A stretch of DNA of 62,666 nucleotides, counting the filler, from Pseudomonadota bacterium (GTDB taxonomy: Bacteria > Pseudomonadota > Alphaproteobacteria > Paracaedibacterales > CAIOTO01), in assembly GCA_040387495.1 (NCBI GenBank). It is 4 parts of 3 records of this genome, joined end to end, with 100 filler letters (N's around TTAATTAATTAA, not from the genome) between each part and the next. Parts side by side here need not be neighbours in the genome. Positions count along the whole stretch, not along the records: positions 49,201 to 53,437 come from JAZKDQ010000019.1; 3 more parts are not named here. One strand, 5' to 3'. A program made the position numbers and the translations under genes. How positions within the stretch are numbered: the stretch's first letter is position 1; each line of letters begins with the position of its first letter. The notes under the pieces are model-generated. The model was not told where the DNA came from. It did no database searches and saw nothing but the letters and a program-made list of their open reading frames with translations. Shown piece by piece: positions 1-62,666 of the stretch.

Positions 1-42
1 GGCTGAATTTAATGAGACATAATCCGCATCTACCCACTCAAT

Positions 43-960
43 TTGCATAAGAGCCTTTTTAACGCGACACTATTCTTACTTATTACTCAAAAAGTCTGCT
101 TTTCTGCAGAGCTGCCTTCTGATTATCAAAAAGCCTCTCGACACTCCAACATAACGATACCCCCCAAAACAACCCATACAGAAAATTCTTCTTACATTTG
201 GCTGCAGAATATTCCACAGGATGTAAAAATAATAAACAATAATCTTCACGAAAAATATGGCTCTCATATTCAACTTTCACCTAAAGGTTATGCTGAAATT
301 TTATCAATTTCAGAAAAAAAATATGAACTAGAAGGTATATTTTGTGGAGCTGAAATGGATCAAGTAACACTTGTGTGGAATACAGGATCATGGGGGATAT
401 TAACGCCAAAAAGAAAATATAAAACGTTTAATTTAGAACAGAGGCCTGTTGCTACTGTTGATGTATCGTTGCACTTTCAAGCAAGCTCACCTTTACCACG
501 ATCTAAAATGATTGTGCTATCAACCGTTTCTTTAACAACACCAACTGTTATGGAAGTTAGCAATCAATACAACAATCAAACACAACAATTTAAGCCTCCA
601 TTTACTACGGATGAAATAACAGGCCCCACATATTTGCCACAAACCCCTGCTCAGCGTCAGACCGATAAACATTCCAGCCAGCGTAGATATGCAAAAGAAT
701 ATCCTGATATGGATAGACAACAAGCAATAAATGCATTTTTTCGAATATACAGAAAATATCCTGATATTTGTAATACGTTTACAATTGAACCTAATACATT
801 AGAACAAATATCACGTGATTTTATAAAATATGGGCATCCAACAGGATTAGATGTTGCTCTGCATGATAATAATACTCATATGTTGATACTGATATGGGAT
901 AAGGAGAAAAAATTTCACTATAAACTTGTTTCAAATAAGCGATTGCCAGCTAGATTTTAG
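43..960 (+). CDS. Hypothetical protein with probable N-terminal signal peptide
   Basis: 305-aa ORF with TTG start. The N-terminus (KSLFNATLFLLITQKVCFS-A) looks like a Sec signal. No family recognised. Confidence 0.6.
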   Translation: MHKSLFNATLFLLITQKVCFSAELPSDYQKASRHSNITIPPKTTHTENSSYIWLQNIPQDVKIINNNLHEKYGSHIQLSPKGYAEILSISEKKYELEGIFCGAEMDQVTLVWNTGSWGILTPKRKYKTFNLEQRPVATVDVSLHFQASSPLPRSKMIVLSTVSLTTPTVMEVSNQYNNQTQQFKPPFTTDEITGPTYLPQTPAQRQTDKHSSQRRYAKEYPDMDRQQAINAFFRIYRKYPDICNTFTIEPNTLEQISRDFIKYGHPTGLDVALHDNNTHMLILIWDKEKKFHYKLVSNKRLPARF

Positions 961-1114
961 ATAAAATAAAGATATGCCGGCACAACCAAAGCAACATTGT
1001 TTTTTAATTTTGTCTTAGTAACTTTATATGAAACACATACAATCCACGGAGAAATGAAAACGCCGAGTTAATAGATCAATGCTCGCTATAATTGGATTTA
1101 ATCTCAGTGCAGAA

Positions 1115-1894
1115 TCACCTAGATTTTTTTTCTTCATTTGAAACGTCGCGAATTTCTGCTCGTAAATAAGAAGAAGGCACTGGCAAAAGATTACCTTGGA
1201 TTAACAAGTAACTCATAGCTTCATAATTGTTATCATTGCATGCATTTACAAATGATTTATCAACGTAATGTTGAATCACACCCAGCAACTCAGCTGGAAC
1301 ATACTTACACGGTATCACTGTGTACAATAGTGGCACTGCAGCCAAAGCTATCCCAGCCAACGCTATTCCATGCACAACATTTTGATCTACATTTACGAAT
1401 GCCAGGGGAACTGTAGAGAAAGCCAGAAAAGATATTGATCTCTTGCAAAATGATTGAATTGTTGCTTGTCTGTTAAGGTTCTGGTAATCAAGCCAACCTG
1501 CTTGCTTTGCATGCTGCAGTACAAGAGACTCGGCAGTCTTAAATTTTTTTTGAGCAAAAAGATCTGGTAGAGTAGAAAAATAAGCAAGGGTGCTGCCCGT
1601 ATTTAATACAAAAGAGTTCTGAAAAAGCAGTGCATCTTTCACATCATTTGCAGCGTCAATATCGATATTATGAGTTTCATACTCTACATTACTCATAACT
1701 TCTTTAGTGTGCACAGAAGAATTTGAAGAATTTTCTGTAGTCTCATCATATATAGAAATAAATTTAGTAGGGCGCTGGTCTAAATTTTGCGTGCAAATTG
1801 GATTTGACGTGTTCGATTCACAATATTCAGAATTAGCTCCTATCACTAAGGTTGACTGAATCATAATGGCAAATATGACTAAATTTCTAAACAT
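1115..1894 (-). CDS. Hypothetical exported/membrane protein
   Basis: 259 aa, signal-peptide-like N-terminus and two hydrophobic segments (ISFLAFSTVPLAFV; GIALAGIALAAVPLLYTVI). AGGG RBS upstream. Confidence 0.65.
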   Translation of the reverse strand: MFRNLVIFAIMIQSTLVIGANSEYCESNTSNPICTQNLDQRPTKFISIYDETTENSSNSSVHTKEVMSNVEYETHNIDIDAANDVKDALLFQNSFVLNTGSTLAYFSTLPDLFAQKKFKTAESLVLQHAKQAGWLDYQNLNRQATIQSFCKRSISFLAFSTVPLAFVNVDQNVVHGIALAGIALAAVPLLYTVIPCKYVPAELLGVIQHYVDKSFVNACNDNNYEAMSYLLIQGNLLPVPSSYLRAEIRDVSNEEKKSR

Positions 1895-1994
1895 TTCATT
1901 CCCTAAAAAGCATTTAACGCAAAAATAGATTATTTTCTATTACATTCAAAAGAACGTATGATATTTTCTTAAGGTTTGCAATGGTTCTTTATTT

Positions 1995-4900
1995 CTACCC
2001 GCATACCTGCAACAACGTCGCCTTTTGATTCGGCGTGACGTCATACCCGCCAGTAAGAGTCACTTTAATGGTGCCAATACCTATAACCGGCACCAGAAAA
2101 TGCAATACTGTTCGGCCTTTTTTAAGGTTTTGTACAATCTCACCAAGGTGGACAACATTCGCGAGCTTGGGATTAATGGGCAGCTCTAGCGAGTCAACTT
2201 TAGCCTTATTATCTAGCGGTTCTAACCCTTGCCCAGTCAGACGGAAATTATCGTCGCCATCGGCTTTAAGGTTACCTGTCACATACACAGCTTGCCCAGG
2301 AATCAACTTGTCACGCACGGCTGTAAAGGCCTCTGAAAAGAACGCAACCTCAAACACACCTGTCAGATCTGTCAATGACACAAATGCAAAACGGTCACCT
2401 TTTTTTGATGTCCGCTCTTGCTTAGTCAATATAATCCCTGCAAGCGATACAGACTGATTACTGCTCGTTGCGCGCTCAAGCAGATCGCAACTTTTCACAA
2501 TACCTAATTGGCCCAGCACATCTTTATACATATCAAGTGGATGCGCGCTTAAATAAAACCCAATGGCATCAAATTCTTTTTGCAAACGATCAAGCGGCGT
2601 CCATTCCATCACATTTGGCAATGGAACTTCTTTTTCTGTTTCACTGGCTGTAGTGCCAAACAACATGCGTTGCTTACTTGTTTTCTCAGACCGTATTTGT
2701 TGCGAAATTCCCAATAATGCTTCTAAGGCTTCGTTTAATTGACGACGATTAGAATGCAAACAGTCAAAAGCACCAGCATTCACCATATTCTCCAACTGTC
2801 GTTTATTTATAATGCCTGGATCAATGCGCGTTGCAAAATCACGTAAGTTTTTAAACGGACCATTCTTTGCACGCTCTGCAATCAATGATTCCATTGCCTG
2901 CGCCCCTACACCTTTAAGCCCCGCAAGCGCATACCTGATGCCACCATCTTCTACGTTAAAATTCACACCTGAATCATTCACACTTGGGGACAGCAACGGT
3001 ATTTCTTGGCGGTCAAGATCCTGACGGTAAACATTCAGTTTGTCTGTGTTGTGCATATCCAATGTCATCGTTGCCGCGAAAAACTGTAGCGGATAATTGG
3101 CTTTTAAATAAGCCGTTTGATAGGCGAGCAAAGCATATGGCGCAGAGTGAGATTTGTTAAAACCGTACCCTGCGAACTTTGCCATTTGATCAAAAATCTG
3201 TGATGCAATATTCGGTTTAATACCATTTTTAATGGCGCCTTCGGTGAACAATGCACGCTGCGCATCCATTTCGGATTTAATTTTCTTACCCATCGCACGA
3301 CGCAGCAAGTCAGCGGCACCAAGCGTATACCCACCCAAAACCTGGGCGATCTGCATAACCTGCTCTTGATAAACCATAACGCCATAAGTAGGTTCTAGAA
3401 TATCTTTTAACAATGGATGCAGATACGTAACGGCTTCTTCGCCGTGCTTACAGGCAAGATAACGTGGAATATCATCCATCGGGCCAGGACGATAGAGTGC
3501 CACAAGCGCAATCAAATCTTCGAACCGGTCAGGCTGCAAACGACGCAACACATCACGCATACCAGCACTTTCCAACTGGAATATACCGACGGCCTCAACC
3601 CGGCAGAGCAGCGCAAACGTCGCTGGGTCATCCAAGGGAATGGTATGAATTCTAAAATCTTTGCCTGTTAATGTCCGCACCAATTGACAGCACGATTCAA
3701 CTACAGTCAGTGTTTTTAGTCCTAAAAAGTCAAACTTCACTAAACCCGCTGTTTCAACATATTTCATGTTGAATTGCGTCACAGCCAAGTCAGACTTTTC
3801 ATCGCGATACAGCGGAACTAGCTCATCAAGCGGGCGATCACCAATTACAACACCCGCTGCGTGCGTCGATGCGTGGCGATATAAGCCTTCCAGCTTCATC
3901 CCCATATCCATTAACCGAGCAACCATTTCATCGTCATCACGTTGCTGTTTTAAGAGTGGCTCGTGCTCAATCGATTGAGCCAGAGTCATTGGATTCGCTG
4001 GGTTATTCGGAATCATCTTACAGATACGGTCGATCTGACCATATGGCATCTGCAGCACGCGCCCAACATCACGAATCACAATACGCGCCTGCAATTTACC
4101 AAAAGTAATGATATGTGCCACACGATCCATACCGTATTTTTCGCAGACGTAACGAATTACCTCGTCACGGCGATCTTGGCAAAAGTCCACGTCAAAGTCA
4201 GGCATTGAAACACGTTCTGGGTTCAAGAAACGTTCGAACAGTAGATTAAATCGAATAGGGTCCATATCGGTAATAAGCAACGACCATGCCACGAGCGAAC
4301 CCGCCCCCGAACCACGACCTGGCCCCACAGGAATACCCTTATCTTTTGCCCATTTAATGAAATCGGATACGATCAAAAAGTACCCAGGAAAACCCATCCG
4401 TTCAATAATGCCAAGCTCGTACCGCAGGCGTTCCGTATATTGTGTGCGAAGTTCCTGGTGTTGCTCTGTCGGGAATCGATTAAAAACTTCTTCCGTCAAG
4501 CGTATTTCAAGACCTGCATGGGATTGATCCCACATTTCTTCTGTTTCACTGCGCCCTGATTCTGTAGGAAAACTCGGCAAAATTGGTTTACGCGGAAGCG
4601 GCCTGTAATGACAACGGCGCGCAATGTTAACTGTGTTTTGAATAGCTTCAGGAAGATCTGCAAAAACCTCTTTCATCTCCGCAGCTGATCTAAAATAGTG
4701 ACGTGGTGTCTCTACACGGCGTTGATCTTGTTCAACATACGTACCGGCGGCAATACACAGCAATGCATCGTGCGCATCATACATATCAGGGGTACCAAAG
4801 AATACATTGTTCGTCGCCACGAGTGGCATATCAAAACGAAGTGCAAGATCAAGAAAATCAGGTTCCAACTGTTGCTGAAGCGGTATGCCATGACGTTGTA

Positions 4901-5459
4901 ATTCCATATACAAACGGTTGGGAAACAAATCGAGCAATGTTTTAATAAAACCTTCAGAACATTCTTTACGTACGTCTTCACTGCCAAGTTGTAGTAACTG
5001 TGCAAGCGTACCTTCATGCGCACCTGTTAAACAAATAACGCCATCCGTATGCTTTGCAAGTTCAGCCATGGTGATATGCGCACCAATCAAGCCCTGTTCC
5101 TTGAAATACGCAAGGCTTACAAGTTTCATCAGGTTCATATAACCTGCTTCGTTTTGCGCAAGAAAAACCATCGGAGCTGGCGTCGTTGTTATTTTGGGAT
5201 AAAATGTGGAAAGGTCAATGGTCAGCTGACACCCAATAATGGGCTGAATCCCTGCATCTGCTGCCGCCATGGAAAATTCCAGGGCACCAAACATATTATT
5301 GGTATCGGTTAGGGCAACCGCCGGCATTTTCTGCTTTTGACAGAGCTTTGGCAAGCTCTTCATCAAAATAGCGCCTTCGGTCAGCGAATAGGCCGAATGC
5401 ACGCGAAGGTGAATGAACCCATCGTAGAAAGCTGTGGATGAAGAGGTTTTCGAAGACAA
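1995..5459 (-). CDS. dnaE: DNA polymerase III alpha subunit
   Basis: PHP domain (HLRVHSAYSL), GPGRGSGAGS, RVSMPDFDVDF catalytic motif, YGFNKSH, C-terminal OB fold. Confidence 0.98.
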   Translation of the reverse strand: MSSKTSSSTAFYDGFIHLRVHSAYSLTEGAILMKSLPKLCQKQKMPAVALTDTNNMFGALEFSMAAADAGIQPIIGCQLTIDLSTFYPKITTTPAPMVFLAQNEAGYMNLMKLVSLAYFKEQGLIGAHITMAELAKHTDGVICLTGAHEGTLAQLLQLGSEDVRKECSEGFIKTLLDLFPNRLYMELQRHGIPLQQQLEPDFLDLALRFDMPLVATNNVFFGTPDMYDAHDALLCIAAGTYVEQDQRRVETPRHYFRSAAEMKEVFADLPEAIQNTVNIARRCHYRPLPRKPILPSFPTESGRSETEEMWDQSHAGLEIRLTEEVFNRFPTEQHQELRTQYTERLRYELGIIERMGFPGYFLIVSDFIKWAKDKGIPVGPGRGSGAGSLVAWSLLITDMDPIRFNLLFERFLNPERVSMPDFDVDFCQDRRDEVIRYVCEKYGMDRVAHIITFGKLQARIVIRDVGRVLQMPYGQIDRICKMIPNNPANPMTLAQSIEHEPLLKQQRDDDEMVARLMDMGMKLEGLYRHASTHAAGVVIGDRPLDELVPLYRDEKSDLAVTQFNMKYVETAGLVKFDFLGLKTLTVVESCCQLVRTLTGKDFRIHTIPLDDPATFALLCRVEAVGIFQLESAGMRDVLRRLQPDRFEDLIALVALYRPGPMDDIPRYLACKHGEEAVTYLHPLLKDILEPTYGVMVYQEQVMQIAQVLGGYTLGAADLLRRAMGKKIKSEMDAQRALFTEGAIKNGIKPNIASQIFDQMAKFAGYGFNKSHSAPYALLAYQTAYLKANYPLQFFAATMTLDMHNTDKLNVYRQDLDRQEIPLLSPSVNDSGVNFNVEDGGIRYALAGLKGVGAQAMESLIAERAKNGPFKNLRDFATRIDPGIINKRQLENMVNAGAFDCLHSNRRQLNEALEALLGISQQIRSEKTSKQRMLFGTTASETEKEVPLPNVMEWTPLDRLQKEFDAIGFYLSAHPLDMYKDVLGQLGIVKSCDLLERATSSNQSVSLAGIILTKQERTSKKGDRFAFVSLTDLTGVFEVAFFSEAFTAVRDKLIPGQAVYVTGNLKADGDDNFRLTGQGLEPLDNKAKVDSLELPINPKLANVVHLGEIVQNLKKGRTVLHFLVPVIGIGTIKVTLTGGYDVTPNQKATLLQVCG

Positions 5460-5626
5460 AATTAGGGCTTAATATGTTGTTTTGTATACTTAAGATATAC
5501 GCGTATTAGGGTGAGGATTCAAGGCACAAGGCATATTCTAAAACAAAGATCTTAAAGTTTTACATTGACATTAATCATATGAAAATTTATATTTTATATG
5601 ATTATAATTAAATAGAAATAAATAAA

Positions 5627-6775
5627 TTGAATAAAGCATTGTTAATTCTATCTGCATTTCTTTCAACAGAATCTATTGCAATACAAAGACCTATTCCAGA
5701 AGATAATGACACACTACTATGTATTCAATACACCTCAAAATGGCACGAACATCACGAAGCAAGTATACGGTTAGAATGGAAACAGTCTCTGCAAGGACAT
5801 TTTAATGATTTACCACTTAATAATGAAGTCCTTTGGGAAGGTGATTATTTAGGTGGCAACAAAATGTCCTGCGCTATATTTGACAACTACAAAAATCCAA
5901 GTTATTTTCAAAATCCTCATTTTTACAAAGTCACCAAAGGTGAGAAAATCTTCTTATTGCTTGGCACACTGCATATAGCACAGCTATGGATGTTGGAATG
6001 GCCACTAAACAACCTTCAAACAGAACTATTAAACTGTGACACTCTCATATGTGAACGATATGATGAAGAAAATCCTGACTTTGTAAATGAAAGACAGCAA
6101 TATATTGTGAAAAAATACACTAACCCATCAAATGATTGGTTTGGATTGCTGCCAGATGCTGAACAAAGAAGGCTACATAAAATATGCGAGATATCAAATC
6201 AACTTTCTTTAATTGATTTGAATTTTGACATAAGAATTTTACCTACTTTTATTGAAAGTATATTCATGTCAATATCTATGGATTTTGATATTCAAGATCA
6301 TTTTAAAAAAAACAATAAAAAAATAATAGGCCTCGACACAACAGAAGAACATTTAGATATGTTTGATAAATATTTAAAAACAGAAAAAGAAGCCTGCTTT
6401 AATGAATTAAAAAAAATAATACAAGACAGCATTCATTGTGGAGGAAATTTAAATGATAGTAAAATTATAGAGACAATTAAGCATTATTTATCAGGCAACA
6501 TTCATCTTTTGTCTCCACTTGGTATCGATGGCACTGACCTAGAATTAACTAAGCAAAATGAGAACTGGTGGGAACGATTGGCTACCTTACTAAATGATCA
6601 TAGTAATCCTTGTGTAGTTGTGGGACTTGCACATTGCATAGGTAAAAATAGTTTTCTTGATTTTGCTTTCAAAGAAGATTGGCACGTCCAAAAATGGAAC
6701 AAAGCAAATGCATGTTTTGATGCTGATCTTACACACCCAGATATTCTAATAAACTTTAATCGTAATTTTGTATAA
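5627..6775 (+). CDS. TraB/GumN (TIKI-like) family protein with signal peptide
   Basis: Motifs LLGTLH, MDFDI, IIGLDT, QNENW and VVVGLAH occur in the order expected for TraB/GumN. N-terminal signal peptide. Confidence 0.7.
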   Translation: MNKALLILSAFLSTESIAIQRPIPEDNDTLLCIQYTSKWHEHHEASIRLEWKQSLQGHFNDLPLNNEVLWEGDYLGGNKMSCAIFDNYKNPSYFQNPHFYKVTKGEKIFLLLGTLHIAQLWMLEWPLNNLQTELLNCDTLICERYDEENPDFVNERQQYIVKKYTNPSNDWFGLLPDAEQRRLHKICEISNQLSLIDLNFDIRILPTFIESIFMSISMDFDIQDHFKKNNKKIIGLDTTEEHLDMFDKYLKTEKEACFNELKKIIQDSIHCGGNLNDSKIIETIKHYLSGNIHLLSPLGIDGTDLELTKQNENWWERLATLLNDHSNPCVVVGLAHCIGKNSFLDFAFKEDWHVQKWNKANACFDADLTHPDILINFNRNFV

Positions 6776-6816
6776 CTTGTGCCGCACTGCATTTTTATAC
6801 AACTAAAGATTTTCTT

Positions 6817-7845
6817 TCACACATGCGGCTCAGCCGATTTAAGCACAATATCCACAACGCCATTTGGATTAAATTGATCGACAAATTGTTTGTACATTAT
6901 CATGCCTGTTTGACGTTCTACCTTCGTTAAAAGCATCTGCTGACCATAAAGCGCTATATCTTCTACAATACGCGCATGACGATAATAGGCCAGGATTGTT
7001 CTATTGACCTCTGTTTTGCCATAGCTTTTATAAAAAAGCTCTTCCTCATGAAGTTTATTCCATGCATTCGCAACCCCTCCGCCGATAAACATAAGATCAC
7101 GTTCTTTAGGGGCCCTAATAGGATCATCCCAATCAAGTATATATAACCCATCATTCTCATCAATCAACACATTGCCAGCATGAATATCGGAATGACACAA
7201 TACGAATTGAGAAGGTTGCCCTCGGATCTGTTGAACTAGCTTTTCTGCTGCATCGATCAGTCGGAAAATTGTCACTTTATATTTAATCATAAACAGTTCT
7301 AACTGCACGGCTATTTCATCATTAATCGGCCGAGATTTAATCGATTGGCATTCAATATGGCGATAAAGTGACCGAACAATTTCTCCCCATTTAAATGCAT
7401 AACTTTCTTTTCTGATTTTCATTTGCAATTCAAATGGCGCCTTAATATCGTGAATTTTCCGCATCACCTTACCAAGCGTGCGCCATTGGCTATCACTTAA
7501 ATCACGATTCAATCCATTCTCCCACTCAATAAAGGGAGACGCACATAACGTAAAATCATCACCAATAGCCTGAATAGGCAGGCCATCAGTAGTTTTGATA
7601 ATGGGGATAATCTGCCTAATGCCCGCATTTTCTAACAGCTCTATTACACGAACACTAATATTATGGTTTTTTCCCCGTTTTAGTTTTACGAAATAAGTTG
7701 ACTTATCAGTAGCCAGAGCTTTATATACTGAAGCATTTATATCTGCTCCCCAAAGAAGTGGGGTAAGCACAGTAAATTCGATACCATAAGCGTTCTGTAG
7801 ACAATCAATAATGTGTTGATTTAAAATGGATAGTTTTTCTATCAT
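6817..7845 (-). CDS. Aminoglycoside phosphotransferase, APH(9)-like (spectinomycin phosphotransferase family)
   Basis: VLCHSDIHAGNVL and DWDDPIRAPKERDLMFIGGG motifs, plus ILAYYRHARIVEDIA, as recalled for Legionella APH(9)-Ia. ATG at 7845 follows a GAGGG RBS (the ORF track starts at TTG 7860). Confidence 0.85.
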   Translation of the reverse strand: MIEKLSILNQHIIDCLQNAYGIEFTVLTPLLWGADINASVYKALATDKSTYFVKLKRGKNHNISVRVIELLENAGIRQIIPIIKTTDGLPIQAIGDDFTLCASPFIEWENGLNRDLSDSQWRTLGKVMRKIHDIKAPFELQMKIRKESYAFKWGEIVRSLYRHIECQSIKSRPINDEIAVQLELFMIKYKVTIFRLIDAAEKLVQQIRGQPSQFVLCHSDIHAGNVLIDENDGLYILDWDDPIRAPKERDLMFIGGGVANAWNKLHEEELFYKSYGKTEVNRTILAYYRHARIVEDIALYGQQMLLTKVERQTGMIMYKQFVDQFNPNGVVDIVLKSAEPHV

Positions 7846-7947
7846 TTCACCCTCTGACAAAAGTGCTCGACGAACTGCGGCTCATTCCTCATCTTTACAC
7901 TTTATTTGCAATTTGGGTAATCCCTATTCAGTAGTTCTCCCGCACAT

Positions 7948-9327
7948 CTATCGCTGCAACGTCAGCTTCATCGCATAGTGCCTCTTACGATCACTCGATG
8001 ATGCAATGCCTAAAATTGTGCGATACTTAGAAATCGTGCGCCGTGCCACCGTTAACCCTTTTGATTGCAAAATGTTCACCAAATCTTCGTCTGACAAAGG
8101 ACTATTTTTAGGTTCTTCCTGAATAATTTGCTTTAACGCGTTTTGAATTTCATTTGACGATGTATTTGTATTCGTATTCTTTACACCGACGGAACTTACA
8201 AACAATGATTTAAGCTCAAACATCCCGCGTGGTGTTTGGATATATTTAGAGGTCGTTATACGGCTAACCGTACTTTCATGCACGCCAGCTGCCTCAGCAA
8301 TTTCTTTAAGGGTCATTGGTTTCAACGCATTATTCGATGATGCAAAAAAATCCTGTTGCCAATGCACAATTTCAGACGATACCTGCAGCAACGTCACCGC
8401 GCGTTTTTGAAGCGATTGAATCAACCAATTGGCGGCCGCAAACTTTTCTTTTAAATAACTCAGTTCTTCAGCACGGTTAACTTTGCCTTTGATATCATTA
8501 TAGTACTGACTGTTCACAAGAACGCGTGGTTGATTATGAAAATTAAGCGCAACCGCTAAGGTACCATCCGACTGGGCCGTAACCCGAACATCATGCATGA
8601 TCCCAGTAATAGTATCATTTTGCACAAAAGCATGCGCGGGTCTAAATTGCAAATGCCGCAACTGCCCCAAAAATTCTTTAAATGTATTGAGATTGAGCTG
8701 CGCAGTTTTGGCGACTTCTGCAATATCGTGGCGCTCTAACTGCTGGAAAGCATCAAGCATCACATCCAGCTGATTTATATCAATAGTGTTTTTCTCTATC
8801 AGTTGTATTTTAAGTGATTCAGAAACAGACCGTGCGAAAATACCAGGCGGATCAAAGGTTTGTAAAATACTAAGTACATATTCTACCTGCCCATCTGTTA
8901 CACTCAAAATCTCAGCCACCTCAACCCAATCACTATCCAACAGTCCATCTTCATCAAGATGCAGCATAAGTTCAAAAGCAATTAATTGATCAACGTCATC
9001 GGGAAATGCCATGTGAATTTGTTCAATTAGATATTCACCCAGTGTCTTTTGTGTTTTCCATAAAGGCGTTTGATCTGCATCATCGGGGGCTGCAGAACTA
9101 CGTTCTTCAAAAGAATCCGAGCCATCGCTGTCAGAATCATTACTATCATCCCCAGAGCAATCATCCATCTCCTGATTCAAAAGAGGGTTTTCCAGCAGTT
9201 GCTGATCTACATACGCATTCAATTCAGCCGTTGATAGTTGCAACAAGGCAATCGCCTGCTGCAAGCGCGGCGTCATCGATAGTTCGGCGGTTTGGCGAAC
9301 CGTTATATTTTGTTCATGTCTCATCAT
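7948..9327 (-). CDS. rpoN: RNA polymerase sigma-54 factor
   Basis: Region I MTPRLQQAIALLQL, HESTVSR helix-turn-helix, RpoN box ARRTISKYR. Confidence 0.95.
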   Translation of the reverse strand: MMRHEQNITVRQTAELSMTPRLQQAIALLQLSTAELNAYVDQQLLENPLLNQEMDDCSGDDSNDSDSDGSDSFEERSSAAPDDADQTPLWKTQKTLGEYLIEQIHMAFPDDVDQLIAFELMLHLDEDGLLDSDWVEVAEILSVTDGQVEYVLSILQTFDPPGIFARSVSESLKIQLIEKNTIDINQLDVMLDAFQQLERHDIAEVAKTAQLNLNTFKEFLGQLRHLQFRPAHAFVQNDTITGIMHDVRVTAQSDGTLAVALNFHNQPRVLVNSQYYNDIKGKVNRAEELSYLKEKFAAANWLIQSLQKRAVTLLQVSSEIVHWQQDFFASSNNALKPMTLKEIAEAAGVHESTVSRITTSKYIQTPRGMFELKSLFVSSVGVKNTNTNTSSNEIQNALKQIIQEEPKNSPLSDEDLVNILQSKGLTVARRTISKYRTILGIASSSDRKRHYAMKLTLQR

Positions 9328-9476
9328 ACGTTTAAGTATAAAGAGCTAATCCTTTATTTTAAGTAAACGGGAAAAGAGTTTTTATGCGTTTTTTGTTTAA
9401 ATATCACGTATTTATGAATTTCTCAAAAGTGGATAATCACTAATTGTAACAGCAATAAGTTCAATCATGCGTACGT

Positions 9477-10073
9477 TTACCATGTGACCTCTAAACTTGG
9501 CAGATCACTCTCAGAAAACATAGAATAGGTTTGCAGCTCAGCAAGTTTGCCATCTTTCCTTGGCCAGCCACCTTTCTGGACATATTCCAGTTTAAACCCT
9601 AATTTTAAAGGAATCCTCGTCGAGGGTATATTTTCAGCATCACAAAAAATTTCAAGTTTTTTAGCGTTTAAAAGCTTAAAAGCAAGGACACACAAAGCAT
9701 GGCAGCTTTCTGTGGCATAACCCTTTGATCGTTCGCGCTTGCGAATAAAATATGAAATGCCAAATTGTGGTACCAGCCAGTTTGCTTGAAAAGAGGGAAA
9801 AGCACATCTTCCCATAATTTCGTTTGTGCTTTTATCGATAATGAGATAGCGAATAAAGTCTCTCAATATAAAATCAGCATGATGTTTACGGCAGTCTTCT
9901 TCAACTGTTTCAGCACTTGGCTTTTTTTCTGGCCAATTCAACCACTGCACATAATTTTCATAACCATCACTAATGGCATGATATAATGACTCACCAAATC
10001 CAGCTTTTGGCATTTGCAAGATTAAGCGTGGTGTTTCAATGATTTCTGGTAAATTTATTAATATACGATTCAT
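9477..10073 (-). CDS. GNAT family N-acetyltransferase (RimJ/RimL type)
   Basis: IETPRLIL start, RSKGYATE acetyl-CoA motif, ENIPSTRIPLKLGF. Confidence 0.85.
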   Translation of the reverse strand: MNRILINLPEIIETPRLILQMPKAGFGESLYHAISDGYENYVQWLNWPEKKPSAETVEEDCRKHHADFILRDFIRYLIIDKSTNEIMGRCAFPSFQANWLVPQFGISYFIRKRERSKGYATESCHALCVLAFKLLNAKKLEIFCDAENIPSTRIPLKLGFKLEYVQKGGWPRKDGKLAELQTYSMFSESDLPSLEVTW

Positions 10074-10140
10074 AAGGTGCTTGCGGTTTTATCATAAAAT
10101 TGAGCTTACAACTTTTGTTATATATGACATCACTTCTTCT

Positions 10141-10893
10141 TTAAAGACTAAACCGTTCACCCAAATAAACGCGGCGGACATTTTCGTTGCTTATAATTTC
10201 TTCAGGGGTGCCTTCGCATAAGACTTGACCGCCAGCTATAATATAGGCGCGATCAACGATGTCTAACGTTTCACGTACGTTATGATCAGTAATCAAAATT
10301 CCGATCCCAAGCGATTTTAAATGCAAAATAACTTCACGAATTTCACCAACAGCAATAGGGTCAATACCAGCAAGTGGTTCGTCGAGCAACAAGAAATGTG
10401 GACGTGTTGCTAACGCCCGTGCAATTTCTACGCGGCGACGCTCACCACCCGACAAAGCAATTGCTGGCGATCCACGCAAATGACTGATCGAAAATTCATC
10501 TAACAACAAATTCAAAAAATTGTGTCGTTTGTCGTAATCTTTTTCATACAACTCAAGTGCTGCGAGAATGTTTTCTTCCACAGTCATGCCGCGAAAAATC
10601 GATGCATCTTGGGGCAAATAGCCAATCCCGCTACGCGCTCTAAAATAAAGCGGTGTATGCGTAATATCATCACCATTAAGATAAATTTTGCCAAGATCAG
10701 GTTTTACAAGACCTGTTAAAATGGAAAAACAGGTGGTCTTCCCAGCGCCATTAGGGCCCAACAACCCAACAGCTTCACCTTCTGTCAGGCTTAAGTCAAT
10801 TCCTTGCAAAATAGGCCGCTTGCCATATGTTTTACTGATTTGTTTGGCTACAAGTGTTGATGGAGTGGTTGATTGACTAGAAGTAGTTGGCAT
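10141..10893 (-). CDS. lptB: LPS export ABC transporter ATP-binding protein
   Basis: [46 protein letters not shown]-terminal VYLGERF. Confidence 0.96.
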
Positions 10894-10910
10894 TTAAAGT
10901 TCCTATTCTC

Positions 10911-11480
10911 CTATCGCGGCTGAGTCAGGCGTTTCTTTTCCTGCTTCTTAGCTGAATAAAGCGTTGCTTCAACTTGATGTTTAGTTGTTTGATTTATTGA
11001 AATTTCATATTGATCTTTTTCAAGATCAAACGATCCTTTATCACCTTTTACGTGGTTTTTACCTGAAATAATAGTCACATTTCCTGTGCAATTAATTTTT
11101 TTACCTTGGCTCTTACAATAATCAGCTGTCATGATGCGGTTTGGAAATGTCACTTGCACGTGACCTTTCGCCTCAAGCCATTCAATGTCTTGCCCAAAAG
11201 TATCTGTAGTGCCACTATTCTTGTTAACTGGAGTGTCTTTGTTGGCTTGCGTTGCGTTCTCGCACGCCTTTGCGCTGATTATTCTAGCTTGCAATTTTTT
11301 TAATGTTTTGTTCGCGCCCCAATCAGCTGTCGCCAAACCTGCACCACCATCAGCGACTGTAATGTTTTCTTTTGTATCATGACGCATTGTTTCGCCACGA
11401 ATAACCATATCACCTTCTGCGATAGCTGCAGTAATAGAAATACTCATAAAAAACAGGATAGAGCTTCTAGATATTCTCAT
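10911..11480 (-). CDS. lptA: LptA/OstA-like periplasmic LPS transport protein
   Basis: Signal peptide, beta-jellyroll-like repeats (EAKGHVQV, TGNVTI), and position between lptC and lptB. Confidence 0.7.
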   Translation of the reverse strand: MRISRSSILFFMSISITAAIAEGDMVIRGETMRHDTKENITVADGGAGLATADWGANKTLKKLQARIISAKACENATQANKDTPVNKNSGTTDTFGQDIEWLEAKGHVQVTFPNRIMTADYCKSQGKKINCTGNVTIISGKNHVKGDKGSFDLEKDQYEISINQTTKHQVEATLYSAKKQEKKRLTQPR

Positions 11481-11500
11481 AGCCCCTCAAATGAACTTAA

Positions 11501-12088
11501 CTAATGTGCACGAATTGTTAGCTCTGGATTACCTAAAAATACGATTTGATTTTCCCCTTCCATACGAAAGCCCTTGGCTTTTATATGAGCACGATCACTT
11601 GTGCCTTCGATAGGAGCGTTATTTTCAGCTGAACCATTAGCCATGCTAATGGTTGCCTTTGTGGTGTGTAATGTCAAGCCATTAGCATGCTTAAGTTGCA
11701 CATTTCCATTCAGTTCCATTTTTTTTGATGTTTTATCAAATGTACCCTGGTTTGCTTCTATATTGAGTTTCTCACCTTTTTTAAGGTCCACTTCTGCTCT
11801 TAGTTGATCAAAAACAACTTCTTTATCAGAAATTTCTGTACCACGTTCGGATTGAATCTGAAAAGGTTGGCCCTTTTGATTGTGACCACCATATTTTAGA
11901 TTGGATGCATAATTGAGACTAAGAGATGAAAAAGCATCTGAAATCACATACGTCCGCATGCCAACACCAAAAAAGACCAGCAAAAGAACTGAAAATCCAC
12001 AAAATGGCAAAATATATTTAAGATTTCTCTTAATCTTCAATCGATTTTTCATCAGAGGCTGATACATTCGCTTTTGCACTAAAATCAT
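11501..12088 (-). CDS. lptC: LPS export ABC transporter periplasmic protein LptC
   Basis: Single N-terminal TM helix, YGGHNQKGQPFQI, LNGNVQL. First gene of lptCAB. Start uncertain. Confidence 0.78.
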   Translation of the reverse strand: MILVQKRMYQPLMKNRLKIKRNLKYILPFCGFSVLLLVFFGVGMRTYVISDAFSSLSLNYASNLKYGGHNQKGQPFQIQSERGTEISDKEVVFDQLRAEVDLKKGEKLNIEANQGTFDKTSKKMELNGNVQLKHANGLTLHTTKATISMANGSAENNAPIEGTSDRAHIKAKGFRMEGENQIVFLGNPELTIRAH

Positions 12089-12104
12089 ATTAAATCGCTA
12101 ACTC

Positions 12105-12119
12105 TTAAGAAATGGTTAA
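12105..12119. promoter_or_regulatory. CtrA-box-like site upstream of lptC
   Basis: TTAA-GAAATGG-TTAA (TTAA-N7-TTAA). Confidence 0.4.
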
Positions 12120-12417
12120 TGCACAGATGAAACGCAGCGCACAGACTCTTAATTTGAATCGGTACGTATTTACCCTTCTACAGTATTAGTATTGTAAATG
12201 TCAAGTTAATGGCATCCATAAAATAAAAGAATTGCTCTCCTGCCTGCAAAATACATTTATAATATTGGTCATTGCATGATGCAATGTATGGCGAAAGATA
12301 AGCAAAAGCATCGCATTTTATCTATGCAAATCCGTCTTAGGCGACTTATCCTTGCATTTTCAACTTTTTTATTCTATTAAATAAGGATAACAATTTCATA
12401 AATTTAAGGTTTAAAAC

Positions 12418-12840
12418 ATGTCTGTTCAACAAACACTTTCCATTCTAAAGCCTGATGTAACACGTCGTAATCTCACTGGCAAAATCAATGCAAAAATCGA
12501 AGATGCTGGTCTTCGCATCGTTGCACAAAAGCGCCTATGGTTAACACGCGCGCAAGCAGAAGGCTTTTATGCTGTTCATGCAGAGCGTTCATTTTTCAGT
12601 GATTTGTGCGAATTCATGACAACAGGTCCAGTTGTTGCACAAGTACTTGAAGGCAGCGACGCTGTTGCTAAATACCGCGACATTATGGGTGCGACAAATC
12701 CAGCAAATGCAGCTGAAGGCACAATTCGCAAAGAATTTGCTGAATCTATTGAAGCAAACTCTGTTCATGGATCAGATTCTGCAGAAAATGCAGCATCAGA
12801 AATTTCATACTTCTTTAGCAGGACAGAAATTGTTGGCTAG
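12418..12840 (+). CDS. ndk: Nucleoside diphosphate kinase
   Basis: [30 protein letters not shown] active-site motif. Confidence 0.98.
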
Positions 12841-13462
12841 ATTCCATTCTTACTTTTGGATCCCACAAGCATTAACAGGGCTTCGTCTTTTGGCGGGGCC
12901 TTTTGTGCTTTGGACTTTGCTTGCCAATCATACTACCTTATCATTTTGGCTTGTTTGTTTTGCTAGCTTGACCGACTGGCTTGATGGCGCTAGCGCGCGC
13001 TTCTTATCTATTGAAACTGAATTCGGCCGTACCTTTGACCCAATTGCCGATAAAGTTTTTATTATATGTGTTTGTGCAGGGCTTTTTGCTGCGGGAAAAT
13101 TACCCTTTTGGCTTATAAGTATTATTATATTTCGAGATTCTCTCATTTTACTTGGCGGTCTTTGGATCAAGAAGAAAAAAGTCCCATACACACTCAACCC
13201 AATAAGAATCAGTAAATATAATACAGGCCTACAAATGTCACTCGTTGGCTGGTTGCTCTTAGCCCCCCTACTCCCGCCCCTTAATTTTTATCCCCTCTTT
13301 TCTAGCGCGCTAATCTATGGCACACTGACAACAACACTTTTATCAGGCTTTGTTTATGCAAGGATCTTTATCCACTTTTATCGCGCAGCCAAATTTTTTA
13401 AGATGGCTCCTGGTGATCATTCTCATTGCACTGATGACTGTCGGCATACTTTACAGCCTTGA
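12833..13462 (+). CDS. CDP-alcohol phosphatidyltransferase (PgsA-like)
   Basis: IPQALTGLR and [10 protein letters not shown]...[11 protein letters not shown] signature. Probable TTG start at 12833 overlapping the ndk stop. The longer ORF-track start lies inside ndk. Confidence 0.85.
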
Positions 13463-14441
13463 TGGCATTGGTGAACCATTTTTCACTGCCTTCGTTGGTG
13501 CTTATCTTTTCAATAAAATTGCTCATCGCCTTGAACGCTATATGCCACGTAGTATTGCCTCTGGATTAATAATTTTAACATTCCTCATCACGCTTTTTTT
13601 TGTTAGCTCCATCGTATTACCCTATTTACAAAATGAGCTTATTTCCCTTGTAAAAGGCATCCCTAATTTTGCTGAACGCGTTATGGCTAAGATACAGCCA
13701 CTTTTATCATCTATGGGCGGAGATCCACTTACTGCGACTAATGTGCGCGGACAAGTTTCTACCTATTTAGGTGACATCGTTAAATGGGCAATGCACCTTA
13801 TAATGAATCTACTCAGCAATGGCATGCTACTTGCAAACATGCTTACCCTTGCTATTTTAACACCTGTTATCATGTTTTATATGCTACGTGACTGGCCCAA
13901 ACTTATTCATAATGTCAATCAACGTTTGCCTGATAACATAGCACCAACAGTGCGCCGAATTTTTAAACGCATTGACACAACATTAACCCATTACCTTATT
14001 GGCCAATCAACTGTTTGCTTAACTGTTGCTGTGCTATACATTGTTGGACTTTCCCTTACTGGAATTGAAAAATTCTGGTTTTTAGGAATAATGACGGGTG
14101 TTTTAACCTTTATACCCTACCTTGGCATGATCATTGGTTTATGTGCATCACTTAGTATTGCTTTCACAACGTTCGTAAGCTGGGGGCAAATTATCAGCAT
14201 CATACTTGTATTCTTTTCCGTATCATTGATCGAAGGAAACGTGCTGACCCCGCGGTTTGTTGGTGGGCGTATTGGTTTGCACCCTGTTTTTATTCTGTTT
14301 TCACTCCTTGCCGGCGGAACGTGGTTTGGTTTTTCAGGTATTTTGTTCGCAATTCCAACGGCAGCCATTATTGGTGTGTTGATTAGGGAAGCGCTGGGAC
14401 ACTCAACACGAAAAAATCCCTCAGCTAAAGATCTTATTTAA
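13356..14441 (+). CDS. AI-2E (PerM) family transporter
   Basis: Multi-TM protein with FYMLRDW, FIPYLG, EGNVLTPRFVGGRIGLHP, GILFAIP. Confidence 0.9.
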   Translation: MQGSLSTFIAQPNFLRWLLVIILIALMTVGILYSLDGIGEPFFTAFVGAYLFNKIAHRLERYMPRSIASGLIILTFLITLFFVSSIVLPYLQNELISLVKGIPNFAERVMAKIQPLLSSMGGDPLTATNVRGQVSTYLGDIVKWAMHLIMNLLSNGMLLANMLTLAILTPVIMFYMLRDWPKLIHNVNQRLPDNIAPTVRRIFKRIDTTLTHYLIGQSTVCLTVAVLYIVGLSLTGIEKFWFLGIMTGVLTFIPYLGMIIGLCASLSIAFTTFVSWGQIISIILVFFSVSLIEGNVLTPRFVGGRIGLHPVFILFSLLAGGTWFGFSGILFAIPTAAIIGVLIREALGHSTRKNPSAKDLI

Positions 14442-14603
14442 TAGTTATTTCTCTACACAGCCTATATTACTGCCTACGCATTAATTAAAATGCCCATGCA
14501 TGTTATTTAGGTTCTTCAAAAAAAAACTTGAAAATAAAATAATAATGCTTATATATAAATTATCCATTGCATTTAAAATCATATTCTTAAAGAAAAGCTG
14601 ATA

Positions 14604-15992
14604 ATGAAAATCAATCCTTATGATAAATGTGTAAACATATCCACAGCATTACTATGCGCCATCATTGCCAATTGCACTTATGCTAACTCTGAAAATGATA
14701 AAAACTCGCCAGAATCTGCTGTACCATTAATAAATTCAGACGTGATACATCCATTAAAAACTGAAAAAACATCTATGCGAACGATGGTCCATTTCTTAGA
14801 AACACATGAAATACCCTCTCGTTTATCGCTAATCCCAATCATACAAGAAATGCTCAAGCGGGCTATTGATCCACGTATTAATCTACGTTTAACAAAATAT
14901 CCTGAACATCCTTGCCCCCCTGTATATGACATTACATTTCCAAACGGGAAAAAAATGTTGGTTCTGGGAACAACCCACAATGTTCCTTTGGGATGCATGC
15001 TACCTTACAGGTTGGCGCATAAGATTATCAAGGCATCAGATTTTGTAATAAATGAAATTAATGGACAACTGTTACCTGGGGCGAGCTCTGAAATCACAGA
15101 AGCAGATGATGAAGTTAAAAATGATGAAAATCTTACCCCTTACATGACAGAAAGTCGCATACAAAAAATAAAACAAAGTGTGCGAGAATTTTACCTTGGC
15201 GAAGCACGCATAAAATACTATCTAAATCTAGATGGCAGTATAAACGAAGAAAATCTCCAAAAAGATGTTAATACACAAATGTCTAAAATCTTTGATTCAA
15301 ACAACTGTTGGTATGAAAAAGCAGGCATAATAGTCTCTGATGATAATGTAGACGCTGATTTTAGATCAACAAAAAATGGGCAAACAGCTTATCCAAAGAA
15401 ATTAAAAATAAAGGGTAAAATTTTCATCGTGCCTTCACGTAATGGTAAAGAACTACATCCCATAGCATTAGAATTCCTACTCAAGAGTTTTACGGATAGT
15501 TCATCCTATACAAGACCAATATGCGGTGGGATGGACGATCATTTAGATTACATGACATCAACATATGGAAAAACGCTCTATGCTTTTGAAGAAACTGCTG
15601 ACCGTTGCAAGGAATCTTGCAAACAAGAACTTATAGAAACAATAGATAAAGAATGTGAAATTGGTTTTTATTACTTTAAAGATGCTATCAAACAGCTGAC
15701 ATTGCGGCCAGATGAAGCACAAAAAAAATCTAAATCAATAACGTTTGAATCCGAATTTAACTATGATAATTTTTATTCCAACGAACTTCCTAAAGATAAT
15801 TCATTGAACCTTCTTGGAAGGAATGATATTTGGATTCAAAGAATAATTGCGTTAAATCAAACGGTGTTCAAATCTGCTTTTGCATATGTAGGAAATGGCC
15901 ATCTACATGATTTATTTGAAAAACTTACAAAGCTTGGCTTTACAGTGAGCGAGAGACTTTCACTCGCAGAATTAGAAGATAGATACAGTTAA
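14604..15992 (+). CDS. TraB/GumN (TIKI-like) family protein, probably secreted
   Basis: VLGTTH, GMDDHL, YAFEET, GRNDIWIQRI and AFAYVGNGHL motifs. Signal-like N-terminus. Confidence 0.7.
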   Translation: MKINPYDKCVNISTALLCAIIANCTYANSENDKNSPESAVPLINSDVIHPLKTEKTSMRTMVHFLETHEIPSRLSLIPIIQEMLKRAIDPRINLRLTKYPEHPCPPVYDITFPNGKKMLVLGTTHNVPLGCMLPYRLAHKIIKASDFVINEINGQLLPGASSEITEADDEVKNDENLTPYMTESRIQKIKQSVREFYLGEARIKYYLNLDGSINEENLQKDVNTQMSKIFDSNNCWYEKAGIIVSDDNVDADFRSTKNGQTAYPKKLKIKGKIFIVPSRNGKELHPIALEFLLKSFTDSSSYTRPICGGMDDHLDYMTSTYGKTLYAFEETADRCKESCKQELIETIDKECEIGFYYFKDAIKQLTLRPDEAQKKSKSITFESEFNYDNFYSNELPKDNSLNLLGRNDIWIQRIIALNQTVFKSAFAYVGNGHLHDLFEKLTKLGFTVSERLSLAELEDRYS

Positions 15993-16012
15993 GTGAGTGG
16001 GTTAGGATTTCT

Positions 16013-16050
16013 GAAGGGCTTTATGAACACCAATGTCATGAGCCCCCTTC
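16013..16050. terminator. Possible bidirectional hairpin between convergent genes
   Basis: Imperfect inverted repeat GAAGGGCTTTATGA...TCATGAGCCCCCTTC. Confidence 0.35.
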
Positions 16051-16054
16051 GTAT

Positions 16055-18052
16055 TTACAACGTCAGCTGAATTTCCTGGAGCTGCTTAAGCTCATCCCTA
16101 AGCTCAGCTGCTTTTTCGAAATCCAAGTCCCCAGCAGCTTTACGCATTTTCTTTTCCACATCCGCAATTTGTTTAGCAATTTTTGTGGTATCAAGGTGCA
16201 GCTGCAATACTTTTTCAGCTGACGCACCTTTACCATCCTTTTCCATTGATTGCTGCAAATCTTTACGAATAGATTGCGGTGTAATACCATGCGCTACGTT
16301 ATATTCAGTCTGTTTCTCACGACGACGATCCGTTTCTGCCAATGCACCTTCCATTGACTTTGTCATCTTATCAGCATACAAAATCACACGGCCATCGACA
16401 TTTCGCGCAGCACGCCCAATGGTTTGAATCAATGATGTTTTTGATCGCAAAAACCCTTCTTTATCAGCATCCAAAATCGCAACAAGCCCACACTCAGGAA
16501 TGTCTAGCCCTTCACGAAGCAAGTTAATCCCCACCAACACATCGTATGTTCCTTTACGTAATTGCTGAATGATCTGAATGCGCTCGAGCGTATCAATATC
16601 CGAATGCAAATAGCTCGTCTTAAGTCCCGCTTCATTTAAATAATCAGTCAAGGATTCGGCCATTCGTTTTGTAAGCGTCGTTACAAGAATACGATAGCCT
16701 TTTGCAACGGTTGCCTTACATTCATGAATCAAATCATCTACCTGATGCTCACACGGGTGAATTTCACATAATGGGTCAACAAGTCCTGTTGGACGAATCA
16801 ATTGTTCAATAAAAGCACCCTCAGTCTGGTTCAGCTCAAATGGCCCAGGAGTTGCTGATACAAACACTGTTTGCGGACGCATGGCTTCCCATTCCTCAAA
16901 CATCAACGGGCGATTATCTCTACAGGATGGCAGACGAAACCCATAATCAGACAAGGTTGTTTTGCGCGCTTTGTCTCCTTTATACATTGCGCCCAGCTGC
17001 GGTACAGCAACGTGACTCTCATCGATGACTAAAATAGCATTATTAGGCAGATATTCAAACAGCGTCGGTGGTGCAGTGCCAGGCGCCCTGCCCGTCAGAT
17101 ACCGTGAGTAATTTTCAATGCCCGCACACGAACCTGTGGCTGCCATCATTTCAAGATCAAACATGGTCCGTTGTTCAAGACGCTGCGCCTCGAGCAACTT
17201 ATTATCCGCGCGAAATTCTGCCAACCGTATGATAAGATCACTTTGAATTTGCTTAATCGCTTGTTGAATTGTACGACCAGGCGTTACATAGTGACTATTC
17301 GGATAAACAATAACGCGATCAAGTTTTTCAAAACGCTCGCCTGTCAGCGCATCGATTTCAACAATTTCTTCAAGATCATCACCAAAAAAACTGATCTTCC
17401 AGGCGCGTTCATCAAAGTGTGATGGGAAAATATCCAAAATATCACCACGCACCCGAAAGGTACCACGCACAAAAGCAATATCATTTCGCTTGTATTGAAG
17501 CTCAGTCAATCTCCGTAACAAACTCGTACGATCCATCGACATACCTGTGCGCAGCTCTAACACCATTTCGCTATACGTCTCGACACCGCCAATACCATAG
17601 ATACACGATACTGACGCAACGACAATCACATCGGATCGTTCAAGCAATGCGCGCGTGGCAGAATGACGCATGCGGTCGATCTGCTCATTAATGGCAGCCG
17701 TCTTTTCGATAAATGTGTCTGAGCGTGGCACATAGGCTTCTGGTTGATAATAATCATAATAAGACACGAAATATTCCACCGCGTTATGCGGGAAAAAACT
17801 TTGCATTTCGGCATATAGCTGTGCCGCTAATGTTTTATTCGGCGCCAAAATAATAGCTGGCCGCTGCACAGCCTGAATGACATTCGCCATCGTAAAGGTC
17901 TTACCCGACCCTGTAACGCCCAACAGAACTTGATTTTTCTCATTTTGGTTAAGACCATCAATAAGCGCAGCTATAGCAGCTGGCTGATCGCCAGCAGGTG
18001 CGAATGGAGATACAATTTGAAGTGGCTTATTAGAAATAGTTGGCGATGACAT
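16055..18052 (-). CDS. uvrB: Excinuclease ABC subunit B
   Basis: [40 protein letters not shown]-terminal UVR domain. Confidence 0.98.
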
Positions 18053-18181
18053 GCAAAATCTTTTTTTAAGGTGTTGTTTGTGGTGTTGCTTAAGCTATGA
18101 CACAAAAGTGCAACTGTGCACAACGTGAAAAATAATAGCCTTATTTGAGATCACCCAACATAATGTGATGTCACAAAATCC

Positions 18182-19126
18182 TCATTTATAATGAGAGTAT
18201 CGAACCATTTGATTAGGGTTCATAAATAAGCGCATTTTATTTTTATTAATTGCACATCGATGAAACGCAACGTGTTCGCAATCCTCATCGATTGAATCAT
18301 ATTCACAATTTACAATACTTGCTTTTTTATAAATAGCCAGCCCACCAAAACACGAATGAACAGGCACCAAATTAGATCCTACAGGATATACTTTTTGAAT
18401 CTTCGGTAAAAGCTGATCCCAATAACCAGGAACGTGTGTATCGTGTGGGAATTCATCATTTCGAAAGGCAAATGCATCCCACATTTCACCCGTGTTTTTA
18501 AAGATCCCATTTGCACAAACACCATCCCAAGCATCTATTTTTGCAAATGAATCTTGGATGCCTCTTGCATCAATCCCAAACGACATATCCATATCAATAA
18601 ATAGAACTATATCAAAATCCTTGTACTGTTCTGACTGAAGAACTTTGATATATTTATTGCGGGCCATTGCCAAAAATTTATTACTGGGTCGTTTTTGTAT
18701 GGAATAATTCTCAGATAAAATATTAATTTTAGAGTTGCGTGTTTGCCACCCATTCAATATTTGTTTTGTGCCATCATCAGAATCATTTTCAAAAACAATC
18801 ACGCGGTAATCAGAAAAAAAACTACCAATATACTCGATTGTCTTCATTGTAACAGCTAGATCTGGCGCATTATTTCGCGTAATTCCAGCAATAATCACCT
18901 TATGTCTTTTCATTTCATCAATTCCTTTTGCAAGAATTGACTTATCAAGTGCATCTAAAAATATCAATCGTTCGAGCAAAGGATCATTAGAAGACGATAC
19001 ACCGGTCGACTCAACAACCATACCATTGATGTTAGATAGAGACTGTTGATCGGCTTTGACAGCTGTTTGCATGAAATTTAGTGTCACTAAAATTAGGAAC
19101 ATCAATAAAAAAGGAGAAAAATTCAT
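18182..19126 (-). CDS. Glycosyltransferase, GT-A fold, CAP59/GT69-like, with N-terminal signal/anchor
   Basis: VFENDSDDGT, LAMARN, DMD (DxD), VHSCFGGLAIY, CEHVAFH and FMNP motifs. Start taken at MNFSPF (19126). Confidence 0.65.
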   Translation of the reverse strand: MNFSPFLLMFLILVTLNFMQTAVKADQQSLSNINGMVVESTGVSSSNDPLLERLIFLDALDKSILAKGIDEMKRHKVIIAGITRNNAPDLAVTMKTIEYIGSFFSDYRVIVFENDSDDGTKQILNGWQTRNSKINILSENYSIQKRPSNKFLAMARNKYIKVLQSEQYKDFDIVLFIDMDMSFGIDARGIQDSFAKIDAWDGVCANGIFKNTGEMWDAFAFRNDEFPHDTHVPGYWDQLLPKIQKVYPVGSNLVPVHSCFGGLAIYKKASIVNCEYDSIDEDCEHVAFHRCAINKNKMRLFMNPNQMVRYSHYK

Positions 19127-19368
19127 AAATGACTTTTTAATAAAATTAAACCAGTGCAAAGCGCTAAGAACATATCTGATAATAAAAAACACTTATCTCA
19201 TTGTAAACAAAATTACATTACGTATCACGTTTAAGAACCCATTCTTTTAATCCATCAATGGATTTTTCTAAGAACTCACAAACCATTTTAAAGAATACAA
19301 AATATAGCTTTGCAGAATTAAAAAATTAATGTTAAATTCTATATATAGACCTTATTATTGATAACTTT

Positions 19369-20940
19369 ATGATAAAATATTTTTTCTACTGCGCACTCAC
19401 TTTATTGAGTGGAATTAATTTTGTCTCATCTGAAGCCATACAACAATCACAACCTATTGCGGGCCCTCCTGCTTCCCAAACACAACCTGCTATTTTACCT
19501 GCAACTGAAGCCCTTGCACAGTTTTTACATGAGGATAATAAAAAGCTCATAGCACCTTATTTTGACGAGAATTTTTATAAAGATAATTATAAAGAAGATC
19601 TTGATAAAACAGGCTTGACACCTATCGATCACTTTATCCAGCACGGTTGGCAAGGCGAGCGCAAAACACACCGCGATCCTAATGGCTGGTTTAATGTCAC
19701 ATTGTACAAGGAACGCTTGTGGCCATGTGAAGGTAATCCATTTGTTGATTTTTTAAAACAGCCTAAAGTTGACTTTGCGAAAACGGCCCCAACAGTTGAA
19801 ATTTTTATAAAGGATAGCAGCGAACTCTCTCGTGCATGGATGGCTACAGAAGCATTCCTTCGGTTAAAAACACATAAACCAATCGTACGTCTTTCACCAG
19901 CAAAATTTCACAACATTCCCGTTTGTTTTAAACCAATGATTGAACGTGGCCTTGACGTACAACTCAATAATAATGATGAATTGAGTTTTTATAAAAGCCC
20001 ATTCATACAAAACCCAACAGCGTTTGGTATTAACCCAGAAAAAGAAACATCTATAAAGGCGCCTGGCACACTTGAATGGAGACATGAACGATATTATTAC
20101 ACCCACACCGTAAGTAATAGAAAATTTTATTACATCATGCATAGATTGCCTATGTATACGAACTACACCGTCGAGGGTCGAATCAATCCTCTCGTTATCA
20201 ATATCGCATTTCATGAATCAGAACCGCTTCACTATTGTAGCTTTGCTAATACAGAAACTGATTATAAAGTCTTTTTAAAACGTATTTCAGAAGGATATGA
20301 TCTCGTCTTCACAGGCCTACCATTAGGTGTAAAAAATGAACGAATCATTCCAGGCCATTTAGTTGAAAATTGGGATAATTTTTCTGGGACTCAACTTGAA
20401 AAAAAGCCTTATGAACTTGGATACTTACTATCTTTAGGTGCAGTTGGGGACACAAACTATCTCAAAGATCCCTCACGTACGTACACTTCCCGTTTGAAAT
20501 TCTGGGAACGCGAGGCAGAAATCACCAACATCCCCCGTAAATTCTATGTTTCAAATCGAGCTATTGACAGTTATTCTGCACAATTCAAAAATCGGAAAAT
20601 GCCAGATGATTCAAAAAAATGGATTTTAGGGGGGCAATTTAACATAGCGATTGAAAATTGCAGACAACATAATTACATGACTGAGAAATTAACAAGTTGC
20701 TTTCTCACGCTCACCGTCCCCATTTATTTAGGCTGCCCTAATGTAACTGACTATTTTGATGCACGTGGCATGTTAATTGCTGAAAGCACAGATGATATTA
20801 TTCGCATCGCTAATTCTTTGACACCTCAAAAATACGCAGAAATGCTGCCATATCTTAAAAAAAACAAGGAAATAGCTGAAAACCTTATGAAGCTTAAGGG
20901 CAAATATCTTGATGATTTTTACCAAAAGAATATTATCTGA
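19369..20940 (+). CDS. Glycosyltransferase family 10 (alpha-1,3-fucosyltransferase-like) domain protein with signal peptide
   Basis: C-terminal FNIAIEN...NYMTEKL...TVPIYLG is the GT10 motif. N-terminal FDENFY...HFIQHGWQ...DPNGWF module is of a kind seen on bacterial glycosyltransferases. Confidence 0.75.
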   Translation: MIKYFFYCALTLLSGINFVSSEAIQQSQPIAGPPASQTQPAILPATEALAQFLHEDNKKLIAPYFDENFYKDNYKEDLDKTGLTPIDHFIQHGWQGERKTHRDPNGWFNVTLYKERLWPCEGNPFVDFLKQPKVDFAKTAPTVEIFIKDSSELSRAWMATEAFLRLKTHKPIVRLSPAKFHNIPVCFKPMIERGLDVQLNNNDELSFYKSPFIQNPTAFGINPEKETSIKAPGTLEWRHERYYYTHTVSNRKFYYIMHRLPMYTNYTVEGRINPLVINIAFHESEPLHYCSFANTETDYKVFLKRISEGYDLVFTGLPLGVKNERIIPGHLVENWDNFSGTQLEKKPYELGYLLSLGAVGDTNYLKDPSRTYTSRLKFWEREAEITNIPRKFYVSNRAIDSYSAQFKNRKMPDDSKKWILGGQFNIAIENCRQHNYMTEKLTSCFLTLTVPIYLGCPNVTDYFDARGMLIAESTDDIIRIANSLTPQKYAEMLPYLKKNKEIAENLMKLKGKYLDDFYQKNII

Positions 20941-20964
20941 TGCATGAAGTAGTAATAAAGAAAC

Positions 20965-20986
20965 GTGTCTTGCCCGGGCTAAACCC
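20965..20986. repeat. Partial copy of REP-like palindromic element
   Basis: GTGTCTTGCCCGGGCTAAACCC matches the reverse complement of 52697-52718 at 19/22 positions. Confidence 0.45.
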
Positions 20987-21014
20987 CAGCATTCGCGAGG
21001 ATAACAAGAAGAAG

Positions 21015-21288
21015 ATATAGGCAACGAATTATCCTCAGGATTTCGGCAATCAGGAAAGGATGCATGCATGTGCGCACTTTTCCACGATCCATCTTCTTAC
21101 TCAACGATGATGGTGCCTGTTAAATCTTCAAAATCATACGTCCTGCCAGCAAAAACCATCGTAGTTTCACACATGGCTGCTGTCCATAATGCATTTTACG
21201 GCATTGAGGTAAATGAAACCACAGGAATCTCTCCGATATCAGCTGTACCTTTTTAAGTATTATACATATCAGAAATGCTATCCATTCC
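21015..21288 (-). pseudogene. SnoaL/NTF2-like protein pseudogene fragment (runs into contig end)
   Basis: Minus-strand frame reads GMDSISDMYNT*KGTADIGEIPVVSFTSMP*NALWTAAMCETTMVFAGRTYDFEDLTGTIIVE*EDGSWKSAHMHASFPDCRNPEDNSLP. It has an NTF2-type WK..HMHAS C-terminus and three in-frame stops. Confidence 0.6.
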
Positions 21289-21388
21289 NNNNNNNNNNNN
21301 NNNNNNNNNNNNNNNNNNNNNNNNNNNNNNNNTTAATTAATTAANNNNNNNNNNNNNNNNNNNNNNNNNNNNNNNNNNNNNNNNNNNN
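21289..21388. other. Artificial contig-joining linker
   Basis: N44-TTAATTAATTAA-N44, with stops in all six frames. Confidence 0.97.
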
Positions 21389-21424
21389 ATACTGACAGCG
21401 CATCTCTAATAGACTAAAGATTTT

Positions 21425-22681
21425 ATGTTAAATATACCCCCTTTCTTGTTGCCGAGCATTGGCTTTTTCCTTATTATTTTGTTATGCTGTATGCTCTCTA
21501 AAAAACGTAGCAGCATTGATTGGTGGGCTGTTTTCAAATGTTTTTCTGTCTCTTTAGCTTTGGCCCTTGCTATTACACATATTCCTTTTATTGAGCATGT
21601 GTTCGAGCATTTAGGTAAAGGCATTAACGCACTACAATCGGCAACCATTGCTGGCACAAAAACTGTTTTTGGTTATCTTGGCGGCTCAGAAACACCTTTT
21701 GATATTCCAGAAAATCGCAAAAATTTTGCGCATATTTTTGCATTTCAATCGCTTCCAATGGTGATTGTTGTAGGTGCGTTATCAATGTTGTTCTTTTATT
21801 GGGGGATCATTGCACTTTTTGTGCGCGTTCTGTCGCCCCTATTTGAACGCATGCTCAGCATTGGCGGCGCCATGGGAATCGTGTCCATTACAAAAATATT
21901 TTTCGGGCCTATGGAGGTTGCACTTTTTGTAAAACCCTATCTTAAGAATTTTTCACGCTCAGAGATATTCACATTGATGACGCTTGGTTTAGCAACATCT
22001 GCTATGAGCATTATACCTGTTTATGGATATATCATTCATAGCCTTATTCCAAATGCGATGCCTGTATTTTTAATGACGAATGTTATCACAATACCTATTG
22101 TCATTGGGCTGTGCAAAATCATTGAACCAGACCAACATAAAACAGGAGGCTCTCTTGAGTCTATGTATACGTTTAGTGGATCTCTGGATGCCATTAGCCG
22201 TGGCACACGCGAGGGACTTTCCATTTACATTAATATTTTAGCGATGCTCATTGTAATGGGTGCATTGATCTCTCTTTGTAATCAAATATTAGGTTTGGTT
22301 CCAACTGAAAAAGCAATTACGTTACAGTATATTCTTGGATATGTATTTTCACCAATTGCATTATTGATGGGAATACCTGCAAATGAGACTTTTCAAGCAG
22401 CACAGCTACTTGGGACAAAAATGGCATTGAATGAAGTTTTCGCTTTTATGGATTTTGCAACAGTAGGCCAAACATTATCTATTAAAACACGTATTATTTT
22501 AACCTCAGCATTAGCAAGCTTCACTAATGTTGCGTCGCTTGGCGTTTCTGTTGCCGGAGTTGCGGCAATGTGCCCTGAACAGCGGAATAATTTAGTGGCT
22601 CTTGGCTTTAAAGCCTTGCTTATTGGTACCTTGGCAACAGGCATTACAGCATCTCTTTTAGGATTTTTACTCGTTAAGTGA
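21425..22681 (+). CDS. NupC/CNT family nucleoside transporter
   Basis: FGYLGG, FAFQSLP, LLGTKMALNEVFA and SFTNVASLG motifs. Multi-TM. Confidence 0.9.
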   Translation: MLNIPPFLLPSIGFFLIILLCCMLSKKRSSIDWWAVFKCFSVSLALALAITHIPFIEHVFEHLGKGINALQSATIAGTKTVFGYLGGSETPFDIPENRKNFAHIFAFQSLPMVIVVGALSMLFFYWGIIALFVRVLSPLFERMLSIGGAMGIVSITKIFFGPMEVALFVKPYLKNFSRSEIFTLMTLGLATSAMSIIPVYGYIIHSLIPNAMPVFLMTNVITIPIVIGLCKIIEPDQHKTGGSLESMYTFSGSLDAISRGTREGLSIYINILAMLIVMGALISLCNQILGLVPTEKAITLQYILGYVFSPIALLMGIPANETFQAAQLLGTKMALNEVFAFMDFATVGQTLSIKTRIILTSALASFTNVASLGVSVAGVAAMCPEQRNNLVALGFKALLIGTLATGITASLLGFLLVK

Positions 22682-22729
22682 ACTTAAGCTTGACGTGGGC
22701 CCTATTTTTTGTTTTAAATAGGACGTGCT

Positions 22730-22821
22730 GGAGAGATGGCCGAGCGGCTTAAGGCAACGGTTTGCTAAACCGTCATATGGGTTATTCCGTATCGGGGGTT
22801 CGAATCCCCCTCTCTCCGCCA
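22730..22821 (+). tRNA. tRNA-Ser (GCT)
   Basis: GGAGAGA/TCTCTCC acceptor stem, anticodon arm ACGGT-TTGCTAA-ACCGT, long variable arm, GGTTCGAATCC T-loop, encoded CCA. Confidence 0.97.
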
Positions 22822-22886
22822 TCCGCCGTCGCGTAAAATGCGCTAAGGCGAGATGTCACGACGAAGCACGTAGAGCGAAGTCGGAC
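22822..22886. repeat. REP-like double hairpin directly after tRNA-Ser
   Basis: CGCC...GGCG hairpin followed by CGACGAAGC-N7-GCGAAGTCG hairpin with G-A mismatches. Confidence 0.45.
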
Positions 22887-22954
22887 CAATCACTCTATCC
22901 TTTTTACTTTACTACAAAAAAGTTCATCGCAGGTTATTTCCAGATCTGAGCTGT

Positions 22955-23194
22955 ATGTATTTTGTTTGCCCCATTTAAACTAAAATAGATCCTCATCGTT
23001 ATTATGTAGGTGCAACAACAGATGTGCCGCGTCGATTAATTGAGCATAACAGTGGAAAATCAATTCATACAAATAAGTTTAGGCCCTGGGAAATCATGAC
23101 ATACATTGCTTTTAGTGATAAGATAAAAGCAGAAAAATTTGAGGCGCACCTAAAAACAGGCTCTGGCAGAGCATTCTCTAAAAGGCATTTTTAA
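22955..23194 (+). pseudogene. Small GIY-YIG nuclease pseudogene (stop at codon 8)
   Basis: MYFVCPI*TKIDPHRYYVGATTDVPRRLIEHNSGKSIHTNKFRPWEI...AEKFEAHLKTGSGRAFSKRHF. YVG, RL.EHN and RPW motifs are present. TAA at 22976-22978. Confidence 0.85.
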
Positions 23195-23337
23195 CACCTT
23201 GTTACATTGCCTCCTTTTTGCTCTCCACTACTTCTCTTCTCCTCCACCCCTCAGACCATGAAATAATCATCACACATATCGAACTCATGCACTTTTTACC
23301 TAAAATTTTAATAAAAAGTCTTTACAAGTTATAAATT

Positions 23338-23353
23338 TTAACTCAAAATTAAC
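23338..23353. promoter_or_regulatory. CtrA-box-like site upstream of aqpZ
   Basis: TTAA-CTCAAAA-TTAAC. Confidence 0.4.
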
Positions 23354-23394
23354 ACAGTTGAACGTTTATTAACTTTTGGAAGAGGACTATTATT

Positions 23395-24087
23395 ATGAAC
23401 GGAACACCATTAAATCGTTATTTGGCCGAATTATTTGGCACATTCTTACTTGTGTTGTTTGGTTGCGGAAGCGCCGTACTTGCAGGTGGCGACATTGGCT
23501 TTTTAGGCGTGTCACTTACTTTTGGTCTTACGCTACTCTTCTTAATCTACTGTATCGGCCCTGTGTCTGGATGTCACGTAAACCCAGCTGTTACACTCTG
23601 TCTTGCAGCAGCAGATAAATTTCCAAAGACAGATGTCCTTGGGTACATTCTTGCACAGCTCATTGGCGCTGTGATTGCGGCTTTCGTTCTTAAATTAATC
23701 GCATCTGGCCTACCTGGATTTGAACTTGCAAAAGGGTTTGCACTTAATGGTTTTGCTGAACACTCTCCACGCAAATTCGGTATGGTTGCTTGCCTAATAA
23801 CAGAAATTGTTATGACTGCAACTTTGTTGTATGCAATTTTGTGCTCAACAAAATCATACTATGCAGGTGGTTTTGCTGGTGTTGCTATTGGTTTAACACT
23901 TGCTGCAATCCACATGGTAAGCATTCCTGTAACAAATACATCTGTGAACTTTGCACGTAGCTTTGGTGTTGCCATTGTTCACGGCGGCTGGGCGCCTGGT
24001 CAACTATGGTTATTTGCTGTAGCGCATGTAATTGCTATTGCACTTGCTGTAACTGTGTTCAAACTAACGCATTGCGAAAAGTCTTAG
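23395..24087 (+). CDS. aqpZ: Aquaporin Z (MIP channel)
   Basis: SGCHVNPAVT and SIPVTNTSVNFARS (second NPA box is NFA). Six TM helices. Confidence 0.92.
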   Translation: MNGTPLNRYLAELFGTFLLVLFGCGSAVLAGGDIGFLGVSLTFGLTLLFLIYCIGPVSGCHVNPAVTLCLAAADKFPKTDVLGYILAQLIGAVIAAFVLKLIASGLPGFELAKGFALNGFAEHSPRKFGMVACLITEIVMTATLLYAILCSTKSYYAGGFAGVAIGLTLAAIHMVSIPVTNTSVNFARSFGVAIVHGGWAPGQLWLFAVAHVIAIALAVTVFKLTHCEKS

Positions 24088-24115
24088 TTACTTACCAAAT
24101 TTAATATCTTCTGTG

Positions 24116-24145
24116 CCCCCGATCTTGCTTAAGGTCGGGGTTTTT
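24116..24145 (+). terminator. Rho-independent terminator after aqpZ
   Basis: CCCCGATCTT-GCTT-AAGGTCGGGG followed by TTTTT. Confidence 0.8.
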
Positions 24146-24187
24146 GCTTTAATGCCTTAATACAAAGTATAAAAAATCTGGCATATC

Positions 24188-24952
24188 ATGACAACGAATC
24201 ACCCTACTGCAGCAATCCTTATCATTGGCAATGAAATCCTGTCCGGGCGCACGCAGGATACAAACGTAAAATTCATCGCCGAACGTCTCAATAAAGCTGG
24301 TATTCGTCTGTGCGAAGTACGTGTTATTCCAGATGATGAAACAGCAATTGTTGAAACCGTTAATACCCTACGCGTTAAATACGCATATGTTTTTACAACA
24401 GGCGGAATCGGCGCAACCCATGATGATATTACCGCTGCATGCCTTGCCAAAGCTTTTGACGTTCCGCTAGAGGTAAACGCAGAAACGTTCGCTATTATGC
24501 AAAATCACTATAAAGAGGATTTTAACGCGAGTCGCCAGCGTATGGCACTTATGCCACGCGGGTCAGAATTGCTAAAAAACCAAATATGCACTGCCACTGG
24601 TTTTAAGATTGAGAATGTCTATTGTTTAGCAGGCATGCCAACGGTTATGCAAAATTCATTTAATCTTTTGCTGCCTAGTCTTAAAACAGGGGCGCCTTTT
24701 GTATCAAACACAGTAACATGTAATTTACGCGAAGGTGATATAGCGCAGGCCCTTACGGACATTCAAAAGGCACATCCAACGGTTGAAATTGGCAGCTACC
24801 CTTTTTATCGCACGCCCCCAGATATTGGCACAAGCTTTGTAATGCATGGTGCTGACCCCGTTGCAGTAACAGCTGCAACAAACGCTGTTGCAGCAATGGT
24901 TGAACACTTTAATGGCAAATATACGATTGACTGGTTTGATACTGACGCCTGA
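24188..24952 (+). CDS. CinA-like / molybdopterin-binding (MoCF) domain protein
   Basis: IIGNEILSGRTQDTN, VFTTGGIGATHDDIT, IGSYP. Confidence 0.9.
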   Translation: MTTNHPTAAILIIGNEILSGRTQDTNVKFIAERLNKAGIRLCEVRVIPDDETAIVETVNTLRVKYAYVFTTGGIGATHDDITAACLAKAFDVPLEVNAETFAIMQNHYKEDFNASRQRMALMPRGSELLKNQICTATGFKIENVYCLAGMPTVMQNSFNLLLPSLKTGAPFVSNTVTCNLREGDIAQALTDIQKAHPTVEIGSYPFYRTPPDIGTSFVMHGADPVAVTAATNAVAAMVEHFNGKYTIDWFDTDA

Positions 24953-25074
24953 TTAGAAATAAAATTATCCTGTGAGAAAAAATAAACAGATTGCTTTTAC
25001 AGTTAATTTGCTTAAAATTAGTCGCAGTAACATCGAAGGTACGATGTTACATGGTTATGCGAAAGGAAATTTTT

Positions 25075-25700
25075 ATGCATAAATTACTTTACACAGCAGC
25101 AATTCCACTACTCATCAGCAGCGCTATAGCGATGGAGTTTGCTGATAAAGCCGACAATTCTTTACACAGCAGTAGAGCAGCAACACCTGTGAATGAAGAA
25201 GATGGGTCACAAGCTAATGACTTTTTTTTATGCTTACTCCTGAAACCTTGCTCAACTAAACTCATGATGCAACAACTACTACCATAGATTTACGTAAGTT
25301 TGGGCTTCGTATTGAGGGTGGTAACTATCCTGTTGGAACATACAGCATTGTTCTAGGTAAAATATTAAGTATGCCTGAGGAAAAGACTGTGCCTGTTCAC
25401 GAAAACATGACAATAACTGGCAAAGGATTTGTCAACGAAAATGAAGAAATATTCTTTAAATTCGAGGTAACCATCACACAAGGTGAAAAAGACAGTGATT
25501 TTGGGTTTGCTAATATAAAATTACCTGATGCAGAAGACGGAGAAAACAGATCAGAAGCAGGATCACTCAATGAAGGATCTCAATTAGAGGATGAAGAAAA
25601 GTCAGAAACTGGCTCATCTAACGAAGGCTCTCAAGTGGATGATGAAGAAGATATCGCAAACACTGACAATGTTGATACTGTGCCAGATGCAGTAGTTTGA
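25075..25700 (+). pseudogene. Probable split gene for an acidic secreted protein
   Basis: Signal-peptide ORF from 25075 (AAGGA RBS) stops at 25287. A second frame is open from 25260 (THDATTTTIDLRKFGLRIEGG...) through the 25371-25700 ORF. A T8 run lies at 25222-25229. Confidence 0.5.
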
Positions 25701-25744
25701 ACTGACAATTCTGTGCAGTTGACACATACACCTTTATAACGATC

Positions 25745-25772
25745 AATGGGCGTTTTTTAAGCGTCCATTTTT
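25745..25772 (+). terminator. Probable intrinsic terminator
   Basis: AATGGGCG...CGTCCATT stem followed by a T-run. Confidence 0.6.
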
Positions 25773-25912
25773 GTTTGTACTCGCCTTATCTGAATAATTA
25801 GCAATCATCTCTTCTCTTTAGTTATTTCATACAAAAATAATCCTTGATTTTTTGGATAACTTTGCTGTATTAAATAAAGACAATTTATTCATATAGAAAA
25901 TATTTTACCGAA

Positions 25913-26677
25913 ATGTTGTTTGAAAATTACTCAAAAACCATTCTAACCACCTCTTTTGGCGTTATCTTAAGTGTAATGCCTGGCAAGTGTGGAGACAAAT
26001 GCGACTATAACTTTTTGAATGAAGATATAAGAAGACTTCCTCAAAGTGAATATCAAGAAAAGCCTGATACATGGGGCATGGATATGTTGATTCTAGATGA
26101 AAAATTAAAACCAAACACTCAAAACTATATTGGATTGCTTGCCGATATTGCCATTCAATCTCAAATAAAAATAAACAGCATAGCAACACAAACAGAGACT
26201 ACAAGATTAGACTATCCACAATCAGAAGAGATGTTACAGGCAAAAACAACCAATACATTTGATAAACTTGCATCATTACTAAATCAATCATCAGCCCATT
26301 CGTTCTTAATGGTTGACGCAATAATTCAAACGGATGAACTACCCACAGCAACTGTCATTGAGACCAACGCCGTATCTATCCAAGATCCAACGACCAAAAG
26401 AACATATCGCAAACGAGATAAAAACACTCTTGGTCAAGCTAACCTCAGGGATTTTGGGACTAGAAAAAGAAAATTCCCTGAAAAACTTATACTTACAAAA
26501 CGGGGAAAATCGTATTCAACAAACACAAATGATCAACTTCCAATATTTACAGCACAACCAATTACCCTTGAATTAACTCGAGACCAAGCAACACACATCC
26601 AGTTTCCACAAATTAGCTATAAAAGCTGGGTAAAACCTGGCGACTATGAACGTAAACCAAGCACAAGAAAAAAATGA
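25913..26677 (+). CDS. Hypothetical protein with Lys/Arg-rich C-terminal half
   Basis: 254-aa ORF with signal-like N-terminus and basic clusters KRTYRKRDK, TRKRKF, RKPSTRKK. Confidence 0.55.
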   Translation: MLFENYSKTILTTSFGVILSVMPGKCGDKCDYNFLNEDIRRLPQSEYQEKPDTWGMDMLILDEKLKPNTQNYIGLLADIAIQSQIKINSIATQTETTRLDYPQSEEMLQAKTTNTFDKLASLLNQSSAHSFLMVDAIIQTDELPTATVIETNAVSIQDPTTKRTYRKRDKNTLGQANLRDFGTRKRKFPEKLILTKRGKSYSTNTNDQLPIFTAQPITLELTRDQATHIQFPQISYKSWVKPGDYERKPSTRKK

Positions 26678-27108
26678 AGAATTGATCTACTTTCACCATC
26701 AACAACAAAGGGTAAGTCTTATATAAAAAATGATCACATAGCTACAAAACAAGAGAAAAACAAACCTAAAAGTAGCCCCCATAAAAGAAGTGGCAAAACT
26801 GATAGTGCTATTATCACGCAAACCTGAAAAAGACAAAAGATGCAAACAAAGGCGCTTTATGCTACCTTTAGTGGCAACCATCAATACAAATAAAAAATTA
26901 AGGTGGATGCATCAAAACCATGCGTCTTAAAAAACCTGATCATGTTACTTGCCATTTTCACATCAAATGTGTCTTATCATTCAGTCCACACCTCTACTTT
27001 TCCCTTGAACTTACTCATATTTCAGTTCATTCTTATACTTTGTCGGGCAATTATTGCCTACTAATTTCAGCATATAAATAATACTGGCTTTTTTCACGGA
27101 GGTCTTCC

Positions 27109-28539
27109 TTGAGCCGCAATAAATTAATGAAATTCGCAACATCCATCTTAGTTGGTGTGGTACTCTGGAATCTTCCCATGCCCGAAGGCATTGAACCCAA
27201 AGCATGGCATTTATTTGCTATTTTCGTTTCAACCATAACAGCAATTATTTTAAAGCCATTCCCGATGGGAACGGTGGCACTTATGGGTATGTTGGCCACA
27301 ACCTTGACCGGCGTGTTGACACTCGAAGAAGGACTAAGCGGCTTTACTAAACCTATCATATGGCTTGTGGTTTTTGTGTTTTTTATAGCACGCGGCTTTA
27401 TCAAAACGAATCTTGGTACCCGTGTCGCATATTGCTTTGTTCGTTTGTTGGGCAAAAGTTCTCTTGGTTTAGGATATGGCGTAGTTTTGACTGAGCTCGT
27501 GATTGCCCCATTTACTCCCAGTAATTCTGCGCGAACAGGCGGCATTATGCTGCCCATCATTAAATCTATTTCTGAGGCTTTGGGCAGTTCACCCAAAAAT
27601 CATACGGAACGAAAATTAGGTAGTTTTTTGTCGCAGGTGAGTTTTAACGCAAATCTCATTACAAGCGCTATGTTTCTAACCGCAATGGCAGCTAATCCGA
27701 TTGCGCAAGCGTTGGCAGGGAAGCAAGGTGTTGAAATCACCTGGTTGAATTGGTTTAAAGCAGCTGTTGTACCTGGTTGCATTAGCTTAATTGTTATTCC
27801 ATTTGTTTTGTATCTGATATACCCACCTAAAATTAAACATTTCCCGCAAGCGGTCGATTTGGCTAAAGAAAAACTTAAAGAAATGGGACCGATGAGCAGC
27901 AAAGAATGGACCATGACTGGAATATTTTTTATTATGCTGGTACTTTGGATGATCGGTGAGAAATCTTGGTTCGAGGCTATTGTAGGTATAACAGTTACTG
28001 CACCAACGGCAGCGCTTTTAGGCTTATGCCTTTTATTAAGCGTTAACGTCATTGACTGGCGGGACGTCTTGATTGAACATGAAGCATGGCACACATTGGT
28101 TTGGCTTGCTATTTTAGTCACAATGTCAACTTATCTTGATAAATTTGGATTCATTGGTTGGTTTAGTGGATCTGTTGGTGGAATTGTAAACGGTTGGCCT
28201 TGGGAAACAGCCTTTTTAACACTTATTCTTGCTTATTTTTACAGCCATTATTTCTTTGCCAGCAATACAGCGCATGTATGCTCTATGTATGCAGCCTTTT
28301 TAGCGGTAAGTATATCGGTTGGAACTCCACCTCTGCTTGCGGCCTTAGTTTTGGCATTCTTTAGCAGTCTATTTTCAAGTATGACCCATTATGGAACCTC
28401 AGCAGGCGCTGTTTTGTATGCCGCGGGTTACGTACCATTACCTGTGTGGTGGAAAAACGGCTTGATTATTAGTATTATCAATATCGTTATCTGGCTTGGT
28501 GTTGGTGGTGTATGGTGGAAGATACTCGGCATTTGGTAA
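27109..28539 (+). CDS. DASS family dicarboxylate/anion transporter (2-oxoglutarate/malate translocator-like)
   Basis: PSNSARTGG, SAMFLTAMAAN, YFFASNTAH and THYGT motifs. TTG start with GGAGG RBS. Confidence 0.93.
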   Translation: MSRNKLMKFATSILVGVVLWNLPMPEGIEPKAWHLFAIFVSTITAIILKPFPMGTVALMGMLATTLTGVLTLEEGLSGFTKPIIWLVVFVFFIARGFIKTNLGTRVAYCFVRLLGKSSLGLGYGVVLTELVIAPFTPSNSARTGGIMLPIIKSISEALGSSPKNHTERKLGSFLSQVSFNANLITSAMFLTAMAANPIAQALAGKQGVEITWLNWFKAAVVPGCISLIVIPFVLYLIYPPKIKHFPQAVDLAKEKLKEMGPMSSKEWTMTGIFFIMLVLWMIGEKSWFEAIVGITVTAPTAALLGLCLLLSVNVIDWRDVLIEHEAWHTLVWLAILVTMSTYLDKFGFIGWFSGSVGGIVNGWPWETAFLTLILAYFYSHYFFASNTAHVCSMYAAFLAVSISVGTPPLLAALVLAFFSSLFSSMTHYGTSAGAVLYAAGYVPLPVWWKNGLIISIINIVIWLGVGGVWWKILGIW

Positions 28540-28608
28540 AAATTAATGTGTCATGGACTCCCGGCGTCGCCGAGGCTATAAACAACCCTTCACTTAAGAA
28601 CAAAACAT

Positions 28609-29697
28609 ATGTTGTATAATTTTCTCTATAACTACGTAGAATCATTCAGTGCCCTCAACATACTTCGTTATATTACGTTTCGTACGGGCGCAGCTTTACT
28701 TACCGCACTCATGATTAGCTTTATTATGGGTGATCCACTCATCAAGTGGCTTAAAAAAAAGCAGTCTGAAGGACAACCCATCCGAAGTGACGGCCCCGAA
28801 TCTCACTTGTTAACCAAAAAAGGCACGCCTACGATGGGCGGAGTTCTTATTTTATTTTCATTAACGCTTAGCACACTGCTATGGGCAGACCTTACCAATC
28901 ATTACATCTGGGTAATTTTATTAGTTACGCTTTCCTATGGTATGCTTGGGGCCTATGATGACTTTTTGAAATTAACAAAACGCACACATCATGGTTTGTC
29001 AGGCAGATTAAAGCTCCTCTTTCAAAGCTTGATCGGTGGATTTGCTATCTGGTATGTAACTGATGCAGTACCACATGATTTAAGCCATGCCTTAACATTT
29101 CCATTTATGAAGGATTTTTTCATAAACCTTGGTTGGTTTTATATTCCATGGGCAATATTCGTTGTGGTTGGCGCATCTAATGCTGTGAATCTAACGGACG
29201 GACTTGATGGCCTTGCCATTGGCCCAGTAATTATTGCGTCAGCTACTTTTTTGATCATTAGCTACTTGGTTGGAAACGTTGTATTTTCTAACTATTTGCA
29301 GATTCATTATGTCGCGCATGCAGGCGAATTGTGTGTATTCTTAAGTTCAATGATTGGTGCAGGACTTGGGTTTTTGTGGTTTAATGCACCGCCCGCACGC
29401 ATATTCATGGGCGATACTGGGTCACTTGCCGTCGGCGGCGCCTTGGGATGTATTGGTGTTTTGACAAAACATGAATTCGTACTGGCCATCGTTGGCGGGC
29501 TTTTTGTGCTAGAAGCCGTATCCGTTATTTTGCAAGTCGCTTATTTCAAATTAACACGTAAACGCATATTTTTAATGGCACCCATCCATCACCATTTTGA
29601 GAAAAAAGGCTGGGCAGAAGCGACCATCGTAATTCGTTTTTGGATTATCGCGGCGATTTTAGCGTTGATCGGATTGTCGACGCTAAAGATCAGGTAG
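28609..29697 (+). CDS. mraY: Phospho-N-acetylmuramoyl-pentapeptide transferase
   Basis: [39 protein letters not shown]. Confidence 0.98.
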
Positions 29698-29738
29698 AAA
29701 TACCACACTTCGTCATTACTCAAAGTGTGATCATCCTC

Positions 29739-30920
29739 TTATTTCTTACCATTACCAGCAGGAGCCATACGAACACGGCTTATCGTTGTTTTTAGTGAGG
29801 CTTCCACAGGGTTATCTTCACCTCTGTAATACAAATCAACCGTTGAAACAGTTGCAGTATTTAGATCAAATGATGTTTTTTGAAAACGATTATCAAAAGC
29901 AAACTTTATGTTAAAAGCTGGTGTCCCTTTAATAGCTTCCCCTAAATGTGATGAATCAAATACTGTTTCAATCGCTTGATTGCGAACAAATAAAATTGTG
30001 TTCCCACCGTTTCTTATAAAATGCGCAATATAAGGATTTGCGTATTCTCTTGGCCAACTAAGAACAAGAACAGTGTTGGCATAATCCACATCTTTGAATG
30101 TCGCTTCTATAATTTTATTTTTGTCTGCATCTGAATTTTGTGAGTAAATCTTCACAGGCATAAAAAAGTTGTTTTGAATTATCCTTCTTTTCATATCTGA
30201 ATAATCACCAACCCTATTTTTTTTGCTATCATCCATCACTAATGGCCTTTTTGTAACCTTACTTTGCACCCAACTGTTGAAGTCTACAGACAAACTCTCA
30301 TCTGTTACATCCATAGCAACTGTTTCACCAACAGCACTTAGCATTTTTTCAAACAATCCATTTCCAGCACCGACGCTAAGAAATTTCATTTTTTTATCTG
30401 CTGACAATTCATCTTGCGTTTTAGCTAGGTCATTAAGCATAAGCAACGTCTTCATAGAAAGACCACCAAACCATCCAGCAGATGCTTCTCCCATCACACT
30501 ACTTTGATTTCCTATATAAGGACATTTCCTGTAATGACGAATAAATTGATTAAATAAAGTGTCAATGTTTGGATGTAATGGCTCAGGAAGCCGAGCAATT
30601 AAGCGTTCTGAGTCAATGAAGCCAAACCTCCCAATAACAAGCGATAAATCATTAGGGTGCATGCCCGCAGTAATTGTGGGAACATCTCTATTAATCACAC
30701 AAAAATAAGTTGGGTTAGCCGGACTTCTAGTAATCCCTGTTTCATTCATAGGAGTTCCAGGCTCCAACGGCCCTGAAGACGCCAGAGCCTCAGATATGAC
30801 TGCACTTGGCATTCCTAAAACAAATGCCACACCAGAATATTCGTGGCTAATGCCTTTCTCTGCAGCACTAACGTATGAAAACGTAAATATCGAAAAAATT
30901 AGTGTTAGTTTATTAATCAC
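29739..30920 (-). CDS. Secreted protein with class I SAM-dependent methyltransferase-like motifs
   Basis: GTG start with AGGA RBS. Signal peptide ending YVSA. FLSVGAGNG (motif I), VAMD and VLVLSWP. Confidence 0.55.
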   Translation of the reverse strand: MINKLTLIFSIFTFSYVSAAEKGISHEYSGVAFVLGMPSAVISEALASSGPLEPGTPMNETGITRSPANPTYFCVINRDVPTITAGMHPNDLSLVIGRFGFIDSERLIARLPEPLHPNIDTLFNQFIRHYRKCPYIGNQSSVMGEASAGWFGGLSMKTLLMLNDLAKTQDELSADKKMKFLSVGAGNGLFEKMLSAVGETVAMDVTDESLSVDFNSWVQSKVTKRPLVMDDSKKNRVGDYSDMKRRIIQNNFFMPVKIYSQNSDADKNKIIEATFKDVDYANTVLVLSWPREYANPYIAHFIRNGGNTILFVRNQAIETVFDSSHLGEAIKGTPAFNIKFAFDNRFQKTSFDLNTATVSTVDLYYRGEDNPVEASLKTTISRVRMAPAGNGKK

Positions 30921-31082
30921 AATTGTATTCCTTGTTTATAATATGTAATTTTAAAAAATATAGATAGAAAATCAATAAGTCAAATATAATTTTTATTACT
31001 AATAATTTATCTTTCAGCAATTGTTGAATCATCCCCTTTCCTTATGTTATCCTAATCGCTGAATATAAAATCAAAAAATGGT

Positions 31083-32126
31083 ATGTCGCCTTTATCCATA
31101 ACAATAACTCAGCTGTGCAAATCTGTCCCCGTTGGTGATGGGTCGCTTGCTATTTTATCCGACGTGTCGCTTAACGTTCGTGCATCATCGATCACTGCAT
31201 TAATTGGGCGGAGTGGTGCTGGGAAAAGCACACTTCTTCGATGCCTCAATGGTCTTGATACGATTGATTCTGGACAAATTTGCATGACGCCAAAAAGTGA
31301 GACAAAACAGCGTTTAGATATCGCTATGATCTTTCAGGCATATACCCTGCTTAGCCGTAGAACTGTATTGCAGAATGTATGCTTACCAATTACGTTACAG
31401 GGTGTGACTCTTACCGATACATATACACAAAAGGCGATGCAACTATTAGCCGAAGTTGGCTTATCCGATAAAGCAGATAGCTATCCATCCCAGCTAAGCG
31501 GCGGGCAACGTCAACGAGTTGCCATCGCACGTGCGCTAATGCTTGATCCTGGGCTTTTGCTATGTGATGAATTGACATCTGCGCTTGATCCAAAAACAAC
31601 CGTCGAGATTCTGGCGCTACTTAAACGCGTTAACAAAGATCATGGCGTTACAATTGTTTTAGTGACACACGATATGGATGTCGTGAAAGAAGTCGCTGAC
31701 ACAGTATGCGTTATGGATAACGGTCACATTGTTGAGCAAGGATCGGTCATTGATGTATTAATGAAACCAAAACACACTATTACGCGCCAGTTAATTGATG
31801 CAACTACTGGCGGAGCACTACCTGCGTTTATATCGGATCGCATTCAAGCTAATAAAACGCCTCATGCTGATGTTGTCCTTAAATTGATTTTCACTGAAGA
31901 ATCATCGACAAAACCCATCATTGCAGCCGTCGCGAAAACATTTAACGTATGCTTTAGTATTATTGCAGGGTCACTAGACAATCTATCTGACGAGCAAGCA
32001 AATCATATGTTCGGGCATTTGTGGGTTTCATGCACGGCTAACGATAAATTAGATGCTGCCATTCATTATATGACTGATCATGGTGTCGGTGTTGAAACAT
32101 TAGGGTTCATATCATGGGAACAATAA
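31083..32126 (+). CDS. metN: Methionine ABC transporter ATP-binding protein
   Basis: GRSGAGKST, YPSQLSGGQRQRVAIARAL, CDELTSALDP, C-terminal NIL domain. Confidence 0.9.
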   Translation: MSPLSITITQLCKSVPVGDGSLAILSDVSLNVRASSITALIGRSGAGKSTLLRCLNGLDTIDSGQICMTPKSETKQRLDIAMIFQAYTLLSRRTVLQNVCLPITLQGVTLTDTYTQKAMQLLAEVGLSDKADSYPSQLSGGQRQRVAIARALMLDPGLLLCDELTSALDPKTTVEILALLKRVNKDHGVTIVLVTHDMDVVKEVADTVCVMDNGHIVEQGSVIDVLMKPKHTITRQLIDATTGGALPAFISDRIQANKTPHADVVLKLIFTEESSTKPIIAAVAKTFNVCFSIIAGSLDNLSDEQANHMFGHLWVSCTANDKLDAAIHYMTDHGVGVETLGFISWEQ

Positions 32127-32818
32127 ATTCAATGACAACTGACTTCCTCCTGAATATTAAGGAAATCCTTTTAGGTGCAAAAGGCGCCCTACTCTGGCAT
32201 GGCCTCAATGAAACGCTATTCATGGTAGCGGTATCAACGGTATTAGGCATCGCCATCGGTTTACCACTTGGTATGGCATTATTTGCCTGCAGTCCAAAAG
32301 GAATCCGCCCGAATCGTACTCTGTTCGAAGGGATGAGCTTTTTTATCAACTCTGCCCGGTCAATCCCCTACATTATTTTAACGGTATTACTTATCCCCCT
32401 TACACGCATGTGCATTGGAACATCCATCGGTACCATGGCAGCTATTTTCCCATTAACGCTCGCCGCTATTTTACTAATTGCTCGCGCATCTGAAGAAGCT
32501 TTTTTAAATCTGCCCCGCACGTTTACAGAAATTGGGACCAGTATGGGTGCCTCTCCGTTGCGCATTTTTTTGGTGATTCTATTACCCGAAGCATTGCCAG
32601 GCCTTGTCGTTCAACTAACAACCATTATCATTAATTTGGTTGGTTTTTCAGCAATGGCTGGCACGGTTGGCGGCGGCGGTTTGGGTGACCTTGCAGTCAG
32701 GTATGGTTACCAACGCTATGATACAGCACTGATGATCGCGATTGTGGTGGTGCTGATCGCGCTAGTACAGGTAGTCCAAAGCATTGGAAATGGCGTTGCG
32801 AGACAGATTAGGAAATAA
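32114..32818 (+). CDS. metI: Methionine ABC transporter permease
   Basis: RSIPYIIL, LLPEALP, SAMAGTVGGGGLGDLAVRYGYQR. Confidence 0.92.
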   Translation: MGTINSMTTDFLLNIKEILLGAKGALLWHGLNETLFMVAVSTVLGIAIGLPLGMALFACSPKGIRPNRTLFEGMSFFINSARSIPYIILTVLLIPLTRMCIGTSIGTMAAIFPLTLAAILLIARASEEAFLNLPRTFTEIGTSMGASPLRIFLVILLPEALPGLVVQLTTIIINLVGFSAMAGTVGGGGLGDLAVRYGYQRYDTALMIAIVVVLIALVQVVQSIGNGVARQIRK

Positions 32819-32830
32819 GAAAATTTTTCT

Positions 32831-34963
32831 TTAAACCTGCCCCAAGTTGCGTATCTTAATCTTGGGGTGCACTTCGGCTTGTGAAATAATAATCGTAGAT
32901 GGTCGTGCACGGTCCAAAATACTGCGCACAAACGGCCGCACAGATGCACTTGTCACCAGCGCTGGCGTTTCGCCCATCATCGCCACACGATCATATCCCT
33001 GACGAACTTTGCCTATAAAGTCTTGAATCATGGACGGTGGCATTGCTAGTTGACGATTTTCATAATCACCAATTAGATTTTCGGTAAAGTTTTGCTCCCA
33101 CAATGGCGATAGGGTAAAGATTGTCAGCTGACCATTCTGATCAGCATTGGCAAAGCTAATCTGACGCATTAACCTTAGCCTGACATGTTCAGTAATCATT
33201 GTCATATTACGTGACATTGAACTACCTTCTGCAACGCCTTCAAGAATTGTATTCAAGTCGCGAATTGAAACGCGCTCACCAATCAGATTTTGCAAGACGC
33301 GCTGTATACCGCCCACGGTAATTTGCCCCGGCACAATGTCATTCAATAGTTTTTTATAACCATCACTCAAATTTTCTAATATATGTTGCGTGTCCGCGTA
33401 TGAGAATAATTCTGTAATATTGTCTTTTGCGATTTCGGACAAATGCGTAGTTAGAACAGTTGGTGCTTCAACCAATGTATATCCTAATTGTTCAGCCTGC
33501 GTACGTTTATCTTCGGTAATCCACATAGCTTTAAGTCCAAAGCTTGGCTCTGTTGTTTCTTCACCCGACAACGTAATGGGATTGCCCCTTGGATCCATAA
33601 TCAGAATTTGATTGCAACGCAAATCTCCACGTCCAGCTTCCATTTCTTTGATACGAATGATGTACGAATTTGACGGGAGTTGCATATTATCTTGCAAACG
33701 AATAGATGGTAAAATAATGCCCATATCAGTGGCCAATGTTTGGCGTAATATTTTAATTTGATCAGTCAGGCGATTGCCTTTTTCTTGATTAACAAGTGAC
33801 AATAATCCAAGACCAAGTTCAATACGGATAGTGTCAATTGCAGGTGCTCTTGTTAGGGTCTCAGCAGCTTTGGCTGTTGATTTGTCACTTAACAAGCGTT
33901 CTTCAGTTTCTCTATCTTCGATCACTTTTTGGTTAATCTTTTCTTGTTGCTCTTTAAAAGTAAACCAGCTGCCTGCGCCTGCCAGTAATGCAATTATTAA
34001 AAATGGGAACATAGGAATACCTGGTAAAAGAGACATCGTACCTGATAAGAAAGCACTCATTCCAAGTGCTGATGGATAAGCACTCAATTGCCCAAACAAT
34101 GCTTTATCCGTTGTTCCTTCAACACCACCCTTAGATACTAAAAGACCCGCCGCTGTTGATACAATAAGTGCTGGAATTTGCGTTACTAAGCCATCACCAA
34201 TAGTCAGCAATGTATACATTCGCGTCGCATCAATAAAATCCATCCCGTTTTGCACAACACCAATAATGACACCACCAATAATATTAATGAACGTAATCAA
34301 AAGGCCCGCAATAGCATCACCACGAACAAACTTAGCCGCACCATCCATCGATCCATAAAAATTACTTTCACTTTCAAGCTCTTTACGGCGTGCTTTAGCT
34401 TCCATTTCATTAATCAACCCCGCGGAAAGATCCGCATCAATCGCCATCTGTTTGCCAGGCATTGCATCCAAACTAAAACGCGCAGAAACTTCAGCAATAC
34501 GGCCAGAACCTTTTGTGATAACCACAAAGTTAACGATAATCAAAATCGCAAATACGATAAGCCCAATGACAAAGTTACCTCCCATAGCAAATTCACCAAA
34601 GGCAGCAATGACTTTTCCGGCGGCATGACTTCCTTCGTGACCACGCGAAAGAATTAGACGGGTAGACGCCACATTAAGCGCAAGACGAATCATCGTCGAC
34701 ACCAAAAGAACCGTTGGAAACGAGCTAAATTCTAATGGCTTTACAATAAAAAGGGATGTCATAAGAATGAGAACAGAAAGTGTAATTGAAATAGAAAAAC
34801 AGAGGTCCAACAAAACACTTGGCATTGGCATGACCAAGATGACCATAATGAGGATGATACCAAATGCAAATGCAATATCTGTATTTCGTGTCAGAATCCC
34901 AAAGTTAAAAGAACCAAATGGATTTATGGTACTTCCTGCTTTTGCTTCAATTATGTCTGCCAT
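32831..34963 (-). CDS. flhA: Flagellar export gate protein FlhA
   Basis: RIAEVSARFSLDAMPGKQMAIDADL and FYGSMDGAAKFVRGDA. Flagellar context. Confidence 0.97.
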   Translation of the reverse strand: MADIIEAKAGSTINPFGSFNFGILTRNTDIAFAFGIILIMVILVMPMPSVLLDLCFSISITLSVLILMTSLFIVKPLEFSSFPTVLLVSTMIRLALNVASTRLILSRGHEGSHAAGKVIAAFGEFAMGGNFVIGLIVFAILIIVNFVVITKGSGRIAEVSARFSLDAMPGKQMAIDADLSAGLINEMEAKARRKELESESNFYGSMDGAAKFVRGDAIAGLLITFINIIGGVIIGVVQNGMDFIDATRMYTLLTIGDGLVTQIPALIVSTAAGLLVSKGGVEGTTDKALFGQLSAYPSALGMSAFLSGTMSLLPGIPMFPFLIIALLAGAGSWFTFKEQQEKINQKVIEDRETEERLLSDKSTAKAAETLTRAPAIDTIRIELGLGLLSLVNQEKGNRLTDQIKILRQTLATDMGIILPSIRLQDNMQLPSNSYIIRIKEMEAGRGDLRCNQILIMDPRGNPITLSGEETTEPSFGLKAMWITEDKRTQAEQLGYTLVEAPTVLTTHLSEIAKDNITELFSYADTQHILENLSDGYKKLLNDIVPGQITVGGIQRVLQNLIGERVSIRDLNTILEGVAEGSSMSRNMTMITEHVRLRLMRQISFANADQNGQLTIFTLSPLWEQNFTENLIGDYENRQLAMPPSMIQDFIGKVRQGYDRVAMMGETPALVTSASVRPFVRSILDRARPSTIIISQAEVHPKIKIRNLGQV

Positions 34964-35114
34964 ATCATGCCTTTGTATGTTGTGTCGATTTAGTATACTC
35001 GCTCCTCAGCTTTCCTCGGACTCAAGGCTATGCCATGGCGAGTGTGCGGAAAATCGAGTCCCCTAGTCACGTCAGAGGGAAACTAAGAAAAGGAAAATAG
35101 ATTTCTATCACTCA

Positions 35115-36527
35115 TCACATGGCCTTCTGTTCTTGCATTTTATGATTCAAATCCTGAATTGATGCGAAATTCTCAGACTCATTGAGGCTTTCATTATATT
35201 CCTTTAATTTATTACGAAGCGTTCGGATGGAAATACCTAAGATCGTTGCCGCATGAGTACGATTACCCAAACAATGATCAAGTGTTCCCATAATCAAATC
35301 ACGCTCCATATGAGCTACAGTTCGTCCAATATAAATATGGGTTCCATTCTCATCGTTTTCATTTTTACGTTCTCCGTTCAATTTATGAGCATTAGCAGCA
35401 TCATTGCCAATCTCAGGAACATCAAGATTAGCAAGATTAAGACCAAAGATATCTTCTGGCTCAATAATTTCCTGGCTGAGCAAAACAGCACGATGCATAA
35501 CATTCTCAAGCTCACGCACATTTCCACGCCAGCTATGTTTTCTCATTAACTCATGTGAGCGATCTGACATTGTTTTTACTGGCAGATGATTTTGTCCACA
35601 ATATTTGGTAATAAAATGTTCAGCCAAAGGAATAATATCCTGCGGGCGCTCTTTAAGCTGGGGAATATGCAAATTAACGACATTAAGCCTAAAATATAGA
35701 TCTTCACGAAATTCACCTTTATTGATAGCATCCAGCATATCGCGATTTGATGTCGCCAGAATACGAATATCGATTGAAACTGGATGCACCCCACCCACAC
35801 GATCAATGACACGTTCTTGAATAGCGCGGAGTAGCTTGGCTTGCAAACGAGGATGCATTTCACTAATTTCATCAAGCAACAATGTACCGCCACTTGCTTC
35901 TTCAAATTTACCAATACGTCGCGCAATTGCCCCTGTAAAAGCACCTTTCTCATGACCAAAAAGCTCTGATTCCAAAAGATTTTCAGGAATTGCAGCACAA
36001 TTAATTGTTACAAATGCTTTCTCAGCACGCTTCGAATGCAAGTGAATATACTTTGCCATCACTTCTTTACCTGTGCCTGACTCTCCTGTTAAAAAGACAG
36101 AAGCCTCGCTTGGTGCAATCTTGTCAGCAAGGGCAAGTAATGACTTCATCGATGGATCGTTAAATATAAATGCTGATTTTACTTCTGCAACGGCGCTAAT
36201 AACTGCTGCAATCAATTCTGGATCAGGTGGAAGCGGCAAATACTCTTTTGCGCCAGCCTCAATCGCTTCTCCTGCTAGCTTTGGATTTGCATCAACACCA
36301 CATGCAACGACAGGAGTACATATACGCTCACTTTCAATGGCACGTAAGAAGTGGGGGACATTTAACAAAACATCAACAAGAACAAGATCTGCCCCTTTAC
36401 CGGCTCGTAATGCGTTTAATCCTTCATCAAGTGTCAGGACCTGTGTGACTTTTGCTCCCTTTTTAATAGCAATATGAGCTGCAATTGTAGCATGACCTTG
36501 AAGTGATCCAATGATGAGTATGCGCAT
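35115..36527 (-). CDS. flbD: Sigma-54-dependent flagellar response regulator FlbD
   Basis: Receiver domain, GESGTGKE, GAFTGA, Fis-type HTH (GISIRTLRNKL). Lies after fliN as in Caulobacter. Confidence 0.85.
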   Translation of the reverse strand: MRILIIGSLQGHATIAAHIAIKKGAKVTQVLTLDEGLNALRAGKGADLVLVDVLLNVPHFLRAIESERICTPVVACGVDANPKLAGEAIEAGAKEYLPLPPDPELIAAVISAVAEVKSAFIFNDPSMKSLLALADKIAPSEASVFLTGESGTGKEVMAKYIHLHSKRAEKAFVTINCAAIPENLLESELFGHEKGAFTGAIARRIGKFEEASGGTLLLDEISEMHPRLQAKLLRAIQERVIDRVGGVHPVSIDIRILATSNRDMLDAINKGEFREDLYFRLNVVNLHIPQLKERPQDIIPLAEHFITKYCGQNHLPVKTMSDRSHELMRKHSWRGNVRELENVMHRAVLLSQEIIEPEDIFGLNLANLDVPEIGNDAANAHKLNGERKNENDENGTHIYIGRTVAHMERDLIMGTLDHCLGNRTHAATILGISIRTLRNKLKEYNESLNESENFASIQDLNHKMQEQKAM

Positions 36528-36531
36528 AAAT

Positions 36532-36942
36532 TTAGCTCCGATCTGATTTGATAATTTCAGTCATTGTTACACCAAGATGATCATCAACAACGACAACCTC
36601 GCCACGTGCAATCAAACGATTATTTACATAGATATCAATAGCTTCACCTACACGTCTGTCCAGCTCAACTACAGCGCCTCGGCCTAGCTTTAATAATTGA
36701 TGAACAGGCATAGTGCTGCGGCCCAGTACAGCTGAGATTTGAACGGGCACATCATAAACTGCCTCAAGGTCTCGAGTGCTAGCTTGACCACGACCAGACC
36801 TACTTGTTGTTCCTTTTAATACCTCTTGAGTATTTTCTTCTTCATTTTCATATGAGTTTTCTTTTCCATCTAACTGTCCAAGAATATCATTCATATTATT
36901 TTCTGATATTCCTGAATTGTTGTTTTCATTATCATCTATCAT
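36532..36942 (-). CDS. fliN: Flagellar motor switch protein FliN
   Basis: DVPVQISAVLG, LGRGAVVEL, IARGEVVVV. Confidence 0.95.
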   Translation of the reverse strand: MIDDNENNNSGISENNMNDILGQLDGKENSYENEEENTQEVLKGTTSRSGRGQASTRDLEAVYDVPVQISAVLGRSTMPVHQLLKLGRGAVVELDRRVGEAIDIYVNNRLIARGEVVVVDDHLGVTMTEIIKSDRS

Positions 36943-37595
36943 AATGTTTTTTCCTTATCTAAATTTGGCGATTGTATAAATTGTGCAAATATGTTTTGAA
37001 TACTATCAAGAAGATCTGGCTGGCTCCATCTCGCACCGCCTCCCTTCCATTCAATACGGCATTCCCATTCTTTCAATATGTCATCGACATGTAACGTTAT
37101 TTTATTTGGAATACAACTTTGGATAGCAGCAATGCGTTCATAAATATCTTCTTTTGTACTTGCTGCTAAAAAAATAGAAACATCTTGATGATCCAAAAGT
37201 GTTGATAGAATATAACGAATGGCATGTTCTATTTCATCCACACCATATTTATTTGAATAATGCGGAAGAACTTTTTTTACAATTGTTTCCACAAGGTTAA
37301 TAACCGTATTTGTCAATGCTTGATCATAGATATATTCCTGCTTTAGCAACGAATTAACATCTTCATATAGTTTAATAAATGCAGCTTCAGCATGTTTTTT
37401 ACTTTTCGTTAACGCTCCTAATTCACCATGAACCGCACCCTCTTCAAGGCCACGCGCCAAACCTTCGGCGTAACTTTTAGCCTGCGTATTTCTAATATCT
37501 TCATCTAGATTCAACTGAATTTCGTCTCTTTGCGATGCAGTCTGAACATTCTTCGCATTGAAATCTATATTAAAAACACATTCTTGATTTTTCAT
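36939..37595 (-). CDS. fliH: Flagellar assembly protein FliH (FlbE-like)
   Basis: AEGLARGLEEG GxxxG repeats, CRIEWKGGG, and position between fliG and fliN. Confidence 0.75.
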   Translation of the reverse strand: MKNQECVFNIDFNAKNVQTASQRDEIQLNLDEDIRNTQAKSYAEGLARGLEEGAVHGELGALTKSKKHAEAAFIKLYEDVNSLLKQEYIYDQALTNTVINLVETIVKKVLPHYSNKYGVDEIEHAIRYILSTLLDHQDVSIFLAASTKEDIYERIAAIQSCIPNKITLHVDDILKEWECRIEWKGGGARWSQPDLLDSIQNIFAQFIQSPNLDKEKTL

Positions 37596-37601
37596 AATTG
37601 T

Positions 37602-38621
37602 CTATCCTATCAACTGATCGCCATCATCATTACCAGAAGCAATAAAGATTAAATTCTGTGAGGCAAGATCTTTAGCAGCAAGAACAATAATACTTTGTGC
37701 CTCCTCCACATCACGAAGCCTCACCATTCCAAGCTGTTTGATATCATCTTCCATCAATTTAGAAGCACGTTCAGACATGTTTGATAAGAAGAGTTCCTTA
37801 ATATGCTCACTACTTCCTTTAAGAGCTAGAACCAGTTTTGCTTTATCCACATTGCGTAATAAGGTTTGAATGCCTGCATTATCAAGTCTTGCAAGATCAT
37901 CAAACGTAAACATTAAGGTTCGTATACGTTCAGCTGCTTCAATATTTTTTTCTTCAAGTGATCGCATGAAGCGCGATTCATTTGCACGATCAAAGTTATT
38001 AAAGATTTCAGCGACCAATTCATGTGTATCACGTTTAGCGCCACGTGCAAGATTGCTCATAAATTCATGTCGAAGCGTATCTTCAACCGTGGTCATTATT
38101 TCTTTCCGAACTGTTTCCATATTAAGCATACGTTGCACAACCTCAATAGCAAAACTTTCAGGTAATATCGTTAAAATCCGAGAAGCATTAAGCGGTTTAA
38201 TTCGAGTTAGGACAACAGCTACTGTTTGTGGATATTCATTTTTAAGGAAGCTCGCAAGCAAATCTTCACTCACGTTATTTAGTTTATCCCAAAGTGTACG
38301 TCCAGCAGGGCCCCTTATCTCTTCCATAATTAAGTCTGCTTTTTCTTGGGATAAAGCAGCAACAAGCAAACGTTCTGTACTATCAATCGAACCAATAAGT
38401 GAACCTGTTGAAGACATTTCATTAACAAAATCAACCATTGTCGCGTCAACGTACATTGATTTTACTGAGCCTAGGTTCACCATTATCATTGAAAGTTCGC
38501 GAATTTCATCAGCATCTAACATGCCAAAAAGTTGCAATGTAAGTTCATTTGGCAATGACAACATCATAATTGCTGCTTTTTCAATCCCTTTAAAACTTCG
38601 ATCTTGTGCACGTTCTGGCAT
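37602..38621 (-). CDS. fliG: Flagellar motor switch protein FliG
   Basis: KAAIMMLSL, EYPQTVA, MFTFDDL, NMSERA. Confidence 0.96.
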   Translation of the reverse strand: MPERAQDRSFKGIEKAAIMMLSLPNELTLQLFGMLDADEIRELSMIMVNLGSVKSMYVDATMVDFVNEMSSTGSLIGSIDSTERLLVAALSQEKADLIMEEIRGPAGRTLWDKLNNVSEDLLASFLKNEYPQTVAVVLTRIKPLNASRILTILPESFAIEVVQRMLNMETVRKEIMTTVEDTLRHEFMSNLARGAKRDTHELVAEIFNNFDRANESRFMRSLEEKNIEAAERIRTLMFTFDDLARLDNAGIQTLLRNVDKAKLVLALKGSSEHIKELFLSNMSERASKLMEDDIKQLGMVRLRDVEEAQSIIVLAAKDLASQNLIFIASGNDDGDQLIG

Positions 38622-38660
38622 GATTTATAACTTTCTTGTGTAACTACTCTGTATTAATTA

Positions 38661-40307
38661 TTAGTCGGAATGAATCCAGGTGCGCATAATAGCAACGGCC
38701 TCAGCTGGATGCTTTTCAATAATTTCACTAATTTTCTTGATTGAAGACATATTCACTTGCCCTTCAAGATGCTCAATGTCGATCATGTCCCCAATTCCTT
38801 TCTTTTTATTAATTTTATACCCGTCAATTTCCTCTTCATCATCTTCACCATACACATCCTCTGAATTTGATAACAAATTACCGCGCTTTCCATTTTTTGA
38901 ATTTACCGGCGCACTACTCAAACCAGAAATCTTTAAAACAATTGGCTTAATCAAACCAAAAAACAAAAGAATCCCCACACCAAGCAACATCAGCAACTCA
39001 AGTGTTTTAGGCCTAAAAATGGCATCTGTTACTTTTGTGAGAAGATCAACTTTTTCGTCAGGAACAATTGTTTCGCTAAAGCGCATATTAACAATCTTAA
39101 TTGTATCACCTCGATCTTCTTTAAATCCGACAGCCGTCTTAACAAGATCAGTGATTTGTGTGATTTCTTCTGCTGCTCTCGGTGAATAAGCATCTTTACC
39201 ATCAGCGCCTTTTTTATACGTACCATCAACCAAAACAGCAATGGATAATCGTTTAACCGAGCCTGATTCTTTAATGTGCGTGCGCGTTGTATTTGAAATC
39301 TCAAACGATGTGTTTTCGTCCGTTCGTGTCGCTTGATTTTTACTCTGGTTTCCTCCACCAGCCGCTACCTCAGGCAATGCATTTTGTACAGTGATCGCAT
39401 CTGCAGCAGAAGCTTCATTTCCATTAGAACCTTCACTTGAGTTTTGCGTTGAACGTGCAACCTGTCCCTCAGGATTAAATTCAATAGATGTTGAGGTGAT
39501 TTTATCAAAATCTAACTCCGCACTTATCTCCGCACGCGCACGACCAGGCCCTAATGTTCTCTCAAGCAAAGACTCAATCGACCGAGACAATTTTCCTTCA
39601 AAATCATGTCGTGTTTCTTGCTGACCTGCAGCAGAATCTCCACCAAACTCTGTTCTGTCTTGGCCTTTTGCGAGTAGAGTTCCTTTATCATCAATGATAG
39701 AGATCTTATCAAGCGATAAATCTGGAACAGCTGACGCAACAAGATGTTGTATCGATAGAACTTGGTTTACTGATAAGCGTGATGCTCCCTTCATTTTAAT
39801 AACGATAGAAGCGCTTGGTGATGATTTTTCTTGTGTGAAGAGCTCTCTTTTTGGAATCACAAGATGGACACGCACAGAGTGAACGCCTTGAATTGTACGA
39901 ATAGACTTTGCAATCTCCCCCTCGGTTGCACGAAGAAAATTAATATCCATTAAGGCGTGTGTTGTTCCTAAAACATCCGTTTTATCAAAAATCTCGTAAC
40001 CAATTGTTCCACCTGCTGGCAATCCATCCGTTGCTAATTCCATTCGCAATCTTGATATTTGATCCACAGGAACATAAATTTGATTAGATTCGCCCTTGAC
40101 TTCCATTGGAATATTCATTGATCGCAATCGATCTATAATTTTTCCACCATCACTTGGATCAATTTGAGAAAAAAGCAGCCCCATTTCAGGTTCATGCGTA
40201 CGGACAATAAGAATAATAAAAAAAACGATGCTTGCAAGAAGGGTGCCAGCAATCGATGCAGCACGTACAAAACCAATTCTTTTTATAAAATCCATTAGTG
40301 CGTCCAC
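38661..40307 (-). CDS. fliF: Flagellar MS-ring protein FliF
   Basis: GYEIFD, VRVHLVIP, PSASIV, IKRLS-like VKRLSIAVLVDG, AVGFKEDRGD. GTG start. Confidence 0.96.
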   Translation of the reverse strand: MDALMDFIKRIGFVRAASIAGTLLASIVFFIILIVRTHEPEMGLLFSQIDPSDGGKIIDRLRSMNIPMEVKGESNQIYVPVDQISRLRMELATDGLPAGGTIGYEIFDKTDVLGTTHALMDINFLRATEGEIAKSIRTIQGVHSVRVHLVIPKRELFTQEKSSPSASIVIKMKGASRLSVNQVLSIQHLVASAVPDLSLDKISIIDDKGTLLAKGQDRTEFGGDSAAGQQETRHDFEGKLSRSIESLLERTLGPGRARAEISAELDFDKITSTSIEFNPEGQVARSTQNSSEGSNGNEASAADAITVQNALPEVAAGGGNQSKNQATRTDENTSFEISNTTRTHIKESGSVKRLSIAVLVDGTYKKGADGKDAYSPRAAEEITQITDLVKTAVGFKEDRGDTIKIVNMRFSETIVPDEKVDLLTKVTDAIFRPKTLELLMLLGVGILLFFGLIKPIVLKISGLSSAPVNSKNGKRGNLLSNSEDVYGEDDEEEIDGYKINKKKGIGDMIDIEHLEGQVNMSSIKKISEIIEKHPAEAVAIMRTWIHSD

Positions 40308-40357
40308 AAAACATGCCTTTTCTAGTACTCTTGTTAACTAAAATACAGCACAAGTTT

Positions 40358-40391
40358 TAAACAAAAGGTTAACAGACAGGCAAATTTTGCC
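40358..40391. promoter_or_regulatory. fliF promoter region: CtrA-like box plus ftr-like (FlbD) palindrome
   Basis: TAAA-CAAAAGG-TTAAC (40358-40373) next to GGCAA-ATT-TTGCC (40379-40391). Confidence 0.55.
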
Positions 40392-40546
40392 GGAATAATA
40401 AATTTTTTAGGGAAAAAAATACCATATTCTATGAATTAGAATGAGGAAGAACATCAAACAAAAATAAATTCTAACTTGTATGCAGTAAAAATTGACATTA
40501 GTATGAGGGTTGAAATAATGAACAAAAATCCACCAAGCTTATCCGG

Positions 40547-41797
40547 ATGCGGAATAGGGGAACTCTTTTTATGTCAAACATTCTAAATATTTTTAAAAGT
40601 CTACCAGCTCAATTAATTTTATGCCTTATTGTGGGACTGACGCTTGGCACACATATTCCACTCGAAATTGCAGATATATTGTATACCATTAGCTGCCTTA
40701 TCAAAGATCTGCTTATGTACGCGCTACCTTTTATTATTTTTAGCTACATGTGGGCTGCACTTTCCGCGTTTGGCAATCGTGGATTTGTTCTCGTTATACT
40801 GACATTCCTTTTAATCGTTGCTGCAAACACTGTGGCATTATTAACAGCTTATGGCATTGGATCACTCATTTTACCGACTATTATTGACGGTGCAATTACA
40901 CGCCTTACTATGGACAATGCTGTTTCAGTCACATGTTTGTGGTCAATTCCCGACTGGCAATATATAAAGCCAGTTCATGGGATGATGTTAGGGATGCTTT
41001 TTGGTTTCTTAACAATGGTTACACACTCGCCCATGCTGCGTCATAAAAGCCTTTACATGCGCGATTTAGCAACGTCAGGCCTAAAAAAAGGATTCATTCC
41101 TGTATTGCCGCTTTATGTCTTGGGATTTGTCATGAAGCTGTCCCGTGACGGCCAGCTTGGCAATTTGATGCATGGCTATGCACACACATTTTTGTTCATT
41201 TGCGTCCTTATTATTGCGTATCTTGTATTTTGGTATTATGTAGGTAGCTGTTTTAACATTCAAAAATGCATAAGCAGCCTTCGCGAAATGCTACCAGCAG
41301 GGATTACTGGCCTTACAACAATGTCTAGCTCAGCCGCAATGCCTGTAACTCTTGATGCGACAGAGAAAAACATTGATGACCGTGAGTTTGCCGACTTTAT
41401 TATCCCAACCAGTGTGAATTCACATTTAACAGGTGATGGATTAAGTATTACGTTAACAGCAATGGCGTTATTACTAATGTCGGGACAAGGCTTGCCGACA
41501 TGGCCTGTATTTTTGCTTTATACCATGCATTATTGTCTGGTGAAATTTTCGGCAGCAGGTGTTCCTGGTGGTGGCGTAATTGTTATCTTGCCGGTTGTGC
41601 GCGATTATCTAGGGCTAGACGAGGCCACAACATCATTGCTTGCGACTATATATATGCTGCAAGATCCTATTTTGACATCTGCCAATGTCATGGGTAATGG
41701 TGCCTTTGCGATGGTTACGCATCGGCTGTTAAAGCCAATGTTAGGAAAAACGGAAGAGCAAGCAGATGAAATGCACGTGTCCCTAGCAAAACGATAA
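40547..41797 (+). CDS. Dicarboxylate/amino acid:cation symporter (GltP-like)
   Basis: TTMSSSAAMP, AAGVPGGG, DPILTSANVMGN. True start may be ATG 40571. Confidence 0.9.
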   Translation: MRNRGTLFMSNILNIFKSLPAQLILCLIVGLTLGTHIPLEIADILYTISCLIKDLLMYALPFIIFSYMWAALSAFGNRGFVLVILTFLLIVAANTVALLTAYGIGSLILPTIIDGAITRLTMDNAVSVTCLWSIPDWQYIKPVHGMMLGMLFGFLTMVTHSPMLRHKSLYMRDLATSGLKKGFIPVLPLYVLGFVMKLSRDGQLGNLMHGYAHTFLFICVLIIAYLVFWYYVGSCFNIQKCISSLREMLPAGITGLTTMSSSAAMPVTLDATEKNIDDREFADFIIPTSVNSHLTGDGLSITLTAMALLLMSGQGLPTWPVFLLYTMHYCLVKFSAAGVPGGGVIVILPVVRDYLGLDEATTSLLATIYMLQDPILTSANVMGNGAFAMVTHRLLKPMLGKTEEQADEMHVSLAKR

Positions 41798-41880
41798 TAA
41801 AAAGTCTTCAATTTTATATATTACTAATATGAATCACTACTGACACAATTATATTATGTAATGATGATGTTAGTTATTTT

Positions 41881-50851: not shown

Positions 50852-51949
50852 CTACACATTAAATCTAAAATTGAAAATATCACCGTCTTTTGCAACGTAT
50901 TCACGGCCTTCTTGGCGGAACTTGCCGGCTGCACGTGCGTTTGCTTCCCCATTGCATTCCATATAATCATCATAGGCCATAGTTTCGGCGCAGATGAATC
51001 CACGTTCAAAATCAGAGTGTATAACGCCGGCACATTGCGGTGCTTTCATGCCTTGTGTGATTGTCCACGCGCGCGCTTCTTTAGGACCAACGGTGAAGAA
51101 TGTTAGTAGGCCGAGTAATGCATAGCCTTCACGGATGATGCGCTTTAGGCCGGTTTCAGTAAGGCCGAGGCTTTCCAGGAATTCTGCTTGTTCCTCGATT
51201 GGTAATTGGGCCACTTCGGATTCAATTGCTGCGGATATAACAACGGCTTTAGCGCCAATGGTTTTTGCGTATTCAAAGACTTGGCTGGTAAAGGCATTGC
51301 CCGTTTCGGCTTCGGATTCGGCGACGTTGCATATATAAAGGATGGGTTTAGATGTCAGCAATTGTAGCTGGGCGAAGAGTGGCTCTTCGTCTTTTGTGAT
51401 TTTAGCGGCTGAAGCTGGTTTGCCTTCTTGTAAAAGCGGAAGCACTTTTTTAATCAGCTCGAGCGTGCCTTTGGCTTCTTGGTCATTGCTGCGGGCGCGT
51501 TTCTCAAGGCCATTGATGCGGCGCTCTAGACTTTCCATATCAGCAATCATGAGTTCAGTTTCAATGGTAGTTAAATCGCGGAGTGGGTTAACGCTGCCAT
51601 CAACGTGTGTAATATCATCGTCTTCGAAACAGCGAAGTACATGGAAGATTGCATCAACGGATCGGATGTGCCCTAAGAATTGGTTGCCGAGCCCTTCGCC
51701 CTTGCTGGCGCCGCGTACAAGACCGGCGATGTCAACAAGTTCGAGTTGAGTTGGGATGATTTTTTGGGATTTTGCGATGGCTGCGATTTTATCGAGACGA
51801 TCATCGGGGACGCCAATACGGCCAGTGTTCGGTTCGATTGTGCAAAAGGGGTAATTGGCCGCTTCGGCTGCAGCTGTTGCTGTGAGTGCGTTGAAGAGTG
51901 TTGATTTGCCAACGTTTGGTAGGCCGACGATGCCGCAGTTGAATCCCAT
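50852..51949 (-). CDS. ychF: Redox-regulated ATPase YchF
   Basis: MGFNCGIVGLPNVGKSTLFNALT, NYPFCTIEPN, DIAGLV, C-terminal FRFNV. Confidence 0.98.
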   Translation of the reverse strand: MGFNCGIVGLPNVGKSTLFNALTATAAAEAANYPFCTIEPNTGRIGVPDDRLDKIAAIAKSQKIIPTQLELVDIAGLVRGASKGEGLGNQFLGHIRSVDAIFHVLRCFEDDDITHVDGSVNPLRDLTTIETELMIADMESLERRINGLEKRARSNDQEAKGTLELIKKVLPLLQEGKPASAAKITKDEEPLFAQLQLLTSKPILYICNVAESEAETGNAFTSQVFEYAKTIGAKAVVISAAIESEVAQLPIEEQAEFLESLGLTETGLKRIIREGYALLGLLTFFTVGPKEARAWTITQGMKAPQCAGVIHSDFERGFICAETMAYDDYMECNGEANARAAGKFRQEGREYVAKDGDIFNFRFNV

Positions 51950-52040
51950 GGTGATGTTTTCTTTCTTAATACTATAACAAGAATTTTGAGTAATCTTTCG
52001 CTGCCCATCATGCCCTATTTTGTATGCGGAAATCAAAAAT

Positions 52041-52070
52041 AAAAAAGGGCAACTCAAAAAAGTCACCCTT
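52041..52070 (-). terminator. Probable terminator of the ubiquitin-motif gene
   Basis: AAGGG...CCCTT stem with an A-run on the + strand (T-run on the - strand). Confidence 0.5.
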
Positions 52071-52117
52071 GTTAGTTTTAGATGTTTGAACCAGCTCAGC
52101 GTTAATAATGAAAATTA

Positions 52118-52432
52118 TTAACCTTGCGTGCTTTCAGCATCATTTTTGGTGCTTGTCGATTCTCTTGCTTTTAACACTAAGTGAAGAGTGGATTCTTTTT
52201 GTTCATTATAATCAAGTGAAACTTGTGGCCCACACATGCCCTCGATCTTGTGAGGTTCAGGAGCAGGAGGAAGTGGTTCCGCGTAATTTGTTAGTCTCTT
52301 AGCCGCATAACTTGTTGGTCTATTATCATTTAACGTCTTAGTAATGATATTCTTTGTGTCATCATTTATCGTCGAAGCCATAGCTGCTGAAGCTAATGAA
52401 ATCGTAGCGAGCATTACGAGTTTTGTAATCAT
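52118..52432 (-). CDS. Small secreted protein containing a ubiquitin C-terminal-like segment
   Basis: ATG 52432 after AAGGA RBS. Signal peptide MITKLVMLATISLASAAMA. Contains DYNEQKESTLHLVL (ubiquitin 58-71 is DYNIQKESTLHLVL). Confidence 0.75.
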   Translation of the reverse strand: MITKLVMLATISLASAAMASTINDDTKNIITKTLNDNRPTSYAAKRLTNYAEPLPPAPEPHKIEGMCGPQVSLDYNEQKESTLHLVLKARESTSTKNDAESTQG

Positions 52433-52608
52433 GGTAAAATCCTTTTCAAGGGTAAGAATAAAAGCACAGGTTTTCGTTGCTATTCTTATATAGGAATGAT
52501 TTGAATATAAATCAAGAGTATTTCTCAAAAAGTTTAAAAATGATAGATAATTCACATTTTGAATGAATATTTTGGCTTAGGTTTTTTTCCATACTACCTG
52601 AACGATTT

Positions 52609-52718
52609 TCTTCTCCGGTCTTGAGCCGGGGATCTCAGATGTTTTGTAATAGTTTAACACCTAATTAGTGTATGCCTTTTAGTATTTTAGATCCTCGAGT
52701 TAAGCCCGGGGAAGACAC
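52609..52718. repeat. REP-like palindromic doublet (Rickettsia palindromic element style)
   Basis: 52609-52635 and 52689-52715 are imperfect inverted repeats (21/27), each self-palindromic, around an AT-rich spacer. Confidence 0.65.
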
Positions 52719-52792
52719 AAAATGAAGTGGTTTTTAAAAGTGCGGGCAGCATGGCTTCTTTCTGTTGAATTTTCTATGGGCTATTTTATTTT

Positions 52793-52821
52793 TTGACAAT
52801 TTTCGGTAAAAACGCTATAAA
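52793..52821 (+). promoter_or_regulatory. Sigma-70-type promoter
   Basis: TTGACA-N17-TATAAA. Confidence 0.6.
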
Positions 52822-52827
52822 TTAGAT

Positions 52828-52924
52828 ATAATACGACGTATTTTGACCACTGTTAGAAGGTGCATAAATCGGTCACACATATATAAGAACACAACAGGCG
52901 GCTCAGAGATGGGTCGCTTTTTTT
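52828..52924 (+). ncRNA. Candidate small non-coding RNA
   Basis: No ATG-initiated ORF in its body. Bounded by the promoter above and a terminator with a GAGA tetraloop (52896-52919) plus T-run. Confidence 0.45.
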
Positions 52925-52987
52925 GTGTTTAAAAACAGGAGAAAGGATATAGCTAAAAACAGTAAAAAACAGATTTATAGAAAATTA

Positions 52988-53382
52988 TAAACCGACCCCC
53001 TTTGTCTAGACTACTAAGCAGCTAATTGTAAGGAGAGCTTCCTTTCATTTCTAGAGTGTCTAAAGTTCTTTTTTGTGGTGGTTGTGTTGATAAAACTGTG
53101 CGTAAACTCACTTGAGTTTTCCACATTTTTATTAACAACTAAGAAGGCTTCTTTTGATGCCATTTTTCTTCCGCTCATTACTTCATGCGGTCGGTTCTTA
53201 CCAAGAGAGCTATGACGTCGATCATAATTATACCAATCAATGTAGGTGGCCAGTGATTGCCTTGCTTCAGTAACAGAATCGTAGGTTTTTAAATAAACCT
53301 CTTCATATTTTAATGTGCGCCAAAAACGTTCAATAGGAATATTATCTAAGCAGCGCCCCTTACCATCCATACTAATCTTTAT
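52988..53382 (-). mobile_element. IS3-family remnant (3' part of OrfB transposase and right end)
   Basis: IKISMDGKGRCLDNIPIERFWRTLKYEEVYL...WYNYDRRHSSL. Terminal sequence TAGTCTAGACAAAGGGGGTCGGTTTA. Cut off at 53382 by the IS982-like end. Confidence 0.88.
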
Positions 53383-53437
53383 ACCTCAATTCGGGATTAA
53401 AAAATCAAACGAGATAGAAGGTTTTTTGGATTTAAGG
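53383..53437 (-). mobile_element. 3' end of an insertion sequence, probably IS982 family
   Basis: Reverse complement of 49201-49253. Encodes LKSKKPSISFDFLIPN*. Confidence 0.7.
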
Positions 53438-53537
53438 NNNNNNNNNNNNNNNNNNNNNNNNNNNNNNNNNNNNNNNNNNNNTTAATTAATTAANNNNNNN
53501 NNNNNNNNNNNNNNNNNNNNNNNNNNNNNNNNNNNNN
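53438..53537. other. Artificial contig-joining linker
   Basis: N44-TTAATTAATTAA-N44. Confidence 0.97.
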
Positions 53538-54330
53538 GCAGCAGCTTTATCCGCAGCAGCTTTATCCGCAGCAGCTTTGTCAGCGGCAGTTTTGTCAGCG
53601 GCAGTTTTGTCCGCAGCAGCTTTATCGGCAGCAGCTTTGTCAGCGGCGGCTTTATCCGCAGCAGCTTTATCCGCAGAAGCTTTGTCTGCAGCAGCTTTGT
53701 CAGCGGCAGTTTTGTCCGCAGCAGCTTTATCGGCAGCAGCTTTGTCAGAGGCAGCTTTGTCAGAGGCAGCTTTATCCGCAACAGCTCTTGCAGCGGCCTT
53801 TTGTGCTGCGGCAATACCAGTTGCAATTTTCTGGGCAATTGCTTGAGCTGCTGCAACAGCTGCAATTCGATCATTTTCTGCCTTTTGTGCTGCTGCAAGA
53901 TCAGCTGCTATTTTGTCTGCTGCCACTTTATCGCTGGCTGCCTTTTGCGCTGCTGCTTGAGCTGCTGCGGCGGCTGCAATCCGATCGGATTCTGCCTTTT
54001 GTGCTGCTGCAAGATCAGCTGCTATTTTGTCTGCTGCCGCTTTATCGCTGGCTGCTTTTTGCGCTGCTGCTTGAGCTGCTGCAACAGCTGCAATTCGATT
54101 ATTTTCTGCCTTTTGTGCTGCAAGATCGGCAGCAGCTTTATCGGCTGCTCTTGCTTTTGCATTCTCTGCCGCAATTCTTTCAGTTTCAGCTTTTTGAGAC
54201 GATGCAAGTTCTGCCAGTGCTTTTTGTGCTGCAGCCTTATCTGCTGCACGCGCTGCGGCTTCTTCTGCTGCAATTCTGTTTGTTTCAGCTTTTTGCGCAG
54301 CAGCAAGATCGCCTATTGCCTTTTGTGCCT
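53538..54330 (-). repeat. Hierarchical coding repeats in the VgrG tail
   Basis: About 16 15-bp units (AAADK-type) at 53538-53781 and five DLAAAQKAE..RIAA blocks, the last ones with a 114-bp period (53881 vs 53995). Confidence 0.92.
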
Positions 54331-56386
54331 CAGCCCTGTCTACTGCTCTTTCTGCTGCCTCTATTGCCTCTTCTTCTGCTTCAGCTTTATCGGCTTCAGC
54401 CTTTTGCATTGCTGCGAGCAATGCAGCCTGAGCTGCACTTGCGGCAACATAAGCAGAGTCCATTGGGAAAGTTGGTAATTTGCCTGGAAAATCAACGGTA
54501 ACGAGCATACCACCACTAATATCAACTTTATTGGGTGCTGCAATGTTGATGCTGTTGTGTGCATTTAGATTAATGTTGTTTCCTGATAAATTAAGTGTGC
54601 CACCTGCTGCGATTGAAATGTCGCCAGCTGCTTGAATCGTTAAGCCACCATTTTCAAGATTGATAATATAATCACCAGCTCTGAGTGTAAGGGCTTTATT
54701 CCCTTGGGCAACCATTGTATTCACGTTTCCATGTGCAAGTGTTGTCGTGCAATCTCCATCTGTTAATGTTAATGCGTAATTCCCTGCAACAGCGACATCC
54801 ATGTCTTTTGCAGCTTTTACGCTTATTTTTTCTTTACCTTTTGCATCATCGATACTTAGTTCATTATAGCAGCCATTTTTGCGTGTTGAATTTGTTTTAA
54901 AAGCACTTTTAGTGGGGTTCGTCACAACAGAATTTGGCGGACTATTGTCAGCGTTGTATACACAGCCTATAACAAGCGGCATGTCGGGATTACCATCTAT
55001 GAATGTAACAATTACTTCCATACCTACACGTGGAATGACTAGTCCGCCCCACCCAGCGCTTGCCCAGTTTTGTGAAACGCGTACCCAGCAAGAACTATTT
55101 GTATCAAATGTTCCACGTGTATCCCAGTGGAATTGAACTTTAATACGTCCTAGATTATCACAATAAACTTCTTCACCTGCTGGTCCGACAACAACAGCTG
55201 TTTGATTACTGTGGATTTTTGGCTTCTTGGTTTTTCGGATAGGAGTAAAAATAATATTATTTGGTATAGCTGAAAAATTATTATCATAGATAGTTTGTAA
55301 GAGTGTGCTACTACGTGGATTTTGTAAGAAATTTATTCTGCCATCTGAATGGTTATCATTTTTACTATTACTTTGCTTTTCATGCGTGGGGATACGTGTG
55401 ATTTGATGTGTGATCGCGTAAATAAAATAAGTAATATTGGCATCATCACTTGGATGTTCAGTAAGAGTAAATATTGAGGCCTCACTTAATAGAGGCGCCG
55501 TTGATTTTCCAAAAATTGTGTTTTTTGGCCATTCAATTTCATTAATACGTACAGATGCAACATGTTCACTTGTTTTTAAATTATGAAAGGATGCTGGATA
55601 TTCATAAATTGTGCCACCAATACCATCTCCACTGACGGAGGATCGTAGTGGCATAGAGGGTGCCATATAGTTGTAATTTGAAGCTTTATAGTTACTTGCA
55701 ACCACGTTATGTTGACGTCTTAAAAATGTAACTTGGTTCATAGATGGTGTGTCACTTAAGACAGATTGACTCATAGGTAAGTCTTTGTAAGCCTTATTTC
55801 CATCATTATTTTGATCCATAAGAATCATTGTGTGCTGACCAAACAGATGCGCAAAGGAATAGCCTATTCCTTCCTCTTCCATCAAACGAGAGATGAAATC
55901 AAAACAGCTTTCATCGTATTGGACGCAGAACTCACGTTTGCTTTTTCCCATGTTGGATGTACGATTATCAATTTGTGTAACGCCATTTTCTTGCAGAACA
56001 TGTGTGATTATATCGCTGACATATTGATTCTGAAAAATACGATAATCTTTAGTGAATGTTAGAAGCCATAGTTTTGGATGAAGGTGTAGTTCGTAAAAAA
56101 CATACAATAGACCATCACTTCCTTCGCGTGTCTCTAGCTGATCAATGCATCCAATTATGCCGCTGAAGTTACGCGTTTTTCCATCAAGCGTCAGTGATAA
56201 TGAAGCTTCTGTGCCTAAGAGTTTATCGCATTTAATTTCTTTGTTAAGAGAGTGAACGGTGAGCTTATAGAGAAACGGTTTTGAAATTTCTTCCGTGCCA
56301 TCCATGGAATCAATGATGAGAACGTCATGCCCTAAAATGCAGGAAAAGTTTAATGATATATCATTAGAAGAAAGCACTTTTTGCAC
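53538..56386 (-). CDS. vgrG: Type VI secretion tip protein VgrG with Ala-rich repeat extension (3' end missing at contig edge)
   Basis: REFCVQYDES, FISRLMEEEGI, GRIKVQFHWD, SCWVRVSQNWA, PRVGMEVIVTFIDGNPD.PLVIGCVYN and gp5-like beta-helix repeats. Confidence 0.93.
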
Positions 56387-56402
56387 GTTAACTCGATTTT
56401 AA
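56387..56402. promoter_or_regulatory. CtrA-box-like site at the vgrG start
   Basis: Minus strand TTAA-AATCGAG-TTAAC directly before the GTG start. Confidence 0.35.
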
Positions 56403-56497
56403 TAAATTTTATGCTAAACTAATATTATTGTGGCGGTATTTTTTTCAAATGTCGATAAGATGGTTGGATATTACTTCAAAAAGAATGATGGTATGTG

Positions 56498-57049
56498 ATG
56501 ACAAAATATCTATGTGTGTATTGCGGTGCTTCTGATCGCGCTGATCCAATCTATCGCCAATCAGCGATTGATATGGGGAAACTTATTGGTGAAAATCAGT
56601 TGGGCCTTGTCTATGGTGGTGGCCGTCTTGGTTTGATGGGGCTTGTGGCAGATGCAGCGCTGAATCATGGCGGGCGTGCTATAGGTTTTATTCCAGAACA
56701 TCTTGATGACCGCGAAGGTGCGCATCATGGACTTACGGAATTGCATATTGTTGATACGATGCATACACGAAAAATGCGTATGTCTGAACAAGCTGATATG
56801 TTTGTCATTTTGCCTGGCGGTTTTGGAACGCTTGATGAAATGTTCGAGATTTTAACATGGAAGCAGCTAAGCCTACATAAAAAACCAATTGTCATTGTCA
56901 ATATTAATGGATATTGGAATCCACTCATTGCTTTGATTAATAAAGTGGTTGATTCCTATTTTGCAAAAGATGAGCATCGTTATTTTGTAAAGGTTGTAAC
57001 AAGTGTCGAAGGCGTGTTAGACGTAGCACGCGAGTTAAAGGACGAGTGA
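56498..57049 (+). CDS. LOG family (TIGR00730) nucleotide phosphoribohydrolase
   Basis: LVYGGGRLGLMG, MHTRK, LPGGFGTLDE. Confidence 0.95.
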   Translation: MTKYLCVYCGASDRADPIYRQSAIDMGKLIGENQLGLVYGGGRLGLMGLVADAALNHGGRAIGFIPEHLDDREGAHHGLTELHIVDTMHTRKMRMSEQADMFVILPGGFGTLDEMFEILTWKQLSLHKKPIVIVNINGYWNPLIALINKVVDSYFAKDEHRYFVKVVTSVEGVLDVARELKDE

Positions 57050-57077
57050 AAATTCTAGATTAAACTTTTAACAGACA

Positions 57078-57134
57078 TTTTTTACCGATAAACAATAAAA
57101 AATAGTTGACATGCGTGATTTTTCGATTTAGATT
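57078..57134 (+). promoter_or_regulatory. Promoter and putative operator of the DUF2975-HTH operon
   Basis: TTGACA-N17-TAGATT (57106-57134), preceded by imperfect palindrome TTTTTTACCGATAAACAATAAAAAA. Confidence 0.5.
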
Positions 57135-57172
57135 GCCATTATTAAAAGCAATCTAATCGAAAGTTTATTTTC

Positions 57173-57739
57173 ATGCAACGTATCAAAACGATCAGCACAT
57201 ATATGTGCACTTTTTTAACCGTATTACTTATCGTTTACCCTGTTTTAATGATTTTGCAATGGTTGTTGATTGATTGGACACCCTTTAAAAAGCTTGTTAT
57301 TGAAGGTGTTTTTTTTACTCCAATTGAAACACCAGAGGGTATTGTTAATATTGGTAATATAGCTCTAAGTTCACTTGCAAAATGTATTGGAATTCTGACT
57401 TCGTTGATTTGTTATATGCCAATTGGTCTTGGACTTTTTCTTTTACGTAAGGTTTTTACAAATTATCAGCGTGGACAGATATTTGTTTTTGATAATGCGA
57501 AGGTATATCAAAAAATGGGGTGGTTATTTTTTTTAAATGCATTGGTATTCAAGCCACTTTCTGGACTAGGTATGATTTTTGCTGTAACTCTCTCAAATCC
57601 GCCAGGTCATCGCTATATAACGCTAAGCTTTGGCACTCCTAATTTAGAATCTATTTTTTGTGGAATTATTTTAATTATTATTTCATGGGTTATGATGGAA
57701 GGTCATCGCTTACAATCCGAACAAGAACTCACGATATAA
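57173..57739 (+). CDS. DUF2975 family membrane protein
   Basis: Four TM helices, FTNYQRGQIF, C-terminal EGHRLQSEQELTI. Confidence 0.85.
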   Translation: MQRIKTISTYMCTFLTVLLIVYPVLMILQWLLIDWTPFKKLVIEGVFFTPIETPEGIVNIGNIALSSLAKCIGILTSLICYMPIGLGLFLLRKVFTNYQRGQIFVFDNAKVYQKMGWLFFLNALVFKPLSGLGMIFAVTLSNPPGHRYITLSFGTPNLESIFCGIILIIISWVMMEGHRLQSEQELTI

Positions 57740-57750
57740 GGAGCAAAAGT

Positions 57751-57957
57751 ATGTCTATTATTGTGAATCTTGATGTGATGCTGGCTAAACGCAAAATGAA
57801 ATTACAAGACTTGGCCGAGTCTGTCGGTATAACAGCGCAGAATTTATCCGTTCTTAAAACAGGCAAAGCTAAGGCCATTCGTTTTTCAACGTTGGAGGCT
57901 ATTTGTAAGGAATTGGTCTGTCAACCAGGTGATATTTTGGAATTTGAGGGGGAATAA
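57751..57957 (+). CDS. XRE/YozG-like helix-turn-helix regulator
   Basis: MSIIVNLDVMLAKRKM...NLSVLKTGKAKAIRFSTLEAICKELVCQPGDIL. AGGAG RBS. Usual partner of DUF2975. Confidence 0.92.
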   Translation: MSIIVNLDVMLAKRKMKLQDLAESVGITAQNLSVLKTGKAKAIRFSTLEAICKELVCQPGDILEFEGE

Positions 57958-57959
57958 GA

Positions 57960-58457
57960 ATGAATAATTATTTTAATTATATTAAGTCTAAAATCACACA
58001 ATCTGAAATAAATATGATGCTGATCAGTATTGTTATCGCAACACTTGGTACGTTAACAAGTCATATTTTTATTCAAAAGGCGGTGACACCCCTGATCGAA
58101 AAAATGCAGCAAGAAATGACCGTTTCTGAAAGTTATTCCTTTTTGGTCATCTTTTGTGCTTATATAACTGCTTTTATACAAACATCTCTAACTGTCTTCT
58201 TATACTATAAAGCTGGGCACATTCTTAATATTAGAAACAAAACTCTAAGAATATTATTCCTAGCAGCCATTATACTAGAGCTTAAAGGAGCACTTATTCG
58301 TGAACCCTTTATGAATTTTATTTACAATGTTCAGTTAGGAATGAATAATCCCTTTTTGTTTTCGATTCTCTTACAATTAGATCGGTGGATACCTAATTTG
58401 TTTTTAAGTGCGTGCCTTGTTTATTTATGTCCATTGCAGTCAATAAAAACAAAATAA
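57960..58457 (+). CDS. Hypothetical membrane protein
   Basis: 165 aa, about four hydrophobic segments, translationally coupled to the HTH gene. Confidence 0.65.
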   Translation: MNNYFNYIKSKITQSEINMMLISIVIATLGTLTSHIFIQKAVTPLIEKMQQEMTVSESYSFLVIFCAYITAFIQTSLTVFLYYKAGHILNIRNKTLRILFLAAIILELKGALIREPFMNFIYNVQLGMNNPFLFSILLQLDRWIPNLFLSACLVYLCPLQSIKTK

Positions 58458-58497
58458 TATTCTCTTTCATCAAAAATCTTCGAATTAACTGTTTTCT

Positions 58498-62666: not shown

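Follow-up and report, generated by a model that had tools for sequence, protein, structure and literature searches.

A putative relic of ubiquitin coding DNA in a small exported orphan protein of an alphaproteobacterium

How does a small bacterial gene come to carry a near-exact copy of one piece of ubiquitin, and does that piece act as ubiquitin does? The question is raised by an ORF at 52118-52432 (minus strand) of the window, by which we mean the whole 62,666-nucleotide stretch of DNA that was analysed. The ORF encodes a protein of 104 residues, with a mature part of 85 residues, and an earlier note had taken it for a host-derived ubiquitin gene in the course of being remodelled into a non-conjugatable decoy or an interbacterial factor. 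On balance we lean modestly towards another reading, in which a fast-evolving exported orphan has had its 3' block replaced and may carry a relic of ubiquitin coding DNA as a passenger, with no ubiquitin-like function.

The window is a concatenation: contigs C13 (in parts), C19 and C20 (both entire) are separated by runs of N's with a 12-base linker. The ORF lies on C19 (49201-53437 of the window, 4237 bp), the G+C content of which, 0.39, is similar to that of the genome. The VgrG gene at 53486-56386 belongs to another contig, C20, across a junction, and is not a neighbour of the ORF. Along C19 one finds in turn the gene for an alternative oxidase, that for a small exported protein rich in Cys, ychF, the ORF and a fragment of an IS3-type transposase. 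Features of the ORF and its surroundings are listed below.

52487-52515, minus strand: candidate sigma-70-type promoter (TTGATT, 17 nt, TATATA), conserved with the sister species; its function is presumed.
52440-52444, minus strand: RBS AAGGA, 7 nt 5' of the ATG; RBS and start codon are identical in the sister species.
52376-52432, minus strand: codons 1-19, signal peptide MITKLVMLATISLASAAMA read by eye, with predicted cleavage between A-M-A and S.
52316-52375, minus strand: codons 20-39, the first ~20 mature residues, including NIITKTL; a module common to the positional orthologue in the sister species.
52214-52315, minus strand: codons 40-73, a Pro-rich orphan middle with a single cysteine (Cys67) and no relative in 1.84 billion representative proteins.
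52163-52213, minus strand: codons 74-90, ubiquitin-derived stretch DYNEQKESTLHLVLKAR, corresponding to ubiquitin 58-74 (14/17 identical).
52118-52162, minus strand: codons 91-104, an acidic, Ser/Thr-rich tail without a diglycine in the translation, and the TAA stop.
52045-52070, minus strand: intrinsic-terminator-like hairpin and T-run 3' of the stop, from a hairpin scan.
50852-51949, minus strand: ychF GTPase gene, downstream of the ORF on the same strand, which anchors the contig in the genus.
53014-53370, minus strand: IS3-type transposase fragment (integrase core; Pfam rve_3, E 9e-15) at the contig end.
21289-21388, 49101-49200 and 53438-53537: N-run joins between the concatenated parts.

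Two other genes of this small contig deserve mention in their own right. The alternative oxidase gene (49614-50258, plus strand; Pfam AOX, E 1e-82) belongs to a family known chiefly from mitochondria and some proteobacteria. The exported Cys-rich protein beside ychF (111 residues; 50426-50761, plus strand) falls into no Pfam family, and its gene is preceded at a short distance by a TTAA-N7-TTAA box (50358-50372). This CtrA-box pattern has eight matches in the window, none of them within 52433-52700.

The ORF is a real gene. It has an RBS, a start codon and signal peptide that are conserved in the sister species, and a terminator, and it is intact in a second strain. The RBS, Sec signal and terminator that had been noted for the 104-residue frame were thus all found, the Sec type-I signal being judged by eye from a basic n-region (M-I-T-K), a hydrophobic run and the A-M-A that precedes the predicted cleavage site. 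The candidate promoter scores under the threshold of a consensus promoter scan. Compared with the sister species, the signal-peptide codons comprise 8 identical, 7 synonymous and 4 nonsynonymous positions, which indicates that the sequence is translated and under purifying selection.

Because the genome is a metagenome-assembled genome and the contig is only 4237 bp long and ends in an IS fragment, we considered whether a chimeric assembly or a binning error had fused a piece of a protist ubiquitin gene with bacterial sequence. Genuine eukaryotic ubiquitin DNA that agrees with part of the stretch does occur in run X5, an unrelated freshwater metagenome, in which contigs match 52177-52214 and then, from a loose end at 52214, continue as canonical ubiquitin (QLEDGRTLS); k-mer searches of sequencing runs with the ORF therefore pick up protist ubiquitin genes. 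The coverage check proposed in the earlier note came out clean at the level of assembled contigs, those of Logan, from which coverage was judged. The Logan assembly of run X1, the run that matches this DNA best and perhaps the sample of origin, has a 1119-nt contig over 51924-53042 that is identical across the ORF and both flanks (0 differences) at a depth of 12.9, which is the genome's depth, and an adjoining 2725-nt contig over 49226-51950 at a depth of 10. Depth in this run rises about tenfold over the transposase fragment, consistent with a repeat. Run X2 has no Logan contig over 52041-52466. Of the eight sequencing runs found, none is listed as RNA. A second strain copy, P0152, comes from an ENA assembly, in which a variant of the protein with an intact ORF is found on four contigs, the longest of 20 kb. 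An artefact would also need two in-frame junctions 51 nt apart, and it would have to be squared with flanks homologous to the same locus of the sister species and with the genome-like G+C content of the contig. We regard an artefact as very improbable.

The similarity to ubiquitin itself is exact in its placement. The motif DYNEQKESTLHLVL lies at 52213-52172 (minus strand) and is 13/14 identical to ubiquitin 58-71, just as had been noted. Extending the comparison to residues 74-90 (DYNEQKESTLHLVLKAR against DYNIQKESTLHLVLRLR of ubiquitin 58-74) adds KAR opposite RLR and gives 14/17 identities. In a sequence search of the Protein Data Bank, residues 71-91 alone align, to ubiquitin 55-75. By our reading, ubiquitin 58-74 comprises strand beta-5, preceded by the loop that contains K63 and followed by the beginning of the tail. 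The translation bears out the earlier reading of KAR after the motif and of a missing C-terminal diglycine: LVL is followed by KARESTSTKNDAESTQG, and the basic ubiquitin end RLRGG is represented by KARES. The ubiquitin-like part thus covers about 51 nt (17 codons) with sharp edges, and no flanking repeats that bracket 52163-52213 were found.

Could so short a match be due to chance or convergence? With the genome's six-frame amino-acid frequencies, and counting every one of the 63 ubiquitin 14-mers, the expected number of matches of at least 13/14 is 1.4e-7 for the genome and 1.4e-3 for 250,000 windows of such size. The runner-up to a ubiquitin 14-mer anywhere in the genome reaches 8/14. Since the expectation is so low and the runner-up so distant, residues 74-90 are, judged from their sequence, ubiquitin-derived; the shortness of the match notwithstanding, a chance or convergent origin is improbable in the extreme.

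A ubiquitin-derived stretch does not, as far as sequence and structure prediction go, make the protein a ubiquitin domain. Over residues 74-90 it shares 14/17 positions with eukaryotic ubiquitin (PF00240), including H68, V70 and L71, but in sequence it has no counterpart of beta-1 to beta-4, the helix, I44 or RLRGG. The Pfam ubiquitin model does not match the protein even at E<=10, and a six-frame PF00240 search of the genome, which found ubiquitin in both of two control genomes, did not report the locus. Structure prediction, the other check suggested for the fold, gave no beta-grasp, at low confidence: AF2 run without an alignment has a mean pLDDT of 57 and places a helix over residues 24-37 and pairs 70-75 with 81-86 in a hairpin, and the ESM Atlas model, also made without an alignment and of low confidence, has a pLDDT of 0.42. 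None of the ESM Atlas neighbours is ubiquitin-like, the search by features gave no usable look-alike, and the structural rows name no family. Ubiquitin mimicry by the 104-residue protein appears unlikely.

The similarity also does not extend upstream of the stretch. The earlier note had heard echoes of ubiquitin there, of MQIFVKTL in NIITKTL and of IPP in LPP. Both fade when residues 20-73 are compared with ubiquitin 1-57, as the similarity is at the level of shuffled sequences (p=0.43; p=0.40 with other gap costs). At the DNA level, the best local match to ubiquitin upstream of the stretch is 20/26 nt and not significant (p=0.15); it is collinear, setting the codons of NIITKTLND against ubiquitin codons 3-11. 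A frameshifted ubiquitin was looked for and rejected, the other two frames being stop-rich and, by eye, without a ubiquitin-like stretch.

The weak collinear match keeps alive, at a low probability, a reading in which the whole gene is an eroded ubiquitin: an exported ancestor like BfUbb of Bacteroides would have decayed by substitutions and deletions everywhere except in beta-5. From the signal through I-x-x-KTL early in the mature part, LPP and the motif to the tail, the layout of the protein is collinear with such an ancestor. Against it, the similarity of the N-terminal part is at shuffle level, as described, and comparison with the sister species points the same way.

The sister species (G001; this genome is G000) is a close relative, with 95% identity in ychF. 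It has a 139-aa ORF at the same position upstream of ychF (L008:2897-3316, minus strand). As a side observation, promoter, RBS and signal peptide of this positional orthologue are the same as here, but its mature part of 120 residues is entirely different and belongs to no Pfam family. By blastn, the upstream intergenic DNA is 83% identical between the two genomes, and the block with the candidate promoter, RBS, start and signal peptide is 75% identical. Along the coding sequence, nucleotide identity falls from 77% in codons 1-19 to 48% in codons 20-39 and 25%, the random level, in codons 40-100; homology returns at ychF. BLASTP aligns residues 1-39 of the two proteins at 49% identity (E 4e-7) and places KNIITKTL opposite KYIIQSL. 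The supposed ubiquitin echo is thus a feature of a genus-level N-terminal module, found also in an orthologue that has no ubiquitin motif. Past codon 40 the two proteins have no similarity (p=0.50), and the protein of the sister species has none to ubiquitin (p=0.48). A piece of the latter, RTIDYSEIFKGITDSL, was aligned by eye to the ubiquitin motif and set aside as not significant.

These comparisons weigh against erosion of a whole ubiquitin in two ways: the I-I-x-x-L stretch is common to a protein without similarity to ubiquitin, and the two species are too close for uniform decay to have erased a ubiquitin domain and yet spared 13/14 residues in one stretch. What differs between them is a whole block. 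About 350 nt, comprising codons 40-104, the stop and the terminator, are wholly different, and a wholesale difference of this size between close species indicates recombinational replacement rather than gradual decay. The locus seems, from this comparison, to swap its 3' cargo and keep its export module. ychF, which has 87-96% amino-acid identity to that of five same-genus genomes, is flanked by different genes in the other four same-genus genomes that have it.

Searches beyond the sister species show the protein to be an orphan. HMMER against 1.84 billion representative proteins gave 167 matches, of which the top one is the protein itself; among the best 150 of the 167, all others match through the motif alone, which in most cases recurs along a long protein; the ones inspected are polyubiquitins or ubiquitin-repeat proteins. 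A word-index protein search produced four candidates, among which the protein itself was the only find. When 41 related genomes were searched, matches at E<=1 were obtained in four: this genome, the sister species (residues 1-40) and two with E>0.1. In none of the 41 genomes does a match carry an uninterrupted reading frame across the ubiquitin-like stretch, and one match, in G006 (residues 4-79), is interrupted by four internal stop codons. The intact homologues with a signal and a ubiquitin domain for which the earlier note had proposed a search were thus absent from these 41 genomes, and the positional orthologue lacks the motif.

Where would the stretch have come from? PF00240 ubiquitin was found in none of 62 genomes of the order, so there is no resident ubiquitin gene from which it could have eroded, a further point against decay of a whole ubiquitin. 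An exact 26-nt piece of the stretch had no match in viral contigs. In metagenome contigs the same piece occurs at 10 loci, all of them true AT-rich eukaryotic (poly)ubiquitin genes, and at none of the 10 does the exact run go beyond 26 nt. The best DNA identity to AT-rich eukaryotic ubiquitin genes is 36/42 nt. No donor can be named, because ubiquitin genes retrieved without codon selection already reach 34-35/42. Codon usage in the stretch is mostly that preferred by the genome, with TCC (0.08), ACT (0.20), CAC (0.29) and AGA (0.13) as exceptions; these non-preferred codons are suggestive of a foreign origin and are too few to count. A bacterial exported-ubiquitin gene is, from the sequence, as possible a source as a protist host or another eukaryote. 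Of the proposal that a host-derived ubiquitin gene is being remodelled, the ubiquitin derivation therefore stands, and the rest is not supported: derivation from the host is not demonstrated by an identity of 36/42 against 35/42, and in place of a whole remodelled gene there are about 51 ubiquitin-like nucleotides with sharp edges and no Pfam match.

The second strain offers a view of how the stretch is evolving. P0152 translates identically over the 46 in-frame codons 5' of the ATG and differs from the 104-residue protein by four amino-acid changes: A17T, A51T, S72L and K79N. Its stretch reads DYNEQNESTLHLVL. Two of the changes (S72L and K79N) fall in residues 71-90 and two in the other 84 residues, and K79N hits the equivalent of K63. 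From these two protein sequences, no tighter constraint is visible on the stretch than on the remainder of the protein, which also speaks against a ubiquitin in which beta-5 alone was preserved. The sharp edges, together with the two of four strain changes inside the stretch, favour a young captured piece over an old, selected ubiquitin.

Taken together, these observations suggest the following course of events. The gene would be a lineage-restricted one for a small, mostly unstructured, Sec-exported protein. Its 5' part, with the promoter, the RBS, the signal peptide and the first ~20 mature residues, would have been inherited and is common to the sister species, where it also lies next to ychF. 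The block of ~350 nt that begins near codon 40 and stops short of ychF has no relative in the sister species or elsewhere among the sequences searched, and on this account it would have been exchanged by recombination. The 51 nt within the block would be a relic of a horizontally acquired ubiquitin gene (58-74), from a eukaryotic or a bacterial exported-ubiquitin source. In the protein the scrap would form at most one arm of a short beta-hairpin and would most likely have no ubiquitin-like function. Capture by recombination, a young age and the lack of ubiquitin function are the parts of this account that we infer.

Exported ubiquitins of bacteria are the natural comparison. BfUbb and BoUbb are secreted ubiquitin homologues of Bacteroides (PMC3352274, PMC5705921); the former is a complete ubiquitin with 63% identity to the human protein (PMC3352274), and it kills competitors via a periplasmic PPIase after SusCD-type import (PMC11467351). 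The 104-residue protein resembles them in its type-I signal peptide, its ubiquitin-derived sequence, the lack of a usable diglycine and a presumed horizontal origin. It differs in having only 17 ubiquitin-like residues and no predicted fold, where BfUbb is a whole domain with shown antibacterial activity. On its sequence, then, the protein is not filed as a BfUbb-like member, since it is without the defining ubiquitin domain.

A wider class of genes emerged from a scan of prokaryote genomes with a degenerate form of QKESTLHLVL, which returned at least 120 loci (L022-L141). Most of these, from many bacterial and archaeal phyla, encode a near-perfect whole ubiquitin that begins directly at the signal cleavage site and is extended in varied ways at its end; about a fifth of the first 120 are tiny polyubiquitin contigs that resemble eukaryotic contamination. 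The 104-residue protein has in common with the genes for signal, ubiquitin and extension the export signal, the LHLVL end, which there too is often followed by K for R, and a Ser/Thr/Pro-rich continuation. Nearly all of the genes among the loci listed keep ubiquitin 1-71 after the cleavage site, whereas here 58-74 alone is found, and, unlike in them, 54 non-ubiquitin residues separate the signal from the stretch. A separate case is an uncultured Rickettsiales MAG (L031/L143), which encodes on a 243-kb contig a complete ubiquitin that ends in RLRGG and one further residue, with no signal peptide (PF00240, E 2.7e-31).

The scan also offers an argument for an eroded whole ubiquitin, because most of its first 120 loci show the very order of cleavage site, complete ubiquitin and extension, often with LHLVLK, from which such a gene would have decayed. 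The overall layout of the 104-residue protein does resemble this class, to judge by the K after LHLVL and the Ser/Thr-rich tail that recur there. Set beside the shuffle-level N-terminal part, the close sister species, the 62 genomes without ubiquitin and the strain changes, this leaves erosion unlikely, and capture of a piece the reading we prefer.

The closest parallel that we found, as far as sequences can tell, has the same partial character. A Streptomyces sp. isolate encodes on a 58-kb contig (L144:1621-2049, minus strand) a signal-bearing orphan of 142 residues, the last 23 of which are ubiquitin 54-76 with RLRGG and then the stop. Pfam ubiquitin matches it over profile positions 47-72 only (E 1.6e-4). 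Its ubiquitin part has G+C-rich codons and the same G+C content as the rest of the ORF, and the best 120 of its 1373 matches include no non-ubiquitin relatives. Both proteins are exported orphans and singletons with the C-terminal third of ubiquitin only and a sharp boundary. The Streptomyces protein differs in its RLRGG end followed by a stop, in its identity of 17/17 over NIQKESTLHLVLRLRGG and in its unrelated N-terminal domain. Two such fragment-only singletons suggest that captures are occasional and do not last long, rather than that a family is under selection. The literature on BfUbb, on ubiquitin in Paracaedibacter and on ubiquitin-derived peptides that was searched describes no bacterial case with a fragment alone.

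Fragments of ubiquitin can nevertheless be active as peptides. Ub2, STLHLVLRLRGG (ubiquitin 65-76), is described as a free, cationic antimicrobial peptide from lysosomal ubiquitin that forms beta-sheets and inserts into membranes (PMC8065624). It has STLHLVL and one arginine in common with the 104-residue protein (8/12 residues). Ub2 is freed by lysosomal proteolysis, whereas the stretch here is internal, is followed by acidic and polar residues and has a changed basic end.

This raises the possibility of a functional linear mimic, in which the beta-5 and tail stretch would be selected and would act outside the beta-grasp fold, perhaps by decoying host proteins that recognise the tail or the H68/V70 surface of ubiquitin, or as a membrane-active segment like Ub2. 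The identity of 13/14 could reflect strong selection on the stretch, which has stayed near-exact while the rest of the protein diverged beyond recognition, and this would favour such a mimic. The export signal read by eye, the intact gene in two strains, the 8/12 residues common with a peptide described as membrane-inserting (PMC8065624) and the exported Streptomyces protein that also ends in ubiquitin 54-76 are all in keeping with it. Several observations weigh on the other side: two of the four strain changes lie within the stretch and one of them alters the K63 equivalent, both fragment-only proteins are singletons without families, and KARES has replaced the basic RLRGG end. A Sec signal alone, too, takes proteins only as far as the periplasm. 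The genome moreover has no matches to the OTU, Peptidase_C48, U-box and F-box-like families, in searches for which C48 alone had a positive control and the other three of the four had none. A linear mimic is, on this evidence, rather doubtful, and the passenger relic remains the reading that we prefer.

A bolder version would see in beta-5 and the tail of ubiquitin a functional unit that can be carried from gene to gene and that exported proteins of bacteria, here and in Streptomyces, have captured repeatedly. Working independently of the beta-grasp fold, it might in this protist-associated bacterium decoy host proteins that recognise the tail or the H68/V70 surface of ubiquitin. Alternatively, it might decoy or resemble the membrane-active peptides that eukaryotic cells derive from ubiquitin and use against intracellular bacteria. 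We offer this as speculation and think it quite improbable.

Bacterial genes for a whole ubiquitin are known from BfUbb and, according to the scan that returned at least 120 loci, are common; a scrap of 17 residues in an exported protein is a different thing. If the stretch were functional, ubiquitin would here be mimicked by a linear segment instead of a fold, the first such case. If the capture reading is true, the locus would be a clean, small example of foreign coding DNA entering the fast-evolving secreted-protein genes of symbionts, and it would caution against inferring a domain from a famous motif, however near-exact the match.
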